A stretch of DNA of 62,318 nucleotides, the filler included, from Globobulimina sp. (taxonomy: Eukaryota), in assembly GCA_003354225.1 (NCBI GenBank). It is 19 parts of 19 records of this genome, joined end to end, with 100 filler letters (N's around TTAATTAATTAA, not from the genome) between each part and the next. Parts side by side here need not be neighbours in the genome. Positions count along the whole stretch, not along the records: positions 29,589 to 32,773 come from PIVH01003471.1; 18 more parts are not named here. The stretch is one strand, 5' to 3'. The translations under genes were made by a program, and so were the position numbers. The notes beneath the pieces are model-generated. The model worked only from the letters and a program-made list of their open reading frames with translations. It had not been told where the DNA came from and did not search any database. Position 1 is the stretch's first letter. The number at the start of each line of letters is the position of its first letter. Of the stretch, positions 1 to 62,318 are shown piece after piece.

Positions 1-646
1 CTCGTTGTCGGTGGTTTCTTTCATAAATAAAACAATGCGAAATGTCACAGTATAAATGCGATTCTTCAGTCATTGTTTTATAAATGCAATTAAAGTGTTT
101 ATTGGATTTATGCGTCGACATATTATCTTCATTTAAATGTTTGTTTAATAGATGATGATAGTCGTTGATTAGATGCTTTTTCATGTTATACACATGCAAA
201 TATTTCTCAATCGCTTCGTAATTCTTATAATTAGCGCTATAAAATACTAATATGGATAGAAGCCGTTGTAACGCAATGCAATCTGTCAAAGATTTGCCGC
301 AACAAATATCTGCATCTGAAATGACATCAATATATAAATTATTGCCGATTTTATTGTTATTTTCATTTTCGTCGTGGTTATCATGGGGCGGTGGACACGC
401 TTTGTGGTCGTTATTTGAATGGAATGAGACTTGTGATAAACGATATAAACTGCCAAAGGATGACACTTTGGCCATACTGTATTGTGGCTCATCGCGCTTT
501 GTTTCCGTTTCTGTTTCATTTTCATTGTCTAATTTGGAGGGCAGCACAGTTTTAATCTCATCGTCTTCTTCTTCGTCGTTTGTGTCTCGGAAACAGTTTA
601 AGTCATTGTTTCCTGTTTGGGGTTCCCTTAATTTGTTCGTCTTCAT
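1..646 (-). CDS. Cys/His-domain (NDYHH/DTIH) family member, 3'-truncated; missing from ORF track
   Basis: Manual translation from ATG at 646 is open to the contig end: MKTNKLREP...CCGKSLTDCIALQRLL...LINDYHHLLNKH...YCDISHCFIYERNHRQR; same motifs as 20381-22783, 39442-40357, 52573-53634. Confidence 0.8.
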   Translation of the reverse strand, partial: MKTNKLREPQTGNNDLNCFRDTNDEEEDDEIKTVLPSKLDNENETETETKRDEPQYSMAKVSSFGSLYRLSQVSFHSNNDHKACPPPHDNHDENENNNKIGNNLYIDVISDADICCGKSLTDCIALQRLLSILVFYSANYKNYEAIEKYLHVYNMKKHLINDYHHLLNKHLNEDNMSTHKSNKHFNCIYKTMTEESHLYCDISHCFIYERNHRQR

Positions 647-868
647 TTTGAAAGGGTTTGGTGTGACTGTTTGGGAGGAATTGGGCAAAAAAGAGTGTTT
701 GTAGAGCTGTTTAAAGTGTAAAAATGTTTGAAAAAAAGGGACATTGAACTTTTCTACCGGCATTGCGTACACTGCGGTTTTTTAGAAAACTCAAACCATA
801 GCATTCTCAATTTACAACAGAAACATTAATATAATTCGAGAAAAAGATCTTTATTCATCTGTACCATG

Positions 869-2413
869 TCAATCATTCAAGTCATAGTATCGAATAAAAC
901 TAGGTCTAAACCCATTGATTTTACATTCTTTATTTTTTATGGTTATACCAAATAATTTTTCACCGGTTATACAAAATACCAAATAACTTCCCCGAAATAC
1001 ATCAATCATTTTTTGTTTAATATTTTCTTGCTGATCAATTGTATTAATATGCATTTCATCTTTAAAATTAAATTCAAAAATCACAGCAAAACTTGCAATT
1101 TCTGAGGCATTCAACACATTCACCATTCGCAACAAAAGCAAATTCAATTCAGCCGCATTGATTTTGTCTAGCTGTTCAACCCAAATTTGAATATCTAAAA
1201 CAAACTCCTTTTTTTTATTTTCCCTGCCATTAAATAGCCCAATTTCTACAAAGGACGCCATTTTTTCAAGTTGTTTATAATAAATAATCACTTCAAAATT
1301 ATTCAAATGCGGACAATTAACCATAATATCATTGACCACAGTTTTCATTTCATTTTCATCAAATTCTTCCCAACAATCCATGCAAAAACATTCCACATTT
1401 TTTAGAAATTGACTACTTTTCCGCAATATATCAATATAAGTCGATGTTGCATAAAGATGCCTCAATTTTGTACATTTAATGATTGAATGGGCAGCAATAT
1501 CAACGAACGGATCTTGATATTGGTCATCAAATAAAGTTAATCTCACCAATTGATGCGAATACATTTCAATTAATTTGTTTCTAAGTAAAGCTACGGGGCG
1601 ATGAGGGTCAGAAACTCGCAATATCTGCAACGTGGGTAATAATTTGGAGAAGCATTCATTTCCATCATATGCTGTTAAAAAAGTTTTTAAAATGCGTAAT
1701 TCTTTGAGATTTGGAAACTTTGCAAGAAATTCGCAAAATTTAGCAAAATTGAATGGATTTTCCTCGGAGCCAAATTGTTTACATTCTAAATATTGGATAT
1801 TGCTAAAATCAACAACACATTTTGCGCAGTTTCCAAACGTATTAATATGCAGAGATTCATCATTTAATGATTCATTGTTTAATTCCAAAGATTTTAAATG
1901 ATTTAATGCATGGATTCGTTTTGAGTTTGCTTTAATATATTTATTAAATTCCGATACCGAGAAAACAACTTCTGTTAAAAATGGAAAATTATTCAAATTA
2001 AACTTAATTTTATTATTATCAGCATCAAGCCGTAATAAATGGGACGGCGAATAACAAGAAACATAAATGAATCTTGAACATGTTGCAAAGTTTAGAAATG
2101 ACATGGTATCTAAATAAGAACTGCATTTCTGAAATATGGATGATGCCAAATCAGTCAGTTTGTATGCGGATATATCTGACTCTGATTTAAATTCGGTTTC
2201 CTGTCTTGATTCTATTATATTTGATATTATCTCTGTTACCTTTGTTAAGCAATTATTATTTTGTCTGTTTAAGTATCTTTGATAAAAATGATTAAAAATA
2301 CAAGATAAAATCTCTTCGCTGCTATGCGTATCCATTAATTGTTTGATGAATATTTCAAATTCTTTCTCATGTAATTTATTTGCCAACAATCGGAATGCTA
2401 TCAATGACTCCAT
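869..2413 (-). CDS. F-box-like / leucine-rich repeat protein
   Basis: Long ORF, likely ATG at 2413 (MESLIAF); F-box-like LTDLASSIFQKCSSYLD..FATCSR followed by LRR-like LKSLEL, FPNLKELRI, CPHLNNF. Confidence 0.6.
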   Translation of the reverse strand: MESLIAFRLLANKLHEKEFEIFIKQLMDTHSSEEILSCIFNHFYQRYLNRQNNNCLTKVTEIISNIIESRQETEFKSESDISAYKLTDLASSIFQKCSSYLDTMSFLNFATCSRFIYVSCYSPSHLLRLDADNNKIKFNLNNFPFLTEVVFSVSEFNKYIKANSKRIHALNHLKSLELNNESLNDESLHINTFGNCAKCVVDFSNIQYLECKQFGSEENPFNFAKFCEFLAKFPNLKELRILKTFLTAYDGNECFSKLLPTLQILRVSDPHRPVALLRNKLIEMYSHQLVRLTLFDDQYQDPFVDIAAHSIIKCTKLRHLYATSTYIDILRKSSQFLKNVECFCMDCWEEFDENEMKTVVNDIMVNCPHLNNFEVIIYYKQLEKMASFVEIGLFNGRENKKKEFVLDIQIWVEQLDKINAAELNLLLLRMVNVLNASEIASFAVIFEFNFKDEMHINTIDQQENIKQKMIDVFRGSYLVFCITGEKLFGITIKNKECKINGFRPSFIRYYDLND

Positions 2414-2557
2414 GGTCTTTGTAGTTGAGACAAAGATTGTGCAAGGATCCAACGAGGAATTGGCGTGACAAATCGAACTATCGGAGTGACAGCTTAAGTC
2501 TGTGCAAGGAGGAATTGATAAAATATATGTAATTTGTAATATTACCATAAAACAGAT

Positions 2558-3184
2558 TCATTTTATATTGTAGATATCCTTGAGATATTGTTCTATTTTT
2601 TCTATTTCTTGAATGATTAATACTTTATTAAATATAAACATATGTCCAATGGCCCAGTCAGACGATTCTTTATGGACTCCATTGTTAATCGATAACTTGG
2701 TAATTTGTGAAGTATTTCCATGTGTTATACTCCTTTGTACACCATTTGATCGATATAAATTTGCCTGATCCACTGATATCACCCAATTGTCGCCATGTAT
2801 ATCTTGATGATGATTTGTTAACCATTTGGCATGATGGCATACACCGCTTTTACCACTCCAATGACCAGATAGCCAGTTATAATTACTACAATTTACAATT
2901 CTTTTTCTGCTCAACCCATTATATCTGGCAACATGTATCAAAGTGTATGTAATTGGTAACCACAAATCTTTCGGCAATGCAATATATGCATTGACTCCAC
3001 CATGAATATATGACATATATCCATTATTTGCAACCGTTTTTTTAATATCACCTTTCATATTAATTGAAGTAATATGATTTCCACAGTTTGTTAAATCATA
3101 CCACATTTTATTTTTGTCATCAAACGAGTCCGCAGTAAACCAACCAATCAAACATTTATCAGTTTCTTTTGAAATTAAAGACAT
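2558..3184 (-). CDS. Concanavalin A/LamG-like lectin-fold domain protein (possibly 5'-partial)
   Basis: LIGWFTAD..WYDLTNCGNH start and W-rich core; ends SDWAIGHMFIFNKVL..EIEKIEQYL, typical of the LamG-like fold. Confidence 0.55.
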   Translation of the reverse strand: MSLISKETDKCLIGWFTADSFDDKNKMWYDLTNCGNHITSINMKGDIKKTVANNGYMSYIHGGVNAYIALPKDLWLPITYTLIHVARYNGLSRKRIVNCSNYNWLSGHWSGKSGVCHHAKWLTNHHQDIHGDNWVISVDQANLYRSNGVQRSITHGNTSQITKLSINNGVHKESSDWAIGHMFIFNKVLIIQEIEKIEQYLKDIYNIK

Positions 3185-3190
3185 AAATTC

Positions 3191-3290
3191 NNNNNNNNNN
3201 NNNNNNNNNNNNNNNNNNNNNNNNNNNNNNNNNNTTAATTAATTAANNNNNNNNNNNNNNNNNNNNNNNNNNNNNNNNNNNNNNNNNNNN
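3191..3290. other. Artificial contig-joining spacer (first of 18)
   Basis: N44-TTAATTAATTAA-N44 (stops in all six frames); also starts at 6481, 9770, 13058, 16345, 19632, 22919, 26204, 29489, 32774, 36058, 39342, 42626, 45909, 49191, 52473, 55755, 59037. Confidence 0.99.
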
Positions 3291-3306
3291 CCATTTCATT
3301 ATAGAT

Positions 3307-4221
3307 TTGCATATTAATGAGATGAATAATAACAAAGGGGACGAAATCATGTCTGAATGTGTTCAATATGACAATATGTACTTTAAAGTGGGTCATCTCG
3401 AATATGGTGATATTGTAAAATGTTATGGATGCGCTGGATGTTATATGTATTGTGTTCGTCCAATTGAAGGTTGGATAAAGTTTGTGGGTGCGGATGGAAA
3501 TAATCTCATTGTAAAATATGAAAAGTTTATTGAGGAACTGGAAGCTGGTGCGATTTTATTGGATGATGCTAAAATGAGCAGCGACTCGAAATATCATTTT
3601 AAATTTGCAATTTTAACCAAATACATTCGTCAAAGTCTGTTATGTGAGCATGTAATAAATAACATTGAAGATGATGAAAGCGATGACTTTGATCGATACT
3701 ATAATTTAATGGATATATTGAATGCCATTGAAAGCAGAGAGAGTACACAATGCTTTAAGGTGATATATTTTATGCATATGTACACATTTATGCATATGTC
3801 ACATTCGGAACCAACGCAAGAGAAACATATTAAGATATTGATGAATATTACAAATGATAAAAATGCGGAATTAATTATTATTACCATTCAGAACAATGTT
3901 TCTCATGATTATAATGTTAAATTGCCAATGCTTATAAATGGGGTAGAATTAAGAGGATATATTGTTGGAAGAACAGCTTATAATATATTTGATAAATATG
4001 ATTTAGAAAACCAAGTCTCATCGTTTAGATTTGGAATATTAATGTTAGGTCCAAGCAATCAAATATTTATAAGACCAAAAGAAGTTATCAATGAGTCAAC
4101 TTTTCGAAAAATACAATATCTGATACAAGGTAGGAGATTATCAAAAATCACAAATTTATTGACAGCGTCCAATAAATCGGTGCCATTGTTGAACAGAACA
4201 CTTTCTGTTGAGTCTGATTGA
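3307..4221 (+). CDS. Hypothetical protein
   Basis: 304-codon ORF with globular composition; no family recognised. Confidence 0.5.
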   Translation: MHINEMNNNKGDEIMSECVQYDNMYFKVGHLEYGDIVKCYGCAGCYMYCVRPIEGWIKFVGADGNNLIVKYEKFIEELEAGAILLDDAKMSSDSKYHFKFAILTKYIRQSLLCEHVINNIEDDESDDFDRYYNLMDILNAIESRESTQCFKVIYFMHMYTFMHMSHSEPTQEKHIKILMNITNDKNAELIIITIQNNVSHDYNVKLPMLINGVELRGYIVGRTAYNIFDKYDLENQVSSFRFGILMLGPSNQIFIRPKEVINESTFRKIQYLIQGRRLSKITNLLTASNKSVPLLNRTLSVESD

Positions 4222-4336
4222 AATTCATTGATATGTGCTCAGAGTACATGTTTTTGTGTTATCTCTCTAGATCTGTGTGAAAAATTATTTGTTAAAAATA
4301 TTGTTGATTATTTTGTAGCAAGTTGAGGTTCACAAT

Positions 4337-6285
4337 TTAAAAGCCATGATAACCACTGTTATTATCGTTGTCATTATTATTATTTTGCTCCTTTTCCTTT
4401 TCCTCTTTAATTATCGCATCAACGACAACATCAACATCTGTTTTTTCTTGATTAAGTGGGTTTGATTCATATTTTCTTTCAAAATGAACATATGCGTCTT
4501 GAGGCAATTTACCATTTGGAAAAACATAAAAATTTGGCTCTACGAATTCATATTTAATTATTTCTGTCTCTGCTTGCATTGTATCAATGGCTTTCATCGC
4601 ATTATCTTTAGTTTTAACTTTAATTTCATCAAAAAAGTAATTGTTACACGAGCCATCATCCAATGTTATCGTCCATTGATCTTTTCTTATTGCGGTGATC
4701 TGACCGTAATGGTCATGTATCTCTGATACACTGTCCTCAGGATCAGAGTTAAAATCAATGTATGATCCTACTGCTACATCATCATTATCCTCCTTCTCGT
4801 CTTCATCTGCAATTATTTCTTTTTTAATTGGTTTCATAAAATCCCACTTTAATTTATGAGTTAAAGTGATAACAATATCATCACAGTTACCTAATAAATA
4901 AACATCAAATTGATTCGGATAACCAACAACTTCTCTGTTTATTAATATGGCCGGTATTTGCGGCGATAGCTTGGTAGGAATTGTATTAACGGGAGCCACC
5001 AACAACGATGTACCTAAAATTAACAATAAATCGCATTTTTTGATATCGTCCTCCAAAGTTTGATGGTAATTACTTGATAATGACTCACTGAAAAATACAA
5101 TGTCTGGTTTTATTACACCAAACGATGCGATCTCGTTTCGTAACCATTGAATGATCGCTGTTTTACATATTGCCAATACCTCAGTATCCTCACTTTTTAA
5201 TATCAATGTACGGAAATTCATATTGTTCTCGACATTTTGCTTTGGTTTGTTTTCCAAGAATAAATTGAGAGCATCCTGCACTTGGTTCAAATTCACCTCA
5301 TTGTCCTCATACATTGCTTTTTGTAATACATCATCATCAAAACTGAAAAACAAAAACACATTTATAGCAGAAACGATTTGTTATATATTATAGTACCTAA
5401 ATAAAATCGGACAGCCATTTTGAAGATACGTTATCGTGCACAATATTTTTGGTAAACGTATTTGTAAAATATTACCGCCTTTATTTTGCGTGATAAATGG
5501 TTTATGTTTTCGTAAATTATTATGATTGGTTGTGTTTTTTAAATGAATTAAATCAGATTTGTTTGGGCAGCAATACGGACAAAAAGGGATTTTTTCATTA
5601 AAAATGTGTTTTTGAATATGAATGCCGTTCATTTGAAACTGACAATTTATGCATGAGGCATGTAAATATGAACCATGACATGTTATAATATTATTAATCC
5701 CGGCTCGATATTCCAAAGTGTCAATATTTTGGGTATAATTGCGTAATAATTTGCCTTTTAATTCTAATAGTTTTATAAAATAATGTGTTGCAGTTGGATA
5801 ATATTTGATTTTTTTGTCATCAAAACCTGGACAAATATCACCACCAAATGAGTAAAATAATGATGGATCTTTTAAAAAATACTTCATATCAAACATCGTG
5901 GTGGGATCAGTTAAATTAAATTTATCCTTTAATGTGGAGTATAATCCATTTTCTGAGCGGAAATCTGGAATGCCGGCGGATACAGATATACCGGCACCGG
6001 TCAATACCAATATATTTGAGGATACATTGATTAATTCAATCACTTGTTCGATTTTATTTATACCACATAATTTTTCTCTGCCTGTGGATAGAATATTCGA
6101 TTGGAATAAAAATTCTTGAAATTCTTCTGCTGTTATCCCATCTGGCTATAATTCAATTGTTTTTTATTGTTATTAATAAAATGCATCTACAGACAATATA
6201 CCAATTGGATTCCGAGTGCTGCTGCTAAATCAAATCCAGCATCTTGACCATCGGCATTTTCGATCGGTGGAAACATTGACGACAT
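4337..6285 (-). CDS. NAD-dependent deacetylase, class I sirtuin (SIRT1/Sir2-like), 3 exons
   Basis: GAGISVSAGIPDFRS, YTQNIDTLE, HG, CxxC...CxxC, KPDIVFFSE, GTSL, LINRE; GT-AG introns 6146-6203 and 5343-5396 join the frames; ATG at 6285. Confidence 0.93.
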
Positions 6286-6580
6286 GAAACTAATGCGCAA
6301 AATAAAAAACTAGACCGTTTTTATATAAAAAAAAAAAAAAAATTCACTCAAAAAAATTTTATATATTATATTATATTTTAAAATCCACGGTCTTATCAAA
6401 GCATTAACCTTTTAATGTCAGGTTCTATCCTTGGTGCAACATTGACCCATTTTTCTTCGTTTTTTTCTCTGTTGTTTTTCNNNNNNNNNNNNNNNNNNNN
6501 NNNNNNNNNNNNNNNNNNNNNNNNTTAATTAATTAANNNNNNNNNNNNNNNNNNNNNNNNNNNNNNNNNNNNNNNNNNNN

Positions 6581-6903
6581 TGATAAATTTATTTCCAAAT
6601 TTGGATCATATTGTTATTCAATGTACAGATATTGATGGACGTTATTCATATCAATTTTCATTATGTGGTTTATTGGATATTTTAAGTGAAACAAGAAAAA
6701 GAAATAAAATAAAATGTTCATTATATGGCGTATGGAAGGATCATAGAAAAGGGAGTGGAGATAGACGAAGTTGGTTATATTTTGTATATTGGTCAATCTC
6801 ATCATCATTAAATATTAAATATCCAAAAATTAAAATATCAATTCAACAAACAAGTGATATTGATGGATGGAGACAAGATTTATTAATTTTTGACTGTGTG
6901 TGA
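6581..6903 (+). CDS. 3' end of an unidentified gene
   Basis: Open frame from the contig start to TGA at 6903; no family recognised. Confidence 0.35.
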
Positions 6904-7586
6904 TTGTTATTTATGTGTTTTGTACAGAAGATTCTCAAAATCGTCCGAGAAAAAAATAAAAAACGTGTCTTGATCGAAGTATTTGCACTGCAAAAATGGA
7001 CCGCAGATGAAACACTAAACGGTAAAATATTAGGAATAATCGACAAAAAAAACACAAAACGACAGCTGCACAATTAACTTATCCACAGTTAAATAATTAG
7101 AAGCAAATATATATAATAAAAAGAAATTGAGCCAATTGTTACAAACACTCCTGGCGATGCTAAATGCTGTCTGTATGCGGCACCGCCGACCTCCGTAGGC
7201 GTCATAGATACGGATGCCTCAATCAGCGGACTCTGAATTGCTACCGATGGCTCCATTGAAATTCGACTGAGAACACTTAAACAAACAACAACAGGATGTT
7301 TTTATGCAAATCCTCGTCTTTCATCAGCCGGCCTTCCTCAATGTGGTAATTTGTGTGTCTGTTCCGCCACGAATTTGTGTGTCTGTTCGGCTCCAAGTTG
7401 TCACATTAACAAAACACACGATGATGCTCAATATTCGATCCAGTCTTAATCTACGAATAATTGATAATAAATAATGAATATTCTTTGGAATAAGTTGGCA
7501 AAAACAGCCTTGGTTGCTACGTTCTGATGGCATGGCAAATAAATTGTTGCCAAGTCCGAAGTGAAAAACTTACAAGAAATAACAAG

Positions 7587-8960
7587 TTAATTTTGAATAT
7601 CATGATATGACACCGAGCATGAAGTGATAGGAAAAATCCTCTTCTTAAATAAATTGGGATAGTTCTCATAACTTTGCAATGGTTTTGGAATCTTATGCGA
7701 CATTAACGATAAGCCGGCCAGACCCATGTAACCATGCAATATGTCACCATACGGAATATGTGGCAACTTCGCAAAGCCACCAAACCCCGATTGGCACAAA
7801 AGATTAAAGATGCGATTAAATCGATGATTACACAAATTATAAAATTCCTTATCACCGCAATGATAAAACTGCTTCAAATCCATCATATCCATCACATTGC
7901 CATCGCCCACCTCCTCCCTCTTTTTCTCCTCCTCTTTCCCTTCAGATCCGCCACCAATCTGTTTGTACGAAGACAACATTGACAGCACCGCACCGCACCA
8001 AAAACTATAACAAGAATCCGCCGGTTTTTCCGGCCGTCCCTTAAATCCGTTGCCTTGGTTGAATAGCAACCATCGCAGCAACGCGTCCACCTCAATCCGA
8101 TGCAACTTATTCATCAAAACCAAGGCGGCCACCCCGACAAAAGTGGAGCCGCCATGTCCTTCAAAGTGGCGTCCAAACCCTAACGAACCGTCATACGCTT
8201 GGCAGCCACAGATAAACTCCGTCGCTTTCTCAACATTGACACCGCTCCAATCATCCAACAAATGCGAGATGACACAGGCACAATAAATAAATCTCAAATC
8301 CACTTCGCCGTCACGCATTGAGCAGAATGCCCCGGTCAACGGGTCCTGTAACTCGCGCATTGTGGCGATGATCCCGGCTCTGTCCAAACGCTGCAAGTCG
8401 TCGCCTAAGCCGACCAACATACAAATCGCATTGTGCGTGGACGCCATGTTAACTCTGTCCCACTTATTGGTCACTGTCACCGTGCTGTTCTCAAAGGGGA
8501 TGCCGAGGAAGGAGCCGCCACGAAAGCCGCCGCATTTGATGCCCGTATCGGTGCTGCGCACAATTTGTTGCGCATAGATCCAATTTATGATATCAGTCCG
8601 CTCTTTTTTGAGGCTCTCACATGAGTTGTAATATAAGTTGAGATCGCATAGTATGTCGATGCCGAACACGCTGAAGAATAACAACGTCATTCGCTGTACG
8701 TCCATGGCGGCGTATTGCGAGGGCGGTGTCTCAATCATGGCGCGAAAATACGACAAATGAAGGTCGGGATCGAATTTGTGCTGTTCCAAGTCTTCGAATA
8801 TGCCGATGTCTTCGGCGAAGGTTATGTAGATTGGCAACTTTTCGGTGTTGATTAACTGTGAGATTTGTTGTAGAGTATGGAGCTGGACATCAATTTCTTG
8901 GATTTTTAGGATGCGTTTGCCGATTAAAGATAATAGTTTGTTGTATTGGATCTGTGCCAT
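7587..8960 (-). CDS. PGGT1B: Geranylgeranyltransferase type I beta subunit
   Basis: RMTLLFF, GGFRGG, GEVDLRFIYCA, EGHGGSTF, GRPEKPADSCYSFW (Zn ligands D, C), DILHGYMGLAGLS; likely ATG at 8960. Confidence 0.9.
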   Translation of the reverse strand: MAQIQYNKLLSLIGKRILKIQEIDVQLHTLQQISQLINTEKLPIYITFAEDIGIFEDLEQHKFDPDLHLSYFRAMIETPPSQYAAMDVQRMTLLFFSVFGIDILCDLNLYYNSCESLKKERTDIINWIYAQQIVRSTDTGIKCGGFRGGSFLGIPFENSTVTVTNKWDRVNMASTHNAICMLVGLGDDLQRLDRAGIIATMRELQDPLTGAFCSMRDGEVDLRFIYCACVISHLLDDWSGVNVEKATEFICGCQAYDGSLGFGRHFEGHGGSTFVGVAALVLMNKLHRIEVDALLRWLLFNQGNGFKGRPEKPADSCYSFWCGAVLSMLSSYKQIGGGSEGKEEEKKREEVGDGNVMDMMDLKQFYHCGDKEFYNLCNHRFNRIFNLLCQSGFGGFAKLPHIPYGDILHGYMGLAGLSLMSHKIPKPLQSYENYPNLFKKRIFPITSCSVSYHDIQN

Positions 8961-9263
8961 GGTGGTGGTGCTTGTGCCGGTGTTTGGGTTTGGGTTTGGT
9001 GATGATGCCGGCGGGCTAGGTTTGGGTTTATCGATGGCGTAAACGTAAGTTATTCCATTTCGAGATCCTAAGCGTAATCCAAAGGGACGGGATCGAAACA
9101 CCTGTACCGTTTCTGTTGGGTATTTTTGTGTTTTGGTTTATTGTGATATGTGATCGATGCGTGATGGTAGAACCTGGAGGTATCTTTTTTGAAGCCATGC
9201 TCAAGCGAAGGAAAATACGTCTAACTAAGATTGAAAACAGCTTAAATAAATCTTTTTGCAACC

Positions 9264-9769
9264 ATGGAAAACTGTGTAAGTGCAACCATGGAAAGACAAT
9301 CAAAACAATCAATTGATTCACCAACATTGCAATACAATGACGAACCAGAAATGTCACTAAAAGAAGCCTTATCAAATAAAAAACTGTGGAAAATAACAAT
9401 GTATGGCATGTTTATTGCATTTGCATTCAGATTGCCAGCGATTGTGATGCCAATTCTTGGTGCGCATTATTTTGAAGCAGCCGATTCTGACAATGGCAAT
9501 ACCACCGGATGCAACTCAAAAGGTAATGCGACATACGCAATGTGGTTCAGTTTATTTTCCTGTATCGGCGGAGCATTTGGATTTGTTTTTGAATCTTATT
9601 TGGGCCGTATTTCCGATGCCGTTGGACGTAAAAAAATTATGTGCCTGACATGGTTTGCATTATTTATTGGCAATGCATCCATGTGTTTGACAAATAATGT
9701 ATGGTTTTATTTAACCTTATTTCCCTTATCATCATTATGCGGATTGTTTGCCGGAATGCCGACTGTTTT
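9264..9769 (+). CDS. MFS transporter (TetA/HIAT-like), 3'-truncated
   Basis: MFS motif A LGRISDAVGRKK between hydrophobic helices. Confidence 0.8.
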
Positions 9770-10043
9770 NNNNNNNNNNNNNNNNNNNNNNNNNNNNNNN
9801 NNNNNNNNNNNNNTTAATTAATTAANNNNNNNNNNNNNNNNNNNNNNNNNNNNNNNNNNNNNNNNNNNNCATTGCTAATTTAGCAATTCATTGAAATATT
9901 GTTTTTAGTCAACAACACAACATATTATCCACTCTAGCAGCGCATTTAACTGAATTGAAAGTGGACACTATATAATAATACTTTTTCTTCACATGTAAGT
10001 ACATCAACCTTGCATACATTAAATACACATTGCCTAATAGCAG

Positions 10044-10661
10044 TTATCTATTTGAGTAGTAACTCATCATAGTTCCCCAATAAACCCTGACACAGTCACA
10101 AAATACTGATCTATACTTGAATGGCAACGAAAACGTCACGAACTGTGCAGGAGCCCACACTTTCCAACACGCAAATAACATCGGTCTCCAATTTGTTTTT
10201 ATTCTTTCTTTTGTGTCATCCATTCTTAATCCACTCAGCATTGATGTTGCAAATAAAAACCACACCATATAAGGTGGGCAGGCCACTAACTGATCAACAC
10301 TCACTTTAGCAACAACAGCAAGTTTTGGATGTTTTATGCCAAATTTGAATATTCGAGCATCCAAAAATCTGTGCCAAAAATGCAGGTACGGCACATGGAA
10401 TATTGCCATAAAACTCGCCAATCTCAAAGTACGGATTTTATCATAATGATGCTTCCAAAACAGTATTCTTCCTTTGTTTATGCAATTATCATTGTTTTCA
10501 TCCAAGAATGAGTTTGACAATGATCGAAATTCAATATATTGCTGTACCACATCGGCAAATGACATAATGATAATGTTTGTTAATATTTTGGTTGGAATGG
10601 GACGTTGCTCAAGTAATCTAGAATAATGTTTGAAAATAGTGGATATTTGACGTAGCAGCAT
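10044..10661 (-). CDS. Mpv17/PMP22 family membrane protein
   Basis: LEQRPIPTK, ADVVQQ, RTLR, KVSVDQLV, WKVWAPAQFVTF..PFKYR. Confidence 0.88.
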   Translation of the reverse strand: MLLRQISTIFKHYSRLLEQRPIPTKILTNIIIMSFADVVQQYIEFRSLSNSFLDENNDNCINKGRILFWKHHYDKIRTLRLASFMAIFHVPYLHFWHRFLDARIFKFGIKHPKLAVVAKVSVDQLVACPPYMVWFLFATSMLSGLRMDDTKERIKTNWRPMLFACWKVWAPAQFVTFSLPFKYRSVFCDCVRVYWGTMMSYYSNR

Positions 10662-10863
10662 GGTCGCAGTAAATTAGTTACTGGGTTTTCTTGTCAATCT
10701 TGTGGTGTCAGATAAAATTACACGGGTCGGTCGCACGGAACAAAGGCACTTTTATGACTGCACTTCATATGCGATGTGATTGGTACAGACCAAATAGTGC
10801 AGCTCCAATGTTTACTAGGATAGTTTAGGTTTATGTGGAAAACCTTAAGTTCTGAAATCTGAC

Positions 10864-11553
10864 ATGTCAACCAATGCTCCGTGGTCGGTAACACAAAGGG
10901 TTTCATGGGGCATATTATCCCTCATGTCTGGAGCCATTGGTGTTGTTTCAATGCATTGGATATACAACAAAACCAAAATATTTGGACCATCTGAAACGGC
11001 CACCAAAATGGCAGCAACTAATCCACAAATTGCTGCTTGGCAAAAGCAACAAGTTCCATTTTTTTCACATGTTATTGGATCAGTTTCAGCATTATTAATC
11101 ATCCCAATACAATTGTATTATGTGGATAAAATTAGCAGAAATTATGATGATGAAAAAAGAGCAGGCAATAAATATAATTTCCTGCATAAATGGTTAGGCA
11201 GAATATATCTTTTTGGTGGTATTGGAGTTGGTGGAATTACCTCACTTATGTTAGCGAAAAATACTGCGGCTGGTCCAATTGCTAAATATGGTTTTGGCTC
11301 AATGGGCGTATTATGGATATTTACGGGAGCTAAAGCATATTATTATGGTTATTTTAAGAAGTATAAAAAACATAGAAAATGGATGATAAGAAATATGTCT
11401 TTGACAATGGCTGCTATAACATTGCGAGTCTATTATCCCATGTCATATTTCGTAATTAAGACAGACAGAATGCGAGCATATAGAGTCATTTCTTGGTTGT
11501 GTTGGGTTCCAAATGTTATATTTGCTGAATATTGGTTAGCCAACAATTTATAA
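10864..11553 (+). CDS. DUF2306-like membrane protein
   Basis: HVIG..ALL..PIQL, HKWLGRIY, HRKWMIR, AITLR, WLCWVPN. Confidence 0.8.
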   Translation: MSTNAPWSVTQRVSWGILSLMSGAIGVVSMHWIYNKTKIFGPSETATKMAATNPQIAAWQKQQVPFFSHVIGSVSALLIIPIQLYYVDKISRNYDDEKRAGNKYNFLHKWLGRIYLFGGIGVGGITSLMLAKNTAAGPIAKYGFGSMGVLWIFTGAKAYYYGYFKKYKKHRKWMIRNMSLTMAAITLRVYYPMSYFVIKTDRMRAYRVISWLCWVPNVIFAEYWLANNL

Positions 11554-11706
11554 ATAACGCTTATATAATTGTAAATTAAATTCATATTAATTGACATAAT
11601 AACAGTTTTCGTCTAATTACATTCTGTTCAAAATTCATCTAATTTAATACATATAAAGAATACGATTGAGGATAATAATAATGTTCATATGACGGGCTAA
11701 ACAAAA

Positions 11707-13057
11707 ATGTTCCCGTTTCTGTAAACAAAGAAGAATAAATGTTTTGTCACTCACAATTTTCCCAAGCACATCAAAATCTTTATTTCCTGGACAAAAAACC
11801 AGGTTTACTAAAAATAAAAATAAAGGTAAAAAAAAAGGCGGGTTTTCTATGGGTGGCTTTAAAGCAAAAGCCGCTGCAGCAAAGGAGAAAGCTGCTGCGG
11901 CTGCTCTTGCAGCGAAAGAGAAAGCAGCTGAGAAAGCGGCTGCATATAAGGCACAGAAAGCAGCTAAGAATGCAAAACAAGCTGCTGATGAGCCTGAAGA
12001 ACCAGCGAATAACGAACCGATTAATGCGTATGAAGGGCAGAAGAAGCCAGATGATGATGTACGAAGGGACATTGATGATATTTTTACGCGGTCGACACAT
12101 GCAGATTTTTCGAGTATGGATGAGAAGCAGAGACGGAAAGAGTGTGCCCAGTATTGGAAGAAAATTAAGAAAGATAAGAATTGGGGGATTACTATGACGC
12201 AGTTTAAAAATAAACATGCGGCGTTTCTGAGTGATGCCGGACCGACGTATACTGCGCCTGAACAGAAGGACGATAGACCGGCCTATGTGGATGATGGCGT
12301 CAAGGTGAATCCCTTCAGTCTGATACCAGCGGATGAGAAGGAAGAGAAAGATGATGAAAAAGAGAAAATACCACCCAATTTATGGCCGTTGATTACTACT
12401 TCACAGGTATTTAAAAATGCAGCTTCACCATGAACCTCGGAATATATACAAACTAATATCATGCAAAACGATTACTGAATTAATAGAATAGGACGTGTTA
12501 GAAACACCTCGTTTTAAAAATTCGCGTCATTTTGGTTGGAGCCTAGGTTTCCGTTTTTGTGATGAAATAGCAACTAAAAAGTATATGAGATCTAACACGT
12601 CCCATTCTAAAGTATTTCTAGGTTCAACCTGATCATTGATTTCAAGCATTTTCAAACATGGCGTCAATGTCCATTTCCATGTACTTTACATAGGAGCAAT
12701 TATTGCGTGAGAATATCGGTGCTTACCGGCAACAATTAGGTGCGGAAGCGTTAGGCTCACGCTTCGACTTAGTGGCTCATAATGACTTCTGTCAAATACT
12801 CGTAGGAATGGGCTTAGTCAAAGGCGAGGACGAAGAGGAAGAGGAAGAGGACGATGACGATGCACCACTCGGTTGGACCAAACAGACTGACCCCGATGGA
12901 CGAACATTTTATCAAAACATCCGAACACTGGAAACGCAATTCACTCGTCCAGCAGATGAAGAGTATAAAATTAACCGCCGTCCCTTAGACGATGATGGCG
13001 ACGATTTAGTGCCCAATGTAGTGCATGACGGCACCATCGGTAAAGCCATCGGTTTCC
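11707..13057 (+). CDS. Multi-exon protein with Ala/Lys-rich segment and WW domain, 3'-truncated
   Basis: WW domain PLGWTKQTDPDGRTFYQNIRTLETQFTRP; in-frame introns 11721-11802 (tentative) and 12407-12693. Confidence 0.65.
12484..12609. mobile_element. MITE (family A) inside an intron
   Basis: Inverted ends TAGAATAGGACGTGTTAGA / TCTAACACGTCCCATTCTA (18/19 match) with terminal TA at both ends; no ORF. Confidence 0.7.
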
Positions 13058-13407
13058 NNNNNNNNNNNNNNNNNNNNNNNNNNNNNNNNNNNNNNNNNNN
13101 NTTAATTAATTAANNNNNNNNNNNNNNNNNNNNNNNNNNNNNNNNNNNNNNNNNNNNTGTGATATTAAAGCAAAAAGGTAATTTTAACCAACATTTAAAT
13201 TGATTTCCACTGCACCCAAAATAAAGCTATAGTTGGCGATCGATATCGTTTTACTGAAAAAATAACTTTGTTGGCTTGTGGTTTCTTTTGATAGTTAGAG
13301 TGGTTTTCAACTTAAGTAAAAAACGTTGAAACCGAAATTTTTCCGTTCCTAGTCCTTTTTAGTCCGTCTCAACAGCAACGATGAATAATAGTATGTAAAT
13401 TTACTTT

Positions 13408-13633
13408 AACGATATATTCCAAAAGATAACCCCCCCACCCCTGGTCGATAAGTTGTATACATTTTTTCAATTATCTGAGAAACGCTTTGCAAATCCAGAA
13501 ACTGTTTTCTATAGGTTTGTCTTGGGTTTGCAAATCCAGAAGAAAGTCAGAACAAATTTATAATTGAACCAAATGTCCAAACAGAGAGGGGGGGTTATCC
13601 AAACAGGGGGGTTATCTTTTGGAACATATCGTT
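13408..13633. mobile_element. MITE (family B)
   Basis: TIRs AACGATATATTCCAAAAGATAACCCCC / GGGGGTTATCTTTTGGAACATATCGTT (1 mismatch); the same terminus recurs at 59137-59171 and partially at 27240-27262. Confidence 0.75.
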
Positions 13634-13789
13634 TACATGAAGTGATCTGAAAATAGCCCGAGAGTTTCGAGAAATTAAGAATTTTACCCAACTGTTACTG
13701 GTGTTTTATTATTACGTAAAAAATTAATTAAAAATATTATTATATAAGAAAGCAAATATGTTGTTATAATTATTTGTATCTGACATGTA

Positions 13790-14755
13790 TTAAAATGTTA
13801 TCCCCATTTGTGCGATACTCATTCCATTTCTATTTCGTTTCTCTGGATGTCTTACTTTAACATGTTCCAACACATTATCCATTCCGGCCATACAACTTAC
13901 CCATGAATCTGCATCTCGCGCATCTTTTTTGTCTTCATTTTTTGTTATACCATCAACATTCACACATGTATTAACACCTTTTTTTTCTTCGTCAACAAAG
14001 TCCCCCCACCACGTATCACAGCCAGTTCCTTCTCCATGTACAGGTTTGCTGCAATCTTCATTTAATAAACCCAAAAAATCATCGTTTGTATACTCCACTT
14101 CAGGCACTGCGGGTTGTACACTATCAATAAATGATTCAAATGACAGACTCTTCGTTGTCTTCACTGTTTCTTTATCATCCAACGATTGTTGCTGCTGTGT
14201 TTCTGGTGCTTTGATTGATGTTTTTCGTTGTCGTTGTGCTCGATTATCACATTCCGATGTTTCTGAGCCACTTTCTGAGCTCACTTCAGATTCTTCAGAT
14301 ATTTCAGATGTCTCTCTTTTATTTGAATGTTCAATAGGTTCAGAATCAGGAAATAATAAATCAGAAATATGTTGTGCTCTTTTTCGAATTTTGTCTCCAT
14401 AATCAACGGGTGCACCATTCATAACCTTTGTATATCTGTAACATGTCAATTGTGAGATTGACCCTTTGTGTGTCTGACAATATCGCACAAATCTTGAGCC
14501 CGCGTTTTTTATTAAATATTCAATACAAATCAATGCCTTTTCTACATGTCGAATATAATCGTAATGGCTTAATCGTTTAAATAACATTTCAACAATGCTC
14601 TGAAATTGATAGCCATCACGTAACATAATTGACAACTGTATTAACAATGGTATGGATGGTGGTGTCTGCTCATTTGAGGTTAATTCACGCACTAATATTT
14701 CACCCTCGTCATACTTTTTTATCTGATTCTTCATGGATCGGATCGCGGATTTCAT
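13790..14755 (-). CDS. ENTH-domain (epsin-like) protein
   Basis: VRELTSNE..PP, MLFKRL, RHVEKAL..IEYLIKN, DYGDKIRKRA..I.DLL followed by an acidic disordered tail. Confidence 0.85.
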   Translation of the reverse strand: MKSAIRSMKNQIKKYDEGEILVRELTSNEQTPPSIPLLIQLSIMLRDGYQFQSIVEMLFKRLSHYDYIRHVEKALICIEYLIKNAGSRFVRYCQTHKGSISQLTCYRYTKVMNGAPVDYGDKIRKRAQHISDLLFPDSEPIEHSNKRETSEISEESEVSSESGSETSECDNRAQRQRKTSIKAPETQQQQSLDDKETVKTTKSLSFESFIDSVQPAVPEVEYTNDDFLGLLNEDCSKPVHGEGTGCDTWWGDFVDEEKKGVNTCVNVDGITKNEDKKDARDADSWVSCMAGMDNVLEHVKVRHPEKRNRNGMSIAQMGITF

Positions 14756-15248
14756 TCTAAAACGGTGTTGGTGACCTTTAATATGAGTTTGCCGAGTTTG
14801 CAGGATCTCAATCTCAAATTAACACTTCTAAGAATAGAATGCAGATAAATAAAATTAGAATATATATATAAATATATTTAGCTTCATAATTGTATTTCAT
14901 TTCTATAATTTATATATTTATAATCGACTCCTTCGTATTACAGCACGGCTGATGTCGGAGAGTTACGTTGATGTAATGTTTTTGAAACGTTTGTATGCTG
15001 CATACTGCATAGAATACGTATATGTTTTTGAAACGTTTGTACTCATACTCAAACATTTAGAAATTACATAACTTTTAATTTAATTTAACAGTCACCACAA
15101 AATCAAAAAGAAAACAAGAACAAAGTTACTCATTAATAATCATTAATAAACAAACAAACCAGAAACAACATTAAAATAAATGAAATAAATAAAAAAAAAT
15201 AGTCATTGAGTCAATGTTTATGCTATATTCATAAATCAAACTTATCTA

Positions 15249-16344
15249 TCAATCAATATCTAGCTTATCATTTATATTCTCACTCTTATCATTTTTCTCC
15301 ACATGAATTTCCACAAAATCTCCAATATTCGATCTTCTCCGTTTCGACGCACTGTATGGCATATTATTATTATTCATATCCTCGTCCATTGCATTCGTAT
15401 CATTCCTATCGTCCATATCGTTCATATCCGTAAATGTTCTTTTCTTATTACTCACATTATGTGTTTGTATGGGTGTGATTGCGTTTGCTTTCGTGTTACT
15501 ATTACTATTCGCCGGCGGTGAGGCAGACTGTGTCAATGAAGCAATGCTATTATGCCGCTTCAAAGGAGCTGAGATGTGGGTCAATGTCTTATCCATTAAT
15601 AGCTTATTGAAGGAATTAAAGGATAAGTCATCATCTTGATTTTTCTCCTCTTCCTCCATCTCATCAACCTCAGACAATGGGGGCGTGGACTTATTTGTAT
15701 TTGGACTGTTACTCGCTATAATCTCGGTGCTCCCATTCGTTTCGTGCTTCATTTGCCTTATCGGTGTGCCCTCAATGGCGCGATTATCGATCTCTTTTAT
15801 GACTTGCTCAATCTCAGTGATAATCGATTTCGCGTTCTTGCCATATTGCAATTGTTGTTGGGTTAGTCCGCGAGCGCCAAATTTCCTTAAAAACTGTGTG
15901 CTCAAAATGCAAACATGCAAAGATGTGCAAAGTAAACCTTACTCAAAAAAACTTCAGCAAAGCTTACACAATGTCTACTTAAAAGTTCTCAGAAAATTGA
16001 TGCTACTTTTTTCTCATAAAAATCTCAGAAATAAAAATAAAATAAAAACAACACCTTTAGATCTTCCCTATACGCCGCACGTCGCAATTTCGGTGTATCC
16101 GAATGTCCAAAATCTTTGGCATTCCGTAAATAGGCGTCGACATATTTCCTATCGTTCCTTGTCATGTATAACGGTCCCGGTAAGAACGTTTTTTGTCTGC
16201 CATTAGTTCCATAATCATTTGCATTCTTAAAATTAATGATAATCGCCGTCATATTATCCCTTGAGCCGCCTTCTAATATCTCATCAAACAAATAACCCAA
16301 ACCATACACTGGATCTTCGTACTTGTTCAAGTGTTGAAACAACA
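15249..16344 (-). CDS. PP2C/PPM phosphatase, C-terminal part (5'-truncated)
   Basis: Terminal PP2C motif GSRDNMTAIIINF; phase-0 intron 15894-16054 joins two track ORFs. Confidence 0.75.
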
Positions 16345-16598
16345 NNNNNNNNNNNNNNNNNNNNNNNNNNNNNNNNNNNNNNNNNNNNTTAATTAATTAA
16401 NNNNNNNNNNNNNNNNNNNNNNNNNNNNNNNNNNNNNNNNNNNNTTAATATAACAAAAAAAACTTTTACCCATTTACTTGATGTCTGACACCATGTCGCT
16501 AAGCTGTAAAATTGATTGATTGAATTGTGAATTTTATGATGATTTGCATAATTTCAAAGTGTGGCCAGTATTATGAGTTGCAAATATTACTTAGCAAA

Positions 16599-17657
16599 AT
16601 GTCACTCGATTCATCCGAATACTTGCAAGGATATGGAAACCGAGAAACAAATTATACAACGCCGAGTTTTAAGAAATCGCGAGAAAAGAAACACAAAAAA
16701 TTGACAAACGAAGTGCGGAAATTGTCGCGCTCGGTTCATTCGCATAAGCCGTTAGACAATGACTGGAAAGGCATGTGTTCAAATTTAAAACGGTTGGCAG
16801 AGATTGCATTCGTCGAAACGCATAAAAGAAACAATGAATGCAACCAAAAAGAAACGACATTGTGGGATAATAACAATAGCACCCAATCAATCAACGAATC
16901 TGTGGTTCGCTTGATTTTGGAAGAAGGCAAAATAAATTTGCTGCTCAGATTGCTCACTAATTTCAAGTCGATGGAATTCGAGGACGATTTCAAAGTGTCG
17001 ATGGAATCTGAATGCAACAGAAATAAAATGAGAATGTCGTCGTTGATGCAGTTATGTACAATTTACGAACAATCATTAGGGATATTATTATTTTTTTGCA
17101 TTCAACGAATTGAATCCCTACAAATTTTAGATTGCGAACATTTGATACAATATATTTCAAATATATTGAGTTGCAGCGTGAAAAAGCGTGCTTTCAAACG
17201 CAGTGATTCTGAAAGAATGAACCCGTTTTTTCTACATTTGTTTAGCAACGACAAAAGACAGGAAATCTTAGTCATTTATTACTTATATTTATTGAGCACG
17301 TATTTCAAGAAAATCAACTATGACGAAAAATTAATGAATTTGATGGAGAAATATGACATCATTCAGAAGTCTATCCGATATATGATGAAATATCATAACA
17401 TATTCTCACTGGATGTCATTCAAAAATACGTATTATTTCTGAGCAATTGTTTCCAAACAGAATCATTTTCAGCGGAACCTGAATTGTATATACATATAAC
17501 TGATAATGAGGAGGAGAACAATAATAACACAACACCAAAATTATTATGTCAATTCTATAATGAATACGTAAATAGATTTGTTCAAAAGGAAAAAGTGTTA
17601 ACAATGAAGCAAGTCCGGAGTTATATGAGACAGTATCAAAAATTCAAAAGATTGTGA
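16599..17657 (+). CDS. Hypothetical helical protein
   Basis: Long ORF with likely ATG at 16599; amphipathic helical pattern; no family recognised. Confidence 0.6.
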   Translation: MSLDSSEYLQGYGNRETNYTTPSFKKSREKKHKKLTNEVRKLSRSVHSHKPLDNDWKGMCSNLKRLAEIAFVETHKRNNECNQKETTLWDNNNSTQSINESVVRLILEEGKINLLLRLLTNFKSMEFEDDFKVSMESECNRNKMRMSSLMQLCTIYEQSLGILLFFCIQRIESLQILDCEHLIQYISNILSCSVKKRAFKRSDSERMNPFFLHLFSNDKRQEILVIYYLYLLSTYFKKINYDEKLMNLMEKYDIIQKSIRYMMKYHNIFSLDVIQKYVLFLSNCFQTESFSAEPELYIHITDNEEENNNNTTPKLLCQFYNEYVNRFVQKEKVLTMKQVRSYMRQYQKFKRL

Positions 17658-17870
17658 ATGTGTCATTCTTGAAACACAGCTTGCAACTATGCATATGCAG
17701 TTTATTTCATTCTGCTTGAAAGGTTTCACAGACATTGCTCGGAGTTTTAGATTATGCCGTTTTTAATATTAGTCTTCCGTTATTTTTTTTCGTCTAAGTA
17801 TTTGTATTTTTTTCAACAACTAGTGAATAGTGAATTTCGTACAACCATTCCAACCTAACAACCGTTACAA

Positions 17871-19631
17871 ATGAGGTGCACAGTGTTAATAGGTATGTTT
17901 TATGGATTTATTTCCATTCCAATCAATATACTACATTGAGTATAATAATAGTTGTGTTATTAATGATATCTTACAGTTGAGTTTCTATAAAAGGGAAAGC
18001 AATCTTTATTTCTCATAATACCATATATATATATTATAGCTGCTTCATCAGCCAACAGACAGAAACATACTGAAAAATGGGACAATCGCGCAATAAATAA
18101 TAACATACAAAAAAGTAACGACAGAAATCCAAATAAAAAAAGAAAACACAACAATCCATGGTTTCAATCAAATAAATGGCGAAGTTTGCAACATATAAAT
18201 ATTTATCTGAATTATACATACATATATAATGTATATACCGGTAATTATATAACTAATATTCTACATAGTGTCCAACGGTGCGCCAGGTAGTTTTATCAAT
18301 GTTAACGCAGATCATCTATCAAGAAATTGGAATGGTGTAAAATTCCGTAACTCTGACAGCGATTCATCGGATTCGGACAGCGATTCGATGAGTCACTCGA
18401 GCAGTGGTTCAAAAAGCAGTGAATCAAAAAGCAGTGAATCAAGCTCAGAAAATAAATGTTAAATTTATACGTATATTTTGTACCAAATTTTATCTACAAA
18501 CCAATATTTACCGCAGCTATACAACCAACACCTGAACCAACACCCGAACCAACACCAAATCCAATTAAACAGTCACCGAGTTTCATTATATATTTTTCTA
18601 TTTGATATGTTCGCATTTATCAGCATATATAAACAATTTAAATAGGTCTCCAACCAACACCTGAACCAACATTAAAACCTACAAAATCGCCAACTCCACA
18701 ACTTACAAAATGGCCAAGTTTGTATAAATAATCTACGCGCTCTTTTATTACGCACAAAAACCGTTTTTACGCAGCTTCTGATCCGACAGAATGGCGCATT
18801 TTAGGACCCACAGCCTGGCCTACTCCGGAACCTACAAACTGGCCAAGTTTCGACACCGTTTCTTGATTTTATTCGGTTTATATAATATTTAATACGTACA
18901 CATAGCTCCTGAACCAACACAATGGCCTTCAGCTGAACCCACTGCGTCACCAATACAAAACGGATGTGATTTCCAAGCAGATATAAAATATGATTTTATT
19001 GTCTTATATGACAATTCATGCGGTTTAGCACAAACTGATTGTAATGAATTATTAGAAGGTGTTGGTGAAATTATCTCCTTAGTATTAAATTATCCATCTA
19101 CGAGGGTACAAACCATGCAGTTTTTCAGCGACGGAGAGCCGGAAATAATTATATATTTCGAGGATGAATTACTACAAAAACGCCCATTAGAATACGTACA
19201 GACTGTGCGGCAAAATGGTGACTGTACACAAGGGGGTAACAGTACTACCGATTTATTGACAGCGTTATCGTACGCAATTGCCGAGTTTGATGCAGATGGT
19301 AATAGAGAGCATAAAATTATCGTCGTTTCATCTTGTTTTGATGAAAATGTTTGTGATGATGATTATGAACCATCTGTTTATGACACAAACATTGACATTT
19401 ATCCCGTAAATTTGATCAAATCATCACACGCAGACAATGTCATCACGCATGAATTTGCATCCTCATATTTGTTATGGTGCAGTGAGTTTGAAGTGGATGG
19501 AGTTTGCATTGGTGATGATCAGAATGGAGTTACTATTTATGAATTTGATAAAATTATTAGTTGTTTACAATCACAAGTTTGTCCAACAGAGCCTACAAAA
19601 TGGCCAAGTTTTGTAGTTTTTTTTTAATTAT
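17871..19631 (+). CDS. Secreted Pro/Thr mucin-like protein with vWA-like domain, at least 8 exons, 3'-truncated
   Basis: Exons 17871-17892, 17952-17975, 18040-18183, 18269-18457, 18517-18579, 18646-18717, 18775-18846, 18906-19607 splice in frame; signal peptide MRCTVLIVVLLMISYTASSA; PTPEPT/PTxWP repeats; vWA-like DFIVLYDNSCG, T..AL..A, KIIVVS. Confidence 0.75.
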
Positions 19632-19731
19632 NNNNNNNNNNNNNNNNNNNNNNNNNNNNNNNNNNNNNNNNNNNNTTAATTAATTAANNNNNNNNNNNNN
19701 NNNNNNNNNNNNNNNNNNNNNNNNNNNNNNN

Positions 19732-22700
19732 ATATTTGAACGGAATTATATTAAAAGGTCAACTCGATTTTGACCACAAAAATGCAAAATATGATGAAAA
19801 TCTTGTAAACAGATTGATGCAAAAAGGGTATAACAGACGACAAATCATTCACGCATCAACAGTGGCAATTGATTATAAAGATGAAGCACTTTTGTATCAA
19901 CACTTACAAGCAATGGACAAATGTACCAAGGTTTACAACTTTTTGAGTCGTTTGAAAGATGAACAAAATGCATCAAAAGATATGAAATGGAACTGTGATG
20001 TGTGTACATTTGAAAATTCTGTGCAAGTCAACTGTACCAATCAGCTCAAATTTGAGTTGGATGAAAAACACAAACCAACAAAAAAATGGCAAAGGTACGT
20101 AATTTGTGTGTTTAAGCTATTGAAATTTAAATGGTTGCTGAAAATAACCATATACTTCGATCGTAGATGATACCAAGGAAACTGATACTGATTGGAATTG
20201 CTCAAAATGCACCTTCCTAAATCATCAAAATCGATTGAAATGTTCAATATGTGCGACAAATAAAGATATTGAGCAGAAATCTCAGCAATCACTCTCTAAC
20301 AATTTTGGTAGCAGTTATGTGATTGTATGTTTGTATGTTATTTTATTTTATTTGTCACACAACAATCTATAAACAAACAGCTTGGCAATGTCCTATATCA
20401 CAAACTCATGCGCCACACTGTGAAATCAGCAAATGTCCATCTTTAAAAAATATAAGCTGTATATTGAAACAATATGGATCTATAAATAAAATAAAAAAGT
20501 TTGATTTTTTGGCCAAATATCCCAATGTTATAATTACAAAATTCGAAGTTAAATTGTTGAAAAAAATATTTAATAATATTTTGAAGCATCCATATGAGCC
20601 GAAATACAAAGACTTAAAGTTTGTTAAACTCACAAAAAAATTTGCAAATGCCGAAATGTGTACAAATTTATTGTATGACGCTGGATTTAATAAATCAACG
20701 GATAATAAACGATTATTATTTGATGATAAAAAGATAAATCAACTGAAACAAATAAATGAAATATTAATGTTACACAATAATATTAATATTTCGTTGGATG
20801 CGATCTTTATGGATTACACTGAAGTGGATATGTTGAACGATTATCATCATTTATTGTTTGTTCATAAAGGAGATACTGAAGTAATTACACATTATCTAAA
20901 CCAAGTATGTAGTGTCACAAATTGTGATATGGTACGAAGAAACATTGGCGATGCATCAAGCGATGCAGTGATATGTGTATAATTGCAGTGATATCAAAGA
21001 TAAAATGAGGATGCAGAATATGGATACCATCCATTCACATTTATGTCATGACATATCAGATATTGGATGCAGATATTCTCAAAAAGAAATCCATCAATCA
21101 ACAGCTGCAGATATTGCAAATACTAATTATAATAAATATATGTCGCACAATATATATAGCTTTGGATATAGATATTTTTATTGGAAGTTCTACAAAGGAA
21201 ACACTGATTTATGGGACACAGGAACCTTTCGATGGAGAGATGATTTTCTGAGAGAACCAGCGAATGAGAATCCAAGTGGAACCGCGTATTGTTTGTTCCA
21301 TTGGTTTATTAATGCAAAATTTTCCAGTTTTAAAGAGGAATTAACGCAAAATCATATATTTAGTATTGGCTTAAATTCATTTAATTGTGAACGACAAACA
21401 GCAAAAGTTACAATGCAAACAGACACAGCAAAAGCAATGATTTGTTTAACTGATACTCGAGAACATGATTATAAAATATTTGAAGGGACTCCTGTTGGTA
21501 TTGAGCACATATTGGCAATGAAGCTATATTGTAATTACACAGAATTACAAGACAAATTCACAGAAACCTATCGTAAAATTAACCAATACGAAGATGATAA
21601 ATCATTGAGAGATCGGCATAGTAATTATGCAAATTGGGGACGTTTGTTGCGAGAATTAGTAGATTGTTGGGGTTGGAGCTCAGATATCGATGATGTAGCA
21701 ACCAATTTATATCATGGGTTAAATAGAGAATTTCAATTATTATCAATTCATGCTTTTATAAAAGGGCCATTGAGCACTACGAGTAGCTTAGCTGTGGCAG
21801 CCTCATTTTGCAATAACAGAGGTATGATTATCACATTGGTACCAGATCTAACTATGTGTATTCCGCGCAGCAATTCGGCATGGACAAAAATGAATTGTCA
21901 GTGGTTGAGTAGGTATCCATATGAGGAGGAAGTATTTTTTATTGGTGGTTATGGCGGTTTTGATATTCGCGGGATTTTGATAAATGGCACTGATTACAAA
22001 GCATATTGTCATTCAATTTGTGTAATGAATTATGCATTAATGGGAAATATGCTATCATGGTTTGCAATTTATTCTTTTATTAATAAAGATAAAATTAATT
22101 CTGGTCTCCGTTATGATCAGCAAAATAAAATGATTGTTAGATTGCTATTACATGAAATGTACAGATATTATCCAAATAATCCAAAATTTATATTGTTTGT
22201 CGAGTCCTTATTGCAGTTCGGCACACCCAAACAATGCAAAGATATTCCAAGTTATATTTCTGAATTATTTCATAAACATTGTCAGAATATGAGAGCAATG
22301 AAATTATTGTCGACATTAAATGTTCATGGACACTCTGCAGTGCGTACCATTTTAAAATATTTTATTTCTGAAAATGGATTGGTAAAATTGAAAGAATTGA
22401 CAAGAATATTTCCCAGATTAAATAGAATATATATGAATTTGGAATGTAATATTATTGCTTCAATTGATTGCATTTGTGAATGGATGTTGCAATTTGTAAA
22501 ATCACATAAATGGTTGTTGAGACGCGTTGAAATTGAGTTTAACCATTCGGCAGAGCTTTTTGCTTTGGCTCAAATAGCTAAAAACAAATATATTGCGGAA
22601 TTTTTTGGTGAAAACTGGTTTATTTTTGTGACTACAAAGAAAGGACTGATGATATTAAAATTTTGCTCATATTCTGACGATTGGATTAGACAAAGCATGA

Positions 22701-22783
22701 CGAAACGTGCGTTGAAAGGATTGGTAAATAAAGATGAAACTGGTCTTTTCAATGTTGGTGATAAGGGTTGTTGTGTGATGTGA
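19732..22783 (+). CDS. UBA-like + NZF + Cys/His domain (with PUB insert) + ADP-ribosyltransferase-like domain + CaaX; two apparent frameshifts (possible pseudogene)
   Basis: Introns 20095-20166 and 20308-20380; NZF exon WNCSKCTFLNHQNRLKCSIC; PUB LLKKIFNNILKHPYEPKYK..LLYDAGF; LYHG...PLSTTSS...SRYPYEEEVFF; C-terminal GCCVM. Confidence 0.7.
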
Positions 22784-23428
22784 TGTGAATTGTGCAAATA
22801 ATTCGAGGGGAGCTATGCAGCCCCCATTCTGAACCCCCGCGAGATGTCCGAATTTCTTGAATAAACCATCATCGATAATAACAAGTCAAAGTACAGAAAA
22901 AAACCTTTTGAGCTTCAGNNNNNNNNNNNNNNNNNNNNNNNNNNNNNNNNNNNNNNNNNNNNTTAATTAATTAANNNNNNNNNNNNNNNNNNNNNNNNNN
23001 NNNNNNNNNNNNNNNNNNATTCAATGTATTAAAAATAAAAAAATTAAAATTAAATGTTCTTTTTGTCGAATTTAAATTGTTGAATTTTAAATAACCACTT
23101 GTTGTATTTTGCGAATTTATTAAAAGTTTACGTTTTCTTCGATTCTGATGTTTTAAATACCATTTTTTCTGTGTTCAGTTACCTTTTGCATCATGTCAGC
23201 TGCAGAAGATTTATGAAAACCAACGACATCATGGAAATGGACAATGCAATGTTTGAAGCATGCAATTTGTTCTTACATTGCTATGAAAATTAAACTTTTG
23301 TATTTGCTGTAGAATCAACTCTAGCTTTTTCTATTTCTGTTCAGCCACCTTTCACCATTATTATTTGCACATTCGGCAAGAAATTAGAAATACGTAAATC
23401 CATTGATTTGCAACCACAGTATGGACAA

Positions 23429-23512
23429 ATAGAAACAATATACTGTCAGATGGCAACGCTATACTGTCAGATAGAAACAATATAGGGTCAAATGGAAACA
23501 GTATTTGTAGAC
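23429..23512. repeat. 21-bp degenerate minisatellite (about 4 copies)
   Basis: ATAGAAACAATATACTGTCAG / ATGGCAACGCTATACTGTCAG / ATAGAAACAATATAGGGTCAA / ATGGAAACAGTATTTGTAGAC. Confidence 0.7.
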
Positions 23513-23824
23513 TTGTATATACAACAGTATATTGTTTCAGTTGTACATACAGCCTTGTTTTAGATTTATTGGATGGCTCCGAAAGTTCTTGCCATTCTTA
23601 AAACTTTTTTGTACTTAAAAACAACAACAACAATCCATCCCAGCAGAAGAAGGTCAAACATCTCATACAATAGAAAGCCACTTCCATCAAACAAATCAAT
23701 TTAAAGCAAGAATAAGGCGCTCAGTCTCGACTCTCGACCAACAAATACCACCACATATTCCTATCAACGTTTATCTTGCTGACCATCATTAATATCCAGA
23801 TTAAGGCTACCTTCTCAGTGTAAA

Positions 23825-25797
23825 ATGACTAATTTCTTAATTACATTACTATCGATTATTGTATCTTGTCGTGGAGAGTCCCTATTCGACCCAGACCGAA
23901 TCATTTTGAATGACGGTGATGACATTCTTATCATAGCTCAATATTGCAACCATACCGTAATCTCAAATGGCGACTTATACCTCAATATGACCGCAGTTTG
24001 TTTTTGTTATTTTAACCCAGATTCAGGCAATGCGGAGTGTAGCATCCCCGGACCAACCTTGATAATGTACAACGGCACCTCAGTCAACGTGACCTATGCC
24101 AGCGACTTATATGGAGCCCGCGACATTTGCGCCAGCGAAGAAACCTGCGATGAATTCAATTGGTTTACAGATTTAGATGTGTTTAACATGCATCTTCATG
24201 GCGTCTACATCGATCCGACAGGTTACATTTACATAATTTGCATTTTGAACCAACTTAACACATACTTCACAAACCAAATTTTTTGTATCTGTTTGTTTGC
24301 CACTTTTTTGTATCCCGTCTTCCAAAAAAAAATATGTACACAGTCGGACATGATGACGTTGTGTTTACTGACATCCGGCCAGATTTCGACAACATTACTG
24401 GCGATGTGCAGCTTTATAATTACCCGATAATCGCGGAACATTATCCCGGCACTTTCTGGTATCACACCCACCATCACGGCGCCATTACCTTCCATTTAAG
24501 TGTCGGTATGTTTGGTGCAGTATTTATAGAGCATCCGGACGCAGACTACGCCATCGATGCCATCAAAGACAACGTGTTATTTTTCTCGTGGATCCAAGCC
24601 GTGAATGCCAGCACTTGCTTACCGTGCGGCGCTGACAGCGGTTATCGTGGCGGAGTGCCAAATCTATGTACAATTTATTGTTCCTATCCGGAGTCAAAAC
24701 GCAATGTTTCCGGCTATACATACGACGTCAAATCAGATTTCGATGACATGGACTTATTTTTGGTGAATGGGCAGTATCAGCCGGACATTGATGATATGTT
24801 CGTGGATACGTACCGTCGTTTGCGTTTTGTGAACGCTATGGAAGGTTATTGGATCCAATACAAATTTCCTGCGGCTTGCGATTGGTATCAGGTGGGTGCG
24901 GATGGCTACTTTTTGGAGGACACTTTGGATTTATCCGCGGCGTCGCATGCGAATGAGTTGATTTTGCCGATGGGCGCCAGAGCTGACGTGTTGGTGAAAT
25001 GCGACACTGCGGGAACTTATGACATATTGTCCTCGCAAACTAACACTCAAAGCACAGAGCTCGCCAATTTGAACCGCATCACTGCGGATATTGTGCTATT
25101 CTCGCTGGTGGTGAGTGAGTATGATGAGCTTAATACGGATCCACGTAACAATGTGACGGCTTTACCGGCAAAGGCGTCGTATCCTGCAAAGCCGTATTAT
25201 TTATCGAGCGATATTTCCAGCGATGACGATTTGCTCCGAAATTGTGTGTGTAACTCTTATGATGACTTACTTGCAGACTTAGCAGGCAGTGAACTCGAAG
25301 ATGGCCGGTGTTTCATCCAAATGCATGGCACTAATTTAATGAATGGGTTTCCCTTCAAATTGGGTCGTCCCATCACGCAGTTACAGCCAGACAGTAAATT
25401 CGAATTTACCTTTTATCCGACAAACGGGCATATTTTGCATTTGCATCAGTTTCCGATCCAGGTTCAAAGCGATATTGCCAGCTCTTTTATTGCCGCAGCT
25501 TATGAGTGGAGGGATACTGTGGGGAATTATGACAATTCGTGGAAGTTTAGGTTTTATACATATGATTATCAGGGCGCGATTGTGGTGCATTGCCATGTGG
25601 TGAGGGACGCGGATATGGGGATGGCGACGTATTTTGTGGTGACAGATGGTTTATGCAATCCTGTGGATGTTGTAAATGTGAATAGTTCTTCTACAGAGGC
25701 ACCAGAACCGACACCTACAGAGGCGGACAAAACTGGCTCTGTTTTCAATTCAATGTTTGTGTTCGGTGTAGTTAGTGTTGCTGTGTTGGTAAATTAG
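23825..25797 (+). CDS. Secreted/membrane-anchored multicopper oxidase, 2 exons
   Basis: Signal peptide; NMHLHG, GTFWYHTHHHG, HILHLH, HCHVVRDADMGM; intron 24222-24343; S/T/P linker and hydrophobic C-terminus (GPI/TM-like). Confidence 0.9.
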
Positions 25798-26303
25798 TTG
25801 TCGACAAATGTACAGATTTGTTGTTTTTCGTTTTCCAGTTTTTGTTGTTTTGTTTGGATTACTTTTCCAAACGTAAAATATAAATGAGTCGTTTGTGTTT
25901 TTTGTTTTGTTTTGTTTTGTTTATTGATGACTTCATTTATTACTTTTCTTAATATGTACCTCCTGATACACTTTAATATTACTTTCTATGTAATTATGAC
26001 AATATATGTTTGTTTTTTTTGTTTTTGTGTACGTTTTGCTTTTGTGTGACTTAAACAACCATTACATGGTGATTTGTATTTCAGTTTGGTCGTATACATA
26101 TTTATAAAATTTGATATAAATTTAAGTTTCATACTTTTTCAAAATTCGAAATTAATTCTATATTAATATAGAATTAATTTTAGAATTAATTCTAGCATTA
26201 ATANNNNNNNNNNNNNNNNNNNNNNNNNNNNNNNNNNNNNNNNNNNNTTAATTAATTAANNNNNNNNNNNNNNNNNNNNNNNNNNNNNNNNNNNNNNNNN
26301 NNN

Positions 26304-26999
26304 ATTGATACAAACACAAATCTGCCATTTTTAGCATTTGCTATAACCACAGATATAAAACATACCAAACAGCCAATAAGGACAGAACACGTTGTTGCTA
26401 TTTTCAATCAGTCTGCAATTCATTCGCTACTCACATGCAATAATTATAATCAATGGCAGGAATGCAATAATTCTGGATTTGACACAAAAACAATTGTTTC
26501 ATTGTTAATAAATGGTGAAACATTCAATAAGTTTGACGTTGAAGATTCAATTTGGATGCATTTATCAGATGGAACAAGGAATTCGAATTCGAATACTTTT
26601 TATATAAACTTCCAATGGATCAATATCAGGATTTGCTTACTTTGTTTGGCATCAATTTGCTTCTTTGGTTTATTTGTATTGGTTTGTATGCATTCGGATT
26701 CTGCGGATGATGATTGGTTGTATTTAGTTGGGATCACAGTGTGTGTTTTCAATGTATTGTATGCAGTGCTGTTTGCAATATGCAACGGCCGCCCACATAC
26801 CACTGACCGTAGGCTGTTAATTTGCTTCGTGCGCCTTTTTGTTGGAATGCTTTCCTGTGTCACCTTCATGGTTTCATCAGCATATTCATCAGCACTTTCA
26901 TACGGCATTGAAACAAATGAAACAGTACAAAAAATGTGCTCGCTGATTCAAATTGCTTTGGGTATTTGTTTAATATTTTTAAGTTGCGAGACATATTAA
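26304..26999 (+). CDS. Multi-pass membrane protein, 5'-truncated
   Basis: Four hydrophobic helices at the end of the ORF. Confidence 0.5.
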   Translation: MDTNTNLPFLAFAITTDIKHTKQPIRTEHVVAIFNQSAIHSLLTCNNYNQWQECNNSGFDTKTIVSLLINGETFNKFDVEDSIWMHLSDGTRNSNSNTFYINFQWINIRICLLCLASICFFGLFVLVCMHSDSADDDWLYLVGITVCVFNVLYAVLFAICNGRPHTTDRRLLICFVRLFVGMLSCVTFMVSSAYSSALSYGIETNETVQKMCSLIQIALGICLIFLSCETY

Positions 27000-27239
27000 T
27001 CATTATATGACGATGAAAACCTATTTTGCTATAGCTTTGTGCTAAGTTTCTTATAACTTTGTCTTGGGTTTGCATAGCACAAACTTTAACTGAATGGAAT
27101 GTATACAAAAGGTGCTCTAAAATACTTTACTTTAAACGATGAGTTTTGATACATAACCCACCCGAACCCGCCCCTTTATATACATATCGAACCTTCGCTT
27201 TGCAAATGTAAATTTTCTTTGCATAAATCATATACAAAA

Positions 27240-27262
27240 TATCGACCAGAGGGGGGTTATCT
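27240..27262. repeat. Remnant of MITE family B terminus
   Basis: TATCGACCAGAGGGGGGTTATCT resembles the reverse complement of 13425-13450. Confidence 0.45.
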
Positions 27263-27288
27263 ATTCAAATAAAACTCATCGTTAAGAC

Positions 27289-29152
27289 ATGTCAAGCATT
27301 GAAGTGGTAGAGCCAGAGTCATCTGGTACAACCGAACAAAAAATACCAACTTTCAATGAATACAAACTACAATCACCATCACCTGAAGAAGTGGCTAAAT
27401 ATGAGTCGTTTGACAGTGATGAGGATGAAACTGCATTTGGAACCACAATATCTGATGATGACTATATGGGACAATATAAAAAACATAACCGAATGATTAC
27501 AACCGGCAAATTGCGCGTAAACTCCAGCTTATTATCACCAATAATTGACACCAAAGGACATGTTGCATTCTCCGCCAGCACTGACATGAATGCAACACAT
27601 GCACAGCACAGCATTACTGATAACAGCACTGTCCATGCTATGGCACAAGGTATCATATATAATTCACTCATCATTTAATACATCAACTCAACAATAAACA
27701 GCTGCCAAATATTACAATGAGTTGCATTTCAAAGATGATAAACAGTCTCAAGTTCCATTGCCAAACGCTGAAAACTTTGAATGTCGAACATTAGAATACG
27801 GCCAAAACGCGTTATTCCATAAGGAAAAAGAGCAATATTTTGCAGACATATCAAAGAATGCGAGACGGCATGTTTTAATAAATTTGCACGTTTCACGAAT
27901 CACTGAAATTGATACAGTCCTCGAACGCTTTCGTTGTAAGTTTTGGATCTCATTTAGTTGGTTACCAACATTTTCAGAATGGACTGATCATCAACTTTGC
28001 AAGAAATTGAATACTTTGAGCGAATGGAGGCCATTATGGATCCCAAATATTACATTTCCCGAATTATTACAAAATCATAAAATGATCTATGCAGAAAAAC
28101 CAAATACGGGCATGTTTACTATCACTCCTTTATATGGCAAAGAGGAGGAAATTGGATATGATCCTTCGTATTGTAAGTTTATTAAATGTCGCTTAGAATG
28201 CGATCTTACTTTTTCAACTGGCTTTTTTTTAATTAATTTCCCGGTCGATTGTCAGGTACGTACTGTATATATACATTGGATCTGAATGTGTTAATTTACA
28301 TTCATATAAACGTTTTCATCAAATAAAATCCTTGTATTTGATAAGGATTTGCCAATATCAATTAATGAGACATCCGCTGGCTGTGTGTTTGTAGCAGAAA
28401 AACGAAAACGATCATTTGCCAGTGTTCATACAATGTCATCGGTGATGGAAGAATGGGAGTTTTTGAATATGATGATCGAAATCGGTCAGTTAGTGACTGG
28501 TATCAATGAGTCATCATTGGCTCAATTAAAGGTTCGATTGAAAATGCAGAGGAGATATGAAGTATATTTATGGAATGTTGTTTTTTTTATGGCATTAATA
28601 TCGGGTTTGACATTGTGTTCCTTTGCTGTGGATGATGCAGATTTAGGTGAAAGATTAGCAATTATTATCACATTGTTATTAACATCCGTTGCTTATCAAT
28701 CTTCTGTATTTTCTACATTACCCAATGTGCCGTATTTAACTCTTTTGGATAAATATATTGTGACCAGCTTTGTGTTTATGACTTTGGTTACTGTGGAAAC
28801 TGCAATGTTGGGGACAAAATATGCGGATAATGATACGCATAATAATTTATTATTTGCTATGTCGGCGACAATATTCATCGGATATCATGTTGTTTTTTTG
28901 CTTGTAGCCAGTTTCAAAAAGCGGTTTGAATTAAAAAAATTGCATATGCCTGCAAAGACTATGGCTGCTTTATACTCGCAATCAAGAGAAAGAATGCAAG
29001 TGGAATGGAAATCGGAAACCAAAGTTGGCTCAAATTGGAAAATATACACAAAATATCCAAAAAAATTGATAACAAAAGCTATTGATGGGAAAGACATTTA
29101 TGCATCGAAAAAGAAAATAAATAAAAGAAAATCGAAAGCTGATATTTTCTAA
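27289..29152 (+). CDS. Cys-less pentameric ligand-gated ion channel, 3 exons
   Basis: ITEIDT..ERF, WIPNITF, Pro-loop NFPVDCQ, M1-M4 with LGERLAIIITLLLT and LPNVPYLTLLDKY; introns 27650-27701 and 28256-28345. Confidence 0.9.
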
Positions 29153-30191
29153 ATTATAAATCGTCAGAAATCTTCTTTTGTGCATGTGTAAACTAGTTTT
29201 TTTGTGTTGAGATCAAAATATAAAAGTCGTCTGCAAGTGTCGTTCATGTCACTAAATCAGGCGGGGCGGACGCAACGATTGTAACATGGAGAGGTCACGT
29301 GGGTAATGATCGGAGATAATGCATTTCAGTATTTCGTCAGTAGTAATCATCCGTATATTCAATCTTTTGATTAAAGAAGATTAAAAGTAAAAAGTTTGTG
29401 GATTTTGGATCTTTTTTGAATTCGTCTCTACCCATAAACCTATAACAAACGTATACAATAAGTAAACAATTGTAAACAAAAAAAGAACNNNNNNNNNNNN
29501 NNNNNNNNNNNNNNNNNNNNNNNNNNNNNNNNTTAATTAATTAANNNNNNNNNNNNNNNNNNNNNNNNNNNNNNNNNNNNNNNNNNNNCTAATATATTTT
29601 CTTTTTGTTTTTTCTTTTAGTTTTTTTACAATTAAAAAATAATAATATTGTATAAATATATTTAAATAACACAGCAAAAGATAAATTAAAGTAAATTAGA
29701 CACGAAAAGTAATAAGAAATTTCTTGATTTGTCTGTGTTTGGTGGGTTTGAGTGAGTGTTACAACAAAAAGGGGTACAAAGGAGTGCATACATGGATGTT
29801 TGGTGTGTTATGGGTGGTATTACGAAGGTGGATCAAGGCGATGATACACAATCACTGATTCGGCGTGAAGTATTTGTGTGAATCTTGCGTTTGTGGTTTG
29901 GTGAAGTGGTGAATATGATGACCGCTGTCTCGGCGCTGGTTCCTTGTCTTCTTGCATTAAGGGGTTGCAACAAAGAATAAACCGTTTTAGGCTAAAAAGG
30001 AGTTGGTTTCTTTTGTTTGGGAGGGATGTAGAGTTGATGTAGGAGAGTGAAAAAGTTTGAGGTTTTTTTTGTTGATTATAATAAAACTTTTTTTTCGTTT
30101 CTAAAAGTGTCCTCGTGTTAATCATCCAAACACCGCTTCGGATTTGTCAACAACGGACGGAGAGTGTTAGCTAAACTCTGCAGATCGTACT

Positions 30192-31503
30192 ATGCCAGAA
30201 GTAGCCGACTCATTGTCGAATTTGTTATTCCTCGATAAAAATGCATACAGACTCTGGATAGTTTTATTCTTTTCATATTATACCGCCTCCATCATCACCG
30301 ATACATTATTATCCATTCAAAACATTATTTTAGGTCTCTTCATCAACCTCGTCCTCGCCCTAATCATCGATATTTTTTATTATTTTTTGCATATCGCTTA
30401 TTACGATCCGCCCACTGCAGTGGTTCGCGGTTACTGTGTCAGCGCTTTTTGTAACGATACCTTGCATTCAAAAGGCATCGATTACGGCTTTAATTTCTAT
30501 GATGGAGATTACAATAAAACCGCCAAGAATGCACAAATTGACAAATTCAAATTCGCCATCAAACATTTGGGCATCAAAAAAGGTAATGACATCCTCCATA
30601 TTTTCATTATAAACGCACAAAAATACGCGTTGTACTCACAAATTACTCGAAATCAGCCTATATTTTTGCGCATTTATACTGAAAGGTGACTCCCTGATTG
30701 ATATTGGCTGTGGTTGTGGTGACTGGTTATCCTATTTACAGAAGGAGATGCAATGTCGTGTGGTGGGTGTGAATATCACCGAAGTGCAAGCCGTTGAGTG
30801 CCGCGATCGTGGCCTAACGTGTTACGGCACCGACTGGAAAAATATTGCACAGAACGAAGAGTTGAAGCAAGCATTGTATGGCAAATTCAACTTTGTGACT
30901 TTCTGGGATACGGTGGAACATTATGTGGCGATGGGACAAGGTTTAAATCGCAGGGAAGACCGCGCCGTTATATATCAAGACATGTTCAAATTAGCCGACA
31001 ATTTATTGACCACAGAGGACGCGAATAAGCAAAATCGAATTTGGATTTCATGCTTACATATGAGAAAAAGGATATTTTCGTATGACTTTTTATTTCATCC
31101 CATTAAATATTACGCTTCGTTCAAAAAGATGTTTAATTTATATATTGTGGATAAATTTCATTCTGGTTTTTATCCTTCGTATTATCACGAATCGGATGGG
31201 AAATGGCACGATGAGTTGGTGGACAATGCCAAGGTGACGGGCTTTGATTTACATTTTAGGAAAGATGTGACTTTGGACTATTATATGACGTCTGTGATTA
31301 ACGCGACACATTTCGGCCGACATAGATTTAAATTGACGTTTAAACGGATTGTGGCTTTGATAGGTTTATATTTCCTCGATCCATATTGGTTTCATCGAAT
31401 TGTATGGTTTTTTCAAGAATCGTGGATGTTACAATTTGATCCCAATGATATTAATGATTCAGATACAATTTTATGGTGGTTAGTTCTTGAAAAAGCAAAA
31501 TAA
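30192..31503 (+). CDS. SAM-dependent methyltransferase, cyclopropane-fatty-acid synthase-like, N-terminal TM helices, 2 exons
   Basis: AQIDKF..LGIKKG|DSLIDIGCGCG, VVGVNITEVQ, DTVEH; intron 30583-30685 restores SAM motif I. Confidence 0.8.
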
Positions 31504-31763
31504 GGAAATAGTTTTGTTATATGTCCATTATGTTGACAGTGGCAGTTGTTTTCTGTCGCAGTTGTTTTTTGTTTTCGTTTTCGTTTTTATTCATTTCTTC
31601 CTTGTACTATCCTATTTTTTGTCTTTTTATGGTAGAAATTATGACCTTGATGTATGTATATTTTTTTATATTAATGATGTCGCGATTTATAATTATCATA
31701 ACGTTGAGTGCAAGGACAGATCGAGTATTCTAAAAAAACGAGTGAAAAAACCTTGTATTTATC

Positions 31764-32773
31764 ATGGTTCTCAACAAAACAAAATTCCACAGGTTCCTCA
31801 ACAGAACATCAATTAACAGTTATTCTACTCATATCAAAGTTGCATCAATCGACGATTTACGAGCATCCATTTTACAAAAATCTGGTTTGGAATACATCAA
31901 CAATACCAAATTGGAATACAAATCAGTATACAATTGGAAACCATGCAGTGATATTTTAAAAAGTAATAACAAAATGAAAAATATTGAACAATTATCAAGC
32001 CATGATTTGTTAAACGATGTACCGGCTGTATTATCCCCGCTATTACAAGATTTTGACCTACACCGAATGCAACAATATCGACTGGATCGCATCCGTCAAT
32101 CATTACGGAGCAATAACTGCGATGTTGGTTTATTCTTTGACCCAACAAATATCCGATATATTACTGACGTGCCAAACATGCAAGTATGGGTTAAAGGGAA
32201 TCCATTCAGATATGTCGCAGTGAGTGCTGACGAGAGAGATCCTTTGTTATTATTTGAATTCAAAGCTTCAGAACATTTAGGCACGACATTAAGACCTGAC
32301 ATTATTGAAACAGCGCACCGATCCAAAGTGCCACTGTTTATTATAGATACACAAAAACAGCAACAGCAATTAAGTCTGTTTATAACCGATCTAATGCAGC
32401 AAATCGATTTACATTTTGTGGAATTACGGGACAATAAATCTAAAATAAATTTGTCTGTGGATGTAGGCAGAACCAATGTGCTCATGACGTTGATGAATGA
32501 GCCACGTTTAAATATAATGGATGGCTTTGGCATTGCTGAAAAAGCGCGTTTGCGCAAAAATAACGATGAATATCTATGCCTGAAACTAAGTTGTGAGGTG
32601 GCCAATATTGCAACATATCGAATGAGAGAGTATCTGCATACACATATGGCGAATGGTGATGTTATTACTGATAATGAAATATTTGCCATTCTGAGCGGCA
32701 CCAATGTGGAATATGGAGGTGAATATTTAGAATGCAAGTTATTAGGTTCTGGACAAAAATCAAATCCATGGTA
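31764..32773 (+). CDS. dddP: M24 (creatinase/aminopeptidase P fold) protein resembling DMSP lyase DddP, 3'-truncated
   Basis: DLHRMQQYRLDR, FDPTNIRYITDVPNMQVW..NPFR, EKAR..K..DE, GGEYLECKLLGSGQKSNPW; parallels remembered DddP motifs FDPLNIRYATDSTNMQLW..NPFR and GGEWIETRLLASGPRTNPW. Confidence 0.72.
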
Positions 32774-33451
32774 NNNNNNNNNNNNNNNNNNNNNNNNNNN
32801 NNNNNNNNNNNNNNNNNTTAATTAATTAANNNNNNNNNNNNNNNNNNNNNNNNNNNNNNNNNNNNNNNNNNNNACCTTGAGAAACGTTTCTATCTACAGC
32901 GGGACAGAAGAATCGCAAAGTTCTAAAATCCCAAAAGTCTATGAATCCTAAAACATGAACGACAATGATTATGAAAATATGTATAATAATGGCTTTGCTT
33001 GTTGTTGAACCATCCATTCATAAAATTCTGAGGTTTCATCAACATTATTATGCTCTCCACTATATCCTGTTCCTTCGACATTAAAACTCATCACTTATAT
33101 TTGCAAAAACACTTTGAATATCGCAGGCTGGAATAAGTGGAATTTCAAATTAACAAATAATATTAATCATATTTTTTTGTTCAAAAAAATCAAAACAAAA
33201 CGCAAGTATTTTGAACCAAAAAAAAGGCAATGAAGACTGAAATAAAAAATAAACAAATACATTAAACAGCAAAAAAAATCAAACAACCAAAAACGTAACG
33301 AATATGCAAGTGAAAGAAAGTAACTTGACATTATAAAGCACACTACAAAAGTACAAAATATTCAACACAACAAAAAAAGACAATATATTTATTGAAAACA
33401 ATTGGATTTATATTTAAAAATACATATTTTCATCTGACACATTACTCATAT

Positions 33452-36057
33452 TCACCAAGTTTCATTCTCAATGACCGAATTATTTGAATTTGATTTCTCA
33501 TTCTTAACATGCTTGGTTTCCGAGGATTGTTTATTGCCATTCCGATCAACTTTGGGCGGGATCTCTTCCACTTTGATTAAAAACGTATCATTCTTATGTT
33601 TTCCATTTAGTTTCCTTTTCACCTTCGCGTTTTTCGTGTTTTCCTTGCCAACATTGCCATATCCATAGCTGCCATAATCCTTCGTCGAATATTGTTTGTG
33701 CACAAAGACGCTCGCCGACTTTTCAATGAATTCCGCATCACCCACCGCAGCCACTGCCTCTTCCTCGTCATATTCAATTTGTTTCTCCTCATTCTCGTCA
33801 TGAACCTCATCATCCGTCGCATTATTATTCTGATTGCCGTTATTCGGCTCCATTTCCGTATACTTTGCGTAAGATTGATTGATGGAATCGTCCACATAAT
33901 CGGAATAATCCTCGTCATTCTCATCAACATCATACAAAATGTCATTGGTGAGGGTGAGGTTGGGCGAGATCGGCGGCGTAATATCTATTGGCTGCGGCGT
34001 GGCCATCTCGGAGTTCGTATACTCACTGGGCGTGGCTTGGATCACCACCGAAGCGGTCGAGTTGAAGGCGTCGTGCTTGATGTTGCTGCTGCTCTCCTTG
34101 CTGCTGTTGGTATTTTTCCTTTGTTTGGGCACTTTAATGCTGACATCAAACCTTTTCCCCATTTGCCGTTTGGACTCGTTCAAAATTGAATTTTTGATAT
34201 CTTTCAAATCGAATAAGTTCGCTTTGTTAAAATTCAATATCGAGCCTGAACGCATGTGTTTTGAGGCCTGACTGGAACGCACCACGTTGCTCAACAACGG
34301 CAATAAGTGTTGTTTCAGCCGAATGATTGTGTCTTGTTCGCATTTCTTTTCTTCTTCGTGGCTGAGCACCAATCTCTTGTGGATATTGATCATTTTCCCG
34401 TTGCTTTTGTGTTGTTGGTATTGATTATATTTCTCTTCCTTACAGACTCTCGTTAGCGACTCGGGCAAAGGGTCGATGAATTGGAATAAGAAGTTCTTAT
34501 CTTGCGGTAGTTTGAGTTGCTTTCGTTTGGTTAATTTGAGCGCGATGACAGAGACTAAGGGCGTGAGGTTTATGTATTCGTGATCCAATGCGGGGTCACT
34601 GGGCAAATTGATGATGGATTTGTTGGTAGATTTGATATTGATGGATTTATTGGGCTCGAACTCCACTTTGATGGGTGATAAATATGACGCTAATACTAAT
34701 ATATTTGCAATTTGTTTAAATTGCTGCGAGTCAATGAATAATAAGTTATTGTTTTCAGTCACATCGAAGATGATATTGATAATGTTTAAGACCGATACAT
34801 ACCACAATTTGCTGCCATATTCGATGAATTTGCATAAAGCACTTAAGCCGCCGCGGAAGACACTGATGGAAGGGAATAATTTGAAATAAGTCTTGCAACA
34901 TTCCGTCAAAAACTCATTAAAGTTCTTATACAGTTGAATATTTTTGCATTGTTTGATCATTTCCTGACATTCGCGTTGGTAATGCGACAAGACATGGACC
35001 AAACGATCACAATTTGTATTCCGAATGGGTTTATTGCCGATTTGTATGCGTAGCATATGCGACAACACCGTCAAATGTAACAATTTATTGGACTTTGCCG
35101 GTATCTCTGTGGATAACAAACAACACAGTTTCTCCAACATCGCCAAAGAAGGCTCGAATAAGGACTCTCTGGCTAACGAATGTTGCAATTGCATGGCAAT
35201 GATCTGGTCGATATTCTTGTTATTAAAGGATAAGATGTCGTGCATATCACATATTACATTGGCAATGGGGCTATTATTCATATCCAATGACAAGAATTTG
35301 TTCCAAAATGCCAATGCAGATTTATGTATGGATTCGTGTTGTAATGACAATAAAATATACGCCAAAGTCAATGCAATTTTATACTGATCATTCTCCCATT
35401 TCGCGGCCTTTCTAGAGAGGCCGTTCTGTAATATCCGCAAAATCATAGTAAATAAGGCCGTGGGATAATGGGTCTGCTTTATACAGTGATAGGTGATGAG
35501 TGATAATTGCACCAATAGGTCGTAATTCAGTGTGTACGAATCCAACGCATCAAACACCTGCACACTATACATGGTAATATCCGGCTTATTCGACTGCAAT
35601 GCCCAGGAAATGGCCAAATCACTCCACAATTTACACATTTCCGGGTTGTATTTCTTCCACACCATAATGCCTACGTTATTATTGTCAGAAACATGGTGAT
35701 CGTCGTCATCGTCGATGCGGAAATATTTCGCCAAACGCAACACGATATCATCGAAAGTGTTTTTATAATTATTGGTCTGTGACACGGCTGCGTTTTGTAG
35801 TAATAATGGGATATATTTCTTAAATGGATTAATGATCTTATTATCCAATAACTTATTGATCAGTTTGAAAGCAGATTGTTCCGTCGATTTGATAGTATCT
35901 TTGTTTTTAATCTTCTTTTTCTTTTTATTCTTGTTATTCACGCGTTGCTGCGCATATTTATACTGATTGCACTGCGCCGGTTCTACCGGGAATTCGTCGG
36001 GTTATCTATGAAATGATTTGATCACACCCTGCGCCAACAAGTACAGGTTCGTATTGT
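33452..36057 (-). CDS. Large helical protein, possibly Furry/Tao3 (MOR2-PAG1) C-terminal region, 5'-truncated
   Basis: 829+ codons; WSDLAISWAL...SVQVFDAL resembles Furry/Tao3 W..AL.WA...RS.Q.FRAL; acidic disordered tail. Confidence 0.45.
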
Positions 36058-36503
36058 NNNNNNNNNNNNNNNNNNNNNNNNNNNNNNNNNNNNNNNNNNN
36101 NTTAATTAATTAANNNNNNNNNNNNNNNNNNNNNNNNNNNNNNNNNNNNNNNNNNNNCTGTAAACTCCTGGATCTCTCCTTTTAAAGGCCCTTCAATATG
36201 AACGATACTTACAATAATATTCGGTTTATTAATCATAATACCATCGGGTTAGGGATTTTATAGTCGTAATTGCGGAGATATCTTATAAAATTAAAGAATT
36301 GATGGATCTGCTGAAAAAATGCGATAAATATTTGCTAAAAGTATATATCTGATGTTACAATTCCCAATATTCATTCATGCAGCCGGTCTTAACAATTTTC
36401 TACTCAGTTGAATTATTTTCAATACATATAACATCCTTAATTACTGAATTCAAGGCGAATAGAAGTTATTAAATATTGCGTCAGATCATGGGAGGAATCG
36501 GTT

Positions 36504-36780
36504 ATGGTTTTCAAACGTAAATGCTTATCCTGGTTTTTACGGTTTTGTATCGGACTGTCGCTGCTGGTTTTATGTTCGTGCAGCAACAGCAGCAGTGATG
36601 ACGGCAGCACCGGCAGTGTCTCGTTTAACCTGGACTGGAAATCAGCAGCAACATCCCAGTCAGCTGTCAGCCTGACGGCCACCGGGGACATATGCACGGA
36701 TTACAACATTGACGAGACAAATGGGATACAGACAACTCTCTCCAATACATCAACCGGTTATAATAAAACATTTGAATTCC
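36504..36780 (+). CDS. 5' fragment of a bacterial-type lipoprotein gene
   Basis: GGAGGA Shine-Dalgarno just upstream of ATG; basic N-terminus, hydrophobic stretch, lipobox LCS-C, SNSSSDDGSTG linker; GC-richer codons; runs into eukaryotic DNA. Confidence 0.7.
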
Positions 36781-38000
36781 ATTTCCTGTTAATATATTAC
36801 TTACATTTATATCATTATATTCACCACAATGACTATGACACGAATGTAACACTGCACCATGGAACTTGATATTGCTATTTATAAAAGATTCAATAAACAT
36901 ATTTGCGTACCATTCTCCATATTCATTACTCTGTACAGTGTCGTTTGCATTGATACCTTGTTCACTCATTCCAGCGGCATCAAATATTGATTGTAACGCA
37001 AATACTTTGTTTTTATTTAAAAAGCGAGACACATATTCACTAAACATACAATTTGATATTAATGATTCATTTATTTGTTTATAATAATCGACACAATCAA
37101 TATTTAAATTATTTGTTACATTTTGTGTATTATATATCCATAAAATACCTTCGTGCCAAGAATTGCCATGTATTGGATTATTGTATGGGAATAAACCGCT
37201 TTGTGGTATAGACATAAATTTTTTGGCTGCCACAGAATTCACATAATTTCTAAAAATATAATCATTATTTATAAACACTGCCATTCCGCCAGCGGAACAT
37301 CCAGACAGTACAACGTCTGTCGCTGTGTCCAAACCATATTCATCGTATAACACATTCATACCTATTCAAATAAAAACAAATCTTTCTGAAAACGATCGAG
37401 TTTATATATATAAATAAATATTGTATTTTCATACGTACCTTGTTTTAAGTTTTGATGCCCTCGAAAATATAAATCTGTTGTATATGTTTGATTTACTTTG
37501 TATTTATAAATTGTCATATTATTCCCTGTAAAGGAAGAACCATCGCAATAAAGCATCCAAATAGTATTCCAATTATACATTAATGGATTGGTCAATGCAT
37601 TATCATCCAAATAATCTGCAGAATACCATGCATATGGTGTATATTGCAACGATGAGCCAATATAATTATTCGGCTGTGCTCTTTCATAACAACTCTGTGG
37701 TGACGTACACCAACCCCCTCCTTGTAAATAGATTTGAAATTTGGATAATCCATCACCAAAACCTTTGCGAAAATAAAAGAAATATGGCGATCCATCCAGA
37801 CAACGTGCATTCGTATCCATTGATATATTCACTCGTATTGCGGGAATTGTATTATTATTACCTACACTCTTTGCATAATTGTAAAATGCATCGAACTCTA
37901 AAAACCAGCGGAATTTAGGATTTGTACAAGAACCATCTGGGTTTGCACCCTCTACATATAATATACACAATGAAACCACAAATATGTGAAGCAAACCCAT
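36667..38000 (-). CDS. Pectin acetylesterase / Notum-like secreted esterase, 2 exons; 3' end probably chimeric
   Basis: Signal peptide; CLDGSP, YLQGGGWC, YCDGSSFTG, LYFRG, GCSAGG nucleophile, SCHSHC; intron 37362-37438. Confidence 0.88.
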
Positions 38001-38092
38001 GATTAAAGTTTTTGCAATAAATGTTTTTACAGTTTTTCAGAACAAAAAACATTCGTTTTTGGTTGTTTGTGTATAAACTGAAGCAATGATAA

Positions 38093-38758
38093 TTAATTAT
38101 GATTATCATCGACATCACTGTCACTTTCTGTTATACGTTGATTCAAATCATTATTTACATCCATATCATTTAAAAGAATATCTGCATCATTTTCTTCTTT
38201 GTTTATACTTTCCGTCTCGTCGGCATCCGCATCACTGCTAATTTCAGAATCACTTTTCTCAAAAATTAGTTTATCACTTTCTGACATCGCTGCATAATCT
38301 TGCAACTCAATAAAATCCTTTTCTAAATTGGTAAGTTGTATACATTTTTTTTTAAATTTTATTTTATTGATTGATAATTTCTTTTTTAATTCTTCTAATT
38401 CACATTCTAAATCTACAATTTTTCCTTCCTGTTGGATGTGTTTCTGTACTAAGCGCTCAATGTCTGCTTTCCGTGCACTTAGTTTGTCCCTTAAATCTGC
38501 ATTTTCCTCCGCCAATTTATGTTCGACACTGGGTTTACTGTTTACATTTCCAATCACTTTATCAATGTTTAAAAAATAAGAATCAATCTCCTTTACTGCA
38601 GTTTCCATATTATTATATAGTGATTTTGAGATTTCCTCATCCTTTCCATAACTCGAATTTGTAGCATTAGTCGAAATATCTTCGTCCAAACATTCATTAT
38701 TATAATGATCATTATTAGGTTTATTAGGTTTATGTGAACCAAACGGACGTTGCTTCAT
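38093..38758 (-). CDS. Coiled-coil hypothetical protein
   Basis: Heptad-rich centre and acidic C-terminus. Confidence 0.5.
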   Translation of the reverse strand: MKQRPFGSHKPNKPNNDHYNNECLDEDISTNATNSSYGKDEEISKSLYNNMETAVKEIDSYFLNIDKVIGNVNSKPSVEHKLAEENADLRDKLSARKADIERLVQKHIQQEGKIVDLECELEELKKKLSINKIKFKKKCIQLTNLEKDFIELQDYAAMSESDKLIFEKSDSEISSDADADETESINKEENDADILLNDMDVNNDLNQRITESDSDVDDNHN

Positions 38759-38816
38759 TGCAAAATGTAAAATGTATTTTTAAAAACTTTGACAGCTAAT
38801 ATTTATTATTTTAACA

Positions 38817-39341
38817 ATGTTCACTTCGTTTCCAAACGTAACTGACAGATTTAGTGCAGACCGATGTGCACAACAAGTCTTATTTAGTGAAGAAAGACAC
38901 ACATTATCCTTAAAAACATCGTGTAACTCTTACATTACAGTTTATGGTGAATTATCCATTGATCATGGCCGATTTGAATGGGCAATTCGCATAAATAAAT
39001 GTGGAGATAAACAAGGAATAATTGGCGTGGCCACTGGTACCGCGTTGTCGTGCCGCCACGGAAAATTCAGTGATGAATTGGCCGGATATGGTTTTTGTTT
39101 GAACGGTTTATTTCGAAACGATGGACAAATACTGAATGATGGACAAATTAAATTGCACGAAGGTGATATCCTATTCATTCGAATCGATTTAAACTCAAAA
39201 ATCTTATCCTTTGCAAAGAATGGCATCTTATTAGATATCCATATTACAAACATACCAATGAGCAAATATCGTTTAGCCATCTCTTGTTTCGATGAAAACG
39301 AGCAATATACAATAGTCTCTCCATGCGAATATTTAAGCAAA
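38817..39341 (+). CDS. SPRY/B30.2 domain protein
   Basis: GRFEWAIRI, IIGVA, EGDILFIRIDLNSKILSFAKNG, YRLAIS. Confidence 0.8.
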
Positions 39342-39441
39342 NNNNNNNNNNNNNNNNNNNNNNNNNNNNNNNNNNNNNNNNNNNNTTAATTAATTAANNN
39401 NNNNNNNNNNNNNNNNNNNNNNNNNNNNNNNNNNNNNNNNN

Positions 39442-40357
39442 GTGATATGGAGACATAATACTGTGATTCACACGATTTCTCACCAAATAACTGCACAATT
39501 TCCGTTATTAATTTATACCAATTTCTATATTCGTTCGTTAGTGTTTGACAGAAATATAACGCACATTTCTTATAGTCAATAAATAATAAAATAGAGATTA
39601 AATGCGGTAATGTGATGGTTTTATATTGGTTACATTTCATTGCTTTTATAATCTGACTTTGTGATAAATATTGATTGGCTTTAAATAATATCTTATTATA
39701 TTCATTTATATCGACAGTAAATATATTATTTGAAATTATTTCTTCTTTTAAATTTGAATATTTATATTCTGTCTCTTCCCGATCATTATCAGCAAAGTTA
39801 AAGGTATCTCCACCAGAAATATATGCATTGTTTGTGTTTATTATTATATTTTGTAATTTTGATTTATTTAATGTATGATCAATATAATCCATGTGTTTGT
39901 TTTTAATTTGTTTGTCATTTATTCTGTATCCCATATCAATGGAATGCACAAAAAATGTATGAATGGTATCTAAAATATCCACATAATATAACATTTTCTC
40001 GTTTTGGCTGTTTTTATTGTTCTTTTCATCGGATTCTCTCTCACGTTGATTGTTTAAATAATGTTTGCATGTTACTATGTCTTTGCATTTCAAGTATTTA
40101 TTTATTTGGTTACTTATTATTATATAGTTTTTATTAATTTGTGTTGCATTTTGCTTGTTATTATTCAAATGAACAGATAAAATATGCCCATAATCATTTA
40201 ATAAATTAGTATATTGTTTAAAATATTCAAGTAGTAAATTGTCATCATCATCTTCCATATAATCACCAATAGTGTTATAAAAATGTAAACACATAATCAA
40301 CCGTTTCAGTGATGGACATTTCTGAGCTCCTTTGCAATATTCAAGGTTAGACGTCAT
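39442..40357 (-). CDS. Cys/His-domain family member, 3'-truncated
   Basis: CKGAQKCPSLKRL, LLNDYGHILSVH, CKDIVTC..NQRERE, ILDTIHTFFVH, KYSNLKEEI, ITLPHLISILLF, NWYKLITEIVQLFG. Confidence 0.8.
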
Positions 40358-40428
40358 GGTTTTTTAGCTAGCTGTTAGTAGCAGAAAATGTTTATAAAAA
40401 GTATATTAAATGTCAACAATATTAAAAG

Positions 40429-41595
40429 TTAACAATACGTATGATACATCCAATCATAATCTAATTGTTTCGTATATTGTTTCATCAAATTGCATCTAGT
40501 TTGATTATTTAGCAAAGCATCAATTTGTTCTGTTTTATTAAAGGTTCCTTTGGTAACATGTGATTGTGTTCGGCCCCGTACTGTCTGCTCTTTATAATCA
40601 TCCCTATTCATATCAAAACCTTTAAGCAAATCTAACAGATTCTGCCTATGTTCAAAATTAAACAGTCCAATCACATCAAATATACTTTCAATTGTGGCAC
40701 TAAAATCGTTGCTAAAGTCTTCCAATCTCAGGTTCCTTAAATGAATGTACTTACTGCCATTATATTGTGGTATCAATATATTTTTAATTCCATTATAACT
40801 GTCATTTATCGCATTCCATTCACAAATGAGATATCGATAGAATTCAATTTCAATCCCGATAGAAACACTTTTGTTTCGATAAATGTGTTGTAACGTGTCT
40901 TCTAAATAAGACGCATCCATTCTTCCTAACTGTGATACCATTGGATGGCATATATGTGCTTTAAAGGTTAAATGGTTGATTTTCTGCCTTAACCAAAACT
41001 CCCCGACAGGTCCTCCTTTGTGATAATTATAACCAGATATTATTGAATCTACAGGATTTCGTATTGTATGAAATAAACTACACTGCGTTTTTGACGTAAT
41101 GCATTTTTGAATAGCTGGTAGAAATCGTTTATATCTGAAGTAATCATCACAGATCTTCCCCTCTCGCTTTATCTTGTTTATATGGATAATGTCTGAGGTA
41201 TCATTTGTACATTTCTTTAAATAGTAGCCTAGAATCGTTGGCAGTATCTTTTGATGCATTAATACAGTGCCTGTTTTGTGGTGGCTACCACTTCTAATGA
41301 AGGTGGTATTGGGATTGTAGTCGCAAATAAATGTGTAATTTGCGTGGTTTGTGTGCTTAAACTTGTTGAAGTGATCTGATATATTGTTTATATTTAGTGG
41401 TGTTATTTTGGTGATATTCTTAAATTTTATACTTTTGTTGATGGAAATATTGAGATCATGCTGACTGTATAAACCTGTGGTATGATCATCGCTAATTACA
41501 GCGTAAAATTGTAGATACAATGATAGTAAGCAGCACACTGAAATCATCACTGATATTAAGCAGCAGACTCTGTAAGTATTAGACAACTGCGACAT
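40429..41595 (-). CDS. Type II membrane sulfotransferase-like protein
   Basis: N-terminal signal anchor; 5'-PAPS motif HHKTGT and 3'-PAPS motif IRNPVDSIISGYNYH. Confidence 0.8.
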   Translation of the reverse strand: MSQLSNTYRVCCLISVMISVCCLLSLYLQFYAVISDDHTTGLYSQHDLNISINKSIKFKNITKITPLNINNISDHFNKFKHTNHANYTFICDYNPNTTFIRSGSHHKTGTVLMHQKILPTILGYYLKKCTNDTSDIIHINKIKREGKICDDYFRYKRFLPAIQKCITSKTQCSLFHTIRNPVDSIISGYNYHKGGPVGEFWLRQKINHLTFKAHICHPMVSQLGRMDASYLEDTLQHIYRNKSVSIGIEIEFYRYLICEWNAINDSYNGIKNILIPQYNGSKYIHLRNLRLEDFSNDFSATIESIFDVIGLFNFEHRQNLLDLLKGFDMNRDDYKEQTVRGRTQSHVTKGTFNKTEQIDALLNNQTRCNLMKQYTKQLDYDWMYHTYC

Positions 41596-41705
41596 TAAAA
41601 CTGGTAGAGGTTTTTTTGTCAAACTAGTGTTATCTAAAATTAATCTAAAAAGTCAAGGAAACATACATCCTTGCACTCACTCCAAGTTTCCAACCACTTC
41701 TAAAA

Positions 41706-42625
41706 TCATTGATTGTCAGTTATATAGTCTGAGGTAAAAATTGTACCATAATCTTTACCCTTTACATTAATCGAAGCATTACCCACAGACAGTAACGGTT
41801 TTTCTGTATCTTCTTTCATTGCAATTATCAAACCCGTATCTCGGTCATCAATCACAATCAAAGGCGCATGACCTCTTCCATATGGTTTGCCTGATTTTGT
41901 TTTCTTTGCTCTTAATGTTCTCTGATGTTTGGCACTGAATCGCGAACGCACACTCTCAACATACGCTTGATCAGCACTCCAATTCATATTAGACTTAAGC
42001 ATTCCGTCTGCATTAATCGCGTCAAACTCATCATCAATATCTTCCTGAATTATATCCTCCATAATATCTTCCAATGTGATAATTCCAGCCCACTCCAAAT
42101 CATTCGGTATTGCTGTCCCATCCCTCCAACACTCCAATATTACCCCTTCATCCTTTTCCTCACAAACCATAGCAAAATGTGTCTTTTCAGCCTACAGTGT
42201 CACCACATTGCAGTTTGTTAATTGTTATATAAACACAACGTACATTCAAATACACACAAAGTAACTTGGAAGATATTGATCGTATCATACAATTTCGTGC
42301 TCGGTAGAACTAACGAAGGCGTTGGTACCTTCTTAAAGTTCACAGTTAAATACTGTTTTAATGTTAACTCTGGATTGGGATCGCAAAGAATTAACATTTT
42401 CACCAACAATATGCCAATGATGTTGTTCTTGTTGCCTTCATAAATAGGAATCCGCGAACGCCCAGTTTTATAAATTGCTCTTAATCCGTCATCATCCAAT
42501 TTTGTATTTGCATCCAGACACACAACTTCGTTCCATGTGACAATGGATTCCAACACAGTATAACCGCCAATGTTTAATGCGCCCTCAACCACCGTCTGTT
42601 GGTCGACGTGTTGGTTGATTTCCAT
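41706..42625 (-). CDS. CNNM/DUF21 CBS-pair metal transporter, C-terminal part
   Basis: VEGAL, GRSRIPIYEG..NIIGILLVK, FQ|AEKTHFAMV, GIITLEDIMEDIIQEDIDDEFD; intron 42192-42265. Confidence 0.88.
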
Positions 42626-42725
42626 NNNNNNNNNNNNNNNNNNNNNNNNNNNNNNNNNNNNNNNNNNNNTTAATTAATTAANNNNNNNNNNNNNNNNNNN
42701 NNNNNNNNNNNNNNNNNNNNNNNNN

Positions 42726-43452
42726 CAATGAATCAATAAATTTGTTTAAAAATATAAATAATATAAATGATGGGCTGAAACCAAACATTATTTGTTACAG
42801 AATTATTTTGAGTGCATGCACTGAGGGAACGATGGTTCATTTCGGAAAAGAAATACATGAAAATTTAAAACAAAATATGCGACAGAACATTAAAATATTG
42901 CATGATATATCAGTTCAAATCAATTTGATAAATATGTATGGAAAATGTGGGATGACAAATAAATGTGATGAAATATTTAAAGATATTGAATGTTACGAGC
43001 ATGATAAATATCAAAATGAGATTGGAATTTGGAATGCAATGTTGAATGCATATGCGAGAACTGGTGATTTATGTAAAACAAAGGATTTATGTCAATTAAT
43101 GGAACAACGATCATGTTTGGTGCCGAACTGCAAAACATATATACAAATATTAAATGCATGTAATCATTGTGGTGATACTGAAGAAGCAAAGCGAATATGG
43201 AATGGAATAAATAATTATGATATTAAATATGATTCATATTTAATGACGACATTAATTGACTGTTTCACAAGAAATGGCAAAATTAATGAAGGATATAAAT
43301 TGTTGCTTGAATATGATGAAAATAAAACTATTCAACATCCAAATGATAAATCAATATGGATATCATTATTAAGCGGATGTAAAACATATAAAAATGATAA
43401 ACTTGCTTCCGAAATTTATAACGAAATTCAATTAAAATCATTTAATGCTTAA
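42726..43452 (+). CDS. Pentatricopeptide repeat protein, C-terminal part
   Basis: LINMYGKCG, WNAMLNAYARTG, TLIDCFTRNG, WISLLSGC repeats. Confidence 0.88.
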
Positions 43453-43616
43453 AAATGTATGAAACAGCAGTTTAACGTAAAAAAGAGATATGATACGATG
43501 CATCGATGCATAATGCTATGTACAAACTTAGTGTATTTATGATCGATTTTTTTGAATTTATTCTGTTAGAATATAATCTTAAATATAGAATATAAAAATA
43601 TAGAATATAATGCATG

Positions 43617-44087
43617 TTATTTTGCTAGTACACTGATAACAATTATAAAGGTTAGCAATAATGAGAAAAATATTAATTTTCCTTTATGCTGATTGATCCA
43701 TGATTGATTACTGTCTGCCAATTCTTGTAAATGTGCGGAAATGCTCATTCGTTGATCTGGAGTCAATTTATTTACGTCAACGTCACTCCCAGAACTAGAA
43801 TATTGATCCGTGTCATGTTGCGATCCATTACTAAGCGGATTGCGATGTTCTCGGACCAATCTCGGTGTTGAAGACACTTGTGCCGAACCTGAATCATCTC
43901 TTCTTGAACTTGACGATGCATATGGATACGTTTGTCTATTGCTTCTCCTTTGTCGCCTTTGTCTTCGTTCTCGACTGTTTCGAACTGCTACGGAAATTGC
44001 ACCTGCCCTCCCAGCAAACATTCCATTTATATCCACAATGAACGTAAATAACAGCATGTAGCATATTAAAAATGAACGCATGTCCAA
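43617..44087 (-). CDS. Small single-pass membrane protein with signal peptide
   Basis: Hydrophobic N- and C-termini with an Arg/Ser-rich middle. Confidence 0.5.
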   Translation of the reverse strand: MDMRSFLICYMLLFTFIVDINGMFAGRAGAISVAVRNSRERRQRRQRRSNRQTYPYASSSSRRDDSGSAQVSSTPRLVREHRNPLSNGSQHDTDQYSSSGSDVDVNKLTPDQRMSISAHLQELADSNQSWINQHKGKLIFFSLLLTFIIVISVLAK

Positions 44088-44130
44088 AAAAAAGTTTGTA
44101 GTAGTTTTTTAAAAAAAAACTCAGCACAAA

Positions 44131-45908
44131 ATGTTGTCGCAACAAAATTGTACATACTGCATCAAATTACGCAAAAACATCATCCAAAAATGTTGTAAAT
44201 TAACAGAATTTTCTTACCAAACAAATATAAAACGTATCAACAAAACAACAGTTTCAAGATTAAACGTGAATGTGAATCAAAATAGAGCTAACAGGCAAAA
44301 TTTTGGTTTTGATCCCTATGCAATATTGCCGTTAAAAGGAAGCGATGAATTCCAGGATATTAGACAGCAAATATTTCGTTGTAATGATGGTAAATCAATC
44401 CGAAAATTATTAAAATCAAAACATAAGGAATGTGCAATCAAATATGATCAAAGTGTGTATACAGCAGCAATGACTAAATGCGGTGAACTTGGTGATGTGG
44501 AAAATACCTGCAAAATTATGAAATTTATGCACAAAAAGAAAATTAAAAGAGATAGAAACAGCTATAACATATTATTCCGAGCATTAGCACAAAATGAACA
44601 AGTTTATGAATATCCGAAACATATAAATTATATGGTAATAAAAGATAAACTGAAACCAGATATTATTACAGCGAGTATATTAATTGGTGGATGTAAGAAA
44701 AGAGGCGATATTGTAACAGCAGAGAATGTGTGGAATGATATCATTATAAAATTTAAACTAAAACCAACAGAAATAACATATGTTCAAATGTTATCTGTTT
44801 ATGCGAAAGCAGCGGATGCCAATAAGGCGCAAAATAAGTTTAAAGAGATGATGGAAACTGGAATTAAACCAAGCGAAGCAAGTTGTGGCTCATTGATGAA
44901 ATGTTTTGCAAATTGTTTGGATATTGATAATGTAATAAAAGTAAAGTCATTTATGGAATTAAAAGGATTTAAACTTGATTCTTATGTCTATTCCTCATTA
45001 ACCTCTGTTTATTTGAAAAATAGATTGCCGTTAAAAGCATTGGAAATGTATAATGAATATAAGAAACATTTGAATGGCGATATTCCACATAAATCAATGA
45101 TGCATGCCAGGAATTCTGCTTTTTTAGTCATGCTACAAGAAAATGTTAAAAAATGCATTGATGATAAAAACACGGAACATTATTATAATATGGTTACTAA
45201 AACTATCATGGATGAAATTAAGCAATTTTATGGCAGCAAAACCAGTTTAATCCATGAGTTGGCACATAATGTGTTAACTGCAATAGTTGTCTATCATTAT
45301 AATTTGAAAAAAGATGAGGAGAAAACAATTGAACTATTTTTGAGTTTATGCCAAGAATCAGAGATTGGATATTGGTCACAAAACGGTAAGACTGGTAAAT
45401 GGATGTTAGACTTTCATTCATTTCGCTATGAGTCAGCTAAATTTGTTTTGCAATATGTATTTAAATACGAGAGAGACAATTTATTGGATATGGATGATAT
45501 CTTAATATTATGCGGGAGGGGGTATCACCGCAATAAATATGGAGGTAATTATGAACAACTGAATGAAAGAGGTTTAATGTATTTTATTCAACACGAATTA
45601 GCAAAATGGTCACCGAATCCAATCCGTAGTCAGAGATGTCAAGATAACTATGCTTTATTGAGAGTATTTAAAGAAGATGTTTTGGTATATTTTGAGGCAA
45701 AACAATGTGTTGAATATGATGGAAACACGATTTTTGGTGACAGGAATCGGAAAAAAATGAGTGCAAAATATTTGAAGGAGTTGAAAATGAATCTAACCAA
45801 CGGTGTTGAAATTGAAATATATGATGGCAATAATTGGGAGAAACTTGTAATAAACACTCATGTTGATAATGCTGATTTTATTGTTTTTGACAAAGATAAT
45901 AAGGAACA
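44131..45908 (+). CDS. PPR protein with C-terminal SMR domain, 3'-truncated
   Basis: About 7 PPR repeats (YTAAMTKC, YNILFRAL, YVQMLSVYAK...), then LDFH and ILCGRGYH SMR-like motifs; basic N-terminus. Confidence 0.8.
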
Positions 45909-46052
45909 NNNNNNNNNNNNNNNNNNNNNNNNNNNNNNNNNNNNNNNNNNNNTTAATTAATTAANNNNNNNNNNNNNNNNNNNNNNNNNNNNNNNNNNNN
46001 NNNNNNNNTTGAAAGTAAACCATTGCCTTTCAAAAACGAATTCAAACTGCAT

Positions 46053-46856
46053 TTATCTCTTTCTACACATTAAAAAGAGATAAGAAGGTAACACTTTGTG
46101 TGCTTTTTCCCATGGAACAACTACGACAGTCATTCCAACAAAGCGATAAACACTCGAAAACTCAGCCACTCGGTTCAATAAAACCACTGCACACTCTCTG
46201 TCCCCACCTGGTCTGTCCTCAACAGCTATTGTATTAAATGGAGCTTTATTGTATGCGGTTCGATGATTAAACTCAGGCTCACCGTAGCCACACATACATG
46301 TATCTGGATTGCTTCCCAAATAAATGCCTTCCCCCATAGCATCTCCATTCTTTATACCAACTTTCCTGAATCTATCCATTGCAATGGAAGCTGCACTCTC
46401 TGCACTGGTTGCATGCCAAAGATATAACTCACTCAAAACATTAGGCGATGCGGAATCTTTTAATTTGAAATCTGGGAATATGTGCAATAAGTGTCTTGTG
46501 TCAGAACGCGCTACGTCAACATCAACATTACTACGGATAGGAAAGAACTCTGATTTTGCGTTGACATATTCTAATTTTGCGTAGTCATTGTTTATTTTCC
46601 ATCCATTTATTACCTCCCACGTCGTCATTGGTTTACCACACAAATTCGTAAATTGTTGAATAAGAACCTTTTGTTGATGAGATATGGATGTTATTTTTAC
46701 CTCAGACCATGGTGCATGTGCTGCTGCTGCTGATTCCGTGAATGAATGCTTCGGTGTTGCTGGCATCACAGATCTAAGTGATCTGCTTGTTTGTGTCTGT
46801 GCGCTATCACATAATGTAGTTGTAATCAATAAAATTGATGTGAATGTTGCTAACAT
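46053..46856 (-). CDS. PARP-like (ARTD) catalytic domain protein with signal peptide
   Basis: Signal-like MLATFTSILLITTTLC; ELYLWHAT, IA..RF, MGEGIYLG, VLLNRV, VLPSYLF. Confidence 0.7.
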   Translation of the reverse strand: MLATFTSILLITTTLCDSAQTQTSRSLRSVMPATPKHSFTESAAAAHAPWSEVKITSISHQQKVLIQQFTNLCGKPMTTWEVINGWKINNDYAKLEYVNAKSEFFPIRSNVDVDVARSDTRHLLHIFPDFKLKDSASPNVLSELYLWHATSAESAASIAMDRFRKVGIKNGDAMGEGIYLGSNPDTCMCGYGEPEFNHRTAYNKAPFNTIAVEDRPGGDRECAVVLLNRVAEFSSVYRFVGMTVVVVPWEKAHKVLPSYLFLMCRKR

Positions 46857-47095
46857 CTTTGAATTTAACTGTCTAGAAAGGATCAATAGATTGAGTGAGA
46901 TGAGAATTATTTGAAATGAAAATGAGAAAACATGGAAATATTGGCGTTCAATAACTGCGAGTATTCGAATTAAAATGTAATTATGAGTTATGATGCAATG
47001 AGTAGCTGCTTTTCAAAGACTACCGTCATTTCAAGATTGTCCCAAAATAAATATACCGGTATCTCTGATTCAAAATGGCCAAAAAAATTATTGAT

Positions 47096-47638
47096 TTATT
47101 TTTTGAATTTATTAGACAATGCGCTGAATGACAATTTCTTTTTTTTCGGTTGAGATTTTTGTTCTTTTTGTTCTTGTGATTGTTTGAATTCATCCAATTG
47201 TTCCACATATGCTTTAATTTTTGGATCACGATAAATATTATTGTCTTTATTATTTTTTATATTTGAATTATAATTATTTGCATTGGATTGTTTTTTATTT
47301 TTATTTTTCATTTTATTCATAAATGCATCCAATTTGTTGCCTTTATTATTTTCAGTGTGCTGACTGTGCTCATTGTCATTGCCATTTATATCATTTATAT
47401 TATTGACTGATTTACTTTTATTCTTTTTTTTAGATTTTAACTTATTCCATTTATTTTTAATATCATCCTTCCATTCATTTAATTGTTCTCTTGTGTCCTC
47501 TGCGAATTCGTTTGATGCTTTCTTCATTTTGTTGCCTGCATTTTTTATTTTCCATTTTGCAACAGATTTGGTGGCAAAGTTCATTTTTAATATAGAAGAC
47601 GCTGGGATGATGTCAACAGTTTTTCTTTCCTGATGCAA
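47096..47638 (-). CDS. Lys/Asn-rich low-complexity protein or terminal exon
   Basis: 180-codon ORF; start uncertain. Confidence 0.4.
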   Translation of the reverse strand: MHQERKTVDIIPASSILKMNFATKSVAKWKIKNAGNKMKKASNEFAEDTREQLNEWKDDIKNKWNKLKSKKKNKSKSVNNINDINGNDNEHSQHTENNKGNKLDAFMNKMKNKNKKQSNANNYNSNIKNNKDNNIYRDPKIKAYVEQLDEFKQSQEQKEQKSQPKKKKLSFSALSNKFKK

Positions 47639-47766
47639 AATGGCATCGGATGCTGTTTTTAATCTGAATAAAAGTTTAATGGATTTAGAATTGTGGACAA
47701 TTAACGAATGAAGACTATAATGAAAAAATTAAATGTCGAAAAACATGCAAAGAGCAGTGTATGCCT

Positions 47767-48987
47767 TCATATTTCATGCATTATGTATAGATATTCACCA
47801 ATTCCTGCATTTGTACTTAAGAGCAACTCTGACTTTTGTAACCAGTGTAACTTTTTTGCCGATCCATGTGTCTTTATTGCAAACCATACACTGCAACCAA
47901 TCTCCACCAAATAAAACATTTCATAACAAACCAATGCCTTTCTACAAAACACAAAAACATATAAAACCATACAGATACACAAACAACTCAGCAACGCTGC
48001 AATTACGTTTAGTAAAAAATCAATGTCCAACAACCCATAAATTGGCGTATTACTCCTAAAATTTGCAATTAATGATTCCCATACTCTTCCAAACAAAGCT
48101 GTACATACAAACAAACATAATGCCGTCAATATCACCAAACGCCAGAAAAGGTTCCACAACAATACCACCATAAAATAAGTGATCACCACATTGATTTGTT
48201 TCATTGATAAACATAATAAAAATACTGACGAGACACCAACAATAAGACAACTAAATACATTGTAATCGTCGATATAAGCTATTCTTTCATATAATTCCCC
48301 ACTGTGTACAGTTGGCGCGAGGTACATATAATCAGTGATAATTTGGACAATGTCAGCCACAAATTCTACATTTTCAGAAATTATTTGCTTGCTAATTTTT
48401 TCACTGATTAGACGTTGTCTTTTCAACCATCGTATTCTCCAAATAACAACATTTTGCACAAAATAAAATCGATAAAAATAAATAAACGAAAACAACCAAC
48501 AGCTGGAAAACACCCAATTTGACGATAACTGGATTCTGAACATGTTGATGTTGGAAGAAGCCACATCAAATTTTGGAAGGTCAAAATTTAACAATTTGTG
48601 CCAATGTGGGATGTCATTGTTGTGTGAAAAACCATCAATAATCGAAAAGAGTTTGACAAAGAATATGGTAAACATCACTAATAAATGAGCATTCGCAGCC
48701 AATGAGTCACACAATTTGCATTTTGTAGTGTTGAGGTAGTAAAAACGTAGTATTTTTTCCGTGTTAATAAATAGCACCATCGACAATAACATTCCACGGA
48801 ATAGCTTGAATAACATAAGCATCCCTACATTGTGGAGAGTAGAATCCAGTGTTTGCGTTTCATACATAGTGGGAACAAATAATTCGGAAATAACTATCAA
48901 TATCGTCAGTCCCCACATTATTGGAAAAGGTACATCAATTAATTGAGACAATAAGCCAGAAACATTTTGTTTGCGTAAATGATACAT
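47767..48987 (-). CDS. Multi-pass membrane protein of unknown function
   Basis: 406 aa with about 8 hydrophobic helices. Confidence 0.6.
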   Translation of the reverse strand: MYHLRKQNVSGLLSQLIDVPFPIMWGLTILIVISELFVPTMYETQTLDSTLHNVGMLMLFKLFRGMLLSMVLFINTEKILRFYYLNTTKCKLCDSLAANAHLLVMFTIFFVKLFSIIDGFSHNNDIPHWHKLLNFDLPKFDVASSNINMFRIQLSSNWVFSSCWLFSFIYFYRFYFVQNVVIWRIRWLKRQRLISEKISKQIISENVEFVADIVQIITDYMYLAPTVHSGELYERIAYIDDYNVFSCLIVGVSSVFLLCLSMKQINVVITYFMVVLLWNLFWRLVILTALCLFVCTALFGRVWESLIANFRSNTPIYGLLDIDFLLNVIAALLSCLCICMVLYVFVFCRKALVCYEMFYLVEIGCSVWFAIKTHGSAKKLHWLQKSELLLSTNAGIGEYLYIMHEI

Positions 48988-49298
48988 CCACCGCAGAATT
49001 TGTACGTTGCTTTTTTAGGTAGAATTTATGTTGCACGGAACTGTCAATCGCCGAGAAATCAAACTCCGATAATTTAATCTTGCAGCTACAAAAAGTTTTT
49101 TGTCTTCTAACCGTCCATAAATATAAAGAAAAACTTCGACCGAATGGGCAATTCTGATTCCCATCAAACGGACATAAAAGCCCAACCATANNNNNNNNNN
49201 NNNNNNNNNNNNNNNNNNNNNNNNNNNNNNNNNNTTAATTAATTAANNNNNNNNNNNNNNNNNNNNNNNNNNNNNNNNNNNNNNNNNNNNCGCTCAAT

Positions 49299-50144
49299 GT
49301 GATCCCATATAATATATATAGGCAGCCTCATTTATACGATTTTCAAATCAACGGAACCAATGTTATTTGGTTAACTTTCATAAACCCCATCGGCATGAAA
49401 GTACCCGCCGCCATGGCTAATTTGGCAAAATGCAAAGGATCAAAAGGATGTCCACCGCAGGATACCAAAGTTATATTCAGTGTCGGCGGAGAGGCATATT
49501 CCAAGAAAGCATGGTCGTGGTTACAAACAAAAGAGTTATCATTGGCAATGGCGCAGAATGTATCAAAATGGGATGCATTGTATGGTGCAGATGGCATTGA
49601 TTTGGACATTGAAGGCAATGCAGGCAATGATAGAGCTACAGTTGATAATTTATTATACTTTGCGCAGGAATTAAGAGCATTGAACCCAAACTTTATTATA
49701 ACTCAACCGGTTTATGGATATCCTGGGATTGCAGCGCCAAATAATATGGTTAACAATGGATGGACAAATAAAACGGGAGAATGGGTGTCGACAAATTTGA
49801 TCGACAGTATTGGCATTATGGTGTATCAGGGCGCGAAATCTTTGTCGTATGTGAATGACTATGAAGTGGATAAACAAAATCAGGGATGGCCAATTCATGT
49901 GGATGTGCCGTATGGTGCAATACAAGTTGGGTTGGAAGGGGGAGCCGGTGCCTCTACCATTGATAGCATGGCAAACAGTGTTATTTCGGAACAGTTAAAT
50001 GGTATAATGGTTTGGTACAGTTCTGTATATGATGCGACACGAAATCAATCTGCTTTAGTTTATGATAAAAAAAGTAATGCATATCCTACCAATTCACCTG
50101 AATGGGCCGTTGCTTTACAAAAAATGTTAAATGCTAATGATTAA
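49299..50144 (+). CDS. GH18 chitinase-like glycoside hydrolase, 5'-truncated
   Basis: KVIFSVGG and catalytic DGIDLDIE (DxxDxDxE), IMVY, GIMVW. Confidence 0.85.
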   Translation: MIPYNIYRQPHLYDFQINGTNVIWLTFINPIGMKVPAAMANLAKCKGSKGCPPQDTKVIFSVGGEAYSKKAWSWLQTKELSLAMAQNVSKWDALYGADGIDLDIEGNAGNDRATVDNLLYFAQELRALNPNFIITQPVYGYPGIAAPNNMVNNGWTNKTGEWVSTNLIDSIGIMVYQGAKSLSYVNDYEVDKQNQGWPIHVDVPYGAIQVGLEGGAGASTIDSMANSVISEQLNGIMVWYSSVYDATRNQSALVYDKKSNAYPTNSPEWAVALQKMLNAND

Positions 50145-50446
50145 CCATTCTAATTTGTAAGTGTTATTTTGCAATAAGTTTTTCTGACTTTGTGGCAGCA
50201 GACGTTGAGTTCTTAGTGTTTTGAAGTGAAAATCTTAAAATCTGAGTGCGTTGTGATATTATTAAACGTGCAGCGGTTTTGAAACATTGATTCATAATCA
50301 TAATCATAATCGATAATTACACAAAAATAGGAATAATTATAAACATCCGTCGAGTTTAGAAACTAAGAATTGAACTAAACACATTAGCACAAAAGCGTAG
50401 CATCTCGATCTCAATCAACAGTTATATTAAACCATCCAATTGAACA

Positions 50447-51391
50447 ATGATTAAAGTATTAAAGATATCATTAGCAACCGCAGCATTATTGTCAAGTACA
50501 AATGCGATTGATGTAAGCCATTGTGATCATGTAAGCATTACCATGGGGTCAACAATTTTCATTCAGCCAACTGGTGTATGTTTGAGCAGAAAAGTAGATG
50601 AAGGAAATGGTATTCAAGTCAGTCATTCATTATTTGAGTGTAGAGCTGGATTAATTTTCCAGGTGGAGTATGAGGACGATGACGAAGACTGCAGTGGCAC
50701 TCCAAAACAATCAATCAATTTGACTGATGATATGCACATGGCATTTTCGTGTGGAACAGGCGAAACCTGTCCTTATGTTAAAACAAGAGACTTTGAAACA
50801 GATCCATTAGCAGTCAGTGCAGATTGTAGCCTTCCACCAGGACCAAATGGTTTATATGGAGACTCTGCGAATCTTTTAGATGTTTGTGTGCCTGTTTTAG
50901 GAATGGGAATGAGTATGAAATATGAATGTGATAATAACATTGCTAAACTTTCGACGTGGTTTGGTAATGAAATATGTGAAGGTGAACCAATACTGGAGAC
51001 AAGTGGCGAGGTGAATGATTATATGGCATGCGATGTGGGTGAGAAGATATTTGTTCTTGAATGTAATAGTGGTGCCACACCAACCACTGCAACACCAACA
51101 ACGACTGCAACACCAACCACTACCACACCAACAACAGGAACACCAACAACTGCAACACCAACCACAGCAACACCAACAACGACTGTAACACCAACAACTG
51201 CAACACCAACAACAGGAACACCATCAGTTGATGTTACAATAAACCCAACAGTTGATACAAAACCAACAGTACCAACAAAAGCACCGGGTACAGGTGGTAA
51301 TGGTCATAATAATGATGAAAGTACTGCAGCCAAAGTAAGTGTAGCTCTTTGCAGTTTAATTTGTGTTTTTTTATTAACCATCTTATTTTAA
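50447..51391 (+). CDS. Secreted Cys-rich surface protein with Thr/Pro mucin stalk and GPI-like tail
   Basis: Signal peptide, Cys-rich domain, TATPT repeats, hydrophobic C-terminus. Confidence 0.75.
   Translation: MIKVLKISLATAALLSSTNAIDVSHCDHVSITMGSTIFIQPTGVCLSRKVDEGNGIQVSHSLFECRAGLIFQVEYEDDDEDCSGTPKQSINLTDDMHMAFSCGTGETCPYVKTRDFETDPLAVSADCSLPPGPNGLYGDSANLLDVCVPVLGMGMSMKYECDNNIAKLSTWFGNEICEGEPILETSGEVNDYMACDVGEKIFVLECNSGATPTTATPTTTATPTTTTPTTGTPTTATPTTATPTTTVTPTTATPTTGTPSVDVTINPTVDTKPTVPTKAPGTGGNGHNNDESTAAKVSVALCSLICVFLLTILF
51074..51222 (+). repeat. Coding 15/18-bp tandem repeat (TATPT/TGTPT)
   Basis: ACACCAACAACTGCA-type units. Confidence 0.8.
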
Positions 51392-52572
51392 AAGGTTGTG
51401 AATAGTGTGTTTCATTTTTTTCTGTGCAATATTTATTATTTATCAGATGTAGTATATTATTTATCAGATGTAGTTCTTTAAAGTAAATCCAGAACAGCCA
51501 CCAAAAAATAAAATTTGAAAATGGCACACAGCAAAACTTAATTCGTGCCACCTCGGAAACTTTCCTTACCCAATAATAAATCAAGTGTAGTTCCAGAGAA
51601 AGTCGTTGCACTAATTCTCAAGGGCGGTGGCCGGATGAGGGTGCTTAACACAATAATTCTCTGCCCCTACACAGTGTTATTTCTTATTTAAACCAATTTT
51701 AGGTTTCCTTAGATTCCCTACAAACATTTGTCATCGAATATCACCACCAAAACAAAGACTGTCCTGTCTAGACGCGTATCAATCATTCCGATTTATTAGT
51801 AATAAACGGAATTATTAAACATCTTAATTGATCGATATGGTTTCCTTGCCTCAAAAAAAAATTCCTTGCCTCAACCCATTTAATGAGCCTTTGGCCTTGA
51901 TTGATATGCCTCGTTTTGCTTTATTTAAATACCTCCGCATCTTTGCCGCATAATCTGTATAACAATGAGTGGTGCCACTTATTTATTTTTAATTTGAGCA
52001 CAAGATTTTGCTCTCACAAAAAAAAAAGTATATAACAAAACAGGTATAATTAGTGTACAAAAAATGTATAACACAAACCTTTAGCATCTAAAATTCTACG
52101 TTGATGCATTTGCTACTCGCAGATTCCGACTGACCACCGGCCTTTTTTATGAACTCGTCTCCGTGCACTTGCCATGTTAATGAAAAAATAGTTTCCTTCA
52201 ATAACCACCACTTAAAAATACATTCTTTCATAAATGCATTTTTTTCTCATTCATTCCATAAAATCCAAATCGATCCATTACATGATGATTGGCTGTATCT
52301 TCTGGATTATTCCAGTGCTCTGCTTGAGCTATGCGACCATTTCTGTTGTATTAACCATTTCGAATTCCTATGTGGAGGTTTATTTTTCAAATGAATTATA
52401 AACCATATAGCGAGAGAGTAGAGGCAACAGAGTGAGGACTATTTATTAATCCACGCTGCTGGCAAGCAATCCNNNNNNNNNNNNNNNNNNNNNNNNNNNN
52501 NNNNNNNNNNNNNNNNTTAATTAATTAANNNNNNNNNNNNNNNNNNNNNNNNNNNNNNNNNNNNNNNNNNNN

Positions 52573-53634
52573 TTCTATACCCAGCATTTCTAGCTTTTGA
52601 TTTTTTGCATTTTTTGCTATTTTGATATTGTTTTGCTTGGTTAAATATCGTCGCATACTCAAATAATTCTAATTTATAAATATTATTCATCAGCAATTCC
52701 GATTTTAATTCATTATGTTGTGCAGCACAATAATTTGGATGACATGCATTCCAATAATTAATTTCTACGCCAAATCCATACGTACGAGTGCTACCGATAT
52801 CAGTTTGCTGTTTTGACTCCGAATCCGCAAATGTCACTTCTGTGATAAATTTATTGTTATTATGAAGCTTATCATTATTTTTATGCGACACAAAACAATG
52901 TATGGTATCTGACAATTGCTGAATGCAAATCAGACTGGCTTCTCTGACGATATTTCTGCCATTGTCAATCCGAAATAATTTCCTTGTTTCGTCAATACGA
53001 CCTGCAAAATGTTCACTACTTCTCATATTTCTTTGCAAACACAAACAATGAGTCAGCATACATTTATGTTGTTTAATATCACTATGAAAATGCATAATGT
53101 GATGATAATCATCCAATAAAGCAGTGATGTTATAATTGGATAAAATACTGATAAATTGCAGGGGATTTAAGTAAAACTCATTGGTTTGTAGCCATAAATG
53201 ATAATTGCTAATGAAAAGGTATAATCTGTCTGCTGCCATACAATTGATAGCAGCATCATTCCGCGATTCACAGAAGTCATTATGAATATTACTGTGCTGA
53301 ATACTATTCCAATTAAGTATTACTGTTTGATAGTATGATCCCGTTTGATGGAAACTACTGTAGCATGCGTCGCATATTCTGCTTTTGGCAATTCTCTGCT
53401 TACTGCAATTGAAGCACACAATATTTCCACTTATTTCAGTTATTTGGATAGAAATAAGATTAGTATGTTTGATCGAATGTAGATATTTGAATCATACCAG
53501 TTTCTGCAATGATGCTTTCCACTCGAAAATAATTCTGTTTTAATAGTATTTTTGCATTGATTGCATATGTTGGATGAACTGACTTCCCATTGCTGCTTGG
53601 AAATCGGTTGAAAGAAAGGAGTTAAGACTGACAT
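52573..53634 (-). CDS. FYVE zinc finger fused to the Cys/His-domain family, 2 exons, 3'-truncated
   Basis: Intron 53430-53497 gives W..CNQC...KHHCRNCGNIVCFNCS...RICDAC (FYVE); then LLDDYHHIMHFH, CMLTHC..RN, DTIHCFVSH, YGFGVEINYW, ELKSEL. Confidence 0.85.
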
Positions 53635-53666
53635 GATGTTGGTGGATGGAAAACTTTAGCTAAAAC

Positions 53667-55046
53667 TTGTCAGAACGTTGGTCAATGTCAAATATAGATT
53701 TATTAAGTGCTTTGGAAATGGAAGATGCTGACCTGTGTAAATTTTTGTTGGATGATACCATATGGAATGATAATGATACAAGTCATACAACTGACAATTA
53801 TATGGTTTCAAACAGCAAAAACGTACAAACGGATGAATATCATAATTTCATCATGGGATTATCATTATATATTTCAATAAACACAGTATACTCCAATCGC
53901 ACACAATTGATTCAATGCGATTTTATGCAAGAATTATACAAAATAATCCATAGCTATATTATACTAAATATCACATTTTTGGTTGATTTCAGCCAAAAGA
54001 ATGACAAAATTCTATCGGACACCAAAATAATATGTTTGTCCATAAAGTCGTTATTCAATGATATCACAAACACAGAAGATAACGATTCAATTTATTTGGC
54101 TGGTTTATTATGGCTGGTATTTGATAATAATATGATCAGAGAATATGATTTCAATAAAAACAAATTTACTCAGCAACTACAGAATTGGGTGCAAAATGTA
54201 TATCCAAACTTTGGCAGAAATCCAAATGAATATGGTACACTATCAAATATTAAATCATGTTGTTTGAAACATGGCATTGAGGGACATTTTAAATGGATAT
54301 TTTATGTAGCAAATGGGGGCTATGACAGTACTCATTTTGTGCATACGCATAGATATAAACCACCAAATACATTTATGTTTGTCAGGGACAATCATTGGGT
54401 CCATGGCACTGGAAACTGTTATTGCAATTATATAACATCGGAGCTATACTGCATTATGGGTTGGATTGATGCTATGTCGGCTGGAGAGCACTATTTCTAT
54501 CCGCAAACATCTAAAACATATAACAATATTGTTGTTTTTGAATATGATAAGAAATTAAATAAATTTAAACAATTGATTCGAAAATTTAACTTCTGCCATT
54601 TGTTTGATTTTAGCGGTTATGTTTGTACATATTTGTCAGACATTAATCAGTTATTAAATGTTTCACAACATGTTATTTTGAATGAAGACAATGAGAATTG
54701 GATGATGTATTTACCCATAACAATATATAAGAAATATAAACAGGTTACATTTGAGGAGAATATATTGGATGCTATTATTTATATGCTTATCTATGATGAA
54801 ATCAATATCAATAAAATTCAATATTTATACCGAATGACAAAAGAATATGTGTTGCTGCGTGGCAGGAAAAAATCAAAAAGCGAATCATTGAATTTAGTTA
54901 AAATATTAAATATTGATTGTTCAAAATTCAATATATTTGATCAATTTGATTGTGTGTTAAATGACTATTTTAATCATAGATTTATTGCTTCCAATGGTAG
55001 CATGTTGTTCCAGATTCGTAAAAATTGGACATGCCAGGAATTTTAA
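53667..55046 (+). CDS. Hypothetical protein
   Basis: 459-codon ORF; no family recognised. Confidence 0.55.
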   Translation: MSERWSMSNIDLLSALEMEDADLCKFLLDDTIWNDNDTSHTTDNYMVSNSKNVQTDEYHNFIMGLSLYISINTVYSNRTQLIQCDFMQELYKIIHSYIILNITFLVDFSQKNDKILSDTKIICLSIKSLFNDITNTEDNDSIYLAGLLWLVFDNNMIREYDFNKNKFTQQLQNWVQNVYPNFGRNPNEYGTLSNIKSCCLKHGIEGHFKWIFYVANGGYDSTHFVHTHRYKPPNTFMFVRDNHWVHGTGNCYCNYITSELYCIMGWIDAMSAGEHYFYPQTSKTYNNIVVFEYDKKLNKFKQLIRKFNFCHLFDFSGYVCTYLSDINQLLNVSQHVILNEDNENWMMYLPITIYKKYKQVTFEENILDAIIYMLIYDEININKIQYLYRMTKEYVLLRGRKKSKSESLNLVKILNIDCSKFNIFDQFDCVLNDYFNHRFIASNGSMLFQIRKNWTCQEF

Positions 55047-55139
55047 TGATGCTTCAAGTTGTTGAACATTTCATAAACGGACATTGTTAAATTTTTTTTG
55101 GGCTTTCTTCACTTTAAAAAAACATCTTTCATTGAGACC

Positions 55140-55754
55140 ATGTCTCAAACCCAAACCTTGGATGGCCAGGAGGAGCCAGAATTGGTAGAACTACATTTTG
55201 AGTTAGAAATAGATTATGCGCACGCTTTCCAACAGGACCAAGTCATAACGACGTGTATTGCCGATGTGATGAATGTAAATCAGAATGATGTTTTTTTTGA
55301 TGGAGTGGATGAAATTGAGAAAGACGATCAATATTTTGGTTTATTTCGCGGTCATATCCCAACCACAAAACATGAGATTGAGAAATTAGTCTCGATATTT
55401 TATAATTCATTACAAACAAATGTATTACAACAGAAAATAATGAGTTGTTCAGCTGTGAATGGAACGCCTGTCTTAGAAATACGTGAATTATATGAAACAG
55501 ACCAGAATGATGATGATGACCAATACCAAGACATTCAAGATATAGATGACGATACATTCGCTAATATGGAGACACAACAATATGGAGATTCATATAATAT
55601 ACAACAACAACAACAGCCACAGCCATTCAGAGAGAATACTAAATTAATTAATAAGCATAGCAATGACACCAATTCTGTACAATCTGTGGAAGCGATGTTA
55701 TATGGTTTGAAAGAGCTATTAAATGAATTCATTCAAAATACTGATACTCAGTTT
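55140..55754 (+). CDS. Hypothetical acidic protein, 3'-truncated
   Basis: Open from ATG at 55140 to the contig end. Confidence 0.45.
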
Positions 55755-55854
55755 NNNNNNNNNNNNNNNNNNNNNNNNNNNNNNNNNNNNNNNNNNNNTT
55801 AATTAATTAANNNNNNNNNNNNNNNNNNNNNNNNNNNNNNNNNNNNNNNNNNNN

Positions 55855-58651
55855 CAAATACGTGCCTGGTTACGAGAATATTATCGCTGATTATTTATCA
55901 AGAAATGGTCTGTTCAAAGAACATACCGAGAACAGCATAATTATAAATGAATCGAGAGAAGAGCGCAAGGCTCGAACACATGACATTTTGTCATTATACT
56001 TAACGCATTTTCAGAGACAGATTGTGACCGATTCACGACACGACAATGCCGCATTGATCGACGATGTACAAACACTTCCACGGCACGTAATTAATTCGCA
56101 TGAATATGATCAAAATCCGAGAATAAATGCATTAAAATTAAATTCGTCATCGATACGAATTGATTTAAATCCGACATTAAAAATAAATTCGATCCATTCG
56201 ACTGGATTAACACATACTGAATTTAATGAATTTGATGAGTTTTATCATCAAATCACTGACAAATACCCGACGCAGCTACACAATTCATACAATTTGCGTG
56301 CATTAACGGCCATAAAATGCCACGCAAATTCGCATAATGTACATCATAAAAATGATCTAAACCACGATAAAATGGGTTTAAATCATTACAGAATGAGCCC
56401 GGAACATAACTTAATTCATCCGGACCATACACAAATTGATTCGGCCCATGACGCAAATTCGCATAATGTCGACTCAAATTGTAATAGAATGAGTTTGGAT
56501 CACGATGAGATGGTCCCGGATAACGATGAGATGGTCCCAGATAACGACTTAATTCACCCGGATCATAATGTAAATTGTCCAGATCGCGCTAATCCGGACC
56601 ATAGTTATGTACTCAATTTGAACGACGACGAATTAGATTCGGATGACGAGATTGCAACCGATTGCGATCAGGGCCCATTTGATAGGCCATTCTATCCCGA
56701 CTATGATGAATCAGATGCGACTTCACTCGATACCGATGTCATTATGGATGAATCGGAAGGTTCAGACCCACCAACACCACGAAGCCATGAAAGAGGTAAA
56801 GAAGAGCGGAAAGAGGAAGAGTTTTTAGATGAATTACTTGAAAAACTTCAGAAGTGGCGGGTGTTAGTTACACATAAAAATAAAAAGAAACCACAACACA
56901 AACTACAACAAAAACAACCAAATAAACCTACACAAACAACAAAACCTAAACAAAAACAAATAGAAACACGTCGCAGATCTGCAAGACTCCGAAATAAAAT
57001 ACCTGCAAATCAAGATCAAGATATTGCAGACTCCAAATTGATAGAAATTCCCCATATTGACGATGTCCATGATATAAATAAACAGAAACTATATAAAGAG
57101 CGCTTGGATGAAGCACTGAAGCTAAATAACCAAATCCTATCATATAAACCGAATAATCCCATCCATAATCTTGATACAATCGATCCCATTCCATCCCAAA
57201 TCCTCGATAGATATTACCCAAAGCATATAACTCCGGACTTAATACTTCAAAAACAACAATCCGATCCATGGCTATATGGCATAATCCAATACATATTGAC
57301 TGATAATACAAACTTAATACGAACGCTCCCTAAGTATTTATATCGATATGTATTAAATGGGAAATACATATGCAATGATAAAGGATTATTGTTCTATAAA
57401 TATAAAGAGAATGAATATAAAATAGTTATACCTGATACTTTGCGCAAATCCATAATGAAGAACGCCCACGATTTGGTCCATAACGGTAGCGGCAAAATGT
57501 ATGCATTGATTTTGAACGATTATTGGTGGCCGAAAATGAAACCCGAGATTGGGAATTACTGCAAAACCTGTATTGGATGTCAATCAGTAAAAGGTATACA
57601 GCACAAACAAAAACGAGGAACGCTTAACTTGTTCCCAGCGACGCGACCATTTGAACAGCTTAGCGTTGATATTGTCGGTCCACTGCCTAAAACCGACGAC
57701 GACTTCCAATATTTAGTAACTATAATTGATAAGTTCTCGCGGTATTGTATGATAATACCGGTTAAGGATACTTTGACGCCAACAGTGATACGAGCCATTG
57801 AGCGGTGGTACACTACTTTCGGTCCACCAGAGTCCATATTATCCGATAACGGCTCGCAATTTCTATCAAAGATATATCAACATTTTCAAAATTCAAACAA
57901 AACAAAAATAAAATACATAACTGCTTACCATCCAGAGTGCAATGGACAGATCGAACGATTGCACCGATGGATAAAAGAAAGATTGGCATTGCTCGCTCAC
58001 GATTTAGGTTTAGAATTTGCTGTTGGTAAAGCTTACCAATGTGATAATTGGTCGCATTACATCCCATTGATTCAATATTGCTATAATACGATGATAAATA
58101 GAATGACTTTGTATACGCCGTTTGATATCGTTTTCGGCTCAAATCCTCGAGATATGGATGTATTGCGATGCGACCCCAAATGCCCTGATATATATAGGAA
58201 ATATATGGCCGTACGAATAAAATTAATACACGATAAGGCACGAGAAAAGCAGCAAAATTATGATAAGATACGAAAGAAATACTATGATAAAAATAGACAT
58301 AAAATAAAGATTGAATTAAATGACTTATTAATGTATGATATATCTCAAAATATGACCAAGAATGAACGGTCATTGATACCGAACTATGTTGGTCCGTATA
58401 AAGTGATTGATACGATGAATAATAATAAGACTTTGAAGATTCAAGATATTGATAAATTATATAGCCCATTTTGGACCGATATAATGCATTGTAAGCCATA
58501 TCATGATGGCCATGAAAGTCCAACCGATGCATTATTAGTATATACAATATATAATATTGATAATATACAGAAACGTATTGGCGATGAAATAAATGGAACA
58601 AATGATAAAGAGATACTATACAAATTAAGCCTGCTGAGTATCATGCAATAG
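55855..58651 (+). mobile_element. Ty3/gypsy-type LTR retrotransposon pol, 3' part (RNase H end + integrase)
   Basis: PGYENIIADYLSR; HHCC (AHD..H..CIGC) with YWWPKM; DIVGPLP, SDNGSQF, HPECNGQIER; GPY/F module YVGPYKV. Confidence 0.93.
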
Positions 58652-59136
58652 TTGACATTGCAGCTGGACAGTATTTAATTATAAAGAGTGATGGTATAGA
58701 AGATTCTTACTTAACTGTACGCTCAGCGTTCAAAGAAGAGAATCCAGTTGATCAAGAAGGGTTCCTATACTTTATAGAATTGAATGGTAGCTTATTAGAC
58801 TATGAAAACCTACAGTTAACAACATACTTAACTACAGGATTGTCTTATAAAATTTCAGATAACGTGCAGTCAATTTCTGAATTATCAACAAAGGTTGATG
58901 GTACATCTCAGTTCTATTTACTAGATGACTTTACAACAAACCATAATTCAATAAGTTTCAATAGAGACATATTCGATGAGGATGAGGTTGAGTTTGATTC
59001 AGTAATGTACTGTGTTAACACTGATACTATTAACGANNNNNNNNNNNNNNNNNNNNNNNNNNNNNNNNNNNNNNNNNNNNTTAATTAATTAANNNNNNNN
59101 NNNNNNNNNNNNNNNNNNNNNNNNNNNNNNNNNNNN

Positions 59137-59171
59137 GGGGGGGGTGGTTATCTTTTGGAATATATCGTTTA
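59137..59171. mobile_element. Terminus of MITE family B at contig start
   Basis: GGTTATCTTTTGGAATATATCGTTTA matches the TIR of 13408-13633. Confidence 0.7.
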
Positions 59172-59408
59172 GGTTTCTGGTCACATCAATTAAAACATGT
59201 CGCTGTCTTGCGAACGTGTCTCAACATACACCAATTTTGTTTTGTGATGAATTTAATGTAATAATGACGTCACACTTTACAATTAAAAAACTTATCTCCT
59301 TTCGATCTGATAGAAAGAATGTGTGAAAGAACCAATTCAATTCAACTAAATGTTCATCGAACCGATGAATTATTATCGCAATTATCATTATATCCAACAA
59401 GACTCGGA

Positions 59409-60689
59409 ATGGGAAATACAAAACATAATTTACCCAATTTCGATGATCATGATCTCAGTGATTTGAGAGTATCAATAAATTCATTAGATCTGAATTCACC
59501 GCAATCTATGAAATCAATGCATATGATTTCTGCCAGTTCGCCGCTAAAATATCATTCGACATTGTCACCATTAAAACAAACATATGAAACAAAAGAGTCA
59601 CAAATACAATTACCAATCGATGATTTATTATTTAATAAATTGAATGAATCAATGAATAAACAAGAAATAAACTTATCGGAATGGAATAACGTATTACAAA
59701 AAGTATCAAAATTTAACGAAAACGTTAATGAAAATATTGAAGAAATTCAGAATTCCGGAAACGATTTGATTGATTTACAAATCACTACGTTAGAAAATTT
59801 AAGTCATGATACTGCGCCATACGCATTCAACGACAATCAAACAATCGATAAAATATCGCAAATTTTAAATCAACGAGAAATAAAATTGAAATCAGAGAAA
59901 ATAGATTTTGATAATAACTTAGAAATATCAACCAATCAACGAGAAAAATATGAAAACCAATTGGAAGAATTAACAAATAAATTAGCAGAGGCAAGAAACA
60001 ATGAATGTTTGTTAAATAATAAGTTACATGAAATTACAACGGAACTAAGCTCAATAACTGACCAATTATCAATTGCCACTTCAATGAAAGAGAAAATAAA
60101 TAATAATCTATATTGTATGAATAATGTCGAGAAAGAATTGATTGATGGAATTAATAATTTAAAAAAATATATTGCCGACGAATGGAAACAGTTTGAGTCA
60201 AAATGGGAGGATTGGAATGTGAATGATATTTGTATTTGGATAAATAATCATGGCTTGCAATTAAAATATGATAAGGAAGAATTAATGGAAAATATGAAAG
60301 AGAAATTAGAAATTGAGAGAGGAAAAGATTTATTGTCATTAAATAAAAATGATTGGATACAAATGGGTATCCGCTCAGCCAGAGATAGACAATATTTACG
60401 CAATGAATTTGGTATTTTGACTGCACCGCAAAGACAACTCCAACATTTTAAATGTCCGCTAACTACAAAATTAATGTTTGATCCGGTAATTGCTGCGGAT
60501 GGTTATACGTACGAACGAGAGTCAATTATTAAATGGTTTAAGAATAATAAAAAAGAGTGGAATAATATACAATGTGTTTTATCCCCAATTACTGGGGATA
60601 TATTAACCACAGATATGACATTTTCAAACCATCAGTTATTTAAACAGATTCAAGACTATAAAAAGGCAAATAATATTAGTTCATGTTAA
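59409..60689 (+). CDS. Coiled-coil + SAM + U-box E3 ligase-like protein
   Basis: SAM WNVNDICIWI..GKDLLSL..MGI; U-box FKCPLTTKLMFDPVIAADGYTYERESI..SPITG; likely start MGNTK. Confidence 0.88.
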   Translation: MGNTKHNLPNFDDHDLSDLRVSINSLDLNSPQSMKSMHMISASSPLKYHSTLSPLKQTYETKESQIQLPIDDLLFNKLNESMNKQEINLSEWNNVLQKVSKFNENVNENIEEIQNSGNDLIDLQITTLENLSHDTAPYAFNDNQTIDKISQILNQREIKLKSEKIDFDNNLEISTNQREKYENQLEELTNKLAEARNNECLLNNKLHEITTELSSITDQLSIATSMKEKINNNLYCMNNVEKELIDGINNLKKYIADEWKQFESKWEDWNVNDICIWINNHGLQLKYDKEELMENMKEKLEIERGKDLLSLNKNDWIQMGIRSARDRQYLRNEFGILTAPQRQLQHFKCPLTTKLMFDPVIAADGYTYERESIIKWFKNNKKEWNNIQCVLSPITGDILTTDMTFSNHQLFKQIQDYKKANNISSC

Positions 60690-61542
60690 ATGTTGTTGTG
60701 TCAATTGTAGTCTTCTAGTTTAACTGTGAAGTTTTCGTTTTTAGTCTCATAAACCAAATTGCTTTCTAAATCAAAGCCAACGCAGTGTGATGATCTCAAA
60801 GCAATGAAGACGATGACGACAATAATGACACAAATGTAAATGGCAACATTGACGAATCAAAAGTATCGGCTACGCATCAATCAAAAGAGAACACAGATTG
60901 TTTAATCATTGGTTATTTGAAAAAACAGGAAACAATGTATCGGATAATTATACCTTGGGGAATCGTTCAAATTTGTGTTCATTATTTCTTTAATTGCACT
61001 GTATATTCCAATTCCAGTTAAAGGCAGTATTTAAGTAATCGATAAAATAATGTTCTACTTCTAAATGATCAAAGGGTGAATTTGATTTATCGCGTTTAGG
61101 ACACAATGCATTTTTAGAGGACTTAGCTAGATTTGCGAAGACGTTGCCCGGAGGGTCGAAACATCATATTTGGGCGCATGCGGTGAAAATGAAAACAACA
61201 GATGGCAGTAAAAAAGAAGTGTGCCATGAAACACAGAATAAAAAACATGTCAGAAAATTGCTTTGTGACTGGATCATTGTATATGTAAAGTATTTGGATC
61301 GAAATAGGGCACCATTGTCAAGTAAAAAAGTGCGTCTTCACATCGAGCCGATTGCTGCTTACATATACAACAAATATCATCCACTGAAACAGGACCCATT
61401 TGAAAATGATAAAACTTATTTCCCGCAAATGATCGAGGATTTTGTACAAGTTTGGTTATGTTAACATCTTCTGTTGCTTATTGACATTGTTTTTTGTTGA
61501 TATTCAGTCGACTCAATTGATTGACATTTGACAGTGGTCATG

Positions 61543-61607
61543 AATTAATTGTGTTATGCTTAATAATTGATTGTGTTATGCTTAATAATTGATTGTGTTA
61601 TGCTTAA
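61543..61607. repeat. 22-bp tandem repeat (about 3 copies)
   Basis: TTAATAATTGATTGTGTTATGC units. Confidence 0.8.
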
Positions 61608-61653
61608 CATCCATCCATTTATCCTTGCACTAAGCAAGGGTTTTTCAACAACA

Positions 61654-62318
61654 ATGAACACTACTTTCCCTCTCGCTGCTGATATGTACACAACAGATGT
61701 AACACAAGAATATTGGCATCCATTGTGGTATATCTGGGCTCTAATCTGGTTGTGTCCAGTGACTCTAATATGTGCGTGTTTGACATATTGTTTGCATGAT
61801 GAATATGTCAAGTATAGATTCAAGAAACACAAAGCCATTTGTACAGGAATTGTACTTGATACATTCTCGCGTGAAAGTGGTGGTGAATATAATACAACTT
61901 CGTATTATATAAAATATAAATTTGAAGATCGACGCAGTGAAATTACTGTCAAATATATGAAACGAGTTTTTGACAAATTTCTATCAGATCCGTCGCGAGT
62001 AGATGGAGTTCCATCTGCTATCTTAGACATATTAACGCAATATGTTGGCCACAATGGGGAGTCATTTGTATTTTGGTATGGACCATTTGAAAAGAAGCAG
62101 GAATCTGTGGGCGAGATCCAGAGATTTAAAAATAATCAACGTATTCAGGTTGAATATAATTTAAAAAATCCACAACATTGTCATGTTTTATCGGATGCAT
62201 CGGAACCGACATTTTGGCCTCGTGTGTTTTGCGGCATTGTATGGCTAATTGTTATACTTTTTAATATTGCAATTGTTATCGGTGTTGTTTTGGGGCTGAT
62301 TGCAACATTCAATGATAT
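61654..62318 (+). CDS. DUF3592-like two-TM protein, runs off the window; missing from ORF track
   Basis: Manual translation: TM - CTGIVLDTFSRESGGEYNTTSYYIKYKF ... IQVEYNLKNP - TM. Confidence 0.6.
   Translation, partial: MNTTFPLAADMYTTDVTQEYWHPLWYIWALIWLCPVTLICACLTYCLHDEYVKYRFKKHKAICTGIVLDTFSRESGGEYNTTSYYIKYKFEDRRSEITVKYMKRVFDKFLSDPSRVDGVPSAILDILTQYVGHNGESFVFWYGPFEKKQESVGEIQRFKNNQRIQVEYNLKNPQHCHVLSDASEPTFWPRVFCGIVWLIVILFNIAIVIGVVLGLIATFND

Follow-up and report, generated by a model that had tools for sequence, protein, structure and literature searches.

Whether a heterotrophic protist encodes a DMSP lyase of the bacterial DddP type is the question raised by a reading frame in the genome of Globobulimina sp. 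(GCA_003354225.1), which an earlier note, made from the sequence alone, had described as DddP-like rather than as a generic Xaa-Pro aminopeptidase. The window, meaning the whole stretch of 62,318 nucleotides analysed here, consists of 19 contigs of approximately 3.2 kb each joined by spacers, and the frame lies in the contig occupying positions 29589-32773 (G000:C3471), which is followed by an artificial, non-genomic spacer (32774..32873) that separates unrelated contigs. Our best reading is that the gene is a long-resident, bacterially derived beta-elimination lyase of the DddP type; DMSP would be its likeliest single substrate, even if we give this somewhat less than an even chance.

The frame runs on the plus strand from 31764 to 32771, encodes 336 amino acids that open with the peptide given in the earlier note, and meets no stop up to the contig end at 32773; its ATG is the first methionine codon downstream of an in-frame stop. 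Based on sequence searches and contig cover, the interval 31764..32773 (336 codons and 2 bases) represents the 5' two-thirds of a DddP-like M24B gene. On the same strand, residues 1-29 (31764..31850) form a basic, hydroxylated extension that is a candidate mitochondrial presequence, and residues 30-94 (31851..32045) form a segment kept solely within the eukaryote-type clade described below, with no sequence alignment to the N-terminal appendix of DddP. These are followed by the N-domain (32055..32555; DddP residues 51-206), where the codon at 32187 specifies Trp142, the counterpart of what we take to be Trp95 in DddP numbering, and where a Gly stands in place of the near-invariant His98, and then by the beginning of the pita-bread catalytic domain (32562..32773), as far as the NPW motif (DddP 275-277). 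Contigs from sequencing runs X5 and X6 start at 31744 and 31737, respectively, without loose 5' parts. A single difference, A31836C (Lys25 to Gln), was found in X1, X5, and X6 and is probably an assembly error or an allele, and run X6 carries a 6-nt in-frame insertion after 31788 that leaves the frame intact. A search of the genome for another copy was negative, each half of the gene giving one match; a second match to a 15-nt pattern (C33026) was considered as a copy and dropped, as it lies in no homologous frame.

The earlier note had placed the metal ligands beyond the contig end, and they were recovered on another contig of the genome. Searching the genome with the C-terminal part of a relative identified a contig, G000:C30511, that encodes 180 amino acids followed by a stop, with 67-78% identity to four relatives and with all six ligands present, and positions 2-544 of this contig (L002) likely complete a protein of 517 amino acids by providing its last 180 codons and its stop. 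The end of G000:C3471 and G000:C30511 abut exactly, with no overlap, and the junction reads Trp-Tyr-Gln-Glu, as it does in the relatives P0002, P0003, and P0006. In run X5, the stretch 31744-32773 is contained in record 16, which shows 2 differences there and extends 614 letters beyond, and one X6 record extends 429 letters past the contig end; reaching the stop in G000:C30511 needs 544 letters, with which the X5 extension is compatible by length alone. Because no contig spanning the join was found among those searched, a result that is uninformative either way, and because the X5 and X6 extensions are known by length only, we infer the join. The contig end also resembles a GT donor, and this codon is where the relative P0274 breaks as well, so that an intron at this position, or a mixture of forms, is possible; we prefer direct abutment since it yields the expected Trp-Tyr-Gln-Glu.

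With regard to the origin of the gene, it had been argued from AT-rich codons and from the presence of an intron-containing gene on the same contig that the frame belongs to the host, and the second of these arguments proved to be sound. Immediately upstream, and ending 260 bp before the ATG, lies a spliced SAM-dependent methyltransferase of 402 amino acids, weakly CMAS-like (30192..31503, plus strand), whose 103-nt GT..AG intron (30583..30685, plus strand) is skipped in contigs from X5, X6, and X7, not in X1, and whose removal restores a single 402-residue frame. These three runs come from studies other than that of X1, the possible source run, their status as RNA being deduced from the skipped intron, and their contigs also cover the DddP-like frame with approximately 94-100% identity. 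The codon argument held only in part: the GC3 of the frame (0.34) does fall within the range of 17 host frames (0.24-0.56), but AT-rich bacterial homologues give similar scores, so that codon usage by itself excludes little and was rejected as stand-alone evidence of host origin. A bacterial contaminant, or symbiont DNA mis-joined to a host contig, would fit with these codon scores, with the lack of introns in the sequenced parts of the gene, and with the fact that, among the X1 pieces listed, none bridges 31422-31642. This explanation, however, is hard to reconcile with X1 depth being comparable over the methyltransferase and the DddP-like gene (3.5-6.6), with the occurrence of the frame in three other studies where the neighbour is spliced, with an identity to bacterial proteins of at most 42% in the aligned region and 49% in the C-terminal half, and with closest relatives (63-79%) that include a EukProt protein and gene calls broken in the manner of intron read-throughs. 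We therefore regard contamination as extremely improbable, and the gene as a real and probably complete nuclear gene of the host.

The closest proteins are P0002 (66%), P0003 (68%, from EukProt), P0004, P0006, and P0274, followed by P0005 (41%) and P0010 (51%). In P0004, P0005, P0006, and P0274 homology is lost abruptly, which suggests, as judged from the protein ends only, that introns were read through. Members of this eukaryote type were not found in GTDB, viral contigs, phages, or JGI metagenomes, where the best match reached 49%, and residues 1-100 gave no match in the Atlas.

Several other features of the window and of the same contig are worth recording. The methyltransferase has a hydrophobic N-terminal region and a weak likeness to cyclopropane fatty acid synthase. 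The stretch 29589-30055 is covered by X5-X7 contigs that skip 29733-29791, bounded by CT..AC as a minus-strand intron would be, and neither a clear open reading frame nor a Pfam match was seen there. Elsewhere in the window, prenyltransferase and multicopper oxidase frames (7587-9101 and 24283-25797) have GC3 values of 0.56 and 0.49, well above those of other window genes, and a retrotransposon-type integrase frame (rve, Integrase_H2C2) lies at 55862-58651 on the plus strand.

As for the family to which the protein belongs, all 4 of the 4 PDB sequence matches at E<=1 were DddP chains (E 1.8e-27 to 2.8e-25), and the best NCBIfam match was the DddP model NF043017 at 126 bits, followed by ectoine hydrolase at 23. 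The AlphaFold model of P0003 (pLDDT 87; 68% identical to our protein) superimposes on DddP with a Z score of 43 and an rmsd of 1.9-2.0 over 416 residues, compared to Z scores of 32.6 for prolidase, about 29-30 for DoeA and creatinase, and 25.8 for Icp55, and creatinase was matched in the PDB at E 1.7e-5 versus 1e-65 for DddP. The appendix of DddP (residues 10-50) gave no profile alignment, the profile match beginning at residue 79 of P0003, and structural overlap starts from model residue 41 with DddP residue 28, at low pLDDT (43-71 over residues 30-94). The preference for DddP over a generic aminopeptidase is hence supported by sequence, profile, and structure matches, but these do not establish membership in DddP proper: the equivalog cut-off of NF043017 is 600 bits, and the two halves of the protein score 126 and 134, and full-length relatives 288-291, all below it, the full-length relatives by about half.

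A similar picture emerged from the active site. Nine DddP positions are kept, namely Trp142, Asp354, Asp356, Asp366, Tyr435, His440, Asp446, Glu475, and Glu490, corresponding to Trp95, Asp295, Asp297, Asp307, Tyr366, His371, Asp377, Glu406, and Glu421 of DddP; the metal ligands, Tyr366, and Asp377 sit on G000:C30511, and their assignment to this gene relies on the join discussed above. The six metal ligands (Asp295, Asp297, Asp307, His371, Glu406, and Glu421) are present in L002/P0009, P0002, P0003, and P0006, and all nine residues in P0002 and P0003. The available portion of PMC4108388 describes these ligands, together with Tyr366 and Asp377, as invariant in DddP, while that of PMC5395565 reports that DddP has Asp and Phe where M24 peptidases have two histidines and, reviewing Wang et al. 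2015, that the sulfur is held in place by a Trp and a Tyr. The motifs thus match DddP, as had been noted from the sequence, but they are common to a large and uncharacterised family of bacterial DddP-like proteins: all nine occur in 17 of 18 core DddP rows of our alignment versus 58 of 172 other DddP-like rows, which makes them not diagnostic of DddP. Rhizobium and Paraburkholderia proteins, in fact, also hold all nine, and soil and nodule bacteria are among the 58. The Cys376-Asp377 pair is as in the core (Cys in 16/18 core rows and 61/172 others), and His98, which is replaced by Gly here, is found in 17/18 core rows and 149/172 others. Of 15 core-diagnostic residues the eukaryote-type clade has only 3; at the 10 columns that discriminate the two sets, it agrees with the non-core proteins in 7 cases and with the core in 2. 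Identity reaches 42% to non-core rows compared to 29-39% to core rows.

Phylogenetic analysis did not place the gene within DddP. Clustering outside DddP had been named in the earlier note as an outcome that would refute its reading, and this is what all four trees show: the eukaryote-type clade branches separately from the core, in the company of numerous bacterial DddP-like proteins that are uncharacterised, even though AU tests (31 rows) reject neither a grouping of the eukaryote-type proteins with the core (p 0.27) nor their nesting within it (p 0.09 and 0.07). In the most careful tree (54 rows; LG+C20+F+G4) the clade has 100/100 support and a long stem (1.06 changes per column), the core, supported at 100/99, excludes it, and no bacterial group is resolved as its sister. 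The core in these analyses was delimited after the first tree and consists of stand-ins that pass the cut-off and their neighbours, with no assayed DddP included, and the trees hold no fungal DddP; the first tree omitted 109 of 316 profile matches for short coverage, and another omitted 8 of 76. An attraction to an AT-rich bacterial clade, seen in the first tree (AU p 0.62), was set aside as compositional (FYMINK 0.342 versus 0.346). The bacterial DddP-like family is a broad one: 25 of 121 sampled genomes have a match and only 3 exceed the NF043017 cut-off, and among plasmids there are 187 records whose match extends over 80% of the query, the 219 matching records being mostly from Rhizobium and Sinorhizobium. 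Two bacterial genomes (G105 and G099) carry 9 and 5 DddP-like paralogues, some in tandem and none above the cut-off. For fungi, the portion available of PMC4304780 sets the DddP of Fusarium and Aspergillus inside the dddP clade, where SAR116 dddP is its sister, and ascribes it to bacterial transfer. Because the fungal proteins lie inside the dddP clade and the protist clade lies outside the core, the two acquisitions were likely separate, and the protist gene belongs to a eukaryote-type branch of the DddP-like family that was likely acquired independently of fungi.

The N-terminal extension had been described as basic, hydroxylated, and acid-free, and this is correct, as the first acidic residue of our protein (P0001) is residue 30. 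The suggestion that it is a mitochondrial presequence is plausible within the close subclade of P0001, P0002, and P0003, but the feature is not conserved across the clade as a whole. In these three proteins, which are all of the close members having a full N-terminus (3/3), the first acid is at residue 30, 42, and 30, and R-10, R-3, and R-10 motifs are seen, respectively, compared to a background of 1 and 0 of 51 windows. In our protein what we take to be an R-10-type MPP motif is at Arg10, and the extension resembles presequences in general in being basic, hydroxylated, acid-free, and amphipathic, with a best 11-residue hydrophobic moment of 0.71. Across the 17 host frames, 67 of 4693 windows of 28 residues lack Asp and Glu and have at least 5 Lys or Arg. 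P0004, P0005, and P0010, on the other hand, have acids at residues 5, 14, and 8 and no motif, although their starts are perhaps miscalled, and no extension is present in P0005 and P0010, which are distant members. Overall, we lean slightly towards predicting that the protist protein is targeted to mitochondria.

The surroundings of the bacterial homologues and the host genome itself were also surveyed. Within flanks of 1.5-4 kb, genes for methylamine or betaine catabolism neighbour 11 of 32 non-core bacterial loci versus 1 of 7 core loci, the markers being trimethylamine methyltransferase, dimethylglycine-dehydrogenase-like proteins, Rieske proteins with a reductase, GlxA-type regulators, betaine ABC transporters, and homocysteine methyltransferase. 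In a second set of loci, which left out L133 because it nearly duplicates L110, such markers were seen in 2 of 15 (L112 and L114; 61 of 91 open reading frames scanned). In Rhizobium, Paraburkholderia, and further genomes, the DddP-like gene stands beside a Rieske oxygenase (L011, L012, L016, and L112), accompanied by a reductase in L011 and L012, and L011 has genes for GlxA, hydroxyproline epimerase, and a betaine ABC transporter nearby; we consider these Rieske-adjacent loci a candidate betaine catabolic module, as yet uncharacterised. In L082, L095, L097, L102, L110, L112, and L117, genes for thioredoxin-TPR, LON substrate-binding, Trm112-like, or GBBH-like_N proteins lie upstream, and at some loci of this cluster a P-II or ammonium transporter gene lies downstream. 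Since no bacterial sister group is resolved, however, bacterial context need not transfer to the protist gene.

In the host, 26 exon-like BCCT matches on 14 contigs (L074-L077), with up to 8 contigs covering a single profile position, indicate that this betaine/carnitine/choline transporter family is expanded and split by introns; the near-identical L074 and L076 may be alleles. Carriers of the BCCT type take up both betaines and DMSP. AcuI was not found above its cut-off in this fragmented assembly (best 91.5 versus 297), a point against DMSP cleavage. Mitochondria may dispose of acryloyl-CoA via general hydratases. The presence of Alma1, searched for through PF01177, was not supported: the three racemase-family matches (L051-L053) are aspartate-racemase-like, and DCGF/NCGF and ECTE/ECTQ motifs were not seen in their available parts. 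In another host contig (L056; G000:C6429), two ubiquitin domains are each directly followed by a Cys-initiated segment that presumably resembles a Hint domain. At the 8 loci read out of 22 ubiquitin matches no polyubiquitin junction was seen, and a first look under stricter settings gave no SSU rRNA match.

If the gene is a DddP-type lyase acting on DMSP, its chemistry would likely follow that of DddP as set out in the available portions of PMC4108388 and PMC5395565: the enzyme, a homodimer having a binuclear centre of mainly iron, would bind the carboxylate of DMSP, a Trp and a Tyr would hold the sulfonium, and Asp377 (Asp446 in the protist protein) would take the alpha-proton, with beta-elimination freeing DMS. 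Cleavage of DMSP and of DMSOP are the sole activities mentioned for the family in the portions available of PMC5395565 and PMC10686828. That cleavage of DMSP to DMS and acrylate, possibly in mitochondria, is the real job of the protist enzyme is a tentative proposal, which we would not yet call probable. The same type of elimination might act instead on another methylated onium osmolyte, for example converting beta-alanine betaine to trimethylamine and acrylate, or on an intermediate of a betaine pathway, with DMSP at most a side activity. The branching of the protist clade among non-core proteins, the methylamine and betaine markers at their loci, and the import of betaines by BCCT carriers, as judged from family names, all agree with such a substrate, and the DMSP-lyase activity of DddQ has been argued, in the portion available of 10.1101/161257, to be a side activity. 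However, the markers were sparse in the second set, where many loci lie in a housekeeping-like cluster, and no such activity was found in the openly licensed literature, and we thus consider this alternative rather unlikely.

Another alternative would be a metal-dependent hydrolase of small-molecule C-N bonds (amide or amidine), similar to creatinase or ectoine hydrolase, in which the binuclear centre activates water. Creatinase and DoeA do share the fold, the non-core family is uncharacterised, and some bacterial homologues adjoin isochorismatase, hydantoinase, or amidohydrolase genes; DoeA models, however, give no more than 23-25 bits where the cut-offs are 575-613, and two features of DddP according to the available portion of PMC4108388, Asp297 as sixth ligand and Asp377 as base, are both kept, which leaves this function quite unlikely. 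An Xaa-Pro peptidase, or a mitochondrial processing peptidase like Icp55, is suggested by the M24 fold, the possible presequence, and the automatic naming of many relatives as "Xaa-Pro", but the two substrate-binding histidines are replaced by Asp and, in relatives, Tyr (positions 377 and 278, as deduced), the peptidase family models reach 36-40 bits versus 393-630, the Z score for Icp55 is far from that for DddP, and the host genome has other M24 genes (17 matches). We find a peptidase function very unlikely.

Returning to the DddP-type lyase as our preferred reading, a history can be proposed in which a bacterial DddP-like gene was acquired long ago, independently of the fungal one, and a presequence was gained within one subclade, with the substrate coming from algal or bacterial food, perhaps via the expanded BCCT transporters of the host. 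Taken as a whole, namely that heterotrophic protists acquired the gene anciently and separately from fungi, added introns and a presequence, and cleave dietary DMSP with the help of their expanded BCCT carriers, this scenario is unlikely to hold in every part. Should it be true, it would represent a third eukaryotic route to DMS and make grazers a direct enzymatic source of DMS in sediments. In the portions available of PMC10349084, PMC10686828, and PMC9327192, eukaryotic DMSP cleavage is ascribed to Alma1 of algae and corals and to fungal DddP, and no report of a protist DddP was found in the openly licensed PMC and bioRxiv literature, even though subscription papers and supplements could hold one. 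If a heterotrophic protist did have a DddP-type lyase, this would be a grazer-encoded source of DMS that present gene surveys miss, because it scores under the DddP cut-off. If, on the contrary, the substrate is a different one, the gene would still be a clean and expressible entry point to a large family of uncharacterised proteins, which could inflate or confuse environmental dddP counts.

Among known systems, the closest is DddP itself (EC 4.4.1.3), with structures from Ruegeria lacuscaerulensis (PDB 4RZY, 4S00, and 4S01) and Roseobacter denitrificans (4B28). The two-domain M24B fold, the six metal ligands, Tyr366, Asp377, and Trp95 are in common, and the peptidase histidines are absent from both; the protist protein, however, is only about 30% identical, reaches half of the NF043017 cut-off, branches apart from the core clade in the best trees, has Gly for His98, its own N-terminal segment of 65 residues, and a candidate presequence, and is encoded by a eukaryotic, nuclear gene whose activity is predicted only. 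The bacterial DddP-like M24 proteins, such as those of Rhizobium leguminosarum (WP_012755283.1), Paraburkholderia (BEI72063.1), and Parasedimentitalea (WP_127751439.1), have similar NF043017 scores (about 210-480 bits), show the highest identities to the protist protein (up to 42%), and often keep the nine residues, but lack the eukaryote-type N-terminal segment, and none is resolved as sister. Fungal DddP is likewise a dddP-type gene in a eukaryote, yet it differs from the protist gene in lying inside the dddP clade. Lastly, Alma1, the algal DMSP lyase, would have in common with the protist enzyme the eukaryotic conversion of DMSP to DMS and acrylate, if our best reading holds, in spite of an unrelated fold, that of the Asp/Glu racemases.
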